Source: an uncultured Bacillales bacterium
GTDB lineage: Bacteria; Bacillota; Bacilli; Tepidibacillales; Tepidibacillaceae
Direction: 5' to 3'
NCBI GenBank assembly: GCA_964568525.1
Contig: CAZMPM010000001.1
Location: 21,307-85,306, forward strand
Length of the DNA: 64,000 nucleotides
This document shows, piece by piece, positions 1-64,000 of the stretch (the first letter of the stretch is position 1; every line of letters starts with the position of its first letter). The position numbers and the translations under genes were made by a program. The notes beneath the pieces are model-generated. The model worked only from the letters and a program-made list of their open reading frames with translations. It was not told where the DNA came from and did no database searches.

Positions 1-107
1 ATAGGTTGCAAAGCTGCCAACAGGATAAAAACGATTGGCACGATAATTAACTTATAATTGTGTAAAGCTTCAAGAAACTCTTTTTTTGTTAATGCTAGTA
101 GTTGCAT
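1..107 (-). CDS. ABC-2 type transporter permease, N-terminal fragment (gene runs off the window start)
   Basis: The reverse-strand ATG at 107-105 overlaps the TAA of the upstream ATPase gene (TAATG). Translation is MQLLALTKKEFLEALHNYKLIIVPIVFILLAALQP, a short N-terminus followed by a hydrophobic helix. Confidence 0.5.
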   Translation of the reverse strand, partial: MQLLALTKKEFLEALHNYKLIIVPIVFILLAALQP

Positions 108-1027
108 TATTTTTTCACCACCCTTAAGAAGATATCCTCTAGCTTCGGCTCCTCAATTGAAAAAGAGCTGAAAGCGGCATCATGGTTGATTAATAGAACA
201 GGCAACTTTTGTAGGGCCTCGGCTTGATTATTAATGCAAACTATTAATTTGTTCGCTTCCAAATTAGCTGATGTGACCCATGGCTGTGCTGCAACCACCT
301 CGGTTATATTTGGTACCAAATTGATCAAATTAACCTTAATTACAGGTTCCATATACTTTTGTTTTAAGTTTACTAACTCATCATCAATTATTTTACGCCC
401 TTGATCGAGAATAATTATGTCATCACAAAGGTTCTCTGCATCGTGCAATATGTGCGTTGAGAGAATAATGGTTGTTTCTTTCTTCAATTCTTGTAAAAGT
501 TTAATGATTTGATAACGGCCTTCCGGATCGAGCGAGGAGACCGGTTCATCCAATATTAACAGCTCAGGGCGATGGATGAAAGCTTGTGCAATCCCTAAGC
601 GTTGTCTCATCCCACCTGAGTAATTGCCGATTTTTTTATTATGTTCTTTTTCTAAACCGAAGGTTGTTAACAATTCCTTAACACGTTCTTTTTTATGAGG
701 AGCAGGTAACCTGTACAGATCAGCGACATAGTTGAGAAACTCTTTGCCAGTCATCCAGTCATAAAAACGTGGCGACTGTGCTAGGTAGCCAAGCTGCTGT
801 TTATATGCTGTTGTCTGCGGGTCGATTATACGGTCATTCAAGCGGATTTCGCCAGCAGTTGCGGTGATTAAGCCAACCAAAATTTTAAGCGTAGTCGTTT
901 TGCCGGCGCCGTTAACGCCGATTAAACCAGTGCATCGACCTTTGCGAAAGTGACAGCTTAGATTATCTAAGGCTAGCTGGTGTCCATATTTTTTGGAAAT
1001 ATTATTTAGCGTAAAATACTGCTCCAT
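107..1027 (-). CDS. ABC transporter ATP-binding protein (ABC-2/drug-exporter type)
   Basis: Walker A GVNGAGKTT, ABC signature YSGGMRQRL, Walker B LLILDEP and H-loop STHIL. Confidence 0.9.
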   Translation of the reverse strand: MEQYFTLNNISKKYGHQLALDNLSCHFRKGRCTGLIGVNGAGKTTTLKILVGLITATAGEIRLNDRIIDPQTTAYKQQLGYLAQSPRFYDWMTGKEFLNYVADLYRLPAPHKKERVKELLTTFGLEKEHNKKIGNYSGGMRQRLGIAQAFIHRPELLILDEPVSSLDPEGRYQIIKLLQELKKETTIILSTHILHDAENLCDDIIILDQGRKIIDDELVNLKQKYMEPVIKVNLINLVPNITEVVAAQPWVTSANLEANKLIVCINNQAEALQKLPVLLINHDAAFSSFSIEEPKLEDIFLRVVKK

Positions 1028-1215
1028 TAATAATTCCTCCGTCCGACGATAAAGTAGATAATTGGTCCGAGCATATTAAGCAAGAGAATAATTAAGACCC
1101 AAATAATTTTTTTGTCTCTCGGCAAGACCTGTTTAGATAAACTGACAAGAGCGAGAATTTGCAAAAATACCTGTAATACTATTAATGGTAATAAAAGCAT
1201 CCAATCAATCTCCAT
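1027..1215 (-). CDS. small PLD-nuclease-N-terminal-like (PLDc_N) membrane protein
   Basis: I trimmed the start to MEIDWMLLLPL, which has a GGGGG RBS upstream. The protein has two hydrophobic helices and ends in IIYFIVGRR, typical of PLDc_N mini-proteins. Its stop overlaps the ATPase start. Confidence 0.6.
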   Translation of the reverse strand: MEIDWMLLLPLIVLQVFLQILALVSLSKQVLPRDKKIIWVLIILLLNMLGPIIYFIVGRRNY

Positions 1216-1409
1216 ACTGCACCCCCTAATAAAACAATCAGCATTGCGTCTAAAGATTATTATATCGAAATCCAACTATAATTCTATTATTATATTTAAA
1301 TAATAAGATAAGTTTAATAAACTCTGAAAAATGCTGATAAATCTGTTAAAATATAAAGATAAATAATCACTAAATTTTGCGCACTCAGAATTTTAATGGA
1401 GTGGTTTTA

Positions 1410-1985
1410 ATGAGATTGGGAATTGATATTGACGGTACAATTAAATATACGCATCGAGCGGCAATCGAAATTTATAATCGAGTGCTTAATCGTGATGTTA
1501 AGGAACAAGATGTAACGACCTACCTCTTGGACGAACCTTATGGTTTGAGCGATGAGGAAGGTAGGAAATTATGGTTACGGCTTGAGGCGGAGATTTATCA
1601 GATCGGTAAGCCGCTGGAGTATTCTGCTGATACGCTAAAAAGGTTGGAGCAGGAAGGCTGCGAAATTTATTATATTACTGCGCGCCCGAATGGTAAGATT
1701 GTACAGGAGATTACTGAAGAGTGGTTAATGAAATATAATTTTCCCTATGCTAACAAGCTTTTCATGAACTCTCAGGACAAAGCAAAGATCGCCATAGATA
1801 ATAAGATTGATCTTTTCTTTGAGGACGACCCGATGCATATTAGGAATCTAATCACTAACGGAATTCCAACGGTAGTTATGGATTGGCCGTATAATCGATT
1901 AGTTCCCAGCGAAATTCCACGGATTAAAGATTGGCTTGAAGGATTTAATTATGTAAAAAGTATACAGAAGAAGGTGCATTCATGA
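1410..1985 (+). CDS. HAD-superfamily nucleotidase-like hydrolase
   Basis: The DxDxT motif (GIDIDGTI) sits at the N-terminus. A GGAG RBS lies 8 nt before the ATG at 1410. The track ORF begins earlier at a TTG. Confidence 0.6.
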   Translation: MRLGIDIDGTIKYTHRAAIEIYNRVLNRDVKEQDVTTYLLDEPYGLSDEEGRKLWLRLEAEIYQIGKPLEYSADTLKRLEQEGCEIYYITARPNGKIVQEITEEWLMKYNFPYANKLFMNSQDKAKIAIDNKIDLFFEDDPMHIRNLITNGIPTVVMDWPYNRLVPSEIPRIKDWLEGFNYVKSIQKKVHS

Positions 1986-3010
1986 GAATTATCGATTTGC
2001 GTAGTGATACTGTAACAAAACCAACTGATGAGATGAGAGAGGCTAGTTTTCGTGCTGAGGTTGGCGATGATGTCTACGGTGAAGATCCAACAGTGAACCA
2101 TCTAGAGGAATTAGCTGCTTCGATGTTGGGTAAGGAAGCGGGACTTTTTGTGACAAGTGGAACGCAAGGAAATCAGATAGCTGTTTTAACGCATACGCGC
2201 CCAGGAGAAGAGATCATTCTTGAGGCTGAGTCGCATATTTTTTACTATGAGGCGGCAGCGGTGGCGGCGTTATCCGGGGTACAGACACGTATCATTAAAG
2301 GCACTCATGGAATGATGCCAGTACCCGAAATTGTAGCAGCAATTCGCGAAGAAGATTTACATGTTCCGCGAACCTCACTAATCTGTCTGGAAAACACCCA
2401 TAACCGCGCCGGCGGTGCAGTTTTGCCGGTAGAATATATGAAAAATGTATATCACAGTAAGCGGCAAGAGATACCAATTCACCTTGATGGTGCAAGGATT
2501 TTTAATGCAGCAGTGGCTCTTGGCGTTGATGTAAAAGAGCTGGCACAATATGCTGACACAGTCCAATTCTGTTTGTCAAAAGGCCTCAGTGCCCCGGTTG
2601 GGTCGTTGCTGGTTGGCCCGCGAGATTTTATTAATCGTGCACGCAAAATGCGCAAACGCTTAGGCGGTGGAATGCGCCAAGCGGGAGTGATTGCTGCACC
2701 AGGAATCGTTGCTTTAACTACGATGGTGGAACGGTTAAGTGAGGACCACCGCTTGGCCAAAATTATGGCGATTGGGTTGGCGGAAATTCCTGGAATATCG
2801 CTTGATGTTGACCGCATTGCAACTAATATTATTATCGCCGATATTGGCGGATTGAACACTACACCAACTGATTTTATTAAACAATTGGCTGAGTCCGGTG
2901 TTTTAGTTAGTAATTTTGGCAAGCAGTTAGTGCGTTTTACAACGCATCGTCATATTACGGAGAGCGATGTAGAATATGTACTGGAGCAAGTGAAACGATT
3001 AGCAAATTAG
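1982..3010 (+). CDS. ltaE: low-specificity L-threonine aldolase (PLP-dependent)
   Basis: The N-terminus IDLRSDTVTKPT and the motifs GTQGNQ and CLSKGL (PLP lysine region) match the family. The start overlaps the upstream stop (ATGA). Confidence 0.8.
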   Translation: MRIIDLRSDTVTKPTDEMREASFRAEVGDDVYGEDPTVNHLEELAASMLGKEAGLFVTSGTQGNQIAVLTHTRPGEEIILEAESHIFYYEAAAVAALSGVQTRIIKGTHGMMPVPEIVAAIREEDLHVPRTSLICLENTHNRAGGAVLPVEYMKNVYHSKRQEIPIHLDGARIFNAAVALGVDVKELAQYADTVQFCLSKGLSAPVGSLLVGPRDFINRARKMRKRLGGGMRQAGVIAAPGIVALTTMVERLSEDHRLAKIMAIGLAEIPGISLDVDRIATNIIIADIGGLNTTPTDFIKQLAESGVLVSNFGKQLVRFTTHRHITESDVEYVLEQVKRLAN

Positions 3011-3034
3011 TTGTTCCAAGAAAGTTGTGATTAG

Positions 3035-4357
3035 ATGGACTTGTTTTCACGAGATATAGGAAAATATGCACCGCTAGCTGATCGCTTACGTCCAAGAACG
3101 ATTGAAGAGTTTATTGGTCAAGAACAGATTATTGGCGAAGGGAAACTGTTGCGCAGGGCAATTGAGGCTGATCAATTAAGCTCTTTAATTCTCTACGGTC
3201 CTTCGGGAACTGGCAAAACCAGTCTTGCTTACGTAATTAGCCAGATGACAAGCAGTAATTTTATTCGGCTAAATGCTGTTAGCACCGGTGTTAAAGAGGT
3301 GCGCGATATTATCAAACAGGCGAGAGATGACCTGCATCTGCATGGACGTAAAACAATCCTTTTTTTAGATGAGATTCATCGTTTTAATAAGGCACAACAG
3401 GATGCGTTACTTCCTTCGGTTGAAAATGGCGAGATTATTCTGATTGGTGCGACAACTGAGAATCCGTATTTTGAAGTGAATTCGGCTTTATTGTCGCGAA
3501 GTAAGATTTTTCGACTGGAACCGCTATCGGAAAAGGATATTGAGGCGGCACTGCTCATGGCGATTAAGGATAAAGAGCGTGGACTAGGTTATTATCAGAT
3601 TGAATTTAGTGATGAAGCGATTGACCATCTAGTTGTTTCGGCAAACGGTGATTTAAGAATCGCTTTAAACGCTCTAGAATTGGCTGTAACGACGACTGAA
3701 AAGGATTCGAGAGGAATTGTTGTAATAGATAAAGAAGTTGCCGTGGACTCGATTCAAAAGCCTGCGATGCGTTATGATACTGGCGATCAGCGCTATGATA
3801 TTATCAGTGCTTTTATCAAATCGATTCGTGGTAGTGAGACCGATGCAGCACTCTACTGGTTGGCGAGAATGATCGAGTCTGGTGAAGATCCTAAATTGGT
3901 GGTTCGCCGATTAATCGTGCACGCTTCAGAAGATATTGGCATGGCTAATCCGCAAGCCCTTGAACAGGCGGTGGCGGCGCTTCATGCATTAAATTTTGTG
4001 GGATTGCCGGAGGCGGGAATTAATATTGCTCAGGCGGTTATTTATTTATGCGAGAGTCCAAAGTCAAACTCAGTAATTACAGCAATTGATCTGGCGTTCC
4101 ATGATGTTCGTTCAGGGTTGTTGGGTGGGGTGCCGATTCATTTGCGGGATGGCAGTTATGCAGGTGCAAAGGAACTCGGACATGGTGTGGACTATAAATA
4201 TCCCCATGATTATCCTAATCATTATGTCGAACAAGATTATTTCCCTGAGGGGATGGAAAAGGCGCAATATTATCAACCGAGTGACCAGGGAATGGAAGAG
4301 AAGCTACAGAAGAGAAGAAGACAGTTTAAAGCAAATCCAGCTGACGATACTGAGTGA
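3035..4357 (+). CDS. rarA: replication-associated recombination protein A (AAA+ ATPase, MgsA/RarA)
   Basis: Walker A GPSGTGKTS, Walker B LFLDEIHRFNK, and the MgsA C-terminal region (DALYWLARM, GEDP). Confidence 0.9.
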   Translation: MDLFSRDIGKYAPLADRLRPRTIEEFIGQEQIIGEGKLLRRAIEADQLSSLILYGPSGTGKTSLAYVISQMTSSNFIRLNAVSTGVKEVRDIIKQARDDLHLHGRKTILFLDEIHRFNKAQQDALLPSVENGEIILIGATTENPYFEVNSALLSRSKIFRLEPLSEKDIEAALLMAIKDKERGLGYYQIEFSDEAIDHLVVSANGDLRIALNALELAVTTTEKDSRGIVVIDKEVAVDSIQKPAMRYDTGDQRYDIISAFIKSIRGSETDAALYWLARMIESGEDPKLVVRRLIVHASEDIGMANPQALEQAVAALHALNFVGLPEAGINIAQAVIYLCESPKSNSVITAIDLAFHDVRSGLLGGVPIHLRDGSYAGAKELGHGVDYKYPHDYPNHYVEQDYFPEGMEKAQYYQPSDQGMEEKLQKRRRQFKANPADDTE

Positions 4358-4370
4358 AAGAGGGAATAGT

Positions 4371-5519
4371 GTGAGTAGATCGATTTATTTAGATAATAGC
4401 GCTACTACTGCAATGCTGCCTGAGGTAATTGCCAAAATGCAGCCTTTTTTTGCTGATCGCTACGGCAATCCGTCAAGCATTCATGGGATTGGGCAAGCCG
4501 TACGTGCGCCGATGGAGGAGGCGCGTATTAGTGTTGCTGCTGCTTTAAAAGTTGATCCGGTTCGGATTATCTTTACTAGCGGCGGTACTGAAAGTAATCA
4601 TTTAGCGGTTATCGGTGCGGCGCTAGCTAATAGGGACGCTGGTCAGGAGATCATTATCTCGCGGATTGAGCATCCAGCAGTAGCTGGTGCGGCTGAGTTT
4701 TTGCGGGAATTGGGATTTACTATTAGATATTTACCAGTAGATCAGACGGGTAAAGTTATACTTGATGAGTTAGTAGCAATGCTGACTAACAAAACGATAC
4801 TTGTCAGCATTATATATGCAAATAATGAGTTTGGCACAATCCAGGATATTACAGTGATTGGGAATTTATTACGCGAGCGGGGGATATTGTTTCACACGGA
4901 TGCGGTGCAGGCGTTTCCCGTTATTGCCATTAATGCTGCTGAATTTCCAGTTGATTTACTGTCAGTGTCCGCGCATAAGCTAAATGGACCCAAGGGTGTC
5001 GGTGCTTTATATGTTAGAAAAGGTGTGAAGCTGCAACCGCTTTTTGTTGGTTTTCAAGAGCGCAAACGACGAGCTGGGACGGAGAATGTAGCGGGGATAA
5101 TTGGATTTGCTGAAGCTTGTCGGATTTTGCTAGAGAATCGTGATGAGAAATTAACACAATTTGTTAAATATCGTAACTACATGCTGGAGCAACTGGCATT
5201 GGAGTTGAAGCCTGAGGAGTACCGGGTTAATGGTCACTTGACTGATGTTGTGCCGAGTATTCTCAATCTTAGCTTTCCTGGCATTGATAGCCATACGATG
5301 ATTACGCTTCTCGATTTAAAAGGGGTAGCAGTTTCTGGCGGTTCAGCCTGTGCAGCGGGTACTACTGACATCTCTAAAGTTATGCAGGCATTAAATTTGC
5401 CGGAGGAAATAGTGAAATCTACGATTCGGATTAGCTATGGTATTCTAAATACTATGGAAGAAGTAGAATTGGGAACGCGTGTACTAGTTAATCTTGTTAA
5501 GTCACGACGTTCAGGTTAG
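4371..5519 (+). CDS. cysteine desulfurase (NifS/IscS class, YrvO-like)
   Basis: GTG at 4371 follows an AGAGGGAA RBS. The sequence reads IYLDNSATT...SAHKLNGPKG (PLP lysine)...SGGSACAAG (active-site Cys). The first 95 codons of the track ORF overlap rarA and are an artefact. Confidence 0.85.
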   Translation: MSRSIYLDNSATTAMLPEVIAKMQPFFADRYGNPSSIHGIGQAVRAPMEEARISVAAALKVDPVRIIFTSGGTESNHLAVIGAALANRDAGQEIIISRIEHPAVAGAAEFLRELGFTIRYLPVDQTGKVILDELVAMLTNKTILVSIIYANNEFGTIQDITVIGNLLRERGILFHTDAVQAFPVIAINAAEFPVDLLSVSAHKLNGPKGVGALYVRKGVKLQPLFVGFQERKRRAGTENVAGIIGFAEACRILLENRDEKLTQFVKYRNYMLEQLALELKPEEYRVNGHLTDVVPSILNLSFPGIDSHTMITLLDLKGVAVSGGSACAAGTTDISKVMQALNLPEEIVKSTIRISYGILNTMEEVELGTRVLVNLVKSRRSG

Positions 5520-5555
5520 TGTATAATATTTACATAAAGTGCTGTGCGGGGCAAG

Positions 5556-5584
5556 TTGACAAGCATTAGACCGCTGGTTATAAT
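5556..5584 (+). promoter_or_regulatory. sigma-A type promoter for alaS
   Basis: TTGACA (5556-5561), an exact 17-nt spacer, then TATAAT (5579-5584), about 50 nt upstream of the alaS start. Confidence 0.6.
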
Positions 5585-5633
5585 AATTTTCAAATTGTTT
5601 TAAATGATAAATTACTAATGGAGGAATCGATTG

Positions 5634-8282
5634 ATGAAAAAGATGAGTTCACAGGAGATAAGAAAGTCCTTTTTAGACTTTTTTGTAGAAAAGGGCCATG
5701 CAATTGAGGCAAGTGCGTCGTTAATTCCTTACGATGACCCATCTTTGCTCTGGATTAACAGTGGCGTTGCTACGCTAAAACCGTATTTTGATGGTCGCGC
5801 GATACCAGCTAATCCGCGGATTGTAAATTCACAAAAATCGATTCGGACAAATGATATAGAGAATGTCGGCAGGACTGCTAGACATCATACTTTTTTTGAG
5901 ATGTTGGGCAATTTCTCGATTGGAGACTACTTTAAAAGAGAAGCAATTATCTGGGCGTGGGAGTATTTAACTGCTGAGCGTTGGTTAGGCTTTGATCCGG
6001 AGAAATTGTCGGTAACAATCCATCCTGATGATGATGAAGCGTATGAAATTTGGCATCAAGAGGTTGGATTACCGAAGGAACGAATTTATAAATTAGCGGG
6101 GAACTTCTGGGACATTGGTGAAGGTCCGAGTGGTCCGAATACGGAAATATTTTATGATCGCGGAGAAAAATACTGTAATCCATCCTGTAGTGAACCTGAT
6201 TCAGAGTGCTATCCTGGTGGCGAGAATGAACGTTATCTAGAAATCTGGAATCTGGTTTTTTCGCAGTTTAATCATAATCCAGATGGCAGCTATACACCGC
6301 TACCGAAAAAGAATATTGATACAGGAATGGGACTTGAACGTCTAGCATCAGTGGTGCAGGATGTTGAAACGAATTATGATACCGATTTATTTGTGCCAAT
6401 TATCGCTGAGGTTGTCTCCCTAGCTGGGGTTAAATACAACGAAAATGGAGAAACGGATATGGCGCTTCGCGTTATTGCGGATCATATTAGAACGATTGTT
6501 TTTGCAGTTGGTGATGGGGCGTTGCCATCTAATGATGGGCGTGGCTATGTAATTCGTCGTCTGCTTCGTCGTGCAGCAAGATATGGCAAAAAGATCGGGA
6601 TTAATCAGCCGTTTTTGTATCGCCTAACCAAGGTGGTCGGAAATATTATGCAAGATTATTATTCGGAAATACTTGTGAAGAGTGATTTTATCGAGCGGGT
6701 AATTAGGGGTGAGGAGGAGCGTTTTTCCGAAACTTTATCTGATGGGCTAGCAATTTTAGAACAGATTGTTGCAAAAACTAAAAAAGAAGTCAAAACACAG
6801 ATTTCAGGTGAGGAGAGCTTTAAGCTATATGATACCTACGGATTTCCGCTTGATCTAACAAAAGACCTGGCAGGGGAGCAAGGACTAAAGGTTGATGAAG
6901 TGGGCTTTAAAGCTGAGATGGAGAAACAGCGCAAGCGTGCACGTGATGCACGTGTTGACGTAGATAGTATGCAGGTTCAAGGTGGAATTATCGGTGAAAT
7001 TGCTGCTGATAGCAAGTTTGTCGGATATTCCGATGTTAATCTACAGACTGTGATTACGCATATTATTGTGGATAATCAAATTGTAAGCGAATTAAAAGCT
7101 GGTGATAAGGCACAGGTTTTGTTAGCAGAGACGCCTTTTTATGCTGAAAGCGGTGGTCAAATTGCTGACCAAGGCCTGATTACAGCCTCAGGTGGTGAAC
7201 TTCAGGTTCTAGATGTAACGAAGGCACCAAATGGCCAGCATTTACACCATGTACAAGCGGTTAGCGGCGTTATTAAAGTTGGCGATCAAGTGACTGCCAA
7301 AATTGATTCGTCAATTCGTAATAGTGTTACCAGAAATCATACGGCGACGCATTTGCTACACAAAGCATTGAGAGAGGTTTTAGGTGAACATGTGCATCAA
7401 GCTGGTTCGTTAGTATCTTATGATAAGCTGAGATTTGACTTCTCGCATTTTAGTGCTGTCACAGCGGACGAGCTTAAACAGATTGAGACAAAAGTAAATA
7501 CGCAAATCTGGAGTAATCTAACGGTTGATGTTAGTATTAAAAATATTAACGAGGCAAAAGAGCTTGGTGCTCTTGCTTTGTTTGGCGAAAAATATGGTGA
7601 TGAGGTTCGCGTTGTAAAAGTAGGCGACTACAGTATGGAGTTATGCGGCGGTTGCCACGTTGGCAACTCATCAGACATCGGACTATTTAAAATTATCAGC
7701 GAGAGCAGTATTGGCGCCGGTGTAAGAAGAATCGAGGCTGTTACTGGACGTTACGCTTATGAATATTTAAATGAACAGAGTGAGTATCTGAGTCAACTGG
7801 CACATGAGCTAAAGAGTAAACCGTTAGCAGTGCAAGAGAAAGTAGCGGGTTTACAACAGACAATAACTGAGCTTAAACGTGAAAATGAGTCTTTAAAAGC
7901 GAAACAGAGTAGTAACGCATCTGTTGATTTACTTGATAAGATTGTGGAGATTGCGGGGATAAAAGTGCTTGCGGCGGAAGTTGCGCCAACTGACATGGGT
8001 ACGGTTCGCAACCTAGTTGATGAGTTAAAGCAAAAGCTGGGTTCAGGAATTGTTTTGATTGCTAGCGCAAATGATGGTAAAATAAATTTGGTAGCCGCTG
8101 TATCTGAGGATTTAGTAAAAGCGGGTTACCACGCAGGCCATCTGGTAGCTAGTGCTGCAAAAGAGGTTGATGGTGGAGGCGGTGGCCGTGCTGATATGGC
8201 GCAGGCCGGTGGTAAGGATCCAACAAGGGTTGCCGCTGCACTTAATAAAGTGGCTGAGTATATAAAATCAGTTACTAAGTAA
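5634..8282 (+). CDS. alaS: alanine--tRNA ligase
   Basis: 882 aa. Class II core motifs are present ([15 protein letters not shown]-like [15 protein letters not shown]), plus the editing-domain HTATHLLH and CGGCHV motifs and a C-terminal DHHA1 GGGGG region. A GGAGG RBS lies 8 nt upstream. Confidence 0.97.
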
Positions 8283-8297
8283 ATCGAGGTGTTGATA

Positions 8298-8576
8298 GTG
8301 GAAAATAATGATAGCACCATGAAGTTTGACGTAAAGGAAGAGTTGGATCGAGTTGAGCCGGACAAAGTGCTGCTGGAGGTTTATGAGGCGCTTGTTGAGA
8401 AAGGCTATAACCCAATTAACCAGATTGTTGGTTATCTTCTATCTGGAGATCCAGCCTATATTCCACGTCATAACAATGCAAGGACGCTGATTCGCAAGGT
8501 AGAACGGGATGAGTTGATTGAAAGCTTGGTAAGATTCTTTCTTGTGCAGCACTACGACGACAAAGGTGATGAATAA
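8298..8576 (+). CDS. IreB/YrzL family regulatory phosphoprotein (UPF0297)
   Basis: [26 protein letters not shown] is the signature of this family. Its position between alaS and ruvX matches Bacillus. The start could be 8289 or 8298. Confidence 0.8.
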
Positions 8577-9002
8577 TTGGACAAGCGAGTAGTTCGCGCA
8601 CTGGGGCTAGATGTCGGCGATGTCCGAATCGGTGTCGCGGTAAGTGATTCTTTAGGCTGGACAGCTCAAGCGTTAAAGGTTATAACTCGAGCTGAATTGG
8701 CTAAAGATTTGGCTGAGATTAAACAAATTATTGGCGAGTATGATGTTGAAGAGCTTGTTGTCGGCTTGCCGAAAAATATGGATGGAACGCTGGGATCGCG
8801 CGCGGAGAAAACAATGGCTTTTGTTGATGAATTGAAGTCAGAAATTGATTTGCCGATTGTGCTCTGGGATGAAAGGTTAAGCACTGTTTCTGCAACTAAG
8901 GCATTGCTTGAAGCTGACTTGAGTCGTCGCAAACGAAAAGAGGTAGTTGATAAAATAGCTGCAGTTATTATATTGCAAGGCTATTTAGATGCGAAGAGGT
9001 GA
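8577..9002 (+). CDS. ruvX: Holliday junction resolvase-like / pre-16S rRNA nuclease RuvX (YrrK)
   Basis: LGLDVGDVRIGVAVSD N-terminal motif and VVGLPKNMDGT. TTG start. Confidence 0.9.
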   Translation: MDKRVVRALGLDVGDVRIGVAVSDSLGWTAQALKVITRAELAKDLAEIKQIIGEYDVEELVVGLPKNMDGTLGSRAEKTMAFVDELKSEIDLPIVLWDERLSTVSATKALLEADLSRRKRKEVVDKIAAVIILQGYLDAKR

Positions 9003-9007
9003 GAATG

Positions 9008-9277
9008 ATGGCTAGATATGCTGAGAATGAAGAATTTATTTTTATTGAGAATGAAGATGGTAGTGACGAAAAGTATGAAATTTTGTACGAATTCGAGGCA
9101 GAAGACACTGACTATATTCTGTTAATATTAGCGGATTTACCAGATGATGAAGATGAGGCAGAGGTTTTTGCCTTTAGATATGTTAAAGAAGGAGAAGATC
9201 TCCGTCTAGAAGTGATTGAGTCTGAAGAAGAGTGGGAGATAGTTGAAGAGGTTTTTAACACTTTAGCAAACCAATAA
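9008..9277 (+). CDS. DUF1292 family protein (YrzB-like)
   Basis: An acidic roughly 90-aa protein with EKYEILYEFE...DYILL and EEWEIVEEVFNTL motifs. Syntenic with B. subtilis yrzB. Alternative starts at 8999 and 9005. Confidence 0.75.
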   Translation: MARYAENEEFIFIENEDGSDEKYEILYEFEAEDTDYILLILADLPDDEDEAEVFAFRYVKEGEDLRLEVIESEEEWEIVEEVFNTLANQ

Positions 9278-9287
9278 TGAGTATTCT

Positions 9288-9322
9288 AACAATGAGAGAT
9301 GCTAGTCTCTCATTGTTTTTTG
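9288..9322 (+). terminator. rho-independent terminator
   Basis: A 12-bp perfect stem AACAATGAGAGA/TCTCTCATTGTT, a 6-nt loop, then a T-run. Confidence 0.75.
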
Positions 9323-9380
9323 TTGGATTTTATGGTAATTTTAAATGGCGCAATATCGCGAAATGGGAGGCTATAAATTT

Positions 9381-10418
9381 ATGGGCAAAGCTAAAAAAAA
9401 TGGTGTAATAGTTCTTCTTTTATTAATTTTAATTGTTATAGCGGTGGTTGGTGTTTATTATTATTTTGCGTCGGCTGTCGATAAAAATGATAGTACTATT
9501 ATTGAAATAACGATACCTGCAGGCAGTTCAACAACTGCAATTGCTGGAATTTTGAAGGATAACCAACTGATCCAAAATGAGCTATTTTTCCGATATCAGG
9601 TGAAACGCCTGGGAGTTGATGCTCAGATGAGAGCGGGTAGTTATGAATTAAGTAAGAGTCAGAGTGTAGAGCAGATTATTGAAGTGCTTGTTAAAGGAAA
9701 TGAAAAAATTGAGAGCGTGCGTTTTACAATTCCGGAGGGATACAACATAGTCCAAATTGCTACGAAATTAGCTGATGAAGGTCTGGTCGACCGCGATCGT
9801 TTTATACAGTTAGCCAAAGAAGGTAATTTTGATTATTCTTTTGTGAAAGCAATTCCTAATGACAAGGATATTAAGTATAGGTTAGAGGGTTATCTTTTCC
9901 CTGAAACCTATGAGATTAAAGTGGGGGCTTCTGAAGGGGACATAATTAATCGAATGCTTGATCAGTTTGCCGATGAGTGGAAACCGGAATGGGATGCGGT
10001 GATAAAGGAACGTAATCTAACGATACACGAGGTGGTTGCTCTTGCTTCAATCGTTGAACGTGAAATTATCGTTGATTCAGAGCGACCAATCGCTGCTGGT
10101 GTATTTACAAAACGGTTAGACCAGTCTTGGCGTTTAGAATCATGTGCTACAGTTCAGTATGTATTGGGTAAGCAAAAGGCACAGTTATTACTTACTGATA
10201 TGGCGATTGTCGATCCTTATAATACTTATGTGAACAATGGATTACCACCAGGAGCAATTGCCAGCCCGGGCAGAGCTTCACTTGAAGCAACAGTATATCC
10301 GGAAAACAATCCTTACTATTTCTTCGTAACGAAGAAGGATGGATCAAATACCCATTACTTCTCCAAAACATACGAAGAACACTTAGCTAACGACGCTAAT
10401 TCGCGTGGAAGCTGGTAG
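9381..10418 (+). CDS. mltG: endolytic murein transglycosylase MltG (YceG/YrrL)
   Basis: An N-terminal TM helix, a LysM-like fold region and the YceG catalytic region (LEGYLFPETY, ASIVEREI). A GGGAGG RBS precedes the ATG at 9381. Confidence 0.9.
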   Translation: MGKAKKNGVIVLLLLILIVIAVVGVYYYFASAVDKNDSTIIEITIPAGSSTTAIAGILKDNQLIQNELFFRYQVKRLGVDAQMRAGSYELSKSQSVEQIIEVLVKGNEKIESVRFTIPEGYNIVQIATKLADEGLVDRDRFIQLAKEGNFDYSFVKAIPNDKDIKYRLEGYLFPETYEIKVGASEGDIINRMLDQFADEWKPEWDAVIKERNLTIHEVVALASIVEREIIVDSERPIAAGVFTKRLDQSWRLESCATVQYVLGKQKAQLLLTDMAIVDPYNTYVNNGLPPGAIASPGRASLEATVYPENNPYYFFVTKKDGSNTHYFSKTYEEHLANDANSRGSW

Positions 10419-10431
10419 TTAGGAGCTGAGC

Positions 10432-11073
10432 TTGATGGGTTTTATTGACTCAGAAGTAAATGAATATTTGCGTGGTTTGCAACCGATTGATAACCAGTTA
10501 TTAACTGAGATTTATCAGTACGGCTTAGCGCAGGAAATACCGATTATGGATCCGATCAGCATGAGACATGTTGCTTTGTTAAGTCAACTTGCTAAACCGA
10601 AGGTAATTATTGAAATAGGAGCAGCGATTGGTTTCTCGGCAATGTGGTTGGCGTTAGCGAATCCTGGTGCGATGGTTCATACAATTGAACGCAATCCAGA
10701 GTTGGTGGAAATTGCCCAAATTAACTTAAAACGAGCTGGGTTGGACAAGCGTGTTATTCTCCATATGGACGAAGCTGTTGAAATTTTACCACAAATGCCG
10801 CGGGCTCAGTTCGTTTTTGTTGATGCTGCAAAGAGGAAGTACCGCGATTTTTATGAGTTGGCGCTCCCCTTGCTTGATGTAGGCGGGTTGATGGTGTTTG
10901 ATAATGTTTTGTTTCGGGGCTACATTGCAAATGCGGCTGAGACAGCTGCGCGACCAATGTTGCGTAAGCTAAGTGAGTTTAATAGATTTTTGGCTGCAGA
11001 TAAGCGTGTAACGACTAATTTTCTAACAGTTGGCGATGGTTTGGCAGTGGCGCAGAAACTGGAGGAACTATAA
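10432..11073 (+). CDS. trmR: class I SAM-dependent O-methyltransferase, YrrM/TrmR-like
   Basis: Caffeoyl-CoA-OMT-type fold (IIEIGAAIGFSA, VFVDAAKRKY, FDNVLFRG). It sits in the B. subtilis yrrM position between mltG and two U32 genes. Confidence 0.7.
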   Translation: MMGFIDSEVNEYLRGLQPIDNQLLTEIYQYGLAQEIPIMDPISMRHVALLSQLAKPKVIIEIGAAIGFSAMWLALANPGAMVHTIERNPELVEIAQINLKRAGLDKRVILHMDEAVEILPQMPRAQFVFVDAAKRKYRDFYELALPLLDVGGLMVFDNVLFRGYIANAAETAARPMLRKLSEFNRFLAADKRVTTNFLTVGDGLAVAQKLEEL

Positions 11074-11918
11074 TGGGAAACAAGAGAAATATTGAGCTAT
11101 TGGTCACGGCTAACAACCTGGAGGAGATAAAAAGCTACGGGGAAGCTGGGGCCGATGCTTTTTTAATTGGTGATGATCAGTTTGCAATCAAGAGCATGGG
11201 ATGTTTTACTCTTGATGCGATTGCCGGTGCGATAAAGCTGGCTAATGAGTGTGGCAAGTCGCTTTATTTGCTTGTAAATGCGCTATATCATAACGATGAG
11301 CTTGCTCAGCTGGAGAAATTTTTATTGACTGTCAGTGAGCTGGGAATTGATGCTGTTCTTTTCGAGGATCCAGCTGTTTACAATATAGTTAAAGAACAGA
11401 ATAGTACGCTGCCACTCCATTTAAGTTCTGGCTCAATGATCACAAGTTCAGGAGTAATAAATTTCTGGGGGAATCGCGGTGTAAGGCGTGCCGAGTTAGC
11501 GCGTGAGCTAACTTTTGAAGAGATTATAGCTGTGCGCGAACATACAAAAATGGAGCTCACTGTTCAGGTTTATGGTAGAACGGCAATTTTCTATTCAAAG
11601 CGCCAGCTAGTAAGCAACTATCTCGAATACATTGATTATGATGCTACAAAAACAACTGCAACTAATAGTGACGAATTTCTATTCTTGCGCGAACATGAGC
11701 GTCCAGAAAGGGCGTTCCCATTGATGGAAGACAAACATGGTACACATTTATTTAGTGATCAGGTAATTGATCATCGAGCGCTAGTCGCTGATTTGATAAA
11801 AGCAGGAATTAATGTTCTGAAAATAGACGGTATGTTTATTGGTAAGGAAGAGATGTTGGCGGTCATTCGAGATATTCGTAAACTGATTGATCAACAACTC
11901 AGAAGTGAAGGGGAATAA
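11073..11918 (+). CDS. peptidase U32 family protein (YrrN/TrhP1-like)
   Basis: ELLVTANNLEE...GADAF...; U32 family N-terminal pattern. Short form, paired with the following long U32 gene. Confidence 0.75.
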   Translation: MGNKRNIELLVTANNLEEIKSYGEAGADAFLIGDDQFAIKSMGCFTLDAIAGAIKLANECGKSLYLLVNALYHNDELAQLEKFLLTVSELGIDAVLFEDPAVYNIVKEQNSTLPLHLSSGSMITSSGVINFWGNRGVRRAELARELTFEEIIAVREHTKMELTVQVYGRTAIFYSKRQLVSNYLEYIDYDATKTTATNSDEFLFLREHERPERAFPLMEDKHGTHLFSDQVIDHRALVADLIKAGINVLKIDGMFIGKEEMLAVIRDIRKLIDQQLRSEGE

Positions 11919-11919
11919 G

Positions 11920-13176
11920 ATGAGTGATTATCACAATAAAAAAGTTGAGCTACTTGCACCAGCTGGAAGTCTTGAGAAGTTGGAATTTGCGATTCACTAT
12001 GGCGCAGATGCGCTCTATCTAGGTGGCGAACAGTTTGGTTTGCGTGAGCGTGCGGGCAACTTCTCTTTTGCGGAGATGGAGCAAGCCGTGGCTTTTTCAC
12101 ATGAACGCGGGGCAAAAGTTTATGTTGCAACCAATATAATTCCGCATGAAAGTGATCTAGTGGAACTGCCCAATTATTTGCGCAGAATTGCTGAGATTGG
12201 TGTAGACGCAATTATCGCCGCCGATCCGGGGGTGATTGAGACATCTATGCATGTGGCACCTAAACTGGACATACATTTAAGCACACAAGCATCTGTTACT
12301 AATTGGCGAACAGTTAAAATGTGGGAAGGGTTGGGTGTTAAGCGGGTGGTTCTGGCTCGCGAACTCTCCTTGGAAGAGATCGCTGAAATAAAAGCACGAA
12401 CTAATGTGGAGATTGAGGTTTTTGTGCATGGGGCAGTCTGTAACTCCTATTCAGGAAGATGCCTGCTATCGAACCATATGACCGATCGCGATGCGAATCG
12501 TGGTGGCTGTGCACAGTCTTGTCGCTGGTATTATGATCTATATCAAGGTCTAAGTGGCGACAGTACAGCGTTGTTTGCAGAGTCTGATGTTCCTTATACG
12601 ATGAGCTCTAAAGACTTATTAATGGTCGACCGTATTGGTGATTTAATCGATTTGGGGGTGGATTCGCTGAAAATTGAGGGCAGAATGAAGAGCATTCACT
12701 ATGTTGCAACAATTACTAGTGCATATCGGCGAGCAATTGATTTGTATAACAGTGGAAAGGCAAATCCAGCTGAACTTTCGCGTTTACGTGCGGAAATTAG
12801 CAAGGCAAGTCATCGCCCGCTTTTTAGAGGATTTTACGATGGGCAGCCCGGAGTGGATGCGCAAATTTACGGTAAAGAGCCAGTATTGCGGAAATATGAT
12901 TTTGTCGGTCAGGTATTAAAGTATGATGCAGGTGCAGGGATAGCTACAGTTCAACAGCGGAATAATTTTAAACTTGGTGACGAGATCGCGTTTTATGGTC
13001 CGCAAACTGACTTTAAGCAGGTTATTGAACAATTAGCTGATAGTGAAGGTAATCCGCTCATGGTAGCTCCGCATCCCTTAGAGATTGTTACGATTAAGGT
13101 TAAAAGTGCTGTGAAACCTTATGATATGCTACGGAAACTTAGTTCACTGATTAGCCATAACGAGTTCACAGAATAG
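11920..13176 (+). CDS. peptidase U32 family protein (YrrO/TrhP2-like)
   Basis: ELLAPAGSLEKL, the Cys-rich EVFVHGAVCNSYSGRCLLS...GGCAQSCRW, and LKIEGRMKS. ATG at 11920 follows a GAAGGGGA RBS. Confidence 0.8.
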   Translation: MSDYHNKKVELLAPAGSLEKLEFAIHYGADALYLGGEQFGLRERAGNFSFAEMEQAVAFSHERGAKVYVATNIIPHESDLVELPNYLRRIAEIGVDAIIAADPGVIETSMHVAPKLDIHLSTQASVTNWRTVKMWEGLGVKRVVLARELSLEEIAEIKARTNVEIEVFVHGAVCNSYSGRCLLSNHMTDRDANRGGCAQSCRWYYDLYQGLSGDSTALFAESDVPYTMSSKDLLMVDRIGDLIDLGVDSLKIEGRMKSIHYVATITSAYRRAIDLYNSGKANPAELSRLRAEISKASHRPLFRGFYDGQPGVDAQIYGKEPVLRKYDFVGQVLKYDAGAGIATVQQRNNFKLGDEIAFYGPQTDFKQVIEQLADSEGNPLMVAPHPLEIVTIKVKSAVKPYDMLRKLSSLISHNEFTE

Positions 13177-13245
13177 TTGCAATTATAGTAGATTATGTTG
13201 TATTATGAATTTGTAATTATTACACATAAAAACGGGGGTAACAAA

Positions 13246-13716
13246 ATGAAAATGAACAAATTTCTTGCTGTACTAATCGTATTTGCTTTAGTATTTTCGC
13301 TTGGTTTAGTTGGCTGTAGTGATGATGCAAAAGAACCTGAAGCACCAGCTGGTAACGTTGAGGAACCAACTCCAGGTGTTGAAGAACCAGCTGCAACTGA
13401 AGAACCGGCTGCAACTGAAGAACCAGCCGCATCAAATACATCAGCTGACGATGCTAAACCTGCACCAGCACCGGCATCAGCACCGGCACCAGCACCAGCA
13501 CCAACACCAGCACCGGCGCCGGCACCGGCACCTAAAACTTATACAGCTTCAAATCCTGCATACCAAAGTTTAATTGATATGTTTGCACCTAATATGGCTG
13601 CTGCAGTTGCTCGTGGAGCATTGACACAAGAAAAAATGGACCAAATGCTTAAAGACGTGGGCGATGGTAATATGACTCAGGCTGAAGTAATGGCATTTAT
13701 GGGTGCTCTGAAGTAA
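13246..13716 (+). CDS. secreted lipoprotein with Pro/Ala-rich linker, unknown family (paralogue 1 of 3)
   Basis: Signal peptide plus lipobox MKMNKFLAVLIVFALVFSLGLVGC, a low-complexity EPAAT/PAPA linker, and a conserved C-terminal roughly 50-aa module (GALTQEKMDQMLKDVGDGNM). Confidence 0.75.
   Translation: MKMNKFLAVLIVFALVFSLGLVGCSDDAKEPEAPAGNVEEPTPGVEEPAATEEPAATEEPAASNTSADDAKPAPAPASAPAPAPAPTPAPAPAPAPKTYTASNPAYQSLIDMFAPNMAAAVARGALTQEKMDQMLKDVGDGNMTQAEVMAFMGALK
13381..13434. repeat. 3 x 18-nt in-frame tandem repeat (GAAGAACCNGCTGCAACT; EEPAAT)
   Basis: Three consecutive near-identical 18-mers read directly in the sequence. Confidence 0.85.
13459..13533. repeat. hexanucleotide (GCACCR)n microsatellite-like tract encoding (AP)n
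   Basis: About 12 consecutive CCNGCA/GCACCA units, translating to PAPAPASAPAPAPAPTPAPAPAPAP. Confidence 0.85.
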
Positions 13717-13851
13717 TTTGTTAGAACAACCGTTCTTAATTTAAGTTCACTTATTACTCATACTTAGTTTGCAAATTGTTTGCAATTAATGTCTGTTATG
13801 GTGTAATATATATTTGTATAGGTATAAACTATTAAAAACGGGGGTAATAAA

Positions 13852-14139
13852 ATGAAAATGAACAAATTTCTTGCTGTACTGATTATTTTTGCTCTAGTAT
13901 TTTCACTTGGTTTAGTAGGCTGTGGTGATAGTGAAGAAAAACCATCTGCACCTGAGGCTCCTACTTCTTACACAGCTTCTGATCCTGCAAACCAACCTAA
14001 AATTGACATGATTTTCCCTAACCTAACTGCAAAAGTTAAAGATGGCGTTATCACTCAAGAAAGAATGAATGAGATACTTAAAAAAGTTGGCGATGGCGAA
14101 ATGAGCATCGAAGAATTACAAAAAATAATGAATCCGTAA
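13852..14139 (+). CDS. small lipoprotein, unknown family (paralogue 2 of 3)
   Basis: The RBS and signal-peptide region is nearly identical at the nucleotide level to paralogue 1 (MKMNKFLAVLIIFALVFSLGLVGC). The C-terminal module is DGVITQERMNEILKKVGDGEM. Confidence 0.75.
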   Translation: MKMNKFLAVLIIFALVFSLGLVGCGDSEEKPSAPEAPTSYTASDPANQPKIDMIFPNLTAKVKDGVITQERMNEILKKVGDGEMSIEELQKIMNP

Positions 14140-14151
14140 GGAATTAAGAGA

Positions 14152-14193
14152 ACAGCTTTGACATAGCCAATATGCCAAAGCTGTTTTTTTTTT
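14152..14193 (+). terminator. rho-independent terminator
   Basis: Stem ACAGCTTTG/CAAAGCTGT followed by a 9-10 T run. Confidence 0.65.
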
Positions 14194-14229
14194 ACAAGTA
14201 CCGTTACATTGATAAAAGGAGGAGTTATA

Positions 14230-14529
14230 TTGAAAAGCAAAAAAATATTATTGGTTGTTCTGATTCTGTTATTAGCTGTTACTCTAACTGCATGTGGTGA
14301 TAAAGCGGAGCCAACACCAGCACCAGCACCGACAGCAGATAATAGTGGTGGAGAGGCTGTTTCAGCTGATGTACAGGCATTATTAGATATTGCAATCCCT
14401 AATTTAGAAAGCAAATTGGAAGAAGGTAAAGTAACTAAGGAAATTATGGATGATATAATTTCGCAGATTAAAAATGGTGATATATCAAATAAAATTCAAC
14501 TAATGACTAAAATGGCGCCTTATCTGTAA
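14230..14529 (+). CDS. small lipoprotein, unknown family (paralogue 3 of 3, more divergent)
   Basis: TTG start 7 nt after an AGGAGG RBS. Lipobox LAVTLTAC, a short PAPAP linker, and C-terminal EEGKVTKEIMDDIISQIKNGDI aligning with paralogues 1 and 2. Confidence 0.65.
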   Translation: MKSKKILLVVLILLLAVTLTACGDKAEPTPAPAPTADNSGGEAVSADVQALLDIAIPNLESKLEEGKVTKEIMDDIISQIKNGDISNKIQLMTKMAPYL

Positions 14530-14539
14530 TTAATTTTTT

Positions 14540-14573
14540 AAACCCTTCCTTTAATTTATAAGGGAAGGGTTTA
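14540..14573. terminator. bidirectional terminator hairpin between convergent genes
   Basis: AAACCCTTCC...GGAAGGGTTT stem flanked by T-runs/A-runs. It overlaps the stop of the SEDS gene. Confidence 0.6.
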
Positions 14574-15686
14574 TTTATTTTCGTTATTTTCACGGGAAAT
14601 TGATAATATAATCCCAACAGAAATCATACCAGAAATGAGTGAGGTCCCGCCGGCGCTAATAAATGGGAGAGTCACACCAGTGATTGGTATAGCGCCTGTC
14701 ACACCGCCAATATTAATTGCAGCTTGAATAGCAAAAAGAGCAGCAATACTTGTTGCAAAGAGTGTAGCAAACGGATCAGATGATCTTCTGCCGATTGTAA
14801 TTATTCGCCAGATGAAGAGTATAAAAACTAGTAAAAAGATGGCGATTCCAATAAAGCCCAGCTCCTCGCCAATTACAGCAAAAATAAAATCTGAATGGGG
14901 GTAAGGTAGGTAGAAAAACTTCTGAATACTCTGGCCAAATCCTGCCCCAAAAAGCCCGCCATTGCCAAATGCAATGAGTGACTGAATTAGATGATAACCT
15001 TCATTATATGGATCTGCCCATGGGTCTAAAAAAGAAATAAAGCGTTCGGTCCGCCCTGTAGCAAAAAGCAATGCAACTAAAGATAATGCCCCCGCCAAAA
15101 GTAAGCCGAGGATATGAAGCCAACGGGCTCCTGCTGCAATCAAAAGTACCCCCGCAGCAAAAACTAGAATCATAGCCGAGCCAAAATCAGGTTGGGCAAC
15201 AATTAATCCGAAGAAAATTAGAATTACAATCAAGGAAGGAATTACACCTGTTTTAAAGTCTCTTATCTTATCGGGAGTTTTTGTGAGTAGCACAGACAAA
15301 TAGAGCAGCAGCCCGATTTTTGCAAACTCAACTGGTTGAATTGTTAGCGTTCTTCCACCTAATTTAATTCCGATCCAGCTTCTTGCATCATTGAGTACCA
15401 CTCCGACTCCTGGTATAAAGACTAAAATTAGTAATATAAGCGATAAGACAAGAAAAACCAAAAAGTACTTTTTGTAAAATGCTACCCTAAAACTCATCGC
15501 AATAAACATCAGAACAAGCCCGATGATTGCGTAAATAATTTGACTGCTGGTAATATGCCACTTGTCATTATATTCCCAGTAGGAGATTGTGAAACTGGCA
15601 CTATAAACCATAACCACACCAAAGCCCACTAAAATAATAGTCAAAATAAGTAGCAGGAAATCTGGTGCATTTCGGTTACTATTCAC
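14571..15686 (-). CDS. FtsW/RodA/SpoVE (SEDS) family peptidoglycan glycosyltransferase
   Basis: A polytopic membrane protein with SEDS motifs (QPVEFAKI, SDFIFAVIGEELGFIG, PITGVTLPFISAGGTS). GTG start follows an AAAGGTAGG RBS. Confidence 0.9.
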   Translation of the reverse strand: MNSNRNAPDFLLLILTIILVGFGVVMVYSASFTISYWEYNDKWHITSSQIIYAIIGLVLMFIAMSFRVAFYKKYFLVFLVLSLILLILVFIPGVGVVLNDARSWIGIKLGGRTLTIQPVEFAKIGLLLYLSVLLTKTPDKIRDFKTGVIPSLIVILIFFGLIVAQPDFGSAMILVFAAGVLLIAAGARWLHILGLLLAGALSLVALLFATGRTERFISFLDPWADPYNEGYHLIQSLIAFGNGGLFGAGFGQSIQKFFYLPYPHSDFIFAVIGEELGFIGIAIFLLVFILFIWRIITIGRRSSDPFATLFATSIAALFAIQAAINIGGVTGAIPITGVTLPFISAGGTSLISGMISVGIILSISRENNENK

Positions 15687-15854
15687 TTACAATCCTACCT
15701 TTCAATCGAGAAATTAATAATTGGTTAATTTGATTATATGTAAAAGACCTTTTTTAGTAAAGCGTGCCAAGGCTGATTTGTGGTATTTAGCAGGATTGCT
15801 ATAAAGGCTGTAAAATGATAATATTTATAAATAATTAGGAAAGGAGTATTGTGC

Positions 15855-16106
15855 ATGAATGCTGAAAGAGTAAGCTTGATTGTCTGGTTAACAGATCTTA
15901 AAAATACAAAATGGCTAGAGAAATTCGGGAACGTAGTATACATATCTAAAAAAATGAAATATGCAATAATCTATATTAATAAGGATGAGTATGAAGAAAT
16001 AGCGAATAAACTATTGGGGTTAGGCTTCGTTAAAAAGGTTGAACGTTCTTTAAATACTGAGGTAGTTGAACATTTTGCTGCTAGCTTAGCTGCTAAAGAA
16101 AACTAA
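15855..16106 (+). CDS. UPF0298/DUF2129 protein (YlbG-like)
   Basis: RVSLIVWLTDLKNTKWLEKFGNVVYISKKMKYAIIY is the family pattern. A GGAG RBS lies 8 nt before the ATG at 15855. Confidence 0.75.
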   Translation: MNAERVSLIVWLTDLKNTKWLEKFGNVVYISKKMKYAIIYINKDEYEEIANKLLGLGFVKKVERSLNTEVVEHFAASLAAKEN

Positions 16107-16206
16107 GTGTTACTTATATCAAGCGGTATTCGATTAGCTTACTTTGTTACACTAATTAGAATGCCCTTTTTGTTGCAATAAAATTGAAATTTAAGTAGGG
16201 ATAGTT

Positions 16207-17394
16207 ATGGAATTATGGCGGAAAAATCTGTACATATTGTGGAGTGCCGGTTTTGTCTTTATGGCAGGTATGACTTCAATCATGCCTTTTCTACCTTTGC
16301 ATATCAATAAAAATATGGGATTGAGCTCGCCGGCGGAAGTTAGCCTATGGGCCGGCTTAATTTTTGGGATTAATTTTCTCAGTGCTTTTTTCGTATCGCC
16401 ATTATGGGGTAAACTTGGCGATCGTTATGGTCGGAAAATTATGATTTTGCGCTCGGGCTTTGGAATGGCGATTATAACCATTCTGATGGGTTTTGCCACA
16501 AATGTCTATCAGTTGTTATTATTAAGGTTTTTAAACGGCCTTGTAGCGGGTTTTAACCCTGCTTCCGTTGCGCTAGTCGCAGCGAATACTCCAAAAGCAA
16601 AAACTGGTTATGCACTAGGTTTGCTCAACTCTGGTGCTGTTGCTGGATCAATTATTGGTCCGCTTTATGGTGGAATATTAGCTGAATATGTCACTTATAA
16701 TCAGATATTCATAATTACCGGGATTTTAATCCTAATAGCAGCCTTAATCGTTTTGTTTTTTGTTAAAGAGGAATTCACACCTGATATGAGCGTTGTTAAC
16801 AAAAGCATTGTAGCTGATTTTCGCTTAGTGATGGGTACGCAACCGCTAATCATGGTCTTTTTTATTGTTTTTATCGTGCAGTTCGCAATTATGAATATTA
16901 ACCCAATATTATCTTTATTTGTCTTGGAGTTGGAGCCGCCAGGCGGTAGGGTGGCTTTTTTTGCTGGGCTGATAGCGGCGGCGGCGGGGATAACTAACGT
17001 TTTTGCTGCACCGAAGCTAGGCAAAGTCAGTGACACTAGGGGACCTGAGATTGTGCTGCTTTTATCTGTAATTGCAGCAGCAATTTTGTTCGTTCCGCAG
17101 GGATTTTCAACAGATGTTTGGCAATTAATGTTCTGGCGATTTATGCTTGGTTTTGCGCTAGGAGGAATCTTGCCATCCACTAATTCAATTATTAAAAAAT
17201 ATGCACCCGAGGGGCTTGAAAGTACCACCTATTCTTATAGCAGTAGCGCAAGCTTTCTTGGCAATTTACTAGGCCCGATTGTTGGTGGTTTGTTATTAGG
17301 CATTATGGATTTTAAAGGCGTATTCTTATTAACCGCTTCGATACTATTTTTAAGTTCCTATTTAATCTACCTCAAAATTTATAAACATCGTTAA
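16207..17394 (+). CDS. MFS transporter (DHA1-like, 12 TM)
   Basis: MFS motif A (GKLGDRYGRKIMIL), about 12 hydrophobic segments, 395 aa. Confidence 0.85.
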   Translation: MELWRKNLYILWSAGFVFMAGMTSIMPFLPLHINKNMGLSSPAEVSLWAGLIFGINFLSAFFVSPLWGKLGDRYGRKIMILRSGFGMAIITILMGFATNVYQLLLLRFLNGLVAGFNPASVALVAANTPKAKTGYALGLLNSGAVAGSIIGPLYGGILAEYVTYNQIFIITGILILIAALIVLFFVKEEFTPDMSVVNKSIVADFRLVMGTQPLIMVFFIVFIVQFAIMNINPILSLFVLELEPPGGRVAFFAGLIAAAAGITNVFAAPKLGKVSDTRGPEIVLLLSVIAAAILFVPQGFSTDVWQLMFWRFMLGFALGGILPSTNSIIKKYAPEGLESTTYSYSSSASFLGNLLGPIVGGLLLGIMDFKGVFLLTASILFLSSYLIYLKIYKHR

Positions 17395-17441
17395 TTGCTG
17401 ACCACGTAATTTAATCAGCTTTTCCCATCTCTCTTATTTTT

Positions 17442-17496
17442 AGACACAAATTAGCAACAATTTAGACTTTACTTATTCACAAATAACATTTAGATT
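17442..17496 (+). promoter_or_regulatory. conserved upstream block plus putative promoter, copy 1
   Basis: AGACACAAATTAGCAACAATTTAGACTTTACTTATTCACAAATAA is near-identical to 18714-18758. It contains -35 TTTACT, a 17-nt spacer and -10 TAGATT. Confidence 0.4.
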
Positions 17497-17567
17497 ATTT
17501 AACTAGAGCGTCTTTTTTCTTGTGGACGTAGATCATAATAGCTGAAAGGTAGGTGCATGATGACCAA

Positions 17568-17600
17568 AATCAGCTAGTTTTAATTTACTGGTTGATTTTT
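17568..17600 (+). promoter_or_regulatory. leader hairpin followed by a T-run (possible attenuator), copy 1
   Basis: AATCAGCTAG/CTGGTTGATT forms a 10-bp stem (2 G-U pairs) followed by TTT. It is preceded by GAAAGGTAGGTG. A homologous hairpin lies at 18839-18866. Confidence 0.35.
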
Positions 17601-17695
17601 ACTTTATTCGCTTTAGCAAACGTTATCATCGAGATTATACTTAACAAGAAAAGGTTTATTACAAAAATTACAGACTATCTAGGAGGATATTTAAC

Positions 17696-18592
17696 TTGGA
17701 AATCACGAAAAGAAAGAATCTTGTGGGTGGTTTTATTACTTTAATCGCAGGTATTGCAGTTCCGGTTTTAGCTATAGTATTGCTATTTCAAAATTACTCA
17801 AGTCTTCTAAAAGGATATGTTACTACAGGGAAACCAGCTGGTGCAATCATGCAAGATATTCATCAACCTCTATTTTCAGCGCTTTTGATGTTTGCTGGAG
17901 TATTAATGTTAGTATCTGCAGTTGGCTATTTTGGTCAGAAAAAATGGGCATTTGTTTACGGCTTTACCGGAAGCGTTTTAACACTTTTCGGTGGCTGGAT
18001 GATGGCAATGTTCCCGTTAATGGTAGGTTTAACACCATATCACTTTAGCTCATTTTTCATTGGAGCTTTTGTTTTCTTTGCTTTACTACTATATGTTAAC
18101 AAAGTTGAAACAAAAATTTGGTTAACAAGCTTGCTATTTGGTATGGACTTTGTAATGACATTTATGAATGGAAATGCGTCGCTAAATAAAATGATGGGCG
18201 GAAACCAATTAGCTAGAAATATGGCTGGTGCTCAGGGCGTTCCAAGTCCAAATGCTCCACACCGTGCGTGGGCAAAAATGAATGTAAATGATGCTTTAAT
18301 GTATGAACTAGTTCAACAAATTCTGTGGGTCAGTGCGTTTGCTTTCTTTGTGATTACAATCGCAGTAATTTACAGAAAAGATTGGGTATGGCCAGTTGCA
18401 TTAGGCGCTTCAATTATTGCAATCGGTGCTGGTTTCCCAGTTGCTATCGCTGATACTTTGGCAAAAGAATCATTATCTTCATTCTTCTTTGGACCAATTT
18501 TAGGTGTTGTTGTCTTCTTCGCGCTATTCATCTTTAAAGATCGTTTATGGGCAGAAGGACAACCTGTATTTAAGAAAAAAAAGCAAGCATAG
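17696..18592 (+). CDS. polytopic membrane protein, unknown family (copy 1)
   Basis: TTG start 9 nt after an AGGAGG RBS. About eight hydrophobic segments by eye, with a conserved hydrophilic loop NGNASLNKMMGGNQLARNMAGAQGVPSPNAPHRAWAKMNVND. I recognise no family motif. Confidence 0.8.
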   Translation: MEITKRKNLVGGFITLIAGIAVPVLAIVLLFQNYSSLLKGYVTTGKPAGAIMQDIHQPLFSALLMFAGVLMLVSAVGYFGQKKWAFVYGFTGSVLTLFGGWMMAMFPLMVGLTPYHFSSFFIGAFVFFALLLYVNKVETKIWLTSLLFGMDFVMTFMNGNASLNKMMGGNQLARNMAGAQGVPSPNAPHRAWAKMNVNDALMYELVQQILWVSAFAFFVITIAVIYRKDWVWPVALGASIIAIGAGFPVAIADTLAKESLSSFFFGPILGVVVFFALFIFKDRLWAEGQPVFKKKKQA

Positions 18593-18631
18593 AATTTGTT
18601 AAATAAATTGATTTAATAATAAGATAAAGCG

Positions 18632-18676
18632 AGCCTTGTTTAGCTGGACTAATAATCCAAATAAACAGGGCTTTTC
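18632..18676 (+). terminator. long-hairpin terminator of cassette 1
   Basis: An 11-bp outer stem (AGCCTTGTTTA/TAAACAGGGCT) and an inner TGGA/TCCA stem, then TTTT. Confidence 0.55.
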
Positions 18677-18713
18677 TAATTTTACCGCTAAAACTATGTA
18701 GATTTATGAACAA

Positions 18714-18768
18714 AGACACAAATTAACAACAATTTAGACTTGACTTATTCACAAATAAAGTTTACTTT
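18714..18768 (+). promoter_or_regulatory. conserved upstream block plus putative promoter, copy 2
   Basis: AGACACAAATTAACAACAATTTAGACTTGACTTATTCACAAATAA, with -35 TTGACT, a 17-nt spacer and -10 TACTTT. Confidence 0.4.
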
Positions 18769-18838
18769 TATAGTAATGGAATCTCTTAATTCTAGGGTTC
18801 TTATACCTGAATTTTGGAAAGGAAGGTGAGAGATAAAA

Positions 18839-18876
18839 AATCAACTAGTAGTCTAATTAGTTGATTACCGTTTTTT
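18839..18876 (+). promoter_or_regulatory. leader hairpin followed by a T-run (possible attenuator), copy 2
   Basis: AATCAACTA/TAGTTGATT stem, then ACCG and TTTTTT. It is preceded by GAAAGGAAGGTG. Confidence 0.35.
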
Positions 18877-18933
18877 AATATTTCATTTATAAAAAAGCAA
18901 TAATTATTTTTTATTAAAGGAGGAAAACTTATC

Positions 18934-19830
18934 GTGACTAAAATTGAAACAAGAAATATTGTAGGTGGTATCGTTACATTTCTTGCTGGTGTTGCTGTTC
19001 CTGTTCTCGCTATAGTACTTTTATTTGATAATTATTTTTCTATTTTAAAAGGGTTCGCAACTGCTGGCAAACCTGCTGGCGTTATGATGCAAGATATTCA
19101 TCAACCTTTATTTTCTGCAATTTTAATGCTTGCTGGAGTATTTATGTTAGTTTCTTCTGTAGGCTTCTTTTATCAAAAGAAATGGGCATTCGTTTATGGA
19201 TTAATCGGTAGTGTTATTGCTATTTTTGGTGGCTGGATGATGTCTATGTTCCCATTAATGGTTGGGTTAACACCTTACCACTTTAGCACATTCTTCATTG
19301 GCGCAATCGTATTCTTTACATTGCTGATTTATGTTAGAAGAGCTGAAGCAAAAGTGTGGATTACTAGTTTTCTATTCGGTATGGCATTCGTAATGACATT
19401 TATGAATGGTAACGCTGCTCTTAATAAAATAATGGGCGGAAACCAAATGGCTAGAAATATGGCTGGTGCTCAAGGAGTTCCTGGTCCAACAGCTCCACAC
19501 CGCGCATGGGCTAAAATGAATGTAAACGATCAACTTATGTATGAGTTGGTTCAACAAATCCTATGGGTTGGCGCATTTGCTTTCTTTGTGTTAACTATTG
19601 CAGTAGTTTTCAGAAAAGATTGGGTATGGCCTGTAGCTCTAGGTGCATCAATTATCGCAATCGGCGCTGGCTTCCCAGTTGCAATTGCTGATACAATTGC
19701 TAGTGGAGAAACTTCACAATTCTTATATGGTCCAGTTCTAGGTGTTATTATCTTCTTTGCACTATTCATCTTTAAAGATCGTTTATGGGCAGAAGGTAAA
19801 CCACTATTTAAGAAAAAAGCGAAAGCTTAA
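18934..19830 (+). CDS. polytopic membrane protein, unknown family (copy 2)
   Basis: GTG start after an AAAGGAGG RBS. Same 298-aa length as copy 1, collinear, with most positions identical by eye. Confidence 0.8.
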   Translation: MTKIETRNIVGGIVTFLAGVAVPVLAIVLLFDNYFSILKGFATAGKPAGVMMQDIHQPLFSAILMLAGVFMLVSSVGFFYQKKWAFVYGLIGSVIAIFGGWMMSMFPLMVGLTPYHFSTFFIGAIVFFTLLIYVRRAEAKVWITSFLFGMAFVMTFMNGNAALNKIMGGNQMARNMAGAQGVPGPTAPHRAWAKMNVNDQLMYELVQQILWVGAFAFFVLTIAVVFRKDWVWPVALGASIIAIGAGFPVAIADTIASGETSQFLYGPVLGVIIFFALFIFKDRLWAEGKPLFKKKAKA

Positions 19831-19865
19831 GGCAAATAAGTAAATTTAATTAACAATAAATAAAT

Positions 19866-19916
19866 GAGCTTTGTTTAAGTGGAGTAATCATCCAGATAAG
19901 CAAAGCTCTTTATTTT
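19866..19916. terminator. long-hairpin terminator of cassette 2 (also faces the convergent small gene)
   Basis: GAGCTTTGTTTA/TAAGCAAAGCTC outer stem and an inner TGGA/TCCA stem, then TTTATTTT. The architecture matches 18632-18676. Confidence 0.55.
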
Positions 19917-19928
19917 AATTATTATTAT

Positions 19929-20156
19929 TTATTCGCTTTGCAAGGATTCAATAAATCTCATCAGGGTGGCTCTTTGTTCAGGGGTCAACTTAAGGGTAGT
20001 TTCAACAATTTTCTGGACATCTGGCGGTAGTGCTGCAAGTGAGTTATAATGCTCTTGACCAATCTTATTAATAATATCTTCGACTAAAACTTTCGACTCA
20101 TCCAGTGTTTTATATAACTCAATGAGAGAGTTTAGGGAAAAAATTTTATTACTCAT
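19929..20156 (-). CDS. small acidic helical protein (75 aa), unknown function
   Basis: I trimmed the start to the ATG at 20156, which has a GAGGAG RBS 10 nt upstream. That ATG overlaps the stop of the upstream mini-ORF. Confidence 0.55.
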   Translation of the reverse strand: MSNKIFSLNSLIELYKTLDESKVLVEDIINKIGQEHYNSLAALPPDVQKIVETTLKLTPEQRATLMRFIESLQSE

Positions 20157-20319
20157 ATAGTGAATGCTCCTCATAAGACAGTATGTTATCAATTTCTTTC
20201 TTTATAAGCATTAACTCATCATTTGATAATCTCTTTACATCGCGTAGCATGCCGTTCAGCTTAAATGTTTTAAAATCGCTAATAGAAGATGGAATAATAA
20301 CTTCGTTTTTACAGGTCAT
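20149..20319 (-). CDS. small protein (56 aa), unknown function; not in the supplied ORF track
   Basis: Hand translation gives MTCKNEVIIPSSISDFKTFKLNGMLRDVKRLSNDELMLIKKEIDNILSYEEHSLYE. An AAAGGAG RBS lies upstream. Its TAA overlaps the downstream ATG (TATGAGTAA). Confidence 0.45.
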   Translation of the reverse strand: MTCKNEVIIPSSISDFKTFKLNGMLRDVKRLSNDELMLIKKEIDNILSYEEHSLYE

Positions 20320-20648
20320 AATTGAAACAAACTCCTTTCTTTAGATAACGATTTAATATTATCATGCTTCTATCTTAATAAAAATAGGCTAATATTATTA
20401 AATAAGTCTAAATTTAAGTGAAAACACATGTAGAGCATGTTTAAAGTTTGTTAAACAGTATAATGCATAAAAAAACTATGTTTTATGCAAGATTTAAAAT
20501 TTTTATCATTAAGTCACGACATAAACAAAAATATTCAATGAATTTATACATAATAATTTTCAAATAGTAATTAGCGGAATTGTATTTAATTTAGATAAAT
20601 ACTAAAATAGTAATAAGTTTAAAATAAAAGCATGAACGGACTGAGTAA

Positions 20649-23600
20649 ATGAAGAGACTGATTAGATATAATCATTCGATGCGACTGGGAAGTGGACTTC
20701 AGCAAGTTGCCGCGGATGATCAAAAGATAATTTATCTATTACCGGACAGCACGCTTTTTTTCGAGCTCAAAGAACAGATCAATCATTTAAATCCTCTATG
20801 GTTAAATAAAGTAGAGTTTATGACTTTTGATCAGTTGCTACGAAAGCTCTTGCCAGCCGATAAACATGTAATTGTGGGCAAAAATGAAGCGCTTGAGCTC
20901 CTGCAAATTCTGCTGACTGAGCTTAATAGTAATGCTGAACTTAGATATTTTTCTAATTTTTCTAATCAAGTTGGAGCGGTTGAACGGATTCTTGATTGGA
21001 TTTTGGAGATGAAGGCTCATCAGATATCACCTTTCGAGCTTGCTACTCTGTGGGCTGCTTCCGGTCCAAAATATCTTGATCTGCTTCGAATCTATGAGAG
21101 TTATCAAGAGTTTTTTTCTGCGAACTCGCTTTTTGATATGTGGGACAGATATGTTGTTGCAATAAGGATGATTAAAGAGACAGCAATACTGATTAATGTT
21201 GACAAAATAATTGTAGAGCAATGTAACGATTTAATGCCTGTACAGATTCAACTTTTAAATGAGTTGGCTGATGCTGGCATTTCTGTTTGTATAAATCTAT
21301 TAAATTCCGATCAACGTCCTGCTATTGGGCGTGAACGCAATAATCTTATTTTGCGATTAAGGCAGGCAGGTTTTGATATTGAGGAAGCTTCTATCCAAAC
21401 AGCTGTTACTCGAGCACCAGGATTGGAGCATCTAGCGGCAAATATTTTTAAATTACAACCTGATAAAGTAGCTTCGGAAGATTGCTTAAGATTAGTCTAT
21501 ACTTCAGGCAATAGGCAAGAGATTGAGGAAATCGCGGCACGCATTAAGGAGCATGCCCTGGTTGACCAGATAGCTTTAGAGGAGATTGCGATAGTTGCCC
21601 AGCCAATCGTAGAGTATCAGAAGTTAATTAATGAAATATTTCAAGAAGCTAATATACCGTTTAATATCAGTAGAAGAGCTAGTTTGCGGGATAGTTTATA
21701 TTATAATCTACTCCTATCTATTTTTAAGTTGAAGGCGGGTCATCAAGAATTATGGATTGACCTGATTTACAGTGATTATTTGAGTAAAAATCAAGCATCG
21801 TTTCAGCGTAGAATAAAGGAAATATTCTTGGAATTGGGTTCGCCAGAAATGATGGCGACTTGGAATGAGCGACTAGAAACGCAGGTGAAAATGTGTACCA
21901 GTAAAAATATTGACCTAAATACTGTCCGCAGAACTATGGAACAGTTATACAAGTTAGTTGAACGAGTGCCACTAAGTGGGGCCTTTAGGGATTATCTTGA
22001 TTTTATCAAAAGTTTTGAACGAGATTATAAAATTGATCAGCAAATTAGTGCACGGGCATTGAATAATATTGAGAATGATTCAGCACTTTTTGAGCAGGTT
22101 AGTTATAGCGAATTACATAATGTCTTGAATAAATTTGAAAGTCGCAAAGAGCTTTACGACAACTCAAGAATATTAACAATCACTGAGTGGATTACTTTTC
22201 TCAATAGACTTTGTGAAGATTCGGGATTTAGCTATCAAAGTCGGAGAAGCGAGGGTGTCCAGTTGTTGCGACCGAATCAAATATATGGGCGCTCTTTCAG
22301 ACTGGTTTTTGTTGCCGGGTTGTTAGAGGGAACATTTCCGCAAAATATTGCTGAAGACTGGCTTCTTTCAGAAAATGACAAAATTCAATTTAACGATGCA
22401 GGCTTTCCACTCAAACTTTTCGGCGACCATAGTTCGATTGAGAAGATGAACTTTTATGAGACGATTAGTGCTGCCAGCAAACAGCTATACCTGCTTTGTC
22501 CTAAAAAAGATGAAGAGGGACCAGAAAACCTAATTTCGAGTTTTCTTGATGAAGTTAAAAATCTATATTTACCAGAGACGATTATAAACAAAACAATCGA
22601 GTTGGTTGATGTCATTCCAAAATGCTGTAACGATATTGCAACTGCGAGCCAAGCGTTACAGAAAAAATACGCTGAGCTATATCGGAATCGGTCCCAATCG
22701 GAACTTGCGCAATCAATAAACTCTAGTTTCCGCACCGGCGAACCAACTGAGGTTGCAGAGTTAATTCAAGTTAATCGCGGTATTACGAGTATTATTGATA
22801 AAGAGAACAACCTTGTTTCTAGTTATGACGGATATATTTCGAATAATGAAGATTTATTCAAAGAACTAGATGAAAAAATATGGAGCGCAACCCAATTAAA
22901 TAAGGCTAGCCAGTGTCGTTTTGCCTACTTTGCTGAGGGAATTCTGAAACTGAGCAGTTGGGAAGAACCGGATGGGATGATTAATCCGCTTTTGCGTGGT
23001 AATATTTTTCATTCTGTATTAGAAAAAGTTATGTCTGCTTATAATAATCCCGATGTTAAGCAACTTACTCAGGCAGAAATTGAACTAAATATTCATGCAA
23101 TAGAGAAGCTCGTTGCTACTGAATTTGCACGCTTATACGAATCCGAGTGTAACTATCTTGAACCGTTATTTATCGATTTAGGCTTGTGGCAGATAACTAA
23201 GGACATCACAAATATCTTGACACATGAGAAATATGGACGGGAGCGCTCGACTGAATATTTTTATCCGAAATATTTGGAGTATGGATTTGGTCAATCACTT
23301 GATAATCTGTTAGAGCTAAAGTATCCAGAGACTACTGTTAAAATTCGCGGAAAGATTGACCGGATTGATGCGAGTGAGACTGATTATTATACAATATATG
23401 ACTATAAAAGCGGCAGTAAGCCGACAAATACGGAGATTAAGTCGGCAACAGACCTACAACTATATATTTATTTATTAGCGCTTATTGAGCAATTAGAGAT
23501 TAATCAGGACAAAATAGCCGGAGCTGCGTATTATGGAGTCGGCAAGCCTAATGCCAAGAATGAGGTAACTAATTCGCGGAATGTAGGTTTGTGGAAGCTA

Positions 23601-23843
23601 GAACATAAGGAACGTTTAGGTTTGAATATTAACAAAACTACTGGTTACGAGGAGCAAGAGTGGAATGACCTGCTGCTTGCGGCAAAAGAACAAATAAAGA
23701 ATTTGGTCATTCAGTTACGCAGTGGTGATTTTGCTGTTGTGCCAACGACGTCATGTCCAAACTATTGCCAATTTAAACAAATTTGCCGGGTAGATAAAGA
23801 CCGGACAAGATGGAAAAGGTACGAGGGGAGGAAAAACCAATGA
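20649..23843 (+). CDS. addB: AddB/RexB-like subunit of helicase-nuclease (PD-(D/E)XK nuclease with Cys cluster, degenerate ATP site)
   Basis: 1064 aa. C-terminal nuclease motif GKIDRID...YTIYDYKSG, plus Cys residues QCRFAYF...SCPNYCQFKQIC. The N-terminal Walker A position reads RLGSGLQ, with no GKT. Confidence 0.75.
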   Translation: MKRLIRYNHSMRLGSGLQQVAADDQKIIYLLPDSTLFFELKEQINHLNPLWLNKVEFMTFDQLLRKLLPADKHVIVGKNEALELLQILLTELNSNAELRYFSNFSNQVGAVERILDWILEMKAHQISPFELATLWAASGPKYLDLLRIYESYQEFFSANSLFDMWDRYVVAIRMIKETAILINVDKIIVEQCNDLMPVQIQLLNELADAGISVCINLLNSDQRPAIGRERNNLILRLRQAGFDIEEASIQTAVTRAPGLEHLAANIFKLQPDKVASEDCLRLVYTSGNRQEIEEIAARIKEHALVDQIALEEIAIVAQPIVEYQKLINEIFQEANIPFNISRRASLRDSLYYNLLLSIFKLKAGHQELWIDLIYSDYLSKNQASFQRRIKEIFLELGSPEMMATWNERLETQVKMCTSKNIDLNTVRRTMEQLYKLVERVPLSGAFRDYLDFIKSFERDYKIDQQISARALNNIENDSALFEQVSYSELHNVLNKFESRKELYDNSRILTITEWITFLNRLCEDSGFSYQSRRSEGVQLLRPNQIYGRSFRLVFVAGLLEGTFPQNIAEDWLLSENDKIQFNDAGFPLKLFGDHSSIEKMNFYETISAASKQLYLLCPKKDEEGPENLISSFLDEVKNLYLPETIINKTIELVDVIPKCCNDIATASQALQKKYAELYRNRSQSELAQSINSSFRTGEPTEVAELIQVNRGITSIIDKENNLVSSYDGYISNNEDLFKELDEKIWSATQLNKASQCRFAYFAEGILKLSSWEEPDGMINPLLRGNIFHSVLEKVMSAYNNPDVKQLTQAEIELNIHAIEKLVATEFARLYESECNYLEPLFIDLGLWQITKDITNILTHEKYGRERSTEYFYPKYLEYGFGQSLDNLLELKYPETTVKIRGKIDRIDASETDYYTIYDYKSGSKPTNTEIKSATDLQLYIYLLALIEQLEINQDKIAGAAYYGVGKPNAKNEVTNSRNVGLWKLEHKERLGLNINKTTGYEEQEWNDLLLAAKEQIKNLVIQLRSGDFAVVPTTSCPNYCQFKQICRVDKDRTRWKRYEGRKNQ

Positions 23844-26800
23844 GTCTCTCACCAACGCCAGAGCAGCTTGCTGCCATAAATACGTTAGATAGAAACTGCA
23901 TTGTTACTGCCGGAGCTGGCTCGGGCAAAACCTTCGTACTTGTTGAGCGTTTTCTAAAAATAATTGAAGAAGAAGCGAAAACTGACGCAAACATAGTTGG
24001 CAAGATAGTTGCAATCACCTTTACCGATAAAGCGGCTAATGAGATGAAGCAGCGGGTTCGAACCAAATGTATCAACCGCAGGGAGATTTCCGTTGCTATT
24101 AATAATGAAGAGGATGTTGAGTTGTGGTCAAATATTATTTTGCAATTAGAGAATGCCAATATCGCGACCTTCCATGCCTATTGCACGAAGTTGCTCAGAC
24201 TTCATCCGATTGAAGCAGGACTTGATCCACGCTTTGAGGTGATGGAAGGGACTGAGTCGAAACGTGTAATTTATCATGTGATTGAAAAAATTGTTAAAAA
24301 TGCGCTGGTTACTCATAATAAAGCGAATGGTGGAGAATTATTCCATTGGGTAACGGTGGTTGGTTTTAAGAAAGCAGTTAGCAATTTAGTAGAAATTTAT
24401 GAAAAAATTTGCAATCACATTACTGAGCTGGATGAGGCAGTCAAGTTAACTGAGGACAGCTTTAACGAGGGCTTTAGCGAGGTCTTGTCAGCCATTCCTC
24501 AACTGATTGGGTTGGCTGATACACTTTACAATGTTGAGGGTGATTCGAATAAAATGACGGAATTTCGCGAATTTTGGGGAGAGGTGCGTATTAATATTGA
24601 CTTTAGCGCCATTGATCCAGCTGATTTCGCTAGTCTTGTAACAGTACTTGTGGCAAAAAGTAGTGGCAATTTTTATCTTGACGCTGCAAAAAGTGCGCGC
24701 CAAGAATTAAATACTTATACAAAACAGCTTGCGGAGTTCGTGAATGCTTTTGTGAGTTATCAGCAGCAGGAGCAGAATCTAACCAGTGAAATATTGCGTG
24801 TAATTAGAGAAATCGATTTGGCATACAAAAAAGAAAAAAATGAATTAAACAAATTGGATTTTAATGATCTCATTCTACGAGTAATTCATTTACTGCGTGG
24901 TAGTGACGAGATTAGAGCAAAAGTACGCACAGGCATTGCATATCTGATGGTTGATGAATTTCAAGATAGCAACCAGATTCAGAAAGAGCTAATTGACCTG
25001 CTACTTATTGATGAACATGGACAGATTAAATCAGGGGGACTTTTTATTGTTGGCGATCCTAAGCAATCAATCTATCGTTTTCGCGGTGCCGATGTTAGCA
25101 TCTTTAAGGAGATGGAGAAACAACTGGCAAGTCATGGTGGATCGATTCTACCGATGAAAATAAATTTCCGTTCGCAACCAGAGGTGATTGATTTTGTTAA
25201 TCATTTTTTTGCAAGAATTATGTCGCCCGATGCTAATTCTCCTAACTATTATGAAGAAGCCGAGTATGGAAGGAAAGAGCTGGGTGTGGGCAGAATTGAA
25301 TACATCCCGGTTTTTGATGTAAAAAATGGTGCCGATATTGAAGAGGAAGATGTTGATGCAGATCTGTTAGCTGAGTACAAGCTACAAGAACGAGAGGCGA
25401 TGCTGATTGCTGCACGAATTAAGGAATTTGTTGATCATGGTATTGAGCCGAAAGAGATTACCATTCTTTTTCAAGCAATGACAAATATTCGACTTTATGA
25501 ACAAGCACTGCGCATTGTAGATGTGCCGTTCTATACGGTTGGTGGCCGGGGGTTTTTCGCTAAACAGGAGATCTATGATCTATTAAATATCTTAAATTAT
25601 CTAGATGATCAATCGAACCAGATAGCTCTAGCTGGTATTTTACGCTCGCCACTTGTTGCAATAACTGATGAGACATTATATTTGTTAGCCAAAAAAGGCC
25701 TTCTTCACAAGCCGCTTAGCAGCTGGGACCATGAGTTAGCGTCGCTTCCTGTAGATGAGATCAGTAAGCTGAATTTTATTAGCAAAATTTTTACATTGTG
25801 GGCGGCAGAATGGAGTGGTACCAGCATTATAGAACAGCTTGATTTTTGGGTTAATCGGACTAATTTCAAAGCAATTCTACTCGCAAACGAGGATGGAATC
25901 CAAAAAGTAGCGAACATTAATAAATTTAGAAGAATTGTTAGCGAACTATCTGCTGATAATCCTTTTTCAACCTATCTGTTATTAAAACGGATTGAGCGGA
26001 TTATTTCTGATGAAGAAAAAATTACGGAAGCGGCAATTTCCTCCGAGGCAGACAATGCCGTTCGCCTAATGAATATCCACCAATCTAAAGGCTTAGAATT
26101 TCCGTATGTATTTATCCCAAACTTATCGCGCAAGCCGGTTAGCGAGCAGTCGATAATCCGCTACGATCTAAAAAAAGGCTTAAGTTGCAAGGTTCCGCTG
26201 CCAAATGGAGAATTTGGTGTGCCACTACGCTGGCTTCTGGTTAGAGAACAGGAGAGACTTTTAGAGCGAGAGGAATCGATTCGCTTGTTTTACGTGGCAG
26301 CCACACGCGCCATCAACGGTTTAATTCTGTCAGGGAAATTTGAGGAAGAGATGAATGAGGAGCAGACCAACGATAGCTCAATCTGGAGCAAGTGGTTTGG
26401 CACAATTTTCGATTTTTCAAAGAGTCGCAATAACACACTCCCATACACCACAAAAGGGCGCACAAGGGAAATACAGGTCTTTACAAAAGAAATTAACCTT
26501 GACCTGCTCAACACAGAACGAAAAGAGCTTGTTGATATCACAAAAATTGTGGAAGCGGCAATAACTGAGGCGCAAATTGATGTAACAAATGAAAGTACTG
26601 AGTGTGGTTATTTAAAAAAAATTAACACCGAAAATAGTAGCCGAATATTTAACATAACAGCAATTAATCGTTATTTAAAATGTCCGCGGTTTTATTATTA
26701 CTTTGATGTCAGAAAAATTAATCGTATTTTCCCAAGCTTTTTAACAAAGGTTGAAATTGATGACAAGCGAGAAATAGTTGACGATGACTTAACAAACATA

Positions 26801-27436
26801 AGTTTGGAACAGAGGTTATCGCCACAATTAAAAGGGATAATCGTTCATAATTTAATGGAAAGGATTACGCTTGATCCCACTAATCTGATGTGCTGGGAGA
26901 AGCTTTTTGACGAGCAGCTGGCCGAGATCGTTTTGGAAGATACTGCGGAAGCTATTGCGGAAACAGCGACTTTTAAAGAAGAGGTAGGTGCTTTTATAAG
27001 TAATTATGCAACAAACCCACTAGCGCAATCAAATGCTAATGAGATTCTGGCGGAGTTGGAATTCATTTTGCAACTGGCCAACGGTAAAGTATACGGTTTA
27101 ATCGACCGCATCGAGCTAACGGATGATAGCTTTACGATTATTGATTATAAAACGGATCAGGTGATTCAAGTAGAGCAATATGCTGCACAAATAAAAACGT
27201 ATGCGCTTGCTATGCTGAAAAATCTTAAAAAAGAGGCGCAGGGTGGATTTCTCTACTACATTCGTCATAATCGTTTAGAGGAGATTACTGTTGATAAGGA
27301 TACGCTGTTAAGATGGGAGACTGAACTAGAAGGGATTCTGTTTGAGATTAACCAAGCGATTAATAGCAACAACTATACAAAAAAGTTAGAGCAATGCTCT
27401 AATTGTGAATTTGCTAAGCTATGTGCAAATGATTAA
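23840..27436 (+). CDS. addA: AddA/RexA-like UvrD-family helicase-nuclease subunit
   Basis: ATG at 23840 overlaps the addB stop (ATGA). Motifs: Walker A TAGAGSGKT, VDEFQDSN, GDPKQSIYRFRGA, and C-terminal nuclease GLIDRIE...IIDYKTD. Confidence 0.85.
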   Translation: MSLSPTPEQLAAINTLDRNCIVTAGAGSGKTFVLVERFLKIIEEEAKTDANIVGKIVAITFTDKAANEMKQRVRTKCINRREISVAINNEEDVELWSNIILQLENANIATFHAYCTKLLRLHPIEAGLDPRFEVMEGTESKRVIYHVIEKIVKNALVTHNKANGGELFHWVTVVGFKKAVSNLVEIYEKICNHITELDEAVKLTEDSFNEGFSEVLSAIPQLIGLADTLYNVEGDSNKMTEFREFWGEVRINIDFSAIDPADFASLVTVLVAKSSGNFYLDAAKSARQELNTYTKQLAEFVNAFVSYQQQEQNLTSEILRVIREIDLAYKKEKNELNKLDFNDLILRVIHLLRGSDEIRAKVRTGIAYLMVDEFQDSNQIQKELIDLLLIDEHGQIKSGGLFIVGDPKQSIYRFRGADVSIFKEMEKQLASHGGSILPMKINFRSQPEVIDFVNHFFARIMSPDANSPNYYEEAEYGRKELGVGRIEYIPVFDVKNGADIEEEDVDADLLAEYKLQEREAMLIAARIKEFVDHGIEPKEITILFQAMTNIRLYEQALRIVDVPFYTVGGRGFFAKQEIYDLLNILNYLDDQSNQIALAGILRSPLVAITDETLYLLAKKGLLHKPLSSWDHELASLPVDEISKLNFISKIFTLWAAEWSGTSIIEQLDFWVNRTNFKAILLANEDGIQKVANINKFRRIVSELSADNPFSTYLLLKRIERIISDEEKITEAAISSEADNAVRLMNIHQSKGLEFPYVFIPNLSRKPVSEQSIIRYDLKKGLSCKVPLPNGEFGVPLRWLLVREQERLLEREESIRLFYVAATRAINGLILSGKFEEEMNEEQTNDSSIWSKWFGTIFDFSKSRNNTLPYTTKGRTREIQVFTKEINLDLLNTERKELVDITKIVEAAITEAQIDVTNESTECGYLKKINTENSSRIFNITAINRYLKCPRFYYYFDVRKINRIFPSFLTKVEIDDKREIVDDDLTNISLEQRLSPQLKGIIVHNLMERITLDPTNLMCWEKLFDEQLAEIVLEDTAEAIAETATFKEEVGAFISNYATNPLAQSNANEILAELEFILQLANGKVYGLIDRIELTDDSFTIIDYKTDQVIQVEQYAAQIKTYALAMLKNLKKEAQGGFLYYIRHNRLEEITVDKDTLLRWETELEGILFEINQAINSNNYTKKLEQCSNCEFAKLCAND

Positions 27437-28236
27437 TAGCGATGTTGTTCTCCGATAAATGCGTTTGCGACACGATTCCAAAATGGAAATGGACGATAGC
27501 GTATAAATCTAATTTTTTCATCTGCGACAGCGCATTTGATCGATTGAATTTTATCAAGTTTCACGTTGAGGTGATCATAAGAGATTGATAATTCACCTTC
27601 ATACTCTGGTAGCAGTTCAATTGTCTGCCCCTTAGGTAGCAATAACGAAGATCCGATCGTGCGGTAAACGCGATTATTTAGTGAAGCAATCTCGCTAAGT
27701 TGTATCGACTCGAATGATGGGTGAATAATCGCTCCGCCAATACTTTTGTTATAGGCAGTGCTGCCAGATGGCGTTGCAATACAAAGTCCATCACCACGGA
27801 AGGTTTCAAAATCATAACCGTTAATCTTAACTCTCATCACGAGACTTTTTTTTAGACTTTTGACTACAAATTCGTTGAGGGAAATAACTTCGTATTCGCT
27901 ATCTTCAGTATAAATAGTAACTTTCACAAGTGGATATTCGCTAATTCTAAATTCGTTATTATTAGCAATCATTGTTGTTAAAATTTCTAAATCTTCAACC
28001 TGCCAATCAGCATAAAAGCCTAAATGTCCAGTATGAATTCCCAGGAAAGCAATGTCTTGTAGGCGGTCTCTATACTGATGGAATGCCTTTAGAAAAGTGC
28101 CGTCACCGCCGATTGAGATAACGATTGTCGGCGCTTTATTGTCATTTACCAGCTTATGCTTATCAGCATACTTTTTAAACTGCGCAGCGGTATCTAAAGA
28201 AATTAGATTGTCGCGTACTACTAAACCGTACTTCAT
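27433..28236 (-). CDS. nadK: NAD kinase
   Basis: GGDGTFL motif and TPSGSTAYNKSIGG. ATG at 28236 follows a GGGAGGTG RBS. Confidence 0.9.
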   Translation of the reverse strand: MKYGLVVRDNLISLDTAAQFKKYADKHKLVNDNKAPTIVISIGGDGTFLKAFHQYRDRLQDIAFLGIHTGHLGFYADWQVEDLEILTTMIANNNEFRISEYPLVKVTIYTEDSEYEVISLNEFVVKSLKKSLVMRVKINGYDFETFRGDGLCIATPSGSTAYNKSIGGAIIHPSFESIQLSEIASLNNRVYRTIGSSLLLPKGQTIELLPEYEGELSISYDHLNVKLDKIQSIKCAVADEKIRFIRYRPFPFWNRVANAFIGEQHRY

Positions 28237-28449
28237 CAGTACACCTCCCATTAGAACTATCTACATTATACAGTATGTCGCTTTTAGATGGTAGCAGTTG
28301 TCGTAAGTTTGGAATTTGCGAAATATATTTTTGGGTGGTATTATTGCAGTGGATAAGATATAATAACATAAGTGGTATTTTATGAATAGTCGTTTTTAGT
28401 GTATTTAAAAAATAGAGTAGATGAAATCGTTCTATGAGGAGGAAGAGAG

Positions 28450-28701
28450 ATGGGAATTGCAGGAATTGGTATACCGGGTTTAATTCTGATTTTGGTTATT
28501 GCTTTAATTATTTTTGGACCAAATAAATTGCCACAGCTTGGAAGAGCGGCAGGTTCGACTTTAAGAGAATTTAAAGCAGCTACTAAAGGACTACATGATG
28601 ATGTAAAAGAAGATATTCAAGAATTAAAAGAAGATGCGAAAGATATCAAGGAAGATGTACAAGAGGCTGTTACTGCTGAAATCAAACCTGATAAGAAGTA
28701 A
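28450..28701 (+). CDS. tatA: twin-arginine translocase TatA/TatE family protein
   Basis: An N-terminal TM helix followed by [14 protein letters not shown] and an amphipathic acidic tail. Confidence 0.9.
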
Positions 28702-28720
28702 TAAGAGAATGTGTAAATAA

Positions 28721-28758
28721 AAATCCCTGTTAGTTAGACTAACAGGGATTTATTTTTA
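28721..28758. terminator. bidirectional rho-independent terminator
   Basis: Perfect 13-14 bp stem AAATCCCTGTTAG/CTAACAGGGATTT, flanked by an A-run and a T-run. Confidence 0.8.
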
Positions 28759-28769
28759 TTTAATATAGA

Positions 28770-29534
28770 TTAGTTTGCTGTCCAGCCACCATCAGCGACT
28801 AGCGTGATTCCGTTAACGAAGCTTGCATCATCTGAAACTAAGAATAAAGCAACTTGTGCAATTTGTTCTGGTTCACCGCTAGGTGCATGATCGGAAGCAG
28901 CTCCTTTAGTTAGTGCTTCAAGACCAAGCATATCAGGAGCTGTAATAGTAGCTCCAATATTTGTATTTACACCACCAGGGGCAATAGCATTACAACGAAT
29001 TCCAAATTGACCATAGGTAGCAGCAATATTTTTGGTAAGTCCGACTAGCCCGTGTTTGGAAGCGACATAAGATGCTCCGCCCCTAGTTCCAAAAAGGCCA
29101 CCGACTGATGCTGTATTAATAATTGCTCCACCTGTTGCTTGCTCTTTCATAATATTAAGTGCAAGACGTGATGCCATCATTGGTGCAGTAAGGTTAATCG
29201 CAAGAACACGATTCCACAAATCATTTTGAAGATTTCCTACTGTTACAAAATTGTCCATAATTCCTGCGTTGTTAACTAGGATATCTAGTTTGCCGTAGGT
29301 TTTCACAGCAGTATTGATCATATTCTCGATATCTTCTTCTTTCGTAACGTTAGTTGGTACAGCAATTGCTGTTCCGCCCTTAGCCTTAATTTGGTCGACA
29401 ACTGCTTGTAGACCCTCAGCGTTAAGATCGGCTGCCACAACTTTAGCACCTTCTGCAGCAAACAGTGTTACTATCGCTTTTCCCATCCCTGAAGCTGCAC
29501 CTGTAACAACCGCAACTTTGTTTTGTAATTTCAT
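28770..29534 (-). CDS. SDR family oxidoreductase
   Basis: TGAASGMGKA cofactor motif, NNAG, and the catalytic YVASKHG. Confidence 0.85.
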   Translation of the reverse strand: MKLQNKVAVVTGAASGMGKAIVTLFAAEGAKVVAADLNAEGLQAVVDQIKAKGGTAIAVPTNVTKEEDIENMINTAVKTYGKLDILVNNAGIMDNFVTVGNLQNDLWNRVLAINLTAPMMASRLALNIMKEQATGGAIINTASVGGLFGTRGGASYVASKHGLVGLTKNIAATYGQFGIRCNAIAPGGVNTNIGATITAPDMLGLEALTKGAASDHAPSGEPEQIAQVALFLVSDDASFVNGITLVADGGWTAN

Positions 29535-29598
29535 TTTTTCTCCTCCTCTTTTTTTCTTACATTCACTTCGAATTTACTGTAATCAAAAGCTTATAAAC

Positions 29599-30333
29599 CT
29601 AAATAGCAGTAATACCACCATCAACTACGAATTCAGCTCCGGTTGAGTAGCTAGAATCGTCTGAAGCTAAATATAACACAAGGTTAGAAACTTCAATCGG
29701 TTCAGCAATTCTTCTGAGCGGAATCATTTTAGCAAATTCTTGTATCGCATCCTTGCTATCTTCTTGCATAATCATTGGGGTACTAATCACACCAGGATGC
29801 ACTGAGTTTACACGAATGTTGTAGTGTGTGCATTCCACTGCCGCTGCTTTTGTCATTCCGCGTACTGCAAATTTGGTATCAGTATAACCGATTGCGCCGC
29901 CCACGAGACCGTTAATTGAAGAAATATTAATTATTGAACCTTTGCCTGCTTTCTGCATAGAAGGAATCGTTGCTTTCATTCCAAGGAAAACAGATACCTG
30001 GTTAATATCTACAATTTTTCTGTACTCTTGTTCAGACATCGTTAGTATTGATTTGGCAAGAGAAATTCCAGCGTTATTCACTAAAACTGTTACTGGTCCA
30101 AAGTGCTTTTCCGCTGCGGCAATAACGTTTGCCCAATCGTCTGCATTAGTAACATTATGTTTAACAAATATTGCATTAGGGGCAAGTTTACTAGCCAACT
30201 CTTTTCCTTTTTCTTCATTTAAATCAGTTAAAACAACCTTGGCTCCTTCTTTTACAAATAGCTCTGCATGTGATGCACCCATTCCCTGTGCTGCACCAGT
30301 AATAATTGCTACTTTTCCTTCTAATTTTTTCAT
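29599..30333 (-). CDS. SDR family oxidoreductase
   Basis: TGAAQGMGAS, NNAG and YTDTKFA motifs. Confidence 0.85.
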   Translation of the reverse strand: MKKLEGKVAIITGAAQGMGASHAELFVKEGAKVVLTDLNEEKGKELASKLAPNAIFVKHNVTNADDWANVIAAAEKHFGPVTVLVNNAGISLAKSILTMSEQEYRKIVDINQVSVFLGMKATIPSMQKAGKGSIINISSINGLVGGAIGYTDTKFAVRGMTKAAAVECTHYNIRVNSVHPGVISTPMIMQEDSKDAIQEFAKMIPLRRIAEPIEVSNLVLYLASDDSSYSTGAEFVVDGGITAI

Positions 30334-30566
30334 TGTTCTCCTCCTTAAAAATCTCTTTTTTTCAAAGATTGCTCATTTTGAGCGATGTTATTTTTATTAT
30401 AATATATAAATACATTTTGCACAATATTTATTATCTCTTTTTATAGGAAGATTTATAAATAAATTAACTTTTTTTTTATTTGTTTAAATATGTTGTTATT
30501 GATTGCTATTATATATAATAAAATATATAAGTACTTTACCAATATTGGTAGAATGGAGGAGTTTAG

Positions 30567-31121
30567 ATGGGTGGCTATATTTTTGGCGCAGTATTAGCAC
30601 TAATTGTTATCGGTGTATTATGGGTAGTCTCGGTGCAACGTTCACTGGTTACTTATGATGAAAATGTTAATAATGCAATGTCGCAGATTGGTGTACAGCT
30701 TTCGACACGCTGGGATGCTTTAACAGCATTACTTGATCTCACAAAAGGCTATGCGGAGTACGAGTATCGAGCGATTACGGATACAATTAAATTGCGGAGA
30801 ACGATTACGCGTGATTCTTCGCCGCAAGAGGTAATGGAACAAGAAACGCTTATTACGGACGCACTCAGTAGAATTATGGCTATTGCAGAGAATTATCCTG
30901 ATTTAAAAGTTAATCAGACCTATATAAAAACAATGGATTCACTTAATCTTTATGAAAACATGGTTAGAACTAGTAGACAGATTTATAATGACTCTGTCAC
31001 AAAATTAAATCGTGCGATTCGAATGTTTCCAACAAATTTAATTGCTGGGCCTTTGGGATTCACACAACGCGATTATCTAGAGGCTGTTGAAAGTAAGGCT
31101 AATATGCCGGACATGAAGTAA
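30567..31121 (+). CDS. lemA: LemA family protein
   Basis: An N-terminal TM helix, then the pattern YDENVNNAMSQIGVQLSTRWD...YPDLKVNQ...YNDSVTKLN...FP. Confidence 0.85.
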   Translation: MGGYIFGAVLALIVIGVLWVVSVQRSLVTYDENVNNAMSQIGVQLSTRWDALTALLDLTKGYAEYEYRAITDTIKLRRTITRDSSPQEVMEQETLITDALSRIMAIAENYPDLKVNQTYIKTMDSLNLYENMVRTSRQIYNDSVTKLNRAIRMFPTNLIAGPLGFTQRDYLEAVESKANMPDMK

Positions 31122-31134
31122 TTCTGATTCTCCA

Positions 31135-32877
31135 TTGGAGGCGTTTACGATTAAGAAAATCTCGGTAGTTCTTTTTAGTATGTTTATTCTACTGTGTGCA
31201 TTTGCACCGGTTGTTTTTGCTGCAAATAATGTTGAGAACATCGATATTAAGGTTGTTATAAACGATGATGGGTCGGCTAGTATTACTCAAATCTGGCGAG
31301 GGTCGTTTAATGAAGGAACAGAAGCTTATGTTGTAATTAATAATCTTGATGGTATGACGATTGAGGATTTTCAGGTTCGTGATCTTAATGGGCCATTTAC
31401 TTATAAAGCTAATTGGGATATAAACGGAAGTTTTCAAAGCAAATACCGCCAATATGGCATTGTTACTACAGCAGAAGGCTATGAGTTATGCTGGGGATTA
31501 TCCGAGTATGGTAATCGTGAGTATACCATTTCCTATAAAATACGTGGAATTGTAGGTTCATATCTCGATGATGATGGATTTAACTTTCAGTTTGTAAACC
31601 CAGGTATGAACACGATCCCCACTGATGCCACGGTTGAGCTTTATTTAGCGAATGGGACTATCCTTAATCAGGATAATACTGGTATTTGGGCATTTGGCTA
31701 TTACGGACAAATTATTTTTATGGAGAATGGACACGTCTACGCTTTTACAGAAAAACCATTATCAAGCAGTGATATGCATATAACAATCATGATCCGTCTT
31801 AATAAGGATCTAATTAGTCCAGAAAGAGTAACTAATCAATATTTTGCAGATGTAATTGACAAGGCGTTTATTGACAGTGATTATTCGCAGAATGGCGAGG
31901 TTATACCCGATCAGGGTAACGGATTTGTACCAGATCAGGCAGAGGAACCGTCTTTTCTAGTAAAAATTATGATGACGCTTGCGGCAGCAGTCCCAATTGC
32001 GATTTTTGGCGGGATAGGTCTTAGAGCATTTCGCAAACAGAGAAAGCTTAGCCAATTATATAAAGATGCTAATTATTTTCGTGATATTCCTTTTAAGGGC
32101 GAGATGGAACCGGCATATGTGTTGGCAAAAGATTATGGCCAAGCAAAAGAAGATGGAAACTTAATCGGTGCGGCATTCTTAAGGCTGATTAATGAAAATA
32201 GTTTAGTACCAATCGATGAAAAGAGTGTCGGTTTTTTCGGGCGTGAGCGGGTGAGTATTTCACTTAGACTGGTTAAACCTCCGGTAGATGCTGGTTATAC
32301 AGCCGAAAAACTCTATAATCTATTAATTCTTGCTAGTGGAGAAGATCAAATTCTCCAAGAAAAAGAATTAGAGAAATATTCGAAGAAAAATTATAAGGCA
32401 CTGCTTGATATCGTTAATGAGGCTAAGGCTGAAGGGGAGAGAGCACTTCGCAACTTGCAGATTTATGAGAAGACAAAGGAAACAAAATTATTAGGTTTAT
32501 CTAAATTTGGTGAGGATCAACTTACTAATATTATGGGTTTTAAAAAGTTTTTATTAGATTTTTCTTTGATTAATGAGCGAGGTATTTCTGAGGCAATCCT
32601 CTGGCAGGATTATTTGACATTTGCTACACTATTTGGGATTGCTGATAAAACGATTGAACAATTTAAAAAGGTTTATCCAGTTCCGACAGATTATAGTGAA
32701 CAGGCGCTGTATTCCTATCAGCTTTCAACCACTTATATGCACGCATCTTATTTAGCAGCGTTTGCTGCGGGGCAAGCTGCTGCAAATACTGCTCGCTCGT
32801 CCGGTTTTGGTGGAGGCGCCTCATTTGGCGGTGGCGGTGGTTTTAGCGGCGGTGGAATGGGTGGCGGAACTCGTTAA
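31135..32877 (+). CDS. DUF2207 domain-containing membrane protein
   Basis: Signal peptide, an extracellular beta-rich domain, a central TM helix, and a C-terminal Gly-rich tail SSGFGGGASFGGGGGFSGGGMGGG. Usual LemA partner. The start codon (TTG at 31135) is uncertain. Confidence 0.75.
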   Translation: MEAFTIKKISVVLFSMFILLCAFAPVVFAANNVENIDIKVVINDDGSASITQIWRGSFNEGTEAYVVINNLDGMTIEDFQVRDLNGPFTYKANWDINGSFQSKYRQYGIVTTAEGYELCWGLSEYGNREYTISYKIRGIVGSYLDDDGFNFQFVNPGMNTIPTDATVELYLANGTILNQDNTGIWAFGYYGQIIFMENGHVYAFTEKPLSSSDMHITIMIRLNKDLISPERVTNQYFADVIDKAFIDSDYSQNGEVIPDQGNGFVPDQAEEPSFLVKIMMTLAAAVPIAIFGGIGLRAFRKQRKLSQLYKDANYFRDIPFKGEMEPAYVLAKDYGQAKEDGNLIGAAFLRLINENSLVPIDEKSVGFFGRERVSISLRLVKPPVDAGYTAEKLYNLLILASGEDQILQEKELEKYSKKNYKALLDIVNEAKAEGERALRNLQIYEKTKETKLLGLSKFGEDQLTNIMGFKKFLLDFSLINERGISEAILWQDYLTFATLFGIADKTIEQFKKVYPVPTDYSEQALYSYQLSTTYMHASYLAAFAAGQAAANTARSSGFGGGASFGGGGGFSGGGMGGGTR

Positions 32878-32932
32878 ATAGTGATAGTCAATGTCATTAG
32901 GGTAAATAAAAAAAGTATTTGAGGTGATTGGA

Positions 32933-33586
32933 ATGAACGAAAAATTATTACAACAGTTTTTGGATAGTAATGTACAAAAAACTCTGGGTAAAACGATTAA
33001 CGCAAAACCAGAGGAGATTTCCAAGCTTACAGAGATTGCGATACCGACTTTACTTGCTGGTCTTGGCAGAAACTCAAGCACTGACGAAGGAGCGCGACTG
33101 CTGTTAGATGCACTTACTCAACATGAGGATAAAGATGTGAGCAATCTTGAGAAAGCACTGAAATCTGTGGATAAAGAGGATGGCTCGAAAATTATTGGGC
33201 ATATTTTTGGTAGTGAGACTGAGAAGATTCAGAGTAATCTAGCTAAAGAGTCAGGTTTAGCTGCCAATCAAGTCTCAGACATTTTAAATCAGTTAGCACC
33301 ACTGCTAATGGGTGCTTTAGGGCAAGAGAAAAAAGCAGGGAAACTTGATTCTAGTAGTCTTTCAAAAATTCTTCTAAGTTTAGTTGGTAGTGGCAGCAGT
33401 AGCGGGGTGTTAGATATTGTTATTGATCTTTTTACCGGGGGTAGTGATAATGCATTGACAGATCTCGTTGGTAATCTGCTTGGTGGTAAAAAGGACAGCA
33501 AAAAAACAACTAAGAAGCCAATTAAGAAAGCAACAAAAAAAGATTCTGGGGATCTTTTAGATACATTTCTAAAATTATTAAAATAG
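32933..33586 (+). CDS. DUF937 domain-containing protein
   Basis: The pattern IPTLLAGLGRNSS...LLDAL...GHIFG...LAPLLMGALG, with a Lys-rich tail. A GAGGTG RBS lies 6 nt before the ATG at 32933. Confidence 0.6.
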   Translation: MNEKLLQQFLDSNVQKTLGKTINAKPEEISKLTEIAIPTLLAGLGRNSSTDEGARLLLDALTQHEDKDVSNLEKALKSVDKEDGSKIIGHIFGSETEKIQSNLAKESGLAANQVSDILNQLAPLLMGALGQEKKAGKLDSSSLSKILLSLVGSGSSSGVLDIVIDLFTGGSDNALTDLVGNLLGGKKDSKKTTKKPIKKATKKDSGDLLDTFLKLLK

Positions 33587-33600
33587 ATTGTTAGAAGGTT

Positions 33601-33625
33601 AAAAGAGGCCTACTGGCCTCTTTTT
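33601..33625. terminator. bidirectional terminator hairpin
   Basis: AAAAGAGGCC-TACT-GGCCTCTTTTT. It overlaps the stop of the PHP gene. Confidence 0.7.
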
Positions 33626-34458
33626 CTCTTATCTGCAATTAATTTTAGCTGTTCAACAGAGGCGATAGGGACTAAATGGCAGCCTAATTGGCCATGATAG
33701 GGTTCTCCGTTGCGAAAACCATGGTAGTCCGAGCCGCCGGCAATCACCAAAGAGTTCTTTTTAGCGATATTTTTTAGCGTTGTAGTTGTTTGTTTACTAT
33801 GTTCCGGGTGATATACTTCAATTCCGTCGATGTCGTATTCAATTAATCGTTTAAGCAAATGCACATCATTATAAAGCCCGGGATGGGCAACAACGACAGC
33901 GCCGTGAGCCGCTTGTACTATATTAATTCCCCTCTCGGGAGAAATAGACTCTGTATTGACATAGGCTAATCCGGTCTCGCCCAGATATTTATTAAACGCC
34001 TCGCCAACGCTTTTTACCACACCTTTCTCACACAAAATTTGAGCAATATGAGGTCTGCCTACTCTGGTGTCAGCGGCTACAGCTTTGGCATTTACTTCTT
34101 CAATCGTAATTGCAATTCCCAGCTGATTTAGTTTAGTGATGATGTGTTGATTTCTATTTGTTTTTGCTAAGCGTAAAGCTTTTAGCCGCTCAATTAGTAG
34201 GGGGTTCTGATAATCAATAAAATAACCCAGAATGTGGACATCTTGCCCATTATTTGTTGTACTTAATTCAATCCCTGGAATAATGGATAAATTTTTATAA
34301 TTACTAGCTGCTGTTACAGCTTCGGCGATTCCTGATACTGAGTCATGGTCGGTAATTGCGATTGCAGCTAAGCCTAGAGCAGCAGCTTTTTGCACGACTA
34401 GCTCGGATGAATCAAGACCATCAGAGTAATATGTATGGACATGTAGATCAGCGAACAT
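33610..34458 (-). CDS. PHP domain-containing phosphoesterase (TrpH/YciV-like)
   Basis: N-terminal DLHVHTYYSDG, then ITDHDS and GGSDYHG metal-ligand motifs. Confidence 0.85.
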   Translation of the reverse strand: MFADLHVHTYYSDGLDSSELVVQKAAALGLAAIAITDHDSVSGIAEAVTAASNYKNLSIIPGIELSTTNNGQDVHILGYFIDYQNPLLIERLKALRLAKTNRNQHIITKLNQLGIAITIEEVNAKAVAADTRVGRPHIAQILCEKGVVKSVGEAFNKYLGETGLAYVNTESISPERGINIVQAAHGAVVVAHPGLYNDVHLLKRLIEYDIDGIEVYHPEHSKQTTTTLKNIAKKNSLVIAGGSDYHGFRNGEPYHGQLGCHLVPIASVEQLKLIADKRKRGQ

Positions 34459-34570
34459 GACATCACCCCGTTAAATTTTTGTTTACTGGGAGTTTGACAA
34501 ATCGCACAGTAAATAGTAAACTAGCTAATGTTGCATCTTTAATATATCACAATTTAATATGATAAAAAGG

Positions 34571-34599
34571 TTGAGATAACCAAATAATTACGGTATAAT
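34571..34599 (+). promoter_or_regulatory. sigma-A type promoter for the tRNA cluster
   Basis: TTGAGA, a 17-nt spacer, then TATAAT (34594-34599), about 30 nt upstream of the first tRNA. Confidence 0.55.
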
Positions 34600-34630
34600 T
34601 GTAAAGCACTCTAATTTTATGGATTAATGC

Positions 34631-34706
34631 CGCGGGGTGGAGCAGTTGGCAGCTCGTCGGGCTCATAACCCGGAGGTCGCAGGTTCAAGTCCTGCCCCCG
34701 CAACCA
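34631..34706 (+). tRNA. tRNA-fMet (initiator, anticodon CAT)
   Basis: A cloverleaf folds by hand. It has a C1-A72 mismatch (CGCGGGG...CCCCGCA), three G-C pairs closing the anticodon stem, and an encoded CCA. Confidence 0.9.
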
Positions 34707-34776
34707 AAAATATGCAATTATATTTTTTTTTGCGTAAAATAAATGGCCAGGTAGTGGCAAAAGCGTTTATGCACGT

Positions 34777-34853
34777 GGAGCTGTGGTGTAGAGGCCTAAC
34801 ATGCCTGCCTGTCACGCAGGAGATCGCGGGTTCGAATCCCGTCAGCTCCGCCA
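34777..34853 (+). tRNA. tRNA-Asp (anticodon GTC)
   Basis: GGAGCTG...CAGCTCC acceptor stem, anticodon loop CTGTCAC, T-loop GGTTCGAATCC, and an encoded CCA. Confidence 0.9.
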
Positions 34854-34866
34854 TTAAATTAGCTGC

Positions 34867-34942
<76 letters not shown>

Positions 34943-34962
34943 TTTAGATTTAAATATTGCAA

Positions 34963-35051
34963 GCCGGGGTGGCGGAACTGGCAGACGCACAGGACTTAAA
35001 ATCCTGCGGTAGGTGACTATCGTACCGGTTCGATTCCGGTCCTCGGCACCA
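34963..35051 (+). tRNA. tRNA-Leu (anticodon TAA), class II with long variable arm
   Basis: GCCGGGG/CCTCGGC acceptor stem, anticodon loop CTTAAAA, a long variable arm, 89 nt, and an encoded CCA. Confidence 0.9.
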
Positions 35052-35225
35052 TTTTAATTTAAAATCATTAGTGGAAAACATGTGAAAGCATGTTTTTCTG
35101 TCCTTTCTTCAACTTTTCTCGACAGAATCATAAGATATCTTAATATTTTCATCATACTCTCTAAATATTTAGCTGTTATTATAATGTCACAGGAAGTTAA
35201 ATAGATTAAAAGGAGGGAATAAGAT

Positions 35226-35783
35226 ATGAAAAAGAAAACATTAATTATCGCTTTAGTTTTGGTGGTTGGTCTAGTACTAGCTGCAACACCTGCACTGGCA
35301 GCGATGAGCTACACTGATTTCCAAGCTGCGCAACAAGCGCGAGTAGCTAATAGCAATGGTATGGGCAAATATTTTGCAGGCACACAGCATACTTTTACAG
35401 CGAAGCAACTTGGTTTGACTGAGGAAGAATTATATAATCAACGCATTGCTGGAAAATCAATTCTTGAGATTGCAACTGCAAAAGGAATATCTCAAACAGA
35501 ATTAACTGCTGCTCTAGTTGCTGCAAAAATTGACCAAATCAACGGACTATATGCTAATGGTACAATTACACAAGAAAGACAAGCCTATATGTTATCAAAC
35601 GTTGAAGCGAATACAGCACAAAAAATTACTAGAACTACTATTGGCGGACAACAAGGTTTTGGTAAACGTGGTGGCGGAATGAGTCAAGGAGTGGGATTGA
35701 ACCAAAACATGCAAAACCAATTCGGTAAAGGCATGGGTGGAAAAGGTATGGGCGGTAGCGGTTTCGGTTTATTCGGAAACTAA
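35226..35783 (+). CDS. secreted protein with Gly/Met-rich C-terminal tail, unknown function
   Basis: An AAGGAGGG RBS, a signal peptide ending ALA-A, a helical core containing NGTITQERQAYM, and a tail GFGKRGGGMSQG...GKGMGGKGMGGSGFGLFGN. Confidence 0.7.
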   Translation: MKKKTLIIALVLVVGLVLAATPALAAMSYTDFQAAQQARVANSNGMGKYFAGTQHTFTAKQLGLTEEELYNQRIAGKSILEIATAKGISQTELTAALVAAKIDQINGLYANGTITQERQAYMLSNVEANTAQKITRTTIGGQQGFGKRGGGMSQGVGLNQNMQNQFGKGMGGKGMGGSGFGLFGN

Positions 35784-35800
35784 TAGCACACATTACTCAA

Positions 35801-35834
35801 AAGGGGACTGCTTGAAAAAGTGGTCTCCTTTTTT
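35801..35834 (+). terminator. rho-independent terminator
   Basis: AAGGGGAC/GTCTCCTT stem (one G-U pair) followed by TTTTTT. Confidence 0.6.
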
Positions 35835-35844
35835 GCTGTAGAGA

Positions 35845-35873
35845 TTGACTTTCAACTTTAGGATTGCTACTAT
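35845..35873 (+). promoter_or_regulatory. promoter for the solitary tRNA-Val
   Basis: TTGACT, a 17-nt spacer, then TACTAT, 14 nt upstream of the tRNA 5' end. Confidence 0.5.
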
Positions 35874-35887
35874 TTAAAGTGTGTTTT

Positions 35888-35963
35888 GACTCGGTAGCTC
35901 AGTAGGGAGAGCACCATCTTGACAGGGTGGGGGTCGCTGGTTCGAGCCCAGTCCGAGTCACCA
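35888..35963 (+). tRNA. tRNA-Val (anticodon GAC)
   Basis: GACTCGG/CCGAGTC acceptor stem, anticodon loop TTGACAG, T-arm GGTTCGAGCC, and an encoded CCA. Confidence 0.85.
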
Positions 35964-35999
35964 TTACTATAAGTTAAAATGAGCAAGGAGTTGAGAATT

Positions 36000-36443
36000 A
36001 TGGTTGGCATCGCAATCAGAGTAGTTATTTATGTATTATTAATACTTGTTATTATATATGTACTAAAACATTTATTTACTTCGAACACGCCTTCGATGAG
36101 GGAGCACGAGCTAACTCGAGAAGCCACTAAATCATTTGATAAGATTACCTATGCTGGAGGTACTACGACAATTAAAGAAATCAATGTAACGGGCACCCTT
36201 CATATTTCTAGGGAATTAATTGTATTTGATGATGGTGAGAAGAATTTATTTACGATTATTATCAAAAATATTACAAATAGTTCAGTTGTAAAAATTGATG
36301 AGGATGGTAAGGCAAAAAGCTATATTAGGATTGAATATCGGAATGATGATAATGCACCGCGCTCCGTGATGTTGCATTCTAATTTTAATAAGGAGTACGC
36401 ACAACGAATTGCTGTCGAGATTAATAAGCGGATTGCACAATAA
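36000..36443 (+). CDS. N-terminally membrane-anchored hypothetical protein
   Basis: ATG at 36000 has an AAGGAG RBS 9 nt upstream. The track start at 35979 abuts the tRNA and lacks an RBS. One TM helix, then a soluble roughly 110-aa domain. Confidence 0.6.
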   Translation: MVGIAIRVVIYVLLILVIIYVLKHLFTSNTPSMREHELTREATKSFDKITYAGGTTTIKEINVTGTLHISRELIVFDDGEKNLFTIIIKNITNSSVVKIDEDGKAKSYIRIEYRNDDNAPRSVMLHSNFNKEYAQRIAVEINKRIAQ

Positions 36444-36460
36444 AAAATTAGTAAAACTAA

Positions 36461-36491
36461 AACCCTTCGCTAGAAGGGCCTTTTATTTTTA
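36461..36491. terminator. bidirectional terminator hairpin
   Basis: CCCTTC-GCTA-GAAGGG with flanking A-runs/T-runs, between convergent genes. Confidence 0.6.
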
Positions 36492-36495
36492 AACA

Positions 36496-37290
36496 TTAAT
36501 TTAAGATTGCTCGGTCAAGTGTGAAGCTTTCGCCACGCACCTCTTCAAATGCCTTAATTAAATCAGGGATTGTCATCTGTGCTTTTTGTTCAGCATTTAG
36601 TTCGATTATTATTTCGCCTTGATGCATCATGATTAAGCGATTGCCAAACTTTAACGCTTGCCCCATGTTATGTGTAATCATCAAAGTTGTTAAATTATTT
36701 TCCGATACAATCTTATGCGTCAACTCATTGATTAACTCAGCTCGTTTTGGATCAAGTGCTGCAGTATGCTCATCCAAAAGCAATATTTTTGGGTTAGTAA
36801 AGGTTGCCATTAATAAGCTCAGCGCTTGCCTTTCTCCGCCCGATAGAACGCCGACCTTCTGTTCTAAGCGATTTTCTAAGTTTAAACCAATCACTTCAAG
36901 CGCACTTTTAAAATACTCTTGCTTTTTGTGGTTAATCGCTTTATTTAACTTGCGCGGCTCACCACGTTTAAAAGCCATAGTCAGGTTTTCTTCGATCGTC
37001 ATATGTGGGGCCGTACCCGCCATTGGATCTTGGAACACGCGTCCAATATACTTTGCGCGCTGGTACTCCATCAGTTTTGTAACATCTTTACCATCAATAA
37101 AGATACTTCCATTATCAATTCCGTAGACCCCGGCGATGGCATTTAGCAAGGTTGATTTGCCGGCACCATTTGAACCGATTACAGTTACAAAATCGCCTGG
37201 TTGCAAATGCAAGCTAATATTATTTAATGCAGTTTTCTCATTAACAGTTCCAATGTTAAAGGTTTTGTAAATATTATTTATGCTTAGCAT
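36496..37290 (-). CDS. ABC transporter ATP-binding protein
   Basis: Walker A GSNGAGKST, signature LSGGERQAL and Walker B LLLDEHTAALD. Confidence 0.9.
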   Translation of the reverse strand: MLSINNIYKTFNIGTVNEKTALNNISLHLQPGDFVTVIGSNGAGKSTLLNAIAGVYGIDNGSIFIDGKDVTKLMEYQRAKYIGRVFQDPMAGTAPHMTIEENLTMAFKRGEPRKLNKAINHKKQEYFKSALEVIGLNLENRLEQKVGVLSGGERQALSLLMATFTNPKILLLDEHTAALDPKRAELINELTHKIVSENNLTTLMITHNMGQALKFGNRLIMMHQGEIIIELNAEQKAQMTIPDLIKAFEEVRGESFTLDRAILN

Positions 37291-38259
37291 CTAATCACTC
37301 TCCCCTAGATCATCAATAATTGTGTTATTGGAGATTTTGTTTATGCCCCGTTTAAGTCTATATCTCTCTGAGATGTGAGGAAAGATCAGTGCAATTGCCA
37401 CAATAATAGCAGTAATTAATTTCATATCTGTTGGACCAATAAATGGCAAATAGATCGCTAAAGCGATTACAAAACGATAGATTATCGCCCCAATAATAAC
37501 GGCAAATGAAGCTTTTTTGATACTTTTAGAGCCAAAAATCACATACCCGATAATAACGGATGCTAGACCAATTACGATCATACCTACACCCATTTGGACA
37601 TCGGCGTAACCTTGATATTGCGCTAGCATTCCGCCAGATAGTCCGACTAAACCATTTGCTAACATTAGTCCAACCACAATTGTAAGATTAGTATTTACGC
37701 CGAAACTTCTAATCATTTTAGGGTTATCGCCTGTTGCACAAATTGCCAATCCGAAATCGGTTCGCAAAAACCAATCGATAATTTTTTTAATAACAATGAT
37801 TGTTATCAGCAAGGCAATAACAAGAAGCCACTGGTTCAAAGTTAATATAAATTTTGTCTCGCCGAAGTTTGTTGCCAACTTTTCTCGAAGACTAAGCAAA
37901 GGTGTGAAGATTGAATCTTGCCGATAAATTGAGATATTGGCAGTACCCATTATTTTTAAGTTAATAGAATAAAGTGCTGTCATCGTCAAAATACCAGCAA
38001 GTAGTCCATCAATTTTGCCTTTTGTATGAAGCAAAGCAGTTACCATTCCAGCAAGTGCGCCGCCAACAAAAGCGAAAAGTAATGAGACAAATGGATTAAC
38101 ACCATTTACTATCAATAAAGCAGATAGAGCAGCTCCCATTGGGAAGCTACCCTCAACTGATAAGTCGGCAAACTCCAGTATCTTAAAAGACATGAAGACT
38201 CCTAAGGCCATTATTGCATAAATTAAACCCTGCTCAAGTGAGCCGATTATTATACCCAT
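37291..38259 (-). CDS. ABC transporter permease
   Basis: A polytopic membrane protein directly abutting the ATPase gene, with no gap. Confidence 0.85.
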   Translation of the reverse strand: MGIIIGSLEQGLIYAIMALGVFMSFKILEFADLSVEGSFPMGAALSALLIVNGVNPFVSLLFAFVGGALAGMVTALLHTKGKIDGLLAGILTMTALYSINLKIMGTANISIYRQDSIFTPLLSLREKLATNFGETKFILTLNQWLLVIALLITIIVIKKIIDWFLRTDFGLAICATGDNPKMIRSFGVNTNLTIVVGLMLANGLVGLSGGMLAQYQGYADVQMGVGMIVIGLASVIIGYVIFGSKSIKKASFAVIIGAIIYRFVIALAIYLPFIGPTDMKLITAIIVAIALIFPHISERYRLKRGINKISNNTIIDDLGESD

Positions 38260-38284
38260 TTAAACACTCCTACGCTGTATATAT

Positions 38285-39262
38285 TTATTCGATTATTTCA
38301 TCTGCACGGTCAATCAAAGATTGTGGAACAGTTGCACCCATTTTTTTAGCTGCCGCCAGATTAAGAGTTAGTGTCATTTCTTTCTGTGATTCAACAGGCA
38401 TCTCTGCTGGTTTAGCTTCGCCTTTTAGAATTTTCACAGCCATCTCTCCGGTTTGGAAACCGAGTTTATAATAGTCAATACCATAAGTAGCAATGGCACC
38501 ATTTCTTACTGTATCACTTTCGCTGGCAATTACTGGTAGTTTATTAGCTTCTGCAACAATTAAAATTGCATCGAGACTAGCTACTACAGTGTTATCAGTT
38601 GGAATATAGAAAGCATCAACTTTTGTAGCTAATGAATCTGCTGCTTGTTTCACCTCAGATGTATTGGTAATTCCCGCAAGTTCGAATTTAATTCCCAGTT
38701 CTTCTGCATAGGATTGTGCGATTCTCACTTGTACTTCAGAGTTATCTTCACCTGTGTTATAAATAATACCAACTACTTTAACAGAAGGGTCGATCTCTTT
38801 AATTAATGCAAGTTGCTCTTTAATTGGGTTCATATCAGTCGTGCCGGTAACATTTCTGCTTGGGCGCTCATATGTTTCAACTAAACCAGCCTTTTTAAGA
38901 TCGGTTACTGCTGTTACAACGATTGGAATCGTCTTAGTTTGTTGTGCGATAGATTGTGCAGATGACGTTGCAACTGCAAGTACTAAATCTTTTTTGTCAT
39001 TAACAAATTTTTGTGAAATCGTTGTTAAAGTGTCGCGGTTGTTCTGTGCATTCTGATAGTCTAATTTAATATTTTTGCCATCCTCAAAGCCATTCTCTTT
39101 CAAGGCATCAATAAAACCTAGTCGAGCAGCATCAAGCGCATCGTGCTCAATAATTTGAATGATACCTATTTGTTTAACTTCTTCCTTAGCAGAATCTCCA
39201 CAACCTACAAGCAGACCTGTAGTTAGTAGCAAAACTAAAGCAATAATTATACTCTTTTTCAT
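38285..39262 (-). CDS. ABC transporter substrate-binding lipoprotein (ABC_sub_bind / TrpX-like family)
   Basis: Lipobox LLVGCGD, then IGIIQIIEHDALD...NAQNN...VLAVATSS, the pattern of this family. Confidence 0.75.
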   Translation of the reverse strand: MKKSIIIALVLLLTTGLLVGCGDSAKEEVKQIGIIQIIEHDALDAARLGFIDALKENGFEDGKNIKLDYQNAQNNRDTLTTISQKFVNDKKDLVLAVATSSAQSIAQQTKTIPIVVTAVTDLKKAGLVETYERPSRNVTGTTDMNPIKEQLALIKEIDPSVKVVGIIYNTGEDNSEVQVRIAQSYAEELGIKFELAGITNTSEVKQAADSLATKVDAFYIPTDNTVVASLDAILIVAEANKLPVIASESDTVRNGAIATYGIDYYKLGFQTGEMAVKILKGEAKPAEMPVESQKEMTLTLNLAAAKKMGATVPQSLIDRADEIIE

Positions 39263-39503
39263 AATATCTCCTCCATCTCCCTACCTTTATCGCTTTAACG
39301 CAATAAAGTATTATTCGTATTATAACAACTGTGAAAAAGAATATCAATAGATATTTTAAATATATTACCTATTTTTTTGTGAAAATACAAATTTTTCATA
39401 TATACAAATTATTGCTGATTTATGGCATTGATGAATGATATCTCCTCTGTATTGTGATAAAATCAAGTGTAAGAGTATGCGTAGTTATAAAGGATGATAT
39501 TAG

Positions 39504-40136
39504 ATGAAACATGTTAAACAATTTAATAAAATAGAAATTCGCACCAATGACGAGTTGGTTATCGTTGAGGGTCCGGTTACTTCTGAACAACTGGCGGAGT
39601 ATTATATGGATATGGATTTAACTACGTTTAGACCTGCAAATCAGCAGTATGAGGCGCTTAAAGAGATTGTTGCAAGTCCTGAAGGGCGCTTGATTATCGC
39701 GCGAGTAGATAAGCGAATAATTGGCTACGTAACTTATCACTATCCGGATGAGCTTGAACGCTGGTCGGAAAGTAAGATGGATAATCTACTGGAATTGGGC
39801 GCAATAGAAGTTGTTGCCGACTACCGTAGTTCAGGGATTGCTCAGAACTTGTTAAAGGTTACAATGCTTGATGATGCGATGGAAGACTACATTATAATTG
39901 CGACTAATTATTACTGGCACTGGGATCTGTATGGCACAGGACTAACCGCGGCGGACTACCGTAAAATAATTAGAAAAGTAATGTTAGCTGGAAACCTTGA
40001 ATATATGCCAACAGATGATCCAGATATATGTACGCATTCTGCTAATTGCTTAACTGTACGAATTGGGAGTAGGGTAAGTGATGAGAGTATTCGCCGCTTT
40101 GATGCAATTCGTTTAAAAAATCAATATATGTATTAA
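39504..40136 (+). CDS. acuA: acetoin utilization protein AcuA (GNAT protein acetyltransferase)
   Basis: 210 aa, the same length as B. subtilis AcuA. It is followed by acuB and acuC in the canonical order. Confidence 0.85.
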   Translation: MKHVKQFNKIEIRTNDELVIVEGPVTSEQLAEYYMDMDLTTFRPANQQYEALKEIVASPEGRLIIARVDKRIIGYVTYHYPDELERWSESKMDNLLELGAIEVVADYRSSGIAQNLLKVTMLDDAMEDYIIIATNYYWHWDLYGTGLTAADYRKIIRKVMLAGNLEYMPTDDPDICTHSANCLTVRIGSRVSDESIRRFDAIRLKNQYMY

Positions 40137-40165
40137 TTTAATTTGGAAGGGGTGTCGATATCGAT

Positions 40166-40819
40166 ATGCTGGTTGAAGAAATTATGACGAAAAATGTTGT
40201 AACTTTGAAAAAGGAGGATACTATCAGGCGAGCTCATACTATTTTACAGGAAAATAAATTTCACCATATCCCAATCGTTGATGACAATAATGCAGTGATT
40301 GGCATTATTTCTGACCGAGATATTAGAGATGCGTTACCATCAATCTTTGAAGATGAGTGGAAAGAAGAGGTAATGAATCGGTCGGTAGCAGAGATTATGG
40401 AGGAAGATGTAAAGGTAGTTCACCCGTTTGAATTTGTTGAGGAGATTGCTGCAATTTTCTATGAAAAGGAGATCTCTTGCTTACCTGTAGTAAGTGAAGG
40501 TAACCTCGTGGGGATTGTTACTGACAAGGATATGCTAAATACTTTAATAAATTTAACTGGCGCACTAACACCTAGTTCACAAATTGAAGTGCGGGTCAGG
40601 AACATTCCTGGAACCCTGGCAGGTGTCGTGAATTTGATTGCTGATGAACACTTGCAAATTAATAATGTATTGGTTTACCCTGATCAATCGGATGATAATT
40701 TTAAAATTATTGTTTTAAGGGTACAAACGATGAACCCTTATGCAATAGTTACAAAATTAAAAAATAATGGGCATGAAGTATTGTGGCCCAATTTTCCAGG
40801 AATAAGTGGCAATGTGTGA
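40166..40819 (+). CDS. acuB: AcuB (tandem CBS domains plus ACT domain)
   Basis: Two CBS repeats (HHIPIVDDNN..IGIISDRDI and CLPVVSEGNLVGIVTDKDM) and a C-terminal ACT-like region. Confidence 0.85.
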   Translation: MLVEEIMTKNVVTLKKEDTIRRAHTILQENKFHHIPIVDDNNAVIGIISDRDIRDALPSIFEDEWKEEVMNRSVAEIMEEDVKVVHPFEFVEEIAAIFYEKEISCLPVVSEGNLVGIVTDKDMLNTLINLTGALTPSSQIEVRVRNIPGTLAGVVNLIADEHLQINNVLVYPDQSDDNFKIIVLRVQTMNPYAIVTKLKNNGHEVLWPNFPGISGNV

Positions 40820-41966
40820 AGGCGCATCATTTATTTACTCAGATAAATTTTTATCCTATAAATTTCGTGAAAATCATCCATTTAATCAGGTGCGTATCCA
40901 GATAACATTAGATTTATTGAAAAAAATGAACGCAATCGATGCTAAACAAATTATCGAGCCGAGAGCTGCGACAGATGCTGAGATTGCGCTAATTCATACG
41001 CCAGAGTACATTGATATTGTAAAACGGGCTGGGGCGGGAGAAATAGGCGCTGATGAGACAATGCCATATGGTATTGGCAGTGAAGACACGCCGATTTTTG
41101 AAAATATGCACGAGATTAGTGCGTTAGTCGTTGGCGGCACGTTGACAGCTGTTGAGAGTATAATGGAAGGCGGATTTTGCAGTTCCTTAAATATTGGTGG
41201 CGGTCTTCATCACGGCTTTTCCAATAAAGCTTCTGGATTCTGCATCTATAACGACTCCGCTATTGCAATTAAGTATTTAGTAAGCAAGTACAACTTGCGG
41301 GTCTTATATATTGATACCGATGGTCATCATGGCGATGGCGTTCAAGATGCTTTCTATGATAATAAGCAAGTATGTACGCTTTCAATTCATGAGACGGGGC
41401 GCTACCTGTTTCCGGGGACTGGTCATGTTAACGAACGTGGTAGGGGCGCAGGTTATGGTTATACTTTTAATGTACCGATCGATGCCTTTACTGAGGACGA
41501 GTCTTTTATAAGTGTGTATGAAAAGGCAGCAACTGAGGTAGCGGAGTATTTTCAACCTGACATTATTATCACACAGAATGGTGCTGATTCACACTTCTTG
41601 GATCCGCTTACACACTTAAACACCTCTATTGAAAGTTTTAAGGTAATTCCACGCATAGCACATAAACTTGCTAAGAAGTACTGTGATGGTAGGTGGATAG
41701 CTGTTGGCGGCGGAGGCTATGATATCTGGCGTGTTGTTCCGCGTGCTTGGTCGTTAGTCTGGCTAGAAATGAATGGTCTTTCTAATCTAGCTTGTGGTAA
41801 ACTTCCTGAAGAGTGGGTTAAAAAGTGGCAAGGCTATTCGCCGCTGATTTTGCCGGAGTTCTGGGAAGATAATAAAGAGCTTATTCCGAAGGTGCTAAGA
41901 AAAGCAGAAATCAACGAATTTAACAAAATCACACTTGATCGAGCGCTTTCAATCCTTTACTATTAG
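40812..41966 (+). CDS. acuC: AcuC, histone-deacetylase-family protein deacetylase
   Basis: HDAC motifs GGGLHHG, DTDGHHGDGVQ and GADSH. The start overlaps the acuB stop. Confidence 0.9.
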   Translation: MCEGASFIYSDKFLSYKFRENHPFNQVRIQITLDLLKKMNAIDAKQIIEPRAATDAEIALIHTPEYIDIVKRAGAGEIGADETMPYGIGSEDTPIFENMHEISALVVGGTLTAVESIMEGGFCSSLNIGGGLHHGFSNKASGFCIYNDSAIAIKYLVSKYNLRVLYIDTDGHHGDGVQDAFYDNKQVCTLSIHETGRYLFPGTGHVNERGRGAGYGYTFNVPIDAFTEDESFISVYEKAATEVAEYFQPDIIITQNGADSHFLDPLTHLNTSIESFKVIPRIAHKLAKKYCDGRWIAVGGGGYDIWRVVPRAWSLVWLEMNGLSNLACGKLPEEWVKKWQGYSPLILPEFWEDNKELIPKVLRKAEINEFNKITLDRALSILYY

Positions 41967-42009
41967 GCGTTAATGTGTTATTCTGCCACTGTAAATAAAT
42001 AATTTTTAT

Positions 42010-42047
42010 GACAGTTCGTAACCCTCCTGTCTTTAAACAAAACTAGG
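42010..42047 (+). promoter_or_regulatory. candidate preQ1-I riboswitch aptamer
   Basis: A 5-bp P1 stem GACAG/CUGUC enclosing the 12-nt loop UUCGUAACCCUC, then the A-rich tail UUUAAACAAAACUAGG. The size, the UUC start of the loop, the terminal loop C and the AAAACUAGG tail match my memory of the B. subtilis and Thermoanaerobacter preQ1-I aptamers. It lies directly upstream of que genes. Confidence 0.65.
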
Positions 42048-42082
42048 TAATAGACTACCTGATTTGTGGTGGTCTTTGTTTT

Positions 42083-42108
42083 GGGCGGAGAGTACCGCCC
42101 TTTTTTAT
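42083..42108 (+). terminator. intrinsic terminator forming the riboswitch expression platform
   Basis: GGGCGG-AGAGTA-CCGCCC followed by TTTTTTATTT, 13-22 nt before the first CDS of the operon. Confidence 0.75.
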
Positions 42109-42129
42109 TTAGAAAGCAAGGTGAGTGTA

Positions 42130-43128
42130 TTGAAGAAAATTGGTTTAACAACAACTGCACCAATTGAAGTGCTGATTGCTGCCGGTTATCAACCCGTTGA
42201 CATCAACAACTTGTTTATCGGCTCGGATCAATATCATGAATATATTGAATTTGCGGAACGGGTTGGTTTCCCGAAAAATTCTTGCGCCTGGATCAAAGGG
42301 ATTTATGGCGCTTGTATTGCTAATAATATCAAGGAGATTGTTGGCATAGTTGCAGGGGACTGTTCGAACACTAACGCTCTGCTAACGGTTTTAGACTATC
42401 ATGGTGTTAAAATTCACACTTTTGGCTATCCGTATTCGCATGAGCTTGCTGATGTGCAACTGGCGATTGATAGTTTTATTAAAAAATTTGAAACGACTAT
42501 TGAAGCAACAGAAGAGGTGCGTCAATCACTATTGCCGGTGCGTCGTTTAGCAAAAGAACTGGATCGGATGACATACGAGGATAACCTAATTAGTGGTGGG
42601 GAAAACCACCTGTTACAGCTCTGCATGAGCGACTTTGACGGTGACGTAGCTAAGTATGAGCAATCGCTGTTAGAGTTAAAAAGCGTGGCTGAGAAACGTA
42701 CGCCTTTTACGGAAAAACTTCGTTTGGGATTTATCGGAGTTCCGCCAATGATGGTGGATCTTTACGACTACGTTGAACAGTTTTCGGCGCGATTCGTTTT
42801 TAATGAGGTGCAACGCGAATTTGCTTTTCCACGCATCGAGCGAGCTAAGACAATTTACGAACAATACTATGATTATACTTATCCGTACAGCCTAAATTTT
42901 CGCTTACAGGAAATTAGCAAACAGATTGAACTTCGCAAACTTGATGGTATCATCCATTACACACAGGCTTCCTGTTATCGAGCAATTGACGATATTATTA
43001 TTAAAGAAAAACTAAACATTCCTATTCTAACGATTGAAGGGGATAAGCTAAACCGTCTAGATGCACGGACTAAGCTTAGGATTGAAGCCTTTCTTGATAT
43101 GTTGTTTGATTTGAAGGGGGCGAATTAA
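42130..43128 (+). CDS. 2-hydroxyacyl-CoA dehydratase / benzoyl-CoA reductase family (HgdB-like, HGD-D) Fe-S protein
   Basis: TTG start 5 nt after an AAGGTGAG RBS (alternative GTG at 42121). N-terminal KKIGLTTTAPIEVLIAAGYQPV, with conserved-looking Cys in NSCAWIKG, GDCSNT and QASCYRA. The track ORF N-terminus runs through the terminator and is an artefact. Confidence 0.75.
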   Translation: MKKIGLTTTAPIEVLIAAGYQPVDINNLFIGSDQYHEYIEFAERVGFPKNSCAWIKGIYGACIANNIKEIVGIVAGDCSNTNALLTVLDYHGVKIHTFGYPYSHELADVQLAIDSFIKKFETTIEATEEVRQSLLPVRRLAKELDRMTYEDNLISGGENHLLQLCMSDFDGDVAKYEQSLLELKSVAEKRTPFTEKLRLGFIGVPPMMVDLYDYVEQFSARFVFNEVQREFAFPRIERAKTIYEQYYDYTYPYSLNFRLQEISKQIELRKLDGIIHYTQASCYRAIDDIIIKEKLNIPILTIEGDKLNRLDARTKLRIEAFLDMLFDLKGAN

Positions 43129-43902
43129 ATGCGTATTCTAGGTATTGACCTTGGTAGCAGAGAGGTTAAGCTGGTCCTATTGGTAAATGGCGAAATTACG
43201 AGAAAGTATAAGATTAGTACGATGAAATTTTATCGTGATTACTGTAAACAAGGTAACTGCTTAGCCGTTGACCTTGATAAACTTGATATTGGAAATATTG
43301 ATGCTGCAGTCTCAACGGGTTATGGTCGAAACAATTATGAGTTGGCGGAATTTAAACCAATTAACGAGTTAAAAGCACATGTCTATGGCGTCTTTTACCA
43401 GCTAAAACTTAAGAATTTTATTTTATTGGATATTGGTGGACAGGACGTCAAAGTTGTAAAAGTTGAAAAAGGGATTATTACTGATATGGAGTTAAATGAT
43501 AAATGCGCCGCATCTTCTGGTCGCTATATCGAGAATATGGCTTCGTTGCTGGAGATTCCAATCGAGGAACTAACTAGTCGGTGGGAGAATCCGCTTTTAT
43601 TAAATTCAACTTGTTCAGTATTTTCCGAATCTGAACTTATTGGCAAAATTTCCGAAGGTGTACCAATTGAACGCCTAGCCGCTAGCGTAAACTATTCACT
43701 CTATTGCCGTTTAGAACCGCTACTCAGCAAACTTCCAGGACAGCGGATAGTGGTTACCGGTGGAGTTGCACTAAACCAAGCAATTATTCATTACCTACAG
43801 GCTGACTATGATGAGGTTTTGACAGTTTCGGACCCACAATACAATGGGGCGATCGGCTGTTGCTATTATGGAAAGAAATTTCTCGATAAGGGTGTGATTT
43901 AA
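43129..43902 (+). CDS. BcrAD/BadFG/HgdC-type ATPase (activase for dehydratase/reductase family enzymes)
   Basis: ASKHA-fold motifs ILGIDLGSREVK, STGYGR, DIGGQDVKVV and VTGGVALN, plus the two cluster-bridging Cys motifs NDKCAASSGRYIE and STCSVFSESE. Confidence 0.85.
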   Translation: MRILGIDLGSREVKLVLLVNGEITRKYKISTMKFYRDYCKQGNCLAVDLDKLDIGNIDAAVSTGYGRNNYELAEFKPINELKAHVYGVFYQLKLKNFILLDIGGQDVKVVKVEKGIITDMELNDKCAASSGRYIENMASLLEIPIEELTSRWENPLLLNSTCSVFSESELIGKISEGVPIERLAASVNYSLYCRLEPLLSKLPGQRIVVTGGVALNQAIIHYLQADYDEVLTVSDPQYNGAIGCCYYGKKFLDKGVI

Positions 43903-44322
43903 GTGTATTCATTAAAGATTGAACATAGTTTTGATGGTGCTCATTTCCTAGCTGGTTATCAAGGTAAATGTAGCAATATCCATGGACATCGTTGGCGTGT
44001 TGAGGTAGAGGTCCAGGCTGATAAGTTGATTGAGTCGGGGGAATATGCGGGGATGGTAGTGGATTTTTCAATCTTGAAAGACACACTTCGCAAACTAATT
44101 GAACCGTACGATCATGTTTTGATTATTGAAGCGGGTATGATGCGCGAGGCAACGTTAAACCATTTAATTGCCGATCAATTTGCAATAGCACTAGTTAATT
44201 TTCGACCAACCGCAGAAAATTTTGCGGCACACATTTACCGTGAGTTGAAGCGTGCTGATTTAGCGGTTAAACGAGTAACGATTTATGAGACGCCTACAAA
44301 TAGTGCAATATATGAAGAATAG
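43903..44322 (+). CDS. queD: 6-carboxy-5,6,7,8-tetrahydropterin synthase
   Basis: HSFDGAHFL and CSNIHGHRW (Cys-His-His Zn/catalytic motif). 139 aa. GTG start abuts the upstream stop. Confidence 0.9.
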   Translation: MYSLKIEHSFDGAHFLAGYQGKCSNIHGHRWRVEVEVQADKLIESGEYAGMVVDFSILKDTLRKLIEPYDHVLIIEAGMMREATLNHLIADQFAIALVNFRPTAENFAAHIYRELKRADLAVKRVTIYETPTNSAIYEE

Positions 44323-44335
44323 GTTGTGATTACCA

Positions 44336-45004
44336 ATGTCATATAAAGTCGTTGAAAAGTTTACTAGCATCAATGGCGAGGGACTTAGGGCGGGTGAGCC
44401 GGCTGTTTTTATTCGTTTTGCAGGTTGTAACTTAAATTGTAACTATTGCGATACGAGTTGGGCAAATCAACCGGAAGTTGTTTTCGAACCAATGACTGCA
44501 GAGGGAATCTATAATTACATTATTAATACGGGTCTTAAGAATGTTACATTGACCGGAGGCGAACCACTGCTACAAGAGAATATTACTGATCTGTTATTGT
44601 TATTAGGGAGAAATCCAAATTTGCGGATTGAAATTGAAACAAATGGCAGCATTGATTTAGCTCCGTATTATCGACTTAACATCAAGAACCTAGTTTTTAC
44701 AATGGATTATAAATTGCCGCTCAGCAGGATGGAGCAACAAATGTTAATCAGTAATTTAGATTATTTAAGCGAATTAGATGTTCTAAAGTTTGTTGTTCAG
44801 AATGTGACGGAACTGAAGCACATAGATGAGTTTATTACAAAGTATGATTTGATTGAGAAGACGAATCTGTTGATCAGCCCAGTATATGGTGCAATTAACC
44901 CAGATACAATTGTCCAATATATGTTAGAGCATGGGCAGAACGATCTGAGAATACAATTGCAGTTACACAAAATCATCTGGGGTCAAGAAAGTAGGGGGGT
45001 ATAA
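44336..45004 (+). CDS. queE: 7-carboxy-7-deazaguanine synthase (radical SAM)
   Basis: [29 protein letters not shown] (a CX3CX2C cluster) and LTGGEPLL. Confidence 0.9.
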
Positions 45005-45006
45005 AG

Positions 45007-45597
45007 ATGGCGGTTGATAAAAAGGCAATCGAGGAACATGTTAGGGGGATTTTAATCGCAATGGGTGAAGATCCCAATCGTGAGGGCTTAAAAGAAACAC
45101 CAATGCGTGTGGCAGCAATGTACGAAGAGCGTTTTGAAGGTGTTGGTTATAGCAATCAGGAGATTGCCGAGATGTTTAATGTCACTTTTGAAGATGACTT
45201 AATCGTAGGACACGAAAAAGATATTGTGATTCTTAAAGATATTGAGTTTTTCAGTCACTGTGAGCATCATATTGCTTTGATGTACAATATGAAGGCAACC
45301 GTTGCCTATATTCCGAAAACAAAGGTGATTGGTCTCAGCAAAATTGTTCGCGTAGTTGACATGGTTGGTCGCCGTCTCCAGTTGCAAGAACGAATTGGCT
45401 CCGATATTGCTGAAATAATGCAATTAATAACAGGATCAGAGAATGTTGCGGTTATTATTGAGGGCGAACATGCTTGTATAACGACTAGAGGCATACAAAA
45501 ACCAAATACAAAAACAATTACATCAACTCTTCGCGGTGAATTTGTTACAAATTCTGCTTTAAATAATGAACTAATGATGCTCTGTAATCGAGGATAG
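45007..45597 (+). CDS. folE: GTP cyclohydrolase I
   Basis: [25 protein letters not shown] and [11 protein letters not shown] motifs. Confidence 0.92.
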
Positions 45598-46281
45598 GTG
45601 AGAAAAATGCAGTCAAGTGCGATTGTAGTCTTAAGTGGTGGTCAGGACAGTACTACCTGTCTATTCTGGGCAATGGAGAGTTATAATCAAGTAATTGCGC
45701 TCTCGTTTGATTATGGACAGAAACATCGCATGGAACTGACCCAAGCTCACAAAATCTGCGAGTCAGCAGGAGTTGAACATCATATCCTTTCGCTACCGCT
45801 GCTAAACGAGCTTAGCGCAAACTCACTAACGCGAGCGGAGATTGCTGTTGACACAAGCGAAACTGGCGGTGAGAGGGAGATTAGCGCGAACTTGCCGAGC
45901 TCTTTTGTGGAGGGGCGAAATCTACTGTTTATCAACTACGCGGCGATTTTTGCGAAGGGGCGGTCGGTTAAGGATATCGTGGTTGGGGTTTCGGAGGCGG
46001 ACTATAGTGGTTATCCCGATTGTCGTGCTGATTTCATCAGTTCATTACAAAAGACACTGCGGCTGGCGATGGAGTATGATTTTGTTATTGAGACGCCTCT
46101 GATGATGTTGACCAAAGCAGAGGTTTGGCAATTGGCTGAGCAGTTAGATATTGTGGAGTTAATTATGCATGAAACCGTGACTTGCTATCAGGGCATTGCT
46201 GGCAGTGGCTGCGGTGAGTGCATTGCTTGTAAGCTTAGAAAAAAAGGTTATGATGAATATCTTAGGTTAAAGCGGGGGTAG
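45598..46281 (+). CDS. queC: 7-cyano-7-deazaguanine (preQ0) synthase
   Basis: PP-loop VVLSGGQDSTTC and a C-terminal Zn Cys cluster CYQG...GCGECIACKLR. Alternative ATG at 45607. Confidence 0.92.
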   Translation: MRKMQSSAIVVLSGGQDSTTCLFWAMESYNQVIALSFDYGQKHRMELTQAHKICESAGVEHHILSLPLLNELSANSLTRAEIAVDTSETGGEREISANLPSSFVEGRNLLFINYAAIFAKGRSVKDIVVGVSEADYSGYPDCRADFISSLQKTLRLAMEYDFVIETPLMMLTKAEVWQLAEQLDIVELIMHETVTCYQGIAGSGCGECIACKLRKKGYDEYLRLKRG

Positions 46282-46408
46282 TTTGGGCATGAAACTGTTG
46301 CAAACGAAACTTTTTCGTGACTTCTGTGTCTAATATATTAAGAAAATAAAGGCGATTTTTATAGATTAATTTCTATATTAATTTCTAATTTTGGTGGTGA
46401 CGCAAGCG

Positions 46409-47047
46409 ATGAAAAAGAAATTAATAATTTTAGTTGCGATATTTTTGGTATTGAGTTTTACGACAGTCTATGGAACGACAGCTATATATGGCTATTTCAA
46501 GGGTAACGAAATTGTGAAACTTAAGATTAATGGTAACGAGGTTGTGTCTTCAGTACCTGCAGTAATGTTGGAAGGCACTACAATGGTGCCATTACGTGCA
46601 GTTGGTGAGAACCTTGATGTAATAATAGGCTGGAATGGTCCGGAACGTACCGTTGAACTTATTAAGCCAAATGCAAATATGCTGTTTACAGCTAATCCGG
46701 TTTATGACAGTGTGAATAAATCTTATTTAGTCTATTCGCCATTTGGCAAAATTAATAAAACACAGCGTTATAATTTTAGTTTCCATGTGTTCTGCGAGAT
46801 CGATAGTCTTCCTTATGAGGAGATTCAAATTATGGTTAGGTTGGTCGATCCTTCTGGCGCTATAGTTAGTGAGAGTACGAAACAGAGCTATGATGCATCG
46901 CGTGAGAATAGTTTGCAGTATATCAGTCAATTTGAAAATATAAATTTCACAACTTCTGGAAACTACAAAGTTGAGGCATTAATCAGTGGACCATCAACTA
47001 CCAACAAATTCGTCAAAATTGGCGAGAAACTAATATCAGTTAAATAA
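46409..47047 (+). CDS. secreted protein with copper-amine-oxidase-N-terminal-like (stalk) domain
   Basis: Signal peptide, then EGTTMVPLRAVGENLDVIIGWNGPERTVEL, typical of Cu_amine_oxidN1 repeats. The C-terminal half is unassigned. Confidence 0.65.
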   Translation: MKKKLIILVAIFLVLSFTTVYGTTAIYGYFKGNEIVKLKINGNEVVSSVPAVMLEGTTMVPLRAVGENLDVIIGWNGPERTVELIKPNANMLFTANPVYDSVNKSYLVYSPFGKINKTQRYNFSFHVFCEIDSLPYEEIQIMVRLVDPSGAIVSESTKQSYDASRENSLQYISQFENINFTTSGNYKVEALISGPSTTNKFVKIGEKLISVK

Positions 47048-47179
47048 GTTGGAGATTAATTCGTTCATTAAGTGATATAATACAGAAGTATAATAAATTT
47101 AATTAAAAGTCGTCCTTGATTGGCTCGGCTTTTTTTATTAGGATTAATTTGAACAAATAAAATGACGGGAGATTTTATA

Positions 47180-48253
47180 ATGCAGAAAAGTAGGTTGATT
47201 GATATAAGTGTTTTATTAATAGTTATGAGTCTTTTGATTGTGGGTTGCAATGGCGATCAAACGCGTCCGATAATTGATCCTAGTAAAAAAGGAGATTCCT
47301 TTGCTTATGTGATTTATGAAGATAAGCCGATGATTTCACTAGCAAAATTAGCAGATTTTTATGGATTTACCTATGATTATGATGATTTTGAAGGGATTGT
47401 AACTATGATTGATGGTCGGAATGACTATTATTTATTGCAAGAGACTCCTGTAATAGCGAAAAATGGTATTTTTATTGCGAACAAGGATAAGCCTTATGTT
47501 ACGACTGAGAATGAGGTTTTCATAACTTTTGAAACGCTTAAGAATCTACTCAATTATCGCAGTGAACTTGACAATCAAACCATGCAAGCGACAGTTTTTT
47601 CTTCCAGTGATGATAATTCGGAAGGCCTAGTTAAGTACACTGAATTTCAACAAAAATTTGCGAGTTTAACTGCGGCTGATTTAACTGAATATCTTTCCTT
47701 CTTAAACAAACCTTTAGCCGGCGCACAGGTCACTGCTCGTGACTCACAAATGCCAGGTGCCCCTAGAGATTATCGCAATGGAACGCATGAAGGCTTGGAT
47801 TGGTACAGCGGGTATACTGGGATTGATGTTAATAGATCAACGCAGGTTTTATCAATAGCTGAGGGCACGGTTGTTAGGGCTGATCATGATTATATTGAGT
47901 ACACAGTATCAGACAGGGATAAGATTCTTAATTACGCTGTTACCTTACCACATACACCACAATATATTTTAGATGGTTTACGTGGCAGAACTGTTTGGGT
48001 GCAATATGCTGATGGTGTAATGGCTCGCTATGCTCATTTAGATAGCATTGCCTCTGAGGTTATAATTGGTAGCACGGTCAATCAAGGCCAAGTAATAGGT
48101 TATGTTGGGAATTCCGGCACTAGTTATGGAATCGACGGAAATGATTTGGGATTACATTTGCACTTAGATTTATTGATTTATAATCATCTATTTTGGGAAC
48201 ATTTATCACAACAGGAGATTCGTGAAGTTCTTGAAAATATTTTTCCTCGCTAA
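47180..48253 (+). CDS. M23 family metallopeptidase lipoprotein
   Basis: Lipobox LLIVGCNG and the M23 motifs HEGLDW (HxxxD) and GNSGTS...GLHLHLDL (HxH). A GGGAG RBS precedes the ATG at 47180. Confidence 0.8.
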   Translation: MQKSRLIDISVLLIVMSLLIVGCNGDQTRPIIDPSKKGDSFAYVIYEDKPMISLAKLADFYGFTYDYDDFEGIVTMIDGRNDYYLLQETPVIAKNGIFIANKDKPYVTTENEVFITFETLKNLLNYRSELDNQTMQATVFSSSDDNSEGLVKYTEFQQKFASLTAADLTEYLSFLNKPLAGAQVTARDSQMPGAPRDYRNGTHEGLDWYSGYTGIDVNRSTQVLSIAEGTVVRADHDYIEYTVSDRDKILNYAVTLPHTPQYILDGLRGRTVWVQYADGVMARYAHLDSIASEVIIGSTVNQGQVIGYVGNSGTSYGIDGNDLGLHLHLDLLIYNHLFWEHLSQQEIREVLENIFPR

Positions 48254-48362
48254 AAATGAGAGTGTAAAATGAGTGGACAAGTTGATTTAGCATTGTGTAT
48301 AATCAAAATTGAGTTGTTAATTGAAATATAGTCGAATTATATAGAAGAATGGAGGCAGTACA

Positions 48363-48644
48363 ATGTGTGATGGCAATGGTAATTGCGGATGTGGTAGCAA
48401 CGAAGAATATGTAGAGACAGTGAAATTAGTTGATGAAAACGGCGAAGAACGCGAATTTGCGATAATTACTGTTTTTGAGTTAGATGAGCAAGAATATGCA
48501 GTTTTAGTAGCTACAGACGAATCAGACGAAGAAGGCGTAATTTTGCGATTAGAAGAAGAAGATGGCGAAGAGTACCTTGTTGATATCGATGATGATCAAG
48601 AGTGGGAAAGAGTTGTCGCAGCTTACGAAGAATTAGTAGAATAA
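48363..48644 (+). CDS. DUF1292 family protein (second paralogue) with Cys-rich N-terminus
   Basis: EEREFAIITVFELDEQEYAVLV...EEYLVDIDDDQEWERVVAAYEEL, preceded by MCDGNGNCGCGS. Confidence 0.75.
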   Translation: MCDGNGNCGCGSNEEYVETVKLVDENGEEREFAIITVFELDEQEYAVLVATDESDEEGVILRLEEEDGEEYLVDIDDDQEWERVVAAYEELVE

Positions 48645-48660
48645 TTAATCTGAATTATCA

Positions 48661-48690
48661 AAAGACTGCGTAAAGCAGTCTTTTTTTTTC
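48661..48690 (+). terminator. rho-independent terminator
   Basis: AAAGACTGC-GTAA-GCAGTCTTT followed by a 9-T run. Confidence 0.8.
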
Positions 48691-48698
48691 TATAAAAC

Positions 48699-48712
48699 AG
48701 AACAAATGTTCC
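48699..48712 (+). promoter_or_regulatory. LexA (DinR) SOS box
   Basis: AGAACAAATGTTCC matches the Gram-positive Cheo box CGAAC-N4-GTTYC at 13 of 14 positions. It lies 10 nt upstream of a TATAAT (48723-48728) and about 50 nt before dinB. Confidence 0.65.
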
Positions 48713-48759
48713 TGATTTAGTGTATAATAAAATTATCAAATAATCTGTGAGTGAGAACG

Positions 48760-49998
48760 ATGGAAAAAACGACTAGAACGATATTTTTAGTGGACATTCA
48801 AAGTTTCTTTGCTGCAGTTGAGGAAGCAGATAATCCTGATTTAAAGGGTAAAAAGGTTGTCGTCAGCGGTGATCCGGAGAAACGACATGGTATTACCTTA
48901 GCGGCAAATCCTGCTGCCAAAAGTTGCGGCGTAAAAACGGCAATGCCAATCTGGCAGGTGAAAAACCTCTGTCCTGATGCCACTTTTGTGCGTCCGCGCA
49001 TGGGTAGATATGTCGAGGCTTCAATTCAGATAACAGAAATCTTGAACCAATTTACTGATGAGATAGAGGTTTTCTCGATTGACGAGCAGTTTCTTGATGT
49101 CACAAATGTAATTTCGTTGTTTGGTTCAGCTGAGCAAATCGCCCGGAAAATTGAGGAACGAGTTTACAATGAGGTTGGTGTTAATGCAAAGGTTGGTATT
49201 GGTCAAAATAAAATTCAAGCTAAGATGGCCTGTGATAATTTTGCGAAGAAAAACAAGGATGGTATTTTTCGCCTGGATTCAAGTAACTATCTGCGATTAA
49301 CAGCTGATCTGCCAGTAAACAAGCTGTTTGGTGTTGGTGGTCGGATGCGACGAAATCTTGAACGAATTGGCATTTATACAATTGGTGATTTAGCTAGAAG
49401 ACCTCTGGCTGATTTAGAGAAGCGCTGGGGCATTAACGGACATGTCCTCTGGATGAGCGCACAAGGGATTGACCACTCGCCAGTAACTAATAATTCGACG
49501 GAAAAACATAAAAGTGTTGGCAATAGCATAACGCTCCCTAGAGATTACGATAAGAAAGAAGATATAGAGATTATTCTACTTGAATTGTCTGATGAGGTTG
49601 CGCGTAGAGTTCGCGGGATGGAGCTTAAAGCAAGAACCGTTAATGTACATGTGCGAGGTGGAGATTTAGAGGCGCATAATGGGTTTAATCGCCAGCTGAC
49701 TTTAGCTTCACCGACAGATGATACCTTAGATATCTATGAGGCTAGTAGAATAATTTTCGACACATATTGGAATCGAACACCGATTCGCAGTATTGGCTTA
49801 AATTTAACGCAATTAGAAGATTCCTATGAGCTGCAGCTTGATCTATTTTCTGATATTGAACGAAATGAAAAAATTGGTAATGTGATTGATGAGATTCGAA
49901 ACAAACACGGTAAAACTTCAATTTTCAGAGCCTCGTCGTTGCAACCTAAAGGTTTATTTTTTGATCGTGCTAATAAAATTGGGGGACATCAGAAATGA
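48760..49998 (+). CDS. dinB: DNA polymerase IV (Y-family)
   Basis: IFLVDIQSFFAAVE, SIDEQFLDV and a little-finger domain. ATG at 48760. Confidence 0.9.
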   Translation: MEKTTRTIFLVDIQSFFAAVEEADNPDLKGKKVVVSGDPEKRHGITLAANPAAKSCGVKTAMPIWQVKNLCPDATFVRPRMGRYVEASIQITEILNQFTDEIEVFSIDEQFLDVTNVISLFGSAEQIARKIEERVYNEVGVNAKVGIGQNKIQAKMACDNFAKKNKDGIFRLDSSNYLRLTADLPVNKLFGVGGRMRRNLERIGIYTIGDLARRPLADLEKRWGINGHVLWMSAQGIDHSPVTNNSTEKHKSVGNSITLPRDYDKKEDIEIILLELSDEVARRVRGMELKARTVNVHVRGGDLEAHNGFNRQLTLASPTDDTLDIYEASRIIFDTYWNRTPIRSIGLNLTQLEDSYELQLDLFSDIERNEKIGNVIDEIRNKHGKTSIFRASSLQPKGLFFDRANKIGGHQK

Positions 49999-50327
49999 AA
50001 CGTGGGAATTTATTATGGGAAGGTAGCCGTATGATGCTTGCTGAGCACCGTAAATTATTAAATAGCACTAACCTACATAGACGTAATAATTGTGAAGAAG
50101 AGATTAGTAGTGACCAGATAAACTTTGAGGAGTGGCAGCGTACCTGGGGAGAAGCGCTATCTAAGGACTTAGAAATACGTATTCGGCTAAAAGGTACCAA
50201 GAAGAAAATAATAACGGGCAAGATTAATGGCTGGTGTTTTGAAGAGGGTTATATTTTATTAATTGATACGCAAGGAATTAAAAATAAGGTTATAATTAGT
50301 GAAATAGTTGATTTAATGATAAAATAA
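49995..50327 (+). CDS. YolD-like protein
   Basis: About 110 aa with WEGSRMMLAEHRKLL near the N-terminus. Its start overlaps the dinB stop (ATGA), the usual pairing with Y-family polymerases in Bacilli. Confidence 0.7.
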   Translation: MKRGNLLWEGSRMMLAEHRKLLNSTNLHRRNNCEEEISSDQINFEEWQRTWGEALSKDLEIRIRLKGTKKKIITGKINGWCFEEGYILLIDTQGIKNKVIISEIVDLMIK

Positions 50328-50357
50328 TCTTAATTCAAATAAATGGGGGAATTATTG

Positions 50358-51194
50358 ATGGCAAGGGTTATAGAGTATATTGTCGACAATCCAAAAGCTG
50401 TTGTAGTAACGGTCCATGGTTTAGGAGAACATTTTGGAAGATATCAACATGTTGGCGAGTGGTTAAACAGTCAACAAATTAACATGATTGGTGGCGACCT
50501 ACCGGGTTTTGGCACCTCTACACTGCTACGAGGACATATCGATAGTTTTAATGATTATTTAAATCAGGTTGATCAGTGGCTAAGCTATGCAAAAATAAAA
50601 TGGACTGAAGTACCATTAATTTTGTATGGACATAGCCTTGGTGGGTTGATTGTAATTCGTTATTTGCAAAAACGCAATGTTGCTAGTGTTTTAGCAGGAG
50701 TTGCTGTTACGTCGCCTTCTTTAAGCGTCAAGCTAGAATTATCGAGCGGTCTTTTATTTGTTGCTGGAGTTTTACAGAAAATTGCACCGAAAATTAAATT
50801 TAGCAGCGGAATTAAACCAGAGGCAGTCAGTCGCCATCCACAAATTAGGGCAACTTATGGCACTGATCCGTTAAATTATGGTAAGGTTAGTGCTGGACTT
50901 TTTTCTGAGATGCAATTAGCGATGAAAGAGGCTTGGGAGGATGTTGCTGAGATTGACCGCATTGGTATACCGATGCTTTTTCTGCAAGCAGGCGATGATC
51001 AACTGGTAGATCCTGATAAGGCTGATGAATTTGTTAAATTAATTATAAATGAGAGATTTACTTATATTAATATACCTTCGCTCTATCATGAAGTGTTTAA
51101 TGAGCCAGAGCGTGATATCTACCTGAAATTGTTTTCAGACTGGATACTAGATACCATACAATACAGTGAAAGGCCGTTAGTCATTTCTGACTAA
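50358..51194 (+). CDS. alpha/beta hydrolase (lysophospholipase/monoglyceride lipase-like)
   Basis: HGLGEH, a nucleophile elbow GHSLGG, and a C-terminal HEVFNE (catalytic His region). Confidence 0.8.
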   Translation: MARVIEYIVDNPKAVVVTVHGLGEHFGRYQHVGEWLNSQQINMIGGDLPGFGTSTLLRGHIDSFNDYLNQVDQWLSYAKIKWTEVPLILYGHSLGGLIVIRYLQKRNVASVLAGVAVTSPSLSVKLELSSGLLFVAGVLQKIAPKIKFSSGIKPEAVSRHPQIRATYGTDPLNYGKVSAGLFSEMQLAMKEAWEDVAEIDRIGIPMLFLQAGDDQLVDPDKADEFVKLIINERFTYINIPSLYHEVFNEPERDIYLKLFSDWILDTIQYSERPLVISD

Positions 51195-51205
51195 CGGATC
51201 TTTTC

Positions 51206-52717
51206 TTAATATAATGCAATTGCTTTACGTTCTTTAATTACTTTAATTGTATTGAGGGTAATATCTTCTGAACCCTGCACCGGCAGTCCCGCTACCTTAT
51301 TTTTCAAAATATAATCAATATTGTCCCGTGTAATCACTTCCCCAGGGAGTAAAACTGGGATTCCCGGTGGATAGATTGTTATAAACTCGGCGATTATGTG
51401 CCCCTCAGATTCTGTGAACGGAATTGTATCCGTTTCGCTGTAAAAAGCGTCACGAGGTGATAGTGCCATCGCTGGTATTTCCGGTAATTTAACGATTGCG
51501 TGGTTTAAACGGACATTTTGGCTATGCTGTTCAGATAAACTTTTTAAAGCAGTAAGCAACAGATCGATGGTAGCTTTAGAATCGCCGTTTGTTACGATGC
51601 ACAATAGGTTATAAAGACCGCTAAGTTCTACTTCAATGCGATAATTGTCCCGCAACCAATCCTCCGCTTGTTGCCCGGTAATACCAAGCTCTGTAATGTT
51701 GATGATTATTTTCGTCGGATCTAAATCATATGTTGCTTCAGTACCGAGTATTTCTCTGCCAGGACAATAAAGTCCTTTAATCTGATTAATCTGCGTACGA
51801 AGATACTCACTAAGTTCAATTGTTTTATCTAAAGCTTCTTCTCCCATTGTAGCAAAATTCTTACGAGCAACATCTAGTGAAGCTAAGAGAAGGTATGAAG
51901 TTGATGTTGTTGTAAGCATGCTCATAATTGCTTGTACGCGCTTAGGATTCACTAAGCCGCTTTTCATATTCAAAACAGAACTTTGAGTCATTGAACCGCC
52001 AAGTTTGTGCAGGCTAGTCGCTGCTAAATCGGCACCTGCTTCCATAGCCGAAAGTGGTAGTCGAGAATTAAAATTTAAATGTGCTCCATGTGCTTCATCT
52101 ACCAGTACGGGTATTTTGTACGAGTGAGCAATATCAACAATGGCTTGCAGATTTGCTGCTATACCATAATAGGTCGGATTAATAACTAGAACAGCTTTAG
52201 CATCAGGATGTTGCAATAGGGCATGTTTTACCGAATCTGGCGTGATGCCATGGGCAATTCCGAGTCTTTCATCCATTTCTGGATGTATAAAAATCGGATA
52301 TGCACCTGCAAAAATAATCCCCGACAAAATTGATTTGTGCACATTCCGCTGAACAATAATTTTATCGCCAGGTGTACAAACCGCCATAATCATTGCTATT
52401 ATTGCAGTGCTTGTCCCTTGAACGGAGAAAAAGGTATAGTCCGCACCAAATGCTTCTGCCGCTAGTTCTTCTGCATCCCTAATAATGCCGTGTGGAGAAT
52501 GCAAATCATCTAATGGTGCAATGTTGATTAGATCGATTGCTAACGCATTTGCACCAATAAATTCCTTAAATTCCGGGTCGATTCCTGCCCCTTTTTTGTG
52601 GCCTGGAATATGAAACTGCACAGGATTGCTTGCGGCATACTTAGTTAAAGCTGTAAATAAGGGTGTTTCATCTTGTCTGCTTATAGTAACATCACTCTTT
52701 CTGAAGAATAAATACAA
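51206..52717 (-). CDS. speA: arginine (Orn/Lys/Arg) decarboxylase, SpeA-like, PLP-dependent
   Basis: Collinear with my memory of B. subtilis SpeA (PVQFHIPGHKKGAG, FFSVQGTS, ATSLHKLGGSMTQSS, PPGIPVLLPGE). The start codon is uncertain (TTG, weak RBS). Confidence 0.85.
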   Translation of the reverse strand: MYLFFRKSDVTISRQDETPLFTALTKYAASNPVQFHIPGHKKGAGIDPEFKEFIGANALAIDLINIAPLDDLHSPHGIIRDAEELAAEAFGADYTFFSVQGTSTAIIAMIMAVCTPGDKIIVQRNVHKSILSGIIFAGAYPIFIHPEMDERLGIAHGITPDSVKHALLQHPDAKAVLVINPTYYGIAANLQAIVDIAHSYKIPVLVDEAHGAHLNFNSRLPLSAMEAGADLAATSLHKLGGSMTQSSVLNMKSGLVNPKRVQAIMSMLTTTSTSYLLLASLDVARKNFATMGEEALDKTIELSEYLRTQINQIKGLYCPGREILGTEATYDLDPTKIIINITELGITGQQAEDWLRDNYRIEVELSGLYNLLCIVTNGDSKATIDLLLTALKSLSEQHSQNVRLNHAIVKLPEIPAMALSPRDAFYSETDTIPFTESEGHIIAEFITIYPPGIPVLLPGEVITRDNIDYILKNKVAGLPVQGSEDITLNTIKVIKERKAIALY

Positions 52718-52806
52718 ATGGATAAACCATTTGCTTTTGGTTCTAATATAATTATTATAAATTATTTTCTCAATACTTTCATTATAAGTATAAACTTTTA
52801 AATAAC

Positions 52807-52835
52807 TTGTTTATCCAATAGTGCAGTTATATAAT
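52807..52835 (+). promoter_or_regulatory. sigma-A type promoter for nfo
   Basis: TTGTTT, a 17-nt spacer, then TATAAT (52830-52835). Confidence 0.5.
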
Positions 52836-52882
52836 AAAATATGTTGGTAAAATTAACTAATAACCTGGAGGGGAATTACGAA

Positions 52883-53716
52883 ATGCAGATTGGTTGTCAT
52901 TTAAGTATCAGAAAAGGGCTCTATTCAGCAGGTGAAAAGGCGATTGACCTTGGTGCCAATGCTTTCCAAATTTTCACCAAAAATCCCCGTTCTTTACGAC
53001 CGAAAAATCTAGATTTGGCCGATGCCATTAAAGGTAAGGAGTTCTGTGCTGAACATAACCTTAGCATTCTCTGTCATACACCCTATATAACGAACTTATC
53101 AACACCAAAGGATGATCTGCATCTGTTATCAGTTGATTCGCTAGTTGAAGACCTCAAAATCGTAGAGGCTTATGGTTCGATTGGCGGAGTCGTGCATTGT
53201 GGCAAACATGTTGGTGAAGGCGTGGAATATGGGATACAACGAATGGTTGAGACCCTAAATCTTATTTTTGACCGTTATGATGGACCGGCGATGTTACTTT
53301 TGGAGAATACTGCTGGTATGGGAACGGAGATCGGAATGGAGCCAGATGAGCTTGTACAGATTCGCCAGATGACCAAATACCCTGAAAGAATTGGTTTTTG
53401 CTTCGATACTTGTCATGCGTTCGCGGCAGGAATTTGGAATAATGAACTATTTGATCAGTTTATGGTGTCGATCGAAAAGAGCGGTTTTCTTGAGAACCTT
53501 GTTGCGCTACATTTTAATGATTGTAAGGATGCTTTTAATAACAAGAAGGATCGTCATGCGAAAATCGGCGAAGGGCAGATTGGAATTTCTGCCTTACAGA
53601 AGTTTTTAAAGTCTGAAAAATTGGCGCATATTCCTTTCCTACTCGAGACGCCGGTTGATGATGAAGAGGAATATCGTGATGAAATTGTGCTTTTGAAACG
53701 ATTAATAGCAAATTAG
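52883..53716 (+). CDS. nfo: deoxyribonuclease IV (endonuclease IV)
   Basis: IGCHLS, CHTPYITNL, LLENTAG, CFDTCHAFAAG and HFNDC metal-ligand pattern. A GGAGGGG RBS precedes the ATG at 52883. Confidence 0.9.
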   Translation: MQIGCHLSIRKGLYSAGEKAIDLGANAFQIFTKNPRSLRPKNLDLADAIKGKEFCAEHNLSILCHTPYITNLSTPKDDLHLLSVDSLVEDLKIVEAYGSIGGVVHCGKHVGEGVEYGIQRMVETLNLIFDRYDGPAMLLLENTAGMGTEIGMEPDELVQIRQMTKYPERIGFCFDTCHAFAAGIWNNELFDQFMVSIEKSGFLENLVALHFNDCKDAFNNKKDRHAKIGEGQIGISALQKFLKSEKLAHIPFLLETPVDDEEEYRDEIVLLKRLIAN

Positions 53717-53750
53717 AAAGTTACAGAAACCATTTAAGGGTGTGTTTATT

Positions 53751-54794
53751 TTGACAAACGATGAGAACGACTTTACATTAAGCAGAGTAAATCAACGAAA
53801 GAAATTACAAAAACAGATTCTGATTGGTATAGGGATTGCTGCACTGGTTGCATTAGTAGCGCTATTTGCATATAGTGGCTATGCTTATTGGAAATTTATT
53901 AATAAGATTTCAGAGGGACCAAATAGCGGGAGTGAATCTATCGAAACAGCACAACGTCTTGAAAATCAGGCTTTTGCTACCTTGATTATTGGTTTAGATG
54001 TACGTGAAAAAGTAATGGATTATAATACGGACGTTTTAATTGTTGCGATTTTAAATCCAGAGACAAAAAAATCAACATTGCTGTCTATCCCTCGCGATAC
54101 CAAGGTTAATATTCCTGGTCATGGATATTCAAAAATTAATGCCACATATGCGATCGGTGAGCAGGAAAAGCGTAAGCAAGAGCGAAACGGTGAAATACCA
54201 ACAATTAGTGGTACCAGTCTTCTCTTACAGGTTGTATCTGATTATCTGTATATACCGGTTAATCATTATGTATTTTTGGACTTCCAAGGTTTTGTGGCAA
54301 TGGTAGACCAACTTGGTGGCATTACTGTAAATGTGGACCGTTATATGAATTACGTTGGCGATTCTGATGGGACGTATATAAACCTAAAACCAGGCGTACA
54401 AAAGTTGTCGGGTAAGCAGGCGCTTGATTTTGCACGTTTCCGTCTGTCTTCTGATGGTAATGATTCAAGTGATTTTGCGCGAAACAGACGACATCAAGAG
54501 ATTATTCGAAGTTTCGTTAATGAATTGACCTCGCTTAATGGATTAAGCAATATTTTCAGTATCTTAAACGCTGCCGGCGATCACACGAAGGTCAGCCTTA
54601 GCAAAAACGAAATATTACCATTAGCTCTTAAATATCGGGACATTAAGTCCGAGAATATTGAGTCATTAAAGTTTGAAGGTGCATATTGGCTATCGCCATA
54701 CGTTATTGTTCCGGATGCAGATTTAGAACGCATTCAAATGGCACTTAAGGAAAGGCTTACGGTTTCTGAGGAATATATCAAACAGTTAAAATAA
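53751..54794 (+). CDS. LytR-CpsA-Psr (LCP) family cell-envelope phosphotransferase
   Basis: An N-terminal TM helix, then LIIGLDVRE...DVLIVAILNP...SIPRDT...INATYA...ALDFARFR. The start could be 53742 (GTG) or 53751 (TTG). Confidence 0.8.
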   Translation: MTNDENDFTLSRVNQRKKLQKQILIGIGIAALVALVALFAYSGYAYWKFINKISEGPNSGSESIETAQRLENQAFATLIIGLDVREKVMDYNTDVLIVAILNPETKKSTLLSIPRDTKVNIPGHGYSKINATYAIGEQEKRKQERNGEIPTISGTSLLLQVVSDYLYIPVNHYVFLDFQGFVAMVDQLGGITVNVDRYMNYVGDSDGTYINLKPGVQKLSGKQALDFARFRLSSDGNDSSDFARNRRHQEIIRSFVNELTSLNGLSNIFSILNAAGDHTKVSLSKNEILPLALKYRDIKSENIESLKFEGAYWLSPYVIVPDADLERIQMALKERLTVSEEYIKQLK

Positions 54795-54808
54795 GGATGA
54801 CAATATTT

Positions 54809-55444
54809 ATGGAAATTAAGAGATTTGTTCTTGGCTCAATGGCCGTCAATTCTTATCTTTTGGTTAATAATCGGGAGGCAATTTTAGTTGATGTAGCGGC
54901 GGGGGCAGGGGCGATTATTGAATATTTACAGGCACAGAGGATCGAGCTTAAGGCGATTTTGATTACTCATGGTCATTTTGATCATATCAGCGGGGTTGAC
55001 CAGGTTGTTGCCAAGTTTGATGTACCTGCATACATACATCATTCCGAGGCTAACTGGCTAGTTAATCCTGCTTTAAATGGTTCCGGCAGTTTTGCTTTTT
55101 TTAAAGAAGTAAGTATTAAAACTAATCCGATACAGCTATATGGAGATAGCAAGTTAAAGATTAGTGATTTTGTTTTTGACGTTATTCATACTCCGGGACA
55201 TACACCGGGCGGTTTGTCCTATATAATTGGTAGCCGGTTATTCACTGGAGACACCTTATTTAGAGATTCAATCGGCAGGACGGATCTCGGTGCTGGAAAT
55301 TATCAACAGATTATTGCTTCAATTAGTGATAAGTTATTTAAATTAGATGATAATTTGATTGTGTTACCTGGACATGGTGAAGAGAGCAGTATCGGTTATG
55401 AAAAGGCCCATAACCCTTATGTGACTGATTTAAATAGATTATAA
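54809..55444 (+). CDS. MBL-fold metallo-hydrolase (glyoxalase II-like)
   Basis: THGHFDH motif, HTPGHTPG and GDTLF. Alternative start at 54797. Confidence 0.85.
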   Translation: MEIKRFVLGSMAVNSYLLVNNREAILVDVAAGAGAIIEYLQAQRIELKAILITHGHFDHISGVDQVVAKFDVPAYIHHSEANWLVNPALNGSGSFAFFKEVSIKTNPIQLYGDSKLKISDFVFDVIHTPGHTPGGLSYIIGSRLFTGDTLFRDSIGRTDLGAGNYQQIIASISDKLFKLDDNLIVLPGHGEESSIGYEKAHNPYVTDLNRL

Positions 55445-55457
55445 GGTGTGATTGAGT

Positions 55458-56534
55458 ATGGTGTTCGTTAAATTTTTTCTGTTTTTAAGTTTAATTTTTC
55501 AAGGATTTTTCTTTCAGGTTAATCCTCAAGAAATTAGTGTGATGGTTGTGGGCGATATTATGACACACTCACCGGTTGTTCACTCTGCCTACAATCCAAG
55601 TAACGGTCAATATAATTTCGAGTCAATGTTTGCTGAGGTTAAACCTATCTTTGCGGAAGCTGACCTAGTAATTGGTAATTTAGAGTCGCCGATAGCAGGC
55701 GATCATCTTCCATTTCTTGGGTATCCGCAATTTAACGCACCTGTAGCGATTGCACCTAACTTAAAAAATGTTGGTTTCGATGTGCTAACAACGGCAAATA
55801 ATCACGCGATGGACCAATATGAAGCTGGCCTGATTAATACCTTAAATGTTCTTGACCGCTATGGTATCTACCACACGGGCAGTGCTAGGAGTGCAGAGGA
55901 GCAGGCACAAGGACTGATTGTTGATGTGTCGGGAATTCGACTTGGGATAATAGCTTATACATTTGGCACTAATAGTATCCCGTTACCTGCAGGCAAACCT
56001 TATTCGGTAAATTTATTGAATATAGATCTGATTTCTAAGGAAGTGCAGACATTAAAAGATCGAGGAGCCGATTACATAGTAGCGATGATTCACTACGGTG
56101 TTGAGTATGTTCGTTTTCCGAATGCTCAGCAAATTGAGTGGACTAATCAAATTCTTGATAGTGGCGTTGATTTTGTGCTGGGCAGTCATCCGCATGTAGT
56201 TCAACCTGTAGAAATGAAAGAAAATGGCAAAGTCGCGATATACTCTTTAGGTAATTTTATTAGCAATCAAACCAATGAGTGGAAAGACTATGGTGTGATT
56301 TTTGATTTACGCTTAACAAAGGATTTTAAAACTGGAAAGACAACGCTGACAAAAGTTGAGGCGATACCTACGTATGTTGAACGCACACCTGGAATTGGTC
56401 GGAGCGATTATTTGATTCACCCACTGATAGAAGGTTACGATAAGGTTAACCGTACAATCCAGCAAAGAGGGCGGGAGCTTTTGCAACACCTATTTAGTGA
56501 TGAAGGGAAGGCAATAGTTGAACAAGCAGCTTAA
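55458..56534 (+). CDS. CapA family (PGA_cap) metallophosphatase-like protein
   Basis: An N-terminal anchor, then VVGDIMTH, GNLESP, ANNHAMD, HYGVEY, GSHPHV and SLGNFIS. Confidence 0.8.
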   Translation: MVFVKFFLFLSLIFQGFFFQVNPQEISVMVVGDIMTHSPVVHSAYNPSNGQYNFESMFAEVKPIFAEADLVIGNLESPIAGDHLPFLGYPQFNAPVAIAPNLKNVGFDVLTTANNHAMDQYEAGLINTLNVLDRYGIYHTGSARSAEEQAQGLIVDVSGIRLGIIAYTFGTNSIPLPAGKPYSVNLLNIDLISKEVQTLKDRGADYIVAMIHYGVEYVRFPNAQQIEWTNQILDSGVDFVLGSHPHVVQPVEMKENGKVAIYSLGNFISNQTNEWKDYGVIFDLRLTKDFKTGKTTLTKVEAIPTYVERTPGIGRSDYLIHPLIEGYDKVNRTIQQRGRELLQHLFSDEGKAIVEQAA

Positions 56535-57684
56535 CGCATTAGAACAGCGAATTATTGAGGAAATCAAGGGTGCCCCTGAACAAAGGGTCACCTTTTATAA
56601 GTTTATGCAACTTGCTCTATATGCTGAAAATGATGGCTATTACACAAAAGAGCAAAAAAAGATTGGGAAAGCTGAGGATTATTACACTAGCAGCAGCGTG
56701 AATCCTGTTTTTGCGAAAACAATGTTTAAGGGTTTTTTAGAACTGTATAAGAGTATTCCCGATTATGAAAAATATGCATTGTTGGAGATTGGCGGTGGCA
56801 ATGGACAGTTTGCCTATGATTTGTTAGAGGAACTGAAAAGCAAATATCCGGATATTTATTCTGACTTTCGCTATTATCTGTTAGAGTTAAGCGATTATAA
56901 CGAGCGACTACAAAAAATGAAATTAGACGAACACTTAGATAAGCTTGTTTTTATCAAAAGCCTAGCAGAATTACCTCCAGCTTTTCGCGGTATAATTTTT
57001 GGAAATGAATTGATTGATGCTTTTCCTGTGCATCGAGTCGTCAAGCTTAAGGGAAACATACAGGAAATTTATGTTGGTTGGAATGAGAACAAACAGGAGT
57101 TTGTCGAAGAGATTGCCCCAATCAGTGATAGTAGAATTATTAATTATTTTAAGGATGTTAAAATTGAGCTTCGAGAAGGACAACGTGCGGAAGTAAATTT
57201 AGATGTTATAAGTTGGCTAGAGGAGGTTTCGAAGAAGCTTGTAGCGGGTTATTTAATGCTCGTTGATTATGGCCATTTAGCTGATATACTCTACGATAGC
57301 AATCGGCACGCTGGAAGTTTGATTTGTTATTATAAACATCAAGCAAATGATAATCCGTATCAATTGGTTGGCGAACAGGATATAACAACACATGTCAATT
57401 TTTCAACATTAATTAATGAGGCGCAGAAGCAAGGTTTTCAGTCGGTTTATTATAATTTCCAAAGTAATTTTCTTTTAAATAATCAAATTCTGGAATATTT
57501 CACAGAGCAAGACCTAGTTGGTCCAACAAAAACCGATACAATTGACAAAAATGCAATAAAAACTAATCGCGCAATTAGACAGTTGATTGCGCCCGATGAA
57601 ATGGGTGAAACTTTCAAAGTAATCATCTTCCAAAAAAATGTGCCTGAGCAAAGTTTTAATTTTCAAAAAAACTTCTGGGAGTAA
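56518..57684 (+). CDS. class I SAM-dependent methyltransferase (DUF185/NDUFAF7-like)
   Basis: ITFYKFMQLALY...GYYT, LLEIGGGNGQFAYD and GNELIDAFPVH. TTG start overlaps the capA end. Confidence 0.7.
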   Translation: MNKQLNALEQRIIEEIKGAPEQRVTFYKFMQLALYAENDGYYTKEQKKIGKAEDYYTSSSVNPVFAKTMFKGFLELYKSIPDYEKYALLEIGGGNGQFAYDLLEELKSKYPDIYSDFRYYLLELSDYNERLQKMKLDEHLDKLVFIKSLAELPPAFRGIIFGNELIDAFPVHRVVKLKGNIQEIYVGWNENKQEFVEEIAPISDSRIINYFKDVKIELREGQRAEVNLDVISWLEEVSKKLVAGYLMLVDYGHLADILYDSNRHAGSLICYYKHQANDNPYQLVGEQDITTHVNFSTLINEAQKQGFQSVYYNFQSNFLLNNQILEYFTEQDLVGPTKTDTIDKNAIKTNRAIRQLIAPDEMGETFKVIIFQKNVPEQSFNFQKNFWE

Positions 57685-57699
57685 CCAGAAGTTTTAATT

Positions 57700-58410
57700 T
57701 TACTCGATTGGCAATAATACGATAAAGAATTGACAACAACCTTCACTAGTTTTGTCCACATCGCGTAGCAGTTCAATCTCACTAAAGAATGTTTCGAACA
57801 TACCTCTAAAAATGTTGTTGTGCATTTCGCAGATCATTGCATTTTTTTCTTGGTCATTGCAGCGAATAAACAAACAACTATTCAAAGAAAAAGCGACTGA
57901 GTTCTCATCGCGTAATTCAATTTTCGGACTGATGCCGTCTGCTTCAAGAATCTGGGTAATACTCTTGATCTTCTGCTCTGCAGATAATTCATCAACGAAA
58001 CTAATTCCATCACTTGTTAATTTGCGTAAAGCTGCCTCTCTGCCATAAATCCGAGCCATATTATAAAAGACTTCTCTTCCTTCTTTACCAAAAGTATGTA
58101 GTGCATCTAACGCAATCATTCCGAACGTCCGATAATTTTTGACTGGAAATTGTAGCGTTACCTCTTCAGTTGAAGGTGAATAAATTCGACTAGGTCGTCC
58201 GTTTCGGCCGCTTTGGACAGAGCAGGAATTTAGTAATTTAACTTCTTCTAATTTATTTAAGTGCAAACGTGCTACATTAGGGTGTATTGAAAACTCCTCT
58301 GCTATCTCGGCTACATTGACTGATTGATTTTGTTTAGTAATGTAACGATAAATAGAAAAACGCGTGGAATCAGCTAATACCCCTGCAACTTTTAATGTAT
58401 TACCATCCAT
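57700..58410 (-). CDS. ArsR-like winged-helix transcriptional regulator with Cys-rich C-terminal domain
   Basis: N-terminal LADSTRFSIYRYI...VAEIAEEFSIHPNVARLHLNKLEEVKLL (a wHTH). The C-terminal half contains CLFIRC...ICEMH...GCCQF. Confidence 0.65.
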   Translation of the reverse strand: MDGNTLKVAGVLADSTRFSIYRYITKQNQSVNVAEIAEEFSIHPNVARLHLNKLEEVKLLNSCSVQSGRNGRPSRIYSPSTEEVTLQFPVKNYRTFGMIALDALHTFGKEGREVFYNMARIYGREAALRKLTSDGISFVDELSAEQKIKSITQILEADGISPKIELRDENSVAFSLNSCLFIRCNDQEKNAMICEMHNNIFRGMFETFFSEIELLRDVDKTSEGCCQFFIVLLPIE

Positions 58411-58435
58411 ATCAACAATTCTCCTTTAATTATAT

Positions 58436-58469
58436 CCTTGTTAATGGTATTAACCTAATTATAACAAGG
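58436..58469. promoter_or_regulatory. inverted repeat (candidate operator) in the divergent regulator/spx-like intergenic region
   Basis: CCTTGTTA-N18-TAACAAGG. On the minus strand it overlaps a TTGCTT-N16-TATAAT promoter for the regulator gene. Confidence 0.35.
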
Positions 58470-58498
58470 TTTTTCAAAAAAGCAATGGATAAACACTA

Positions 58499-58526
58499 TT
58501 GACATAGTGTAAAATGGGTATATAAT
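58499..58526 (+). promoter_or_regulatory. sigma-A type promoter for the Spx-family gene
   Basis: TTGACA (58499-58504), a 16-nt spacer, then TATAAT (58521-58526). Confidence 0.55.
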
Positions 58527-58633
58527 TAAATTGTAAGATTTAGTGAAATCCTGCAACATTTTATTATAGAACTCGTATTAATAAGTAGTAGTGCATTTCG
58601 CTATTACGCTTTAAGCGTAAAGGAGGGATTCCG

Positions 58634-58993
58634 ATGGATCATAAGGTTGTATTTTACACTTATCCTAGCTGCACCTCATGTAGAAAGGCGAAAGCGTGGT
58701 TAGCAGAGCAAGGTGTTCCATATGAAGAAAGACACCTATACAAAAATCCGCCAACTCCTGAGGAGCTAAAAAACATTATTACAATGACTAATAGTGGTAC
58801 AGATGAGATTTTATCGACTAGAAGCCATTATTTTAAAAGTCTAGATATGGACTTAGATGAGATGAAGTTTAGTGACTTTGTTGACTTTCTTGCTAAAGAA
58901 CCTAAACTTTTGAAAAGACCTATCTTGACTGATGGTGATAATTTAGTTGTCGGCTATGATAAGGACGCATTAGAAGAATATTTCGCTTCATAA
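58634..58993 (+). CDS. Spx/MgsR (ArsC-fold) family redox regulator, short form
   Basis: FYTYPSCTSCRKAKAWL (a CxxC motif) and LLKRPIL. At 119 aa it lacks the C-terminal tail of canonical Spx. Confidence 0.8.
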   Translation: MDHKVVFYTYPSCTSCRKAKAWLAEQGVPYEERHLYKNPPTPEELKNIITMTNSGTDEILSTRSHYFKSLDMDLDEMKFSDFVDFLAKEPKLLKRPILTDGDNLVVGYDKDALEEYFAS

Positions 58994-59014
58994 TTTGAAG
59001 AATTGAAATGATCT

Positions 59015-59045
59015 AAACCACACCTGCGGGTGTGGTTTTTTTATT
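59015..59045 (+). terminator. rho-independent terminator
   Basis: CCACACC-TGCG-GGTGTGG followed by TTTTTTTAT. Confidence 0.8.
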
Positions 59046-59133
59046 TTTATACTAATCTTGCACAGCTCAAAACTGAATAATACGCTCAAAACACTAAAAA
59101 ACTGATAATTAGCAGTTTTTTTTTAATATTTCG

Positions 59134-59162
59134 TTGTCAAAAAGGGAGGATTGTGGTATTAT
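59134..59162 (+). promoter_or_regulatory. dcw cluster promoter (Pmra) with extended -10
   Basis: TTGTCA, a 17-nt spacer, then TGgTATTAT. GTGG repeats at 59153, 59166 and 59173 overlap and follow it. Confidence 0.55.
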
Positions 59163-59204
59163 ATGGTGGAAAGTGGAGATAGTATTGATTGGGAGTGTTC
59201 CACA

Positions 59205-59630
59205 ATGTTCTTGGGAGAATACCAACATAATATTGACGATAAAGGACGGATTATAATACCGGCTAGATTCCGCGATGAACTGGGCGACATATTTATAATT
59301 ACGCGTGGTCTTGATAAGGCTCTTTTTGTATATCCGATGAGCGAGTGGGAAGTTCTGGAGAAGAAGCTATCAAGCCTACCTTTTACGAAGGCTGTAACAC
59401 GGCAATTTAATCGACTATTTTTCTCTGGTGCAATTGAATCTATTATCGATAAACAGGGAAGAGCAATCATTCCAAGTAATTTAAGAGATTATGCACTGTT
59501 AACTAAAGAATGCGTTGTAATTGGCGTCTCAACAAGGATTGAAATATGGAGCAAGGATTACTGGGATAAATACGCTAGAGATGCCGAAGAAGATTTCAAT
59601 GAAATTGCCGAGACACTAATTGATTTTTAA
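59205..59630 (+). CDS. mraZ: transcriptional regulator MraZ
   Basis: [23 protein letters not shown], with the second SpoVT-AbrB half containing [24 protein letters not shown] precedes the ATG at 59205. Confidence 0.92.
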
Positions 59631-59657
59631 CTATAATGGTCGGCTGACGGAGGGCAC

Positions 59658-60596
59658 ATGTTCAAACATAAAACAGTTTTATTGGATGAGGCTATTGAAG
59701 CCCTGAAGATCAAATCAACTGGTATCTATGTTGACTGCACGCTCGGCGGTGCTGGACATTCGGCATTAATTCTTGAGAAGTTAGGTCCTACAGGCAAATT
59801 AATTGCGATTGACCAAGATATAGAGGCAATAAACAATGCTAAAAGAAAGCTTGCGGCGTACGGGGATCAAGTAATTTTTGTGAAAAATAATTTTAGATAC
59901 ATTAAAGAAAGTGTTGCTCAGTTTGGAGTTGAAAAGGTTGACGGGATTATCTATGACTTAGGTGTCTCTTCGCCGCAGTTTGACGACAGTGAGCGTGGTT
60001 TTAGCTACAAACAGGCTGCAAAATTGGATATGCGGATGGATAACGAGGCATCATTAACTGCATATGAAATTATCAATAATTGGGAAGCTGATGAGCTGAT
60101 TCGAATTATTTATGAATATGGTGAAGAACGTTACGCCAAACGAATTGTACAAGCAATTATTCGCGAACGACAAAATAAACCGATTGAGACAACGACGGAG
60201 TTTGCAGAGTTGGTGAAAAATAGTATTCCTGCAGCAACAAGAAGAGTAGGTGGGCATCCTGCACGTCAGACATTTCAAGCGGTCCGAATCGCGGTAAATG
60301 ATGAGTTGAATAGCCTGAAAGATTCGTTAGAAGATGCTATTAGCTTACTCAATCTTGGCGGGAGAATTAGTGTTATTACATTTCACTCATTAGAAGATAG
60401 GATTTGCAAAGATATTTTCAAGGAATATGCTACAGGGTGCATCTGTCCTCCTGACTTACCTGTTTGTGGTTGTGGCAGAAAGCCAACACTTAATCTCATA
60501 ACTAAAAAACCGATCATACCTGGGGAATTGGAAGTTAATGAAAATCCCAGAGCAAGATCGGCAAAGTTGAGGATAGTGGAACGGATTACCGGATAG
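59658..60596 (+). CDS. rsmH: 16S rRNA (cytosine1402-N4)-methyltransferase
   Basis: HKTVLLDEA, DCTLGGAGHS, DLGVSSPQFD, HSLEDR and NPRARSAKLR. Confidence 0.95.
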   Translation: MFKHKTVLLDEAIEALKIKSTGIYVDCTLGGAGHSALILEKLGPTGKLIAIDQDIEAINNAKRKLAAYGDQVIFVKNNFRYIKESVAQFGVEKVDGIIYDLGVSSPQFDDSERGFSYKQAAKLDMRMDNEASLTAYEIINNWEADELIRIIYEYGEERYAKRIVQAIIRERQNKPIETTTEFAELVKNSIPAATRRVGGHPARQTFQAVRIAVNDELNSLKDSLEDAISLLNLGGRISVITFHSLEDRICKDIFKEYATGCICPPDLPVCGCGRKPTLNLITKKPIIPGELEVNENPRARSAKLRIVERITG

Positions 60597-60614
60597 TCAA
60601 TTACTAAAACGAAA

Positions 60615-61013
60615 GTGGCGAGCAAAATGATTAACTACAATAGTACAATGGCATTACGAAATCAGAGTAGCAGTTACCAAACTTCAGGTTTACCAGTACA
60701 AAGGAAACAACGAGCAGCCGCGGGTGCGCACGCTGTCTCTAATAGTACGCGTGAAAATGTGCTTTACTTCGTGGTAATATTAATATTTATAGCACTTTCT
60801 GTAACAGTACTGACAGGATACGCTGTCATAACTGAGAACAACTATCAACTTCAGCAACTAACTAAAAGCATTGAGCTTGCCGCACAAGAAAATACATATT
60901 TAAGAGTAGAAATTAGCAAACTACGTTCACCCGAAAGAATTATGGGAATAGCGCAAGAGGAGTTGGGCATGACGTTGAATAATGACCGGATAATTGTGCT
61001 TTCTAATTATTGA
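60615..61013 (+). CDS. ftsL: cell division protein FtsL
   Basis: A single TM helix followed by a coiled-coil (YQLQQLTKSIELAAQENTYLRVEISKL). It sits between rsmH and the PBP gene. Confidence 0.8.
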   Translation: MASKMINYNSTMALRNQSSSYQTSGLPVQRKQRAAAGAHAVSNSTRENVLYFVVILIFIALSVTVLTGYAVITENNYQLQQLTKSIELAAQENTYLRVEISKLRSPERIMGIAQEELGMTLNNDRIIVLSNY

Positions 61014-61062
61014 TTTATTAAAGCGGAATAGAGATAATAGAGATTATTAAGAGGTGGTAGTA

Positions 61063-63195
61063 ATGGATAGCGCTAAGCGAATAAGACGACGTTCATTATT
61101 AATAGGGATAATAATTTCTATTATCTTTTTTTTATTATTAATCAATGCATTTTTAATTCAGACAATTAATGCAGATCGCTATCGTGAACAAGCTGCAAGC
61201 AACTGGAATAATAGTTATGTGTTAGAACCGGAACGTGGAACGATATATGACCGTAATGGTGTACCACTCGCAGACAACACGCCAACTTATACTGTGATTG
61301 CAATATTAGCAAAAAACAATCCTGCAAGGATTTCCGACCCCGTAGCTGCCGCCGAGCAGCTTTCGCCAATCATCAATATGACTGAGAGCTCAATTATTTC
61401 GCTTTTAACAAAAGATTCCTATCAAGTAGAACTTCGGCCTGGCGGATGGAAGATTTCCAAAGAGCAAGCAGACCAAATTAAGGAATTGAAGATACCTGGG
61501 ATTGTACTTCGTGAAGAGGGCAAACGCTACTATCCTTATAATTCTTATGCTTCTCACACAATCGGTTTTGTTAATTATGATAATGAGGCGGTAATGGGTC
61601 TGGAAAATTATTACGACAGTTATCTACGAGGTGTTGCTGGACACTTAAATGTGCAGGAAGATCTTAAGGGTTACCGTCTGCCGGATGGTGAAATTCTCTA
61701 CGAACCAGCTGTGAATGGTAACAACCTTACTTCAACGATTGATAATACAATTCAGCAGTATGTTGAACAGGCTTTAGATAATGCTCAAAAATTATATAGC
61801 CCCAAAAATATGATTGCGATTGTGGCAGATCCTAACACTGGTGAGATTTTGGGGCAAGCATCACGACCAAACTTTAACTTAAATGAATACTGGACAATTA
61901 CTGACTATAAAGATTCAACAATCAATTATAATTTTGAACCGGGCTCTACCTTCAAAATTATTACACTCGCTGCAGCGATTGAAGAAGGGGTGTTCAATGC
62001 TAATGATACCTATAAATCGGGCAAAATCGAAGTGCCGGGCGGGGTAATAAAAGATCCAAACAACGGTCAAGGTTGGGGCGACATAACTTATCTTGAAGGT
62101 ACATACCGCTCAAGTAACGTTGCTTTTGTTAAGTTGGGATATGAGATGCTTGGGACAGAGCGTCTATTTTCATATATTGAGAAGTTTGGCTTTGGACAGA
62201 AAACGGGGATCGATTTAAAAAATGAATCAGCAGGAATGGTCAAAGGTGAGAGTCAAAGATACCCATTGGATGTGGCGACTACAACTTTTGGTCAAGGGAT
62301 TGGGGTAACACCAATGCAAATGGTTAAAGCAACCTCAATAGTGGCAAATGGAGGAATCTCGGTAACTCCCCATCTAATCAAAGAGATTACCGATGCAAAT
62401 TCGGGGGAGATCATTAAGACTTATAAATACGATTCGCAAGAACGCGTAATATCAGAAAAGACGGCAAGAGAAGTAAGTTCAATTCTCGAGGGAGCAGTTA
62501 ATTTTGGCCGACAAGCAGGACGAATCGAGGGCTATAATGTGGCAGGTAAAACTGGTACAGCACAAAAGGTTGGTACGGATGGCAAGTATTTAGATGGAGC
62601 TTATATTGCCTCCTTTATTGGTTATGCGCCCTCATACGATCCGGAATTATTAGTTTACGTGATTGTTGATGAACCGCAAGTTGATTCGGTTTATTATGGA
62701 AGTACGATAGCTGCGCCAATCTTCACCGAGATAATGCAGAACAGCCTGCGCTATTTAAAGGTTCCGATAAACAAGGGGAGTGGTAACTTGGAAATTAAGG
62801 ACGAGCGAGGAACGACACTTAGAGACTACAATGAAAAGCCGGTTACTAGTAGCTCAACTGAACTTGTGGCTGCTGGATTAGCACCGATAGTGATTGGCGA
62901 TGGTGAAAAGGTAATCAAACAATATCCGCTAACTGGTTCTAATATTACAAAGGGTTCTAATGTTTATTTGATTACAGTGCCGGAGAATCAATATGTCATT
63001 ACAGATTTAACTGGAATGTCATTGCGCGAAGCGTTAGAATATTGTATGGTGCTGAATATTGATTATAAATTCCAAGGTTCAGGCTATGTAGTAAGCCAGA
63101 GTATACCATATGGCAGTGTCTATGATGGAGCAAAACTAGTACTATTTTTAGAGAATATGAAAAAAGATTTAGATGAAAACGATATTAAAAAATAA
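61063..63195 (+). CDS. pbpB: class B penicillin-binding protein (PBP2B-type) with two C-terminal PASTA domains
   Basis: A TM anchor, transpeptidase motifs STFK, SSN and KTGT, and two PASTA-like repeats at the C-terminus. A GAGGTGG RBS precedes the ATG at 61063. Confidence 0.9.
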   Translation: MDSAKRIRRRSLLIGIIISIIFFLLLINAFLIQTINADRYREQAASNWNNSYVLEPERGTIYDRNGVPLADNTPTYTVIAILAKNNPARISDPVAAAEQLSPIINMTESSIISLLTKDSYQVELRPGGWKISKEQADQIKELKIPGIVLREEGKRYYPYNSYASHTIGFVNYDNEAVMGLENYYDSYLRGVAGHLNVQEDLKGYRLPDGEILYEPAVNGNNLTSTIDNTIQQYVEQALDNAQKLYSPKNMIAIVADPNTGEILGQASRPNFNLNEYWTITDYKDSTINYNFEPGSTFKIITLAAAIEEGVFNANDTYKSGKIEVPGGVIKDPNNGQGWGDITYLEGTYRSSNVAFVKLGYEMLGTERLFSYIEKFGFGQKTGIDLKNESAGMVKGESQRYPLDVATTTFGQGIGVTPMQMVKATSIVANGGISVTPHLIKEITDANSGEIIKTYKYDSQERVISEKTAREVSSILEGAVNFGRQAGRIEGYNVAGKTGTAQKVGTDGKYLDGAYIASFIGYAPSYDPELLVYVIVDEPQVDSVYYGSTIAAPIFTEIMQNSLRYLKVPINKGSGNLEIKDERGTTLRDYNEKPVTSSSTELVAAGLAPIVIGDGEKVIKQYPLTGSNITKGSNVYLITVPENQYVITDLTGMSLREALEYCMVLNIDYKFQGSGYVVSQSIPYGSVYDGAKLVLFLENMKKDLDENDIKK

Positions 63196-63238
63196 TCCGC
63201 ATTAAAATAGCATTATAATAACAGTAGAGGTGAAAATA

Positions 63239-64000
63239 ATGAGGTTAACTGATTTGTTAGCGGCTTTAAATATTTACGAAGTACGTGGAGAGATTGATGT
63301 AGAGATAAAGAATATTCGCGTTGATTCTCGCGAGACAAAAATGGGAGATCTATTTGTTTGTTTGCCTGGTTTTGTAGTCGATGGGCATGATTATGCAATT
63401 AAAGCTGTTGGAAACGGAGCAACTGCTATTTTGTGTGAGAGGGAACTAGCGATTGATGTTCCGCAGATTATTGTGCCTAATACTAGAAGGGCTTTAGCGA
63501 TAATTGCTGCTAAATATTATGATTATCCATCTGAGAAAATGCGTTTAATTGGCGTGACTGGAACCAATGGTAAGACAACTACTACTTATTTAATCGATCA
63601 AATACTTAATGATAATAAAAATGTAACCGGCTTAATTGGTACAATTCAGATGATTATTGCGGGGGAAAAGGAACAACTTAAAAATACTACGCCTGATATT
63701 CTACAGATGAATGAGAGTCTTGCACGGATGGTTGATGCTGGTGTGGAATATGTAACGATGGAGGTTTCATCGCATGCGCTCGAACTTGGTCGTGTTCGTG
63801 GTATTGACTATGGTGTAGCTGTCTTTACCAATTTTACTCAGGACCATCTTGATTTTCATGGTTCGATGGAGAAATATATGGAAGCAAAAACCCTACTTTT
63901 TGCGCAACTGGGCAATAGCTACTTAAGAGATCATAAATTTGCGGTTGTCAATGCGGATGACCCAGTAAGTGAACACCTACTTAAAAGCACTTCTGCTGAA
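63239..64000 (+). CDS. murE: UDP-N-acetylmuramoyl-L-alanyl-D-glutamate--2,6-diaminopimelate ligase, 5' part (runs off the window end)
   Basis: Hand translation gives MRLTDLLAALNIYEVRGE...DSRETKMGDLFVCLPG...GVTGTNGKTTTTYL. An AGAGGTGA RBS lies upstream. Not in the ORF track because there is no stop in the window. Confidence 0.88.
   Translation, partial: MRLTDLLAALNIYEVRGEIDVEIKNIRVDSRETKMGDLFVCLPGFVVDGHDYAIKAVGNGATAILCERELAIDVPQIIVPNTRRALAIIAAKYYDYPSEKMRLIGVTGTNGKTTTTYLIDQILNDNKNVTGLIGTIQMIIAGEKEQLKNTTPDILQMNESLARMVDAGVEYVTMEVSSHALELGRVRGIDYGVAVFTNFTQDHLDFHGSMEKYMEAKTLLFAQLGNSYLRDHKFAVVNADDPVSEHLLKSTSAE

What the first reader, a model, noticed from the sequence alone, without database searches (positions are those of the whole stretch)
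42010..46281. Riboswitch-controlled 7-deazaguanine operon opens with a dehydratase/reductase-family Fe-S protein and its activase, and has no queF
Seen in the sequence: a candidate preQ1-I aptamer and terminator are followed by six genes with 0-13 nt gaps. The order is HgdB-like (42130-43128), HgdC-type ATPase (43129-43902), queD, queE, folE and queC. Established: FolE, QueD, QueE and QueC make preQ0, and QueF (an NADPH nitrile reductase) converts preQ0 to preQ1. The B. subtilis operon is queCDEF. Here queF is missing and the first two cistrons encode an ATP-driven low-potential electron-transfer system (the 2-hydroxyacyl-CoA dehydratase / benzoyl-CoA reductase superfamily). I do not know of a role for that superfamily in queuosine biosynthesis. 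Inference: the pair acts on a 7-deazapurine intermediate. Three candidate roles are a QueF-independent reduction of the preQ0 nitrile, an alternative epoxyqueuosine reductase, or synthesis of a different 7-deazaguanine derivative.
Basis: partly seen in the sequence, partly recalled or inferred. Interest (0 to 1): 0.88.

Follow-up and report, generated by a model that had tools for sequence, protein, structure and literature searches.

The report
Likely iron-sulfur replacement for QueF
A riboswitch-controlled operon for the tRNA-queuosine precursor starts with an iron-sulfur protein and its ATP-driven activator. This pair is conserved in hundreds of anaerobes, and every carrier that could be checked lacks the normal last enzyme, QueF, so the pair is probably a new kind of enzyme for that missing step.

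Summary
A preQ1-I-type aptamer (42006-42052) and a terminator (42083-42106) precede six tightly packed genes: HGD-D-family Fe-S protein, HgdC/HadI-type activase, queD, queE, folE and queC. There is no queF.

The linkage is strongly conserved. In 80 species-level genomes (Clostridia, Tissierellia, Halanaerobiales, Fusobacteriota, Bacillales MAGs), the Fe-S gene is always followed by the activase. In 77 of 80 it is then followed by queuosine genes. Layouts include queD-E-(folE)-C, queC-D-E, queC-queT, queT alone and yhhQ alone. These match the pathway variants in which QueF occurs elsewhere.

The aptamer precedes the pair in 76 of 80 loci. No QueF was found in about 1.2 Mb of flanks. In a published genome-wide census, all seven carrier species that could be looked up have FolE, QueD/E/C, TGT, QueA and QueG/H but no QueF. 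Distant homologues sit next to queA-tgt or queD-queE.

The protein is a separate three-Cys clade, 13-19% identical to DCCP, HadBC and benzoyl-CoA reductase subunits. No paper found links this superfamily to queuosine.

Best reading (about 0.6): an ATP- and ferredoxin-driven [4Fe-4S] reductase that converts preQ0 to preQ1 in place of QueF. Biochemistry and the reverse phyletic test remain undone.

The parts
42006..42052 (+). preQ1-I-type riboswitch aptamer. P1 is GACAG (42010-42014) paired with CUGUC (42027-42031). The loop is UUCGUAACCCUC and the A-rich tail ends in AAAACUAGG.
   Evidence: Rfam RF00522 gives 28.3 bits, E 3.6e-4, below the gathering score of 39. The pattern is unique in the window and absent from 100 shuffles. 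The same element lies upstream of the homologous gene in 76 of 80 genomes. An alignment shows invariant P1 and tail.
42052..42075 (+). Middle hairpin of the expression platform (AGACUACC...GGUGGUCU).
   Evidence: Found by the terminator-like scan and present in the MFE fold. An equivalent hairpin occurs in the clostridial leaders.
42083..42106 (+). Intrinsic terminator: GGGCGG-AGAGUA-CCGCCC followed by UUUUUU.
   Evidence: Six G-C pairs plus a T-run. It is present in the MFE fold. Terminators lie at the same position in most related leaders.
42118..42124 (+). Ribosome-binding site AAGGUGA, 5 nt before the TTG start at 42130.
   Evidence: Read from the sequence. The start at 42130 gives the N-terminus MKKIGLTTT shared by all homologues.
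42130..43128 (+). HGD-D-superfamily Fe-S protein of 332 aa (hgdB-like), the proposed catalytic component. Candidate cluster ligands are Cys52, Cys78 and Cys282. Cys62 is also invariant within the que-linked clade.
   Evidence: Pfam PF06050. Invariant Cys residues. AF2 model with pLDDT 96. Foldseek hits to DCCP, HadBC, BzdNO and MbdON at 13-19% identity. PDB sequence search finds only DCCP, at 46 bits.
43129..43902 (+). HgdC/HadI-type ATP-dependent electron-transfer activase ('archerase') of 257 aa. Cluster ligands are Cys126 and Cys162.
   Evidence: TIGR00241 at 157.9 bits, above the cut-off. HadI 4EHT at 130 bits and HgdC 1HUX at 127 bits, with the NDKCAA and STC(S/T)VF motifs aligned. It is adjacent to the Fe-S gene in 80 of 80 genomes and fused to it in distant relatives.
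43903..44322 (+). queD (6-carboxytetrahydropterin synthase).
   Evidence: TIGR03367 and PF01242.
44336..45004 (+). queE, clostridial type (7-carboxy-7-deazaguanine synthase, radical SAM).
   Evidence: TIGR03963 at 299 bits, cut-off 260.
45007..45597 (+). folE (GTP cyclohydrolase I).
   Evidence: PF01227, E 4e-64, and TIGR00063.
45598..46281 (+). [quoted passage not shown] The start may be the ATG at 45607.
   Evidence: PF06508, E 5e-77, and TIGR00364. Gene calls of 224 aa on identical contigs.

Best explanation
The first two cistrons encode a two-component, ATP-dependent, low-potential reductase that replaces QueF.

Proposed mechanism (inferred):
1. The HgdC-like homodimer carries a bridging [4Fe-4S] cluster on Cys126 and Cys162. 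It is reduced by ferredoxin or flavodoxin.
2. It uses ATP hydrolysis to inject electrons into the HgdB-like protein.
3. The HgdB-like protein is probably a homodimer. Each subunit probably holds a [4Fe-4S] cluster on three Cys (52, 78, 282), with one open iron site.
4. At that site the nitrile of preQ0 (7-cyano-7-deazaguanine, the product of QueC) is reduced by four electrons to the aminomethyl group of preQ1. The substrate is most likely the free base, less likely preQ0 already inserted in tRNA.
5. TGT, QueA and QueG/H, encoded elsewhere, then complete queuosine.

Regulation (inferred): preQ1, and more weakly preQ0, binds the leader aptamer, favours the terminator and shuts off the whole operon. 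This is the logic of B. subtilis queCDEF.

Shown here: gene content, conservation of the linkage, the riboswitch, the absence of QueF in carrier genomes, and the fold and Cys pattern.

Inferred: substrate, product, electron donor, stoichiometry and oligomeric state.
For: 1. Linkage. In 80 species-level genomes the HgdB-like gene is always followed by the activase. In 77 of 80 it is followed on the same strand by queuosine genes. Clustering of all neighbours found no other consistently linked gene family.

2. Independent layouts. The counts are 50 queD-E-folE-C, 7 without folE, and 5 queC-D-E whose Que proteins are only about 35% identical to the window's. There are also 7 queC-queT, 3 queT only and 1 yhhQ only. 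These mirror the three pathway variants in which QueF occurs in other bacteria, named in PMC6593275: P (de novo), Ac (QueC + QueF, CDG salvage) and Ao (QueF only, preQ0 salvage).

3. Common regulation. The same aptamer precedes the pair in 76 of 80 loci. Where the operon is split (L015, L040, L041, L046, L056), each half has its own copy.

4. The missing step. No QueF was detectable in the window or in 86 loci at E<10, nor in 82 metagenome loci. In Dataset S3 of PMC11130926, a genome-wide InterPro census, all 9 taxids (7 species) of carriers that could be looked up read FolE 1, QueDEC 3, QueF 0, TGT 1, QueA 1, QueGH 1. The species are Caloranaerobacter azorensis, Clostridium homopropionicum, C. 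tepidiprofundi, C. acetireducens, C. sporogenes, Tepidibacter formicigenes and Peptoclostridium litorale. Every known step is covered except preQ0 to preQ1.

5. The wider family. A 42%-identical homologue lies directly upstream of queA-tgt (L096; also L130). Others follow queD-queE or queE (L141, L148, L161, L177). Fusions of the Fe-S protein with the activase confirm that the two work together.

6. Chemical plausibility. The superfamily performs ATP-coupled reductions at very low potential. Structural neighbours are DCCP (reduces acetylene), benzoyl-CoA reductases and HadBC, whose three-Cys cluster has a substrate-binding open iron (PMC7317905).
Against: - There is no biochemical or genetic evidence.
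- The reverse phyletic test was not possible: do QueF-containing Clostridia such as C. magnum, C. colicanis and C. cylindrosporum lack the pair?
- About two thirds of the full-pathway Clostridia in the one part of the census table read in full (part 12) lack QueF anyway. Seven of seven species is therefore suggestive, not decisive.
- QueF absence in the census depends on InterPro detection. The census has incomplete rows, for example Propionigenium maris.
- QueF does this reaction with NADPH alone, so the need for ATP-driven electrons is unexplained.
- Most members of the wider family (40-58% identical to one another) sit in housekeeping neighbourhoods without que genes.
- One 46%-identical homologue is archaeal, and Archaea do not need preQ1.
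- A review states that QueT transports only preQ1 (PMC11625349). If so, the operons with the pair plus queT alone need another rationale.
- The aptamer scores below Rfam's gathering threshold and shows no covariation, because P1 is invariant.
Confidence: 0.6

Rival explanations
1. The pair is a salvage enzyme. It converts an imported queuosine-related compound (queuine, or another 7-substituted 7-deazaguanine) into preQ1. This would be a functional analogue of the radical-SAM queuine lyase QueL, not of QueF.
For: Operons made only of the pair plus a transporter exist: queT in L050, L053 and L059, and yhhQ in L042. QueT is described as preQ1-specific in PMC11625349, which would make a preQ0 reductase unnecessary there.
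Against: It does not explain why the pair heads de novo preQ0 operons in about 62 of 80 genomes. It does not explain the queC-queT variant. It does not explain why carrier genomes with complete QueDEC lack QueF, which would leave preQ0 as a dead end.
Confidence: 0.1
2. The pair supplies low-potential electrons to another Fe-S enzyme of the pathway, for example reductive activation of the clostridial-type radical-SAM QueE. It does not itself transform a 7-deazaguanine.
For: queE lies immediately next to the Fe-S gene in several distant loci (L141, L148, L161, L177). All full operons have the clostridial QueE type. Activases of this family are electron injectors.
Against: Operons with the pair but no queE exist: queC-queT, queT only and yhhQ only (12 loci). 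A separate, highly conserved 332-aa partner with its own cluster and many invariant polar residues is typical of a catalytic component. The QueF gap would remain unfilled.
Confidence: 0.08
3. The pair makes a different 7-deazaguanine derivative, for DNA modification, a secondary metabolite, or a modified Q precursor, rather than preQ1.
For: preQ0 is a branch point for several products (PMC5699537). The family is new and its substrate is unknown.
Against: No dpdA or tgt paralogue and no tailoring genes appear in any of the 80 neighbourhoods. No viral homologues were found. The regulator is a preQ1-class aptamer. Carrier genomes have TGT, QueA and QueG/H, which need preQ1.
Confidence: 0.07
4. 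The pair is an alternative epoxyqueuosine reductase (analogue of QueG/QueH) acting on tRNA.
For: Two distant homologues lie directly upstream of queA-tgt (L096, L130). Removing an epoxide oxygen resembles the reductive dehydration chemistry of this superfamily.
Against: All carrier genomes checked already have QueG or QueH (QueGH = 1). The clostridial operons are precursor-synthesis or transport operons controlled by a free-base sensor.
Confidence: 0.05
5. The pair is an ordinary 2-hydroxyacyl-CoA dehydratase or other CoA-ester enzyme that merely happens to sit beside que genes.
For: Database names such as '2-hydroxyacyl-CoA dehydratase family protein' and the Pfam HGD-D hit.
Against: There is only one HGD-D gene instead of the alpha/beta pair. 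No CoA-transferase or acyl-CoA genes occur in any neighbourhood. Identity to HadB/C is 14-17%. The linkage is conserved across phyla and in several layouts under a preQ1-type riboswitch.
Confidence: 0.02

Closest known systems
Double-cubane cluster protein DCCP with its reductase DCCP-R (Carboxydothermus hydrogenoformans CHY_0487/0488; PDB 6ENO, 7YYL)
   Same: A two-gene system: one HGD-D-fold Fe-S protein plus one HgdC-type ATPase. It carries out ATP-dependent electron injection and reduces small unsaturated molecules rather than CoA esters. It is the best structural hit (TM 0.79) and the only PDB sequence hit.
   Different: Only 19% identical. NCBIfam double_cubane scores 35 bits against a cut-off of 350. 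The protein here is about 90 residues shorter and lacks the 7-Cys motif; only 3-4 Cys are conserved. An [8Fe-9S] cluster is therefore not expected. DCCP has no known physiological substrate or pathway context, whereas this family has a clear one.
2-Hydroxyacyl-CoA dehydratases with activator (HgdAB/HgdC, HadBC/HadI)
   Same: The activase is a close relative (127-130 bits, cluster Cys and ATP-binding fold conserved). The Fe-S partner has the same fold and the three-Cys pattern that leaves one open iron for substrate binding.
   Different: These are heterodimers of two paralogous subunits acting on CoA thioesters by a redox-neutral, catalytic-electron mechanism. Here there is a single subunit gene, no CoA-metabolism neighbours, and a proposed net four-electron reduction of a nucleobase nitrile.
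Class I benzoyl-CoA reductases (BcrABCD, BzdNOPQ, MbdONPQ)
   Same: ATP-coupled net reduction of a difficult substrate. The subunits share the fold (TM 0.70-0.80).
   Different: These have four different subunits and act on aromatic CoA esters. Identity is 13-18%.
[quoted passage not shown]
   Same: The proposed reaction (preQ0 to preQ1) and the position in pathway logic. The pair occupies the place QueF has in riboswitch-controlled queCDEF operons and in QueC+QueF and QueF-only salvage variants.
   Different: There is no sequence or fold relationship. QueF uses a covalent thioimide and NADPH, with no metal cluster and no ATP.
B. subtilis queCDEF operon with its preQ1-I riboswitch
   Same: A short H-type pseudoknot aptamer followed by an intrinsic terminator, controlling preQ1 synthesis genes.
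   Different: The aptamer here looks like type I (UU after the P1 5' strand, UC before the 3' strand). Its P1 sequence GACAG/CUGUC is invariant across phyla. The gene set has the Fe-S pair and folE instead of queF.

Membership tests
2-hydroxyacyl-CoA dehydratase (HgdAB/HadBC type) | Two adjacent paralogous HGD-D subunit genes (alpha and beta). | tested here: not met
   One HGD-D gene in the window and in 80 of 80 genome loci.
2-hydroxyacyl-CoA dehydratase (HgdAB/HadBC type) | Genomic association with a CoA-transferase or acyl-CoA metabolism genes that supply the substrate. | tested here: not met
   Neighbour clustering of the 80 loci finds only que genes and queT as conserved partners.
2-hydroxyacyl-CoA dehydratase (HgdAB/HadBC type) | A dedicated HgdC/HadI-type ATPase activator with a bridging [4Fe-4S] cluster. 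| tested here: met
   TIGR00241 scores above its cut-off. The alignment to 4EHT and 1HUX shows both cluster Cys conserved.
2-hydroxyacyl-CoA dehydratase (HgdAB/HadBC type) | Dehydration of (R)-2-hydroxyacyl-CoA. | not testable with these tools
   Requires an enzyme assay.
Double-cubane cluster protein (DCCP) | The 7-Cys motif CX19CX18-19CX29CX166-170CX32-34CX32C, six of which bind the [8Fe-9S] cluster (PMC7317905). | tested here: not met
   Only Cys52, 62, 78 and 282 are invariant (spacing CX9CX15CX203C). Only three are conserved across the wider family.
Double-cubane cluster protein (DCCP) | A score above the NCBIfam NF040772 equivalog cut-off. | tested here: not met
   35.1 bits against a cut-off of 350.
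Double-cubane cluster protein (DCCP) | A single Fe-S subunit gene paired with a single activase gene (two-component system). | tested here: met
Class I benzoyl-CoA reductase | Four subunits: two HGD-D-type and two different ATPase subunits. | tested here: not met
   One gene of each type. The BCR equivalog models score far below their cut-offs.
QueF nitrile reductase | T-fold protein with the QueF motif and catalytic Cys (PF14489 / IPR029500). | tested here: not met
   Neither protein hits QueF models. The claim here is functional analogy only.
preQ1-I riboswitch (RF00522) | A score at or above Rfam's gathering threshold. | tested here: not met
   28.3 bits against 39 (E 3.6e-4 in a 201-nt search). 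None of 13 related loci reaches the threshold.
preQ1-I riboswitch (RF00522) | A 5-bp P1, a loop UUCG.AA.CC.UC, an A-rich tail ending in AAAACUA(A/G)G, a position in the 5' leader of que or transporter genes, and an expression platform. | tested here: met
   The alignment to the model covers positions 1-45 of 45. The features are conserved in 76 of 80 leaders. A terminator follows.
preQ1-I riboswitch (RF00522) | Covariation supporting P1 and P2, and binding of preQ1. | tested here: inconclusive
   P1 is invariant in 28 aligned examples, so there is nothing to covary. Ligand binding is not testable here.

The most novel reading that the evidence does not exclude
This is a second, evolutionarily unrelated biological nitrile reductase. 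It would be a [4Fe-4S] enzyme of the HGD-D/benzoyl-CoA-reductase superfamily, energised by an ATP-hydrolysing activase, that reduces preQ0 to preQ1. It would fill the unrecognised 'missing QueF' gap in queuosine biosynthesis of Clostridium botulinum, C. sporogenes and hundreds of other anaerobes. It would also be the first member of this superfamily with a non-CoA physiological substrate and a role in tRNA modification.
Probability: 0.55. Interest if true: 0.9.

Novelty: new variant of a known kind. Interest (0 to 1): 0.82.

Why it matters
QueF is, to my knowledge, the only nitrile reductase known in biology. An Fe-S, ATP-driven alternative would be new enzymology, with nitrogenase-like chemistry on a nucleobase.

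It would close a gap in the queuosine pathway of a large group of anaerobes, including C. botulinum, C. sporogenes and gut and sediment Clostridia. Current reconstructions still list only QueF (MMBR 2026, PMC13602947). They therefore score these organisms as incomplete or as dependent on salvage.

It would give the orphan DCCP-like 'archerase' systems their first physiological substrate class outside CoA esters.

It would correct thousands of '2-hydroxyacyl-CoA dehydratase' annotations (5344 clusters at E<1e-50).

It is directly testable in tractable hosts: E. coli queF mutants and C. sporogenes.

Tried and rejected
- **Rfam at gathering score.** No PreQ1 hit in the window or in 13 related loci. 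The element was found only with the E-value threshold and by pattern search.
- **Literature.** Ten full-text searches found no paper that links HGD-D or BcrAD proteins to queuosine or mentions a QueF-independent route. Queries included queuosine + 2-hydroxyglutaryl-CoA dehydratase, preQ1 + double-cubane, preQ0 + BcrAD_BadFG, queF + nitrile reductase + activase, preQ1 riboswitch + CoA dehydratase, and 'QueF-independent / lacks QueF'.
- **Rodionov 2019 supplement.** The gene-level queuosine table is not held, because the file was cut when stored. It showed only that C. sporogenes is scored as a Q prototroph.
- **Dataset S3 of PMC11130926.** It is held only for taxids that sort up to about '117...'. 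Most carriers could not be looked up. The Propionigenium maris row is visibly incomplete and was discarded.
- **Reverse test.** Asking whether QueF-positive Clostridia lack the pair could not be done.
- **Viral contigs.** No homologue.
- **Distant family members.** Several contigs were too short to inform (P0123, P0133, P0127). Others show no que genes (P0186, P0128, P0159, P0136).
- **Horizontal transfer.** The operon's G+C content (0.39-0.43) is close to that of its flanks (0.36-0.40), so there is no clear composition signal.
- **Antiterminator.** MFE folding always keeps the terminator. The proposed tail/U-rich pairing in clostridial leaders is only read from complementarity.
- **DCCP 2018 paper.** It is not held by DOI. 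The 2020 review was used instead.

Full report
**1. The observation**

The region holds six co-directional ORFs at exactly the stated coordinates. Profile searches identify them as follows.
- HGD-D-family protein: PF06050, E 5e-34.
- Acyl-CoA dehydratase activase: TIGR00241, 157.9 bits against a cut-off of 125.4.
- QueD: TIGR03367.
- Clostridial-type QueE: TIGR03963, 299 bits against a cut-off of 260.
- FolE.
- QueC: TIGR00364.

The gaps are 0, 0, 13, 2 and 0 nt. Two junctions are stop/start abutments.

Upstream, cmscan aligns the full Rfam PreQ1 model to 42006-42052. The score is 28.3 bits, below the gathering score of 39, with E 3.6e-4 in a 201-nt search. A whole-window scan at gathering threshold therefore misses it. 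The core pattern occurs once in the window and never in 100 shuffles. A six-G-C-pair hairpin with a T-run follows at 42083-42106. An AAGGUGA ribosome-binding site precedes the TTG start at 42130.

No queF, tgt, queA, queG/H or queT lies elsewhere in the 64 kb. This rests on tblastn and Pfam surveys of the ORFs of at least about 120 aa. The surroundings are Bacillales-type housekeeping genes: acuABC-like genes, alaS, mltG, addAB and the dcw cluster.

**2. Conservation of the linkage**

The Fe-S protein has thousands of homologues of about 333 aa, 58-82% identical. Databases name them only '2-hydroxyacyl-CoA dehydratase family protein'. Carriers include C. botulinum, C. sporogenes and C. tetanomorphum.

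A scan of one genome per GTDB species found 356 carriers, and the best 80 were analysed. They span Clostridiaceae, Peptostreptococcales, Lachnospiraceae, Ruminiclostridium, Tissierellia, Halanaerobiales, Fusobacteriota and uncultured Bacillales. The Bacillales MAGs are nearest to the window, at 80-82% identity.

The activase gene follows in 80 of 80 loci. HMM annotation of downstream genes on the same strand gives these layouts.

| Layout downstream of the pair | Loci |
|---|---|
| queD-queE-folE-queC | 50 |
| same without folE | 7 |
| queC-queD-queE (Que proteins only about 35% identical to the window's) | 5 |
| queC-queT | 7 |
| queT only | 3 |
| yhhQ/COG1738 only | 1 |
| cut by a contig end part-way through the que genes | 4 |
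| pair alone (one of them at a contig end) | 3 |

QueT and Vut_1 (the Pfam family of YhhQ) were confirmed by Pfam. Unbiased clustering of all neighbours found no other family linked in more than a few related species.

**3. The riboswitch travels with the pair**

A pattern for the aptamer finds it upstream of the Fe-S gene in 76 of 80 loci and nowhere on the opposite strand. In five Clostridium genomes the operon is interrupted by a DUF1846 gene on the other strand. There, each half (the pair, and queD...) has its own copy.

In 28 aligned examples, P1 (GACAG/CUGUC), the UU after it, the UCC before its 3' strand and the tail AAA.AAAACUA.G are invariant. By the criteria quoted in PMC11625349 this looks like a type I preQ1-I aptamer. 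Because P1 never varies, there is no covariation evidence. Ligand specificity is untested.

Leaders fold into P1, a middle hairpin and a terminator. In clostridial leaders the A-rich tail is complementary to the U-rich stretch just 5' of the terminator stem. That suggests an antiterminator, but this step is inferred.

**4. The missing step**

A B. subtilis QueF probe was recalled from memory and validated at 118 bits against PF14489. It finds nothing at E<10 in the window or in 86 loci, about 1.2 Mb in total. It also finds nothing in 82 further metagenome loci.

Genome-wide data came from Dataset S3 of PMC11130926, a census of Q-pathway proteins per NCBI taxid based on InterPro. Every carrier that falls in the held part of the table reads FolE 1, QueD/E/C 3, QueF 0, TGT 1, QueA 1, QueG/H 1. 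That covers 9 taxids and 7 species:
- Caloranaerobacter azorensis (three taxids)
- C. homopropionicum
- C. tepidiprofundi
- C. acetireducens
- C. sporogenes PA 3679
- Tepidibacter formicigenes
- Peptoclostridium litorale

These organisms therefore make preQ0 and have everything that consumes preQ1, but no known enzyme between the two.

The operon variants match the QueF-containing pathway variants defined by Rodionov et al. (PMC6593275). Those are the full pathway, QueC+QueF (CDG salvage) and QueF alone (preQ0 salvage).

Caveats:
- In the one part of the table read in full, 12 of 45 de novo genomes lack QueF. Most of those 12 are Clostridia, so within that class QueF absence is common.
- I could not determine whether the QueF-positive Clostridia lack the pair (C. 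colicanis, C. cylindrosporum, C. magnum, Asaccharospora irregularis).
- I also could not determine whether other QueF-less species carry it (C. acidisoli, C. felsineum, Caminicella sporogenes, Paramaledivibacter caminithermalis).

**5. What kind of protein it is**

A profile of the clade finds only 459 representatives at E<1e-3 among 1.84 billion. It does not reach classical HgdA/B or BcrB/C sequences. In the PDB it finds only DCCP, at 46 bits.

The AlphaFold model is confident (pLDDT 96, pTM 0.92). By Foldseek it is about equally distant from DCCP, HadB/HadC, BzdN/O and MbdO/N, with E of 1e-10 to 1e-12, TM 0.70-0.81 and 13-19% identity.

Cys52, Cys78 and Cys282 are at least 90% conserved across the wide family. 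They align with three DCCP ligands. Cys62 is invariant only in the que-linked clade.

The 7-Cys double-cubane motif is absent. The pattern is the 3xCys type which, in HadBC, binds a [4Fe-4S] cluster with one ligand-free iron where substrate binds (PMC7317905).

The activase is a conventional HgdC/HadI relative, with both cluster cysteines (C126, C162) and the ATPase fold. About eleven distant representatives are fusions of the two proteins.

**6. The wider family**

Members 30-46% identical to the window protein are mostly not in que operons. One of them, P0131 (42% identical), lies directly upstream of DUF2065-queA-tgt-yajC.

A metagenome scan seeded on that subgroup gave 80 more loci. The activase is adjacent in 45. 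Queuosine genes are directly adjacent in six: queA-tgt twice, queD-queE once and queE three times. queC lies 4 kb away in one more. I estimate about 0.5 immediate adjacencies by chance; this is my own rough figure.

The commonest other neighbours are glutamate racemase, a Germane-domain protein, a small membrane protein, an RtcA-like protein, RNase PH and RdgB. The family is thus a housekeeping one that is repeatedly, though not always, tied to different nodes of the queuosine pathway.

**7. Interpretation**

Involvement in queuosine or 7-deazaguanine metabolism is, in my judgement, nearly certain.

The specific role that best fits all observations is reduction of preQ0 to preQ1 in place of QueF. 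The activase would deliver ATP-energised electrons to a three-Cys [4Fe-4S] site that binds the nitrile. I put this at about 0.6.

The rivals are less likely.
- Salvage lyase: leaves preQ0 as a dead end in the genomes checked.
- Electron donor for QueE: contradicted by operons that lack queE.
- Different 7-deazaguanine product: no supporting genes in any neighbourhood.
- Epoxyqueuosine reductase: QueG/H is already present in the genomes checked.
- Plain acyl-CoA dehydratase: contradicted by the single subunit gene and the conserved que linkage.

Points against the favoured reading:
- The reverse phyletic test is untested.
- It is unclear why ATP would be needed for a reaction that NADPH can drive.
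- The reported preQ1 specificity of QueT does not fit the operons with the pair plus queT alone.
- There is an archaeal homologue, and many family members are not que-linked.

**8. Novelty**

No paper in the searchable library (to August 2026) connects this superfamily with queuosine. A July 2026 review still lists only QueF for this step. NCBIfam (June 2026) has no specific model for the protein.

The system is a new variant of a known kind. It is the activase-dependent Fe-S two-component enzyme, but in single-subunit three-Cys form, in a new pathway, and probably with a new reaction type.

Noticed in passing
L015, L036, L040, L041, L046, L056 (between the activase gene and queD): In a group of psychrophilic-type Clostridium genomes the operon is split by a 502-aa DUF1846 gene on the opposite strand. 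A second, nearly identical copy of the aptamer sits in front of queD, so both halves stay under the same control.
   Followed up: partly
L096 6001-9402; L130 5992-8969: A homologue 42% identical to the window's Fe-S protein lies directly upstream of DUF2065-queA-tgt-yajC, with no activase next to it. This is an independent queuosine linkage at a different point of the pathway.
   Followed up: partly
P0123, P0137, P0149, P0156, P0158, P0159, P0162, P0197, P0200, P0202, P0207 (about 590-640 aa): In distant members of the family, the Fe-S protein and the activase are naturally fused into one polypeptide. Pfam confirmed three of the listed proteins (P0123, P0137, P0156) and four others (P0187, P0212, P0210, P0214). 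P0159 was seen in a gene table, and the rest are inferred from length. P0159 also has a second, shorter HGD-D gene just upstream (L094).
   Followed up: partly
L098-L177 (metagenome loci of the wider family): The wider family has a recurrent housekeeping neighbourhood: glutamate racemase, a Germane-domain protein, a 112-aa membrane protein immediately upstream, an RtcA-like protein immediately downstream in 12 loci, and RNase PH and RdgB a few kb away. The meaning is unknown.
   Followed up: no
L091 1122-2153 (P0128): A 46%-identical homologue sits on an archaeal-looking contig (two CetZ tubulin genes), between a metallo-beta-lactamase-fold gene and GAPDH, without an activase. Archaea use preQ0 directly, so its role there is unexplained.
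   Followed up: no
window 42010-42031 and alignment A3: The P1 helix GACAG/CUGUC of the aptamer is invariant from Fusobacteriota to Bacillales, although P1 is variable in the Rfam consensus. The whole class scores below Rfam's gathering threshold, so standard annotation will miss these riboswitches.
   Followed up: partly
window 34631-35048 and 35888-35960: Five tRNA genes on the + strand: four in a tight cluster and one further downstream.
   Followed up: no
window 39504-41966: Directly upstream of the operon lies a GNAT / CBS-ACT / histone-deacetylase-family trio in the order of the B. subtilis acuABC genes (the comparison is from memory). It is also present in the identical metagenome contigs.
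   Followed up: no
L037 3325-6291: A 988-aa ORF with an HgdC-like ATPase region (30% identical to the window activase) lies 1.7 kb upstream of the que-linked pair in one Clostridium MAG. It is possibly an unrelated fused activase system.
   Followed up: no
PMC11130926 Dataset S3, part 12: Twelve of 45 genomes with complete QueD/E/C plus TGT, QueA and QueG/H have no QueF. Eight of the twelve were identified, all Clostridia or Tissierellia, and four were not looked up. This 'missing QueF' pattern is present in published data, but no searchable paper discusses it.
   Followed up: partly
window 11073-13176: Two adjacent peptidase-U32-family genes lie next to an O-methyltransferase gene and mltG.
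   Followed up: no

What the first reader, a model, noticed from the sequence alone, without database searches (positions are those of the whole stretch)
42130..43902. Only one structural subunit next to the activase, with no CoA-metabolism genes nearby
Established: characterised 2-hydroxyacyl-CoA dehydratases are heterodimers encoded by two paralogous genes (HgdA/HgdB type) plus an activator. They normally sit beside CoA-transferase and dehydrogenase genes. Benzoyl-CoA reductases have four subunits. Seen here: a single 332-aa HGD-D-like gene and one activase. The activase has both cluster-bridging Cys motifs, CAASSGRY and CSVFSESE. No second paralogue, CoA-transferase or acyl-CoA gene lies within the operon. 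Inference: the enzyme is homomeric, like the ATP-dependent reductases of this superfamily such as the double-cubane-cluster proteins, which reduce small unsaturated molecules. It is probably not a classical CoA-ester dehydratase.
Basis: partly seen in the sequence, partly recalled or inferred. Interest (0 to 1): 0.7.

Follow-up and report, generated by a model that had tools for sequence, protein, structure and literature searches.

The report
Candidate iron-sulfur replacement for QueF
The lone dehydratase-like gene and its ATP-driven activator are the first two genes of a riboswitch-controlled queuosine-precursor operon that lacks the usual nitrile reductase QueF, so they are probably a previously unrecognised, oxygen-sensitive enzyme that makes the tRNA-modification precursor preQ1 in many anaerobes, including Clostridium botulinum.

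Summary
There is one 332-aa HGD-D-family gene (42130-43128) and one activase (43129-43902) with both bridging-Cys motifs. No second paralogue or CoA gene is present.

The pair abuts queD, queE, folE and queC in a six-gene operon behind a preQ1-I-like riboswitch and terminator. QueF, the enzyme for the last step (preQ0 to preQ1), is absent.

- In 83 loci from other genomes the pair is always adjacent.
- 74 of the 83 loci carry downstream que biosynthesis genes. Four more carry only a preQ0/preQ1 transporter gene (QueT or YhhQ).
- 80 of 84 loci have the same riboswitch-like element upstream.
- None has QueF within 10 kb.
- 118 QueF-containing metagenome loci never carry the pair. Several of these are the same operon with queF at the end.

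The protein keeps only the three superfamily [4Fe-4S] cysteines. It is therefore neither a double-cubane protein nor a heterodimeric CoA dehydratase.

Best reading (about 0.6): a single-subunit, ATP-dependent Fe-S preQ0 reductase that replaces QueF. I could not test whether these genomes lack QueF altogether, and there is no biochemistry. I found no prior report.

The parts
42006..42052 (+). preQ1-I-like riboswitch aptamer (GACAG UUCGUAACCCUC CUGUC UUUAAACAAAACUAGG)
   Evidence: Rfam RF00522 gives a full-length match at 28.3 bits (below the gathering score of 39), E 5e-4 in a 301-nt search. The same element lies directly upstream of the HGD-D gene in 80 of 84 loci. It also lies upstream of canonical queF or queD-queE-folE-queC-queF units.
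42083..42110 (+). Intrinsic terminator (GGGCGG-AGAGUA-CCGCCC plus a U-run), the expression platform of the riboswitch
   Evidence: Terminator scan. In the minimum-free-energy fold, the 3' strand of the aptamer stem pairs with the 5' strand of the terminator, which would act as an antiterminator.
42130..43128 (+). Single HGD-D-family Fe-S subunit (332 aa), candidate catalytic component of a preQ0 reductase
   Evidence: PF06050, E 5e-34. AlphaFold2 model pLDDT 87.7. Foldseek matches BzdN/O, MbdO/N, HadB/C and DCCP at TM 0.7-0.8. C52, C62, C78 and C282 are invariant in the close clade. C52, C78 and C282 are conserved family-wide.
43129..43902 (+). ATP-dependent activase ('archerase') with the bridging [4Fe-4S] Cys motifs
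   Evidence: PF01869 and TIGR00241. Closest solved structures are 4eht (E 1e-36) and 1hux (E 1e-35). Adjacent to the HGD-D gene in 83 of 83 loci and fused to it in some relatives.
43903..44322 (+). queD (6-carboxytetrahydropterin synthase)
   Evidence: PF01242, and TIGR03367 above its cutoff.
44336..45004 (+). queE, Clostridium-type radical SAM 7-carboxy-7-deazaguanine synthase
   Evidence: TIGR03963 at 299 bits, above its cutoff.
45007..45597 (+). folE (GTP cyclohydrolase I)
   Evidence: PF01227, E 3.6e-64, and TIGR00063.
45598..46281 (+). [quoted passage not shown]
   Evidence: PF06508, E 4.8e-77, and TIGR00364.

Best explanation
The HGD-D-like protein and its activase form a two-component, ATP-dependent iron-sulfur reductase. 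It carries out the last free-base step of queuosine biosynthesis, reducing the nitrile of preQ0 (7-cyano-7-deazaguanine) to the aminomethyl group of preQ1. It thereby replaces the unrelated NADPH-dependent enzyme QueF.

Proposed mechanism (inferred):
- A low-potential donor such as ferredoxin or flavodoxin reduces the activase dimer's bridging [4Fe-4S] cluster.
- ATP hydrolysis drives that electron onto the [4Fe-4S] cluster of the HGD-D subunit. The subunit is probably a homodimer, with the cluster held by C52, C78 and C282 and one iron left open.
- The preQ0 nitrile binds at or near the open iron and is reduced in four ATP-gated one-electron, one-proton steps, through an imine, to preQ1.

Shown: the operon is switched off by a preQ1-type riboswitch that acts through transcription termination.
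Shown: gene content, operon architecture, its conservation, the riboswitch element, the fold and the cysteine pattern.
Inferred: the substrate, the reaction, the oligomeric state and the electron count.
For: 1. In the window the pair is the 5' end of a tightly packed operon, HGD-D-activase-queD-queE-folE-queC. It lies behind a preQ1-I-like aptamer and terminator. QueF is the only missing enzyme on the GTP-to-preQ1 route.

2. In 83 loci from other genomes (Clostridium including C. botulinum and C. sporogenes, Peptostreptococcaceae, Vallitalea, Halanaerobiales, Fusobacteriaceae, anaerobic Bacillales) the activase is always adjacent. The downstream genes are queD-queE-(folE)-queC or queC-queD-queE in 67 loci (including four cut by a contig end), queC-QueT in 7, QueT or YhhQ alone in 4, nothing related in 2, and one more locus ends at the contig edge. 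These three layouts mirror the three QueF-containing pathway variants (de novo, CDG salvage, preQ0 salvage) catalogued in PMC6593275.

3. QueF is absent from all 83 loci within 10 kb by phmmer. tblastn finds no remnant in 1.57 Mb.

4. Reciprocal control: of 120 metagenome loci picked by a QueF DNA motif, 118 encode QueF and none encodes the pair. At least seven are riboswitch-queD-queE(Clostridium type)-folE-queC-queF. Their riboswitch is the same variant, and their QueD, QueE and FolE are 54-72% identical to those of the HGD-D-type operons.

5. The riboswitch element precedes the pair in 80 of 84 loci. In six loci the pair is split from queDE-folE-queC and each unit has its own copy. Four metagenome loci are riboswitch-queF alone, the exact analogue of the stand-alone riboswitch-HGD-D-activase unit.

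6. Fold and cofactor pattern fit an archerase-driven Fe-S enzyme with an open iron site. According to PMC7317905, the related DCCP reduces acetylene in an ATP-dependent reaction and is inhibited by cyanide.

7. The family occurs in anaerobes, as expected for such an enzyme.
Against: The evidence is contextual only; there is no biochemistry or genetics.

I could not test whether the genomes carrying the pair lack QueF altogether. QueF can be a stand-alone gene (75 of 118 QueF loci have no queC nearby). It is so conserved that the protein search was saturated with hits of 65-95% identity, mostly 84-90%.

PMC6593275 classes C. botulinum type A and C. sporogenes as queuosine prototrophs, under a variant that nominally includes QueF. 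Its gene-level table is not held. A QueF elsewhere in those genomes is therefore not excluded.

Nitrile reduction by NADPH is thermodynamically feasible, so an ATP-consuming route needs a rationale.

More distant family members (about 40-45% identity) show no que genes or riboswitch nearby.

The riboswitch match is below Rfam's gathering score.
Confidence: 0.6

Rival explanations
1. The pair acts in queuosine metabolism but on a different 7-deazaguanine reaction. Examples are converting another salvaged precursor (queuine or a related base) into preQ1, or making a still unknown 7-deazaguanine derivative, with QueF present elsewhere in the genome.
For: The riboswitch and que-gene linkage only tie the pair to the pathway, not to one step. 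Operons that contain only the pair plus QueT or YhhQ would also fit a salvage-conversion enzyme. Genome-level absence of QueF is untested.
Against: One function must explain the de novo, queC-QueT and transporter-only operons. The only step common to all three is preQ0 to preQ1. Otherwise homologous operons carry queF in place of the pair. A preQ1-repressed operon is expected to produce preQ1.
Confidence: 0.17
2. The pair works at the tRNA level. It could be a third type of epoxyqueuosine reductase replacing QueG or QueH, or a reductase acting on preQ0 already inserted in tRNA.
For: Epoxide deoxygenation and nitrile reduction are both reductive steps suited to a low-potential Fe-S enzyme. According to PMC5699537, QueG is missing in many queuosine-containing organisms.
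Against: The pair occupies the operon position of queF, among free-base enzymes and base transporters, not next to tgt or queA. No RNA-binding domain was found and the protein is acidic, with pI about 5.2. Stand-alone riboswitch-queF units are the direct analogue.
Confidence: 0.1
3. It is an ordinary 2-hydroxyacyl-CoA dehydratase or other CoA-ester radical enzyme that merely sits next to the que genes. Alternatively it is a general double-cubane-type small-molecule reductase unrelated to queuosine.
For: It belongs to Pfam HGD-D and to the activase family. Public annotations call it 2-hydroxyacyl-CoA dehydratase. Its closest solved relative by sequence is DCCP.
Against: There is a single subunit and no CoA-transferase or dehydrogenase genes in 83 loci. 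80 of 84 loci have the que-type riboswitch directly upstream. The DCCP 7-Cys motif is lacking, and the double_cubane model scores 35 bits against a cutoff of 350.
Confidence: 0.04

Closest known systems
[quoted passage not shown]
   Same: It holds the same place in the pathway and in operon logic. It is found with queC, queD, queE and folE, with queC plus a transporter, or alone behind the same preQ1-type riboswitch. The proposed reaction is the same: preQ0 to preQ1.
   Different: There is no sequence or fold relationship. It is a two-gene, Fe-S, ATP-dependent and presumably oxygen-sensitive system rather than a single NADPH enzyme with a catalytic cysteine. The two never occur in the same locus (0 of 83 and 0 of 118).
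Double-cubane cluster protein DCCP with DCCP-R (PDB 6eno, 7yyl)
   Same: One HGD-D-type gene plus one activase. The fold matches at TM about 0.72-0.78, with the highest sequence identity among solved structures (18-20%). It is the only solved relative found by sequence search. DCCP performs ATP-dependent reduction of a triple bond, acetylene (PMC7317905).
   Different: The protein here is about 90 residues shorter and lacks the N-terminal extension. It has three of the six ligand cysteines and none of the rest of the 7-Cys motif. It scores far below the NCBIfam cutoff. A single [4Fe-4S] cluster is expected, not [8Fe-9S].
2-hydroxyacyl-CoA dehydratases (HgdAB or HadBC with HgdC or HadI)
   Same: The activase is most similar to HadI and HgdC (E 1e-36 and 1e-35). 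The HGD-D fold is shared, as is a three-Cys pattern that leaves one cluster iron open.
   Different: These enzymes are heterodimers of two paralogous subunits and are encoded with CoA-transferase and dehydrogenase genes. Here there is one subunit and que genes instead. Sequence similarity is not detectable with a single-sequence search.
Class I benzoyl-CoA reductases (BcrABCD, BzdNOPQ, MbdONPQ)
   Same: The catalytic subunits share the fold (TM 0.69-0.77). Electron transfer is ATP-driven through a related activase module.
   Different: These have four subunits and an aromatic CoA thioester substrate. Neither feature is present here.

Membership tests
2-hydroxyacyl-CoA dehydratase (HgdAB/HadBC type) | Two paralogous HGD-D subunits encoded side by side | tested here: not met
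   There is one HGD-D gene per locus in the window and in 83 of 83 related loci. No second paralogue is present in the 64-kb window.
2-hydroxyacyl-CoA dehydratase (HgdAB/HadBC type) | ATP-dependent activator with two conserved Cys that bridge a [4Fe-4S] cluster | tested here: met
   PF01869 and TIGR00241 score above their cutoffs. CAASSGRY and CSVFSESE align to the corresponding motifs of 4eht.
2-hydroxyacyl-CoA dehydratase (HgdAB/HadBC type) | Genomic association with CoA-transferase and 2-hydroxyacid dehydrogenase genes | tested here: not met
   The recurrent neighbours are queD, queE, folE, queC, QueT and YhhQ only.
2-hydroxyacyl-CoA dehydratase (HgdAB/HadBC type) | CoA-thioester substrate bound through its carbonyl to the open cluster iron | not testable with these tools
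   This needs biochemistry or a structure with ligand.
Double-cubane cluster protein (DCCP) | 7-Cys motif with six ligands for an [8Fe-9S] cluster (PMC7317905) | tested here: not met
   Only C52, C78 and C282 are conserved (53, 53 and 51 of 57 family representatives). No conserved Cys lies between positions 78 and 282.
Double-cubane cluster protein (DCCP) | Score above the NCBIfam NF040772 cutoff | tested here: not met
   35.1 bits against a cutoff of 350.
Double-cubane cluster protein (DCCP) | Single structural gene paired with one activase; homodimer | tested here: inconclusive
   The gene arrangement matches. The oligomeric state was not tested.
Class I benzoyl-CoA reductase | Four subunits (two HGD-D-type and two activase-type) | tested here: not met
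   There is one gene of each type.
QueF (T-fold nitrile reductase) | Match to PF14489/PF14819 with the catalytic Cys and the E(S/L)K(S/A)hK(L/Y)(Y/F/W) motif (motif recalled from my own knowledge) | tested here: not met
   Neither protein matches QueF models. The relationship is proposed to be functional, not homologous.
preQ1-I riboswitch (Rfam RF00522) | Score at or above the gathering threshold of 39 bits | tested here: not met
   28.3 bits in the window and 24.2 bits in C. argentinense. None of seven loci reaches the threshold.
preQ1-I riboswitch (Rfam RF00522) | Full-length aptamer architecture (short stem, 12-nt loop, A-rich tail ending ACUAGG) upstream of queuosine genes | tested here: met
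   Matches cover the whole model, positions 1-45. The element is present upstream of the pair in 80 of 84 loci and upstream of canonical queF and queD units. A terminator and antiterminator alternative is predicted.

The most novel reading that the evidence does not exclude
This is the first nitrile reductase that is not a T-fold enzyme. It would be an archerase-energised, single-subunit [4Fe-4S] enzyme that reduces the C-N triple bond of preQ0 by four electrons at an open cluster iron. [quoted passage not shown] It would also give the HGD-D/activase superfamily its first physiological non-CoA substrate.
Probability: 0.5. Interest if true: 0.85.

Novelty: new variant of a known kind. Interest (0 to 1): 0.75.

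Why it matters
Queuosine biosynthesis is regarded as fully worked out, with QueF as the only known enzyme that reduces a nitrile to an amine.

- A second, unrelated and ATP-dependent Fe-S solution would be a clean case of non-orthologous displacement in a core tRNA-modification pathway.
- It would correct pathway reconstructions that score anaerobes by the presence of QueF, including gut-microbiome queuosine budgets.
- It would give the poorly understood single-subunit HGD-D/activase systems a concrete, testable physiological substrate.
- It would add a nitrogenase-like C-N triple-bond reduction to the chemistry of this superfamily.
- Public annotation currently calls these proteins 2-hydroxyacyl-CoA dehydratases, which is probably wrong for this clade.

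Tried and rejected
1. Genome-level test for absence of QueF. A protein search with a Fusobacterium-like QueF returned 120 hits of 65-95% identity (mostly 84-90%) from many phyla, with few names, so it could not show presence or absence in particular species. The supplementary tables of PMC6593275 and PMC11130926 did not hold gene-level queuosine data for the relevant species.

2. Literature. Ten full-text searches combined queuosine, preQ0, preQ1 and QueF with dehydratase, activase, double-cubane, benzoyl-CoA reductase, COG and Pfam identifiers. None found a paper linking the two.

3. Phage link. No relative was found in IMG/VR or in GenBank phages.

4. Distant family members were examined to widen the context evidence. 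Four look-ups showed no que genes and no riboswitch.

5. C62 as a universal catalytic residue. This was rejected, because C62 is invariant only in the que-linked clade and is present in 7 of 57 representatives family-wide.

6. QueF pseudogene remnants behind queC. None were found.

7. The DCCP reading was rejected on cysteine count and model score.
Full report
**1. What is in the window**

The finding's coordinates hold two abutting + strand genes.
- The first is an HGD-D-family protein of 332 aa (TTG 42130 to 43128; PF06050, E 5e-34).
- The second is a BcrAD_BadFG/HgdC-type activase of 257 aa (43129-43902; PF01869, E 1e-26; TIGR00241 above its cutoff).
- The TTG start is supported by an AAGGTGAG ribosome-binding site and by the MKKIGLTTT N-terminus shared with homologues.
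- The activase contains CAASSGRY and CSVFSESE. These align with the corresponding Cys motifs of the 2-hydroxyisocaproyl-CoA dehydratase activator (4eht, E 1e-36; 1hux, E 1e-35).
- No second HGD-D paralogue or CoA-metabolism gene occurs in the operon or anywhere in the 64-kb window.

**2.

The two genes are the 5' end of a six-gene operon. Spacers between genes are 0-13 nt.
- The downstream genes are queD (43903-44322), a Clostridium-type radical SAM queE (44336-45004; TIGR03963, 299 bits), folE (45007-45597) and queC (45598-46281).
- Together these four enzymes make preQ0 from GTP. The one enzyme missing on the way to preQ1 is the nitrile reductase QueF.
- The 163-nt leader contains a full-length match to the preQ1-I aptamer (42006-42052; 28.3 bits, below Rfam's gathering score of 39; E 5e-4 for the region searched).
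- The aptamer is followed by a G+C-rich hairpin with a U-run (42083-42110).
- In the minimum-free-energy fold, the 3' strand of the aptamer stem pairs with the 5' strand of the terminator. This is the expected antiterminator alternative of an OFF switch.

The surrounding genes are alaS, addAB, acuABC, dinB and mraZ-rsmH-ftsL-pbp-murE. Some were identified with Pfam and the rest by eye from their translations. They indicate a Bacillales-like chromosome.

**3. Is the association conserved?**

The family is well conserved. The best 120 database hits are 330-350 aa long and 60-82% identical. A scan of one genome per GTDB species found 216 species with a relative, and 80 loci were fetched. They include:
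- Clostridium (C. botulinum, C. sporogenes, C. argentinense and others);
- Peptostreptococcaceae, Vallitalea and Halanaerobiales;
- Fusobacteriaceae (Ilyobacter, Propionigenium);
- uncultured anaerobic Bacillales, which are the closest relatives at 76-82% identity.

I analysed these 80 loci, three more from exact look-ups, and the window itself. The activase is adjacent in every locus. The counts below cover 83 loci in all: the window plus 82 of the fetched loci, leaving out L002, which is a near-duplicate of L001.

| Layout downstream of the pair | Loci |
|---|---|
| queD-queE-folE-queC | 53 (two end at a contig edge just after queC) |
| queD-queE-queC | 8 |
| queC-queD-queE | 5 |
| queC-QueT | 7 |
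| QueT only | 3 |
| YhhQ (Vut_1) only | 1 |
| No related gene | 2 |
| Cut by a contig end before the layout is clear | 4 |

QueT and YhhQ were confirmed with Pfam. These layouts parallel the three QueF-containing pathway variants described in PMC6593275: full de novo synthesis, CDG salvage with QueC plus QueF, and preQ0 salvage with QueF alone.

**4. The riboswitch**

A relaxed pattern for the element (GACAGUUCGUAACCAUCCUGUCUAUAAACAAAACUAGG) hits directly upstream of the HGD-D gene in 80 of 84 loci.
- In six Clostridium loci the pair is separated from queD-queE-folE-queC by an oppositely oriented DUF1846 gene. In these loci each unit carries its own copy of the element. The pair is therefore regulated as a queuosine-pathway unit in its own right.
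- The variant stays below Rfam's gathering score in all eight loci examined with Rfam. Its identity rests on the full-length model match, the context, and its presence in front of canonical queF genes (section 5).

**5. QueF and the pair exclude each other at the operon level**

- It finds no QueF within 10 kb of the pair in any of the 83 fetched loci or in the window. tblastn finds no remnant in 1.57 Mb.
- As a reciprocal control I scanned metagenome contigs with an AT-rich DNA pattern for the QueF active-site peptide CP.TGQPDF. Of 120 loci, 118 encode QueF and none encodes an HGD-D or activase relative.
- At least seven of these loci are riboswitch-queD-queE-folE-queC-queF. Their riboswitch is the same variant, their queE is the same Clostridium type, and their proteins are 54-72% identical to those of the HGD-D-type operons.
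- Four loci are riboswitch-queF alone.
- The two operon types are thus homologous and differ in one respect: queF at the 3' end, or HGD-D plus activase at the 5' end. Both types occur within Fusobacteriaceae. The QueF of L133 is 88% identical to that of Fusobacterium hominis, whereas Ilyobacter and Propionigenium carry the pair.

**6. What kind of protein is it?**

- An AlphaFold2 model (pLDDT 87.7) matches BzdN/O, MbdO/N, HadB/C and DCCP about equally (Foldseek E about 1e-13; TM 0.69-0.80). Identity is highest to DCCP, at 18-20%.
- By sequence, only DCCP is detected among solved structures (E 1e-4 with the single sequence, 1e-10 with a profile).
- An exhaustive HMMER search of 1.84 billion cluster representatives finds only 349 relatives at E <= 1e-3. 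The family is small and sharply separated from classical HGD-D proteins.
- About a dozen representatives are 590-640 aa long. The three of that size that I scanned with Pfam are natural HGD-D-activase fusions, which confirms the functional pairing.
- In the close clade C52, C62, C78 and C282 are invariant. Across the wider family only C52, C78 and C282 are conserved, and C62 is not.
- By my count from the printed alignment, these three align with DCCP C114, C144 and C374.
- According to PMC7317905, DCCPs are defined by a 7-Cys motif with six ligands for an [8Fe-9S] cluster. HadB and HadC bind a [4Fe-4S] cluster through three Cys and leave one iron open for the substrate.
- The protein here has the three-Cys pattern, lacks DCCP's N-terminal extension, and scores 35 bits against a cutoff of 350 for the NCBIfam double_cubane model.

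It is therefore neither a DCCP nor a heterodimeric dehydratase. It is a distinct, single-subunit, three-Cys clade. It is acidic (pI about 5.2) and has no recognisable RNA-binding domain.

**7. Interpretation**

The one step common to all three operon layouts, and the only step missing from them, is preQ0 to preQ1. I therefore propose that the pair is an ATP-dependent Fe-S preQ0 reductase that replaces QueF.
- The chemistry is plausible by analogy. Enzymes of this superfamily use an ATP-energised electron to reduce substrates that are hard to reduce. DCCP reduces a triple bond and is inhibited by cyanide.
- From my own knowledge, nitrogenase reduces nitriles.
- The nitrile nitrogen could bind the open iron of the cluster. 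Four one-electron steps would be needed.

All of this mechanism is inference.

**8. Caveats**

- I could not establish that genomes with the pair lack QueF altogether. QueF is often a stand-alone gene, and the tools left no way to scan whole genomes for it.
- PMC6593275 scores C. botulinum A and C. sporogenes as queuosine prototrophs under a variant that nominally requires QueF. This may mean that a QueF exists elsewhere in those genomes, or that the gap was not flagged.
- More distant family members (about 40-45% identity, including Dehalococcoidales) show no queuosine context. The functional claim is therefore limited to the clade at about 58% identity or above.
- Rival readings cannot be excluded without experiments, but they explain the operon variants less simply. 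The rivals are another 7-deazaguanine conversion, a tRNA-level reductase such as an epoxyqueuosine reductase, and an unrelated CoA enzyme.

**9. Novelty**

- No paper in the searchable library links HGD-D or activase proteins to queuosine.
- NCBIfam release 20 has no specific model for the family.
- Public names are generic, such as '2-hydroxyacyl-CoA dehydratase family protein'.

I rate it a new variant of a known kind: a known two-component Fe-S/ATPase machinery with a new, specific and testable physiological role.

Noticed in passing
window 17696-18592 and 18934-19830 (+): Two tandem paralogous 298-aa predicted membrane proteins with similar N-termini and no Pfam match.
   Followed up: partly
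window 34631-35048 and 35888-35960 (+): A cluster of four tRNA genes, with a fifth tRNA gene about 800 nt downstream, lies upstream of the ABC-transporter and acuABC region.
   Followed up: no
L010, L003, L035, L048, L057, L016 and L133; 80 of 84 loci: This widespread que-operon riboswitch variant (loop UUCGUAACCAUC, tail AUAAACAAAACUAGG) scores only 24-28 bits against Rfam RF00522, whose gathering score is 39. Standard Rfam annotation therefore misses it.
   Followed up: partly
L012, L033, L037, L038, L043 and L053: In six Clostridium loci a DUF1846 gene on the opposite strand splits HGD-D-activase from queD-queE-folE-queC. The riboswitch element is duplicated, with one copy in front of each unit.
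   Followed up: partly
proteins P0304 (826 aa) and P0329 (968 aa): These distant, apparently high-GC family members are fusions. An extra N-terminal segment resembles the C-terminal half of another HGD-D domain. It is followed by the HGD-D domain and then the activase. This hints at a two-domain ancestor or a separate subfamily.
   Followed up: partly
L086 775-2352 (-) and L094 209-1831 (+), IMG/VR contigs: These are phage-like contigs. They encode QueF fused to an uncharacterised N-terminal domain of about 370 aa and lie next to queC. The 12 viral QueF loci all have queC within a few kb, and it is adjacent in most of them.
   Followed up: no
window 44336-45004 (+): The queE is the Clostridium-type radical SAM form (TIGR03963), although the flanking genes (acuABC, addAB, the mraZ-murE cluster) look Bacillales-like. 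The whole HGD-D-type operon may have moved between Clostridia and anaerobic Bacillales.
   Followed up: no
L034 5325-8291 (+): A separate activase-related ORF of about 990 aa lies 1.7 kb upstream of the HGD-D gene in one Clostridium MAG. It probably belongs to an unrelated fused activase system.
   Followed up: no
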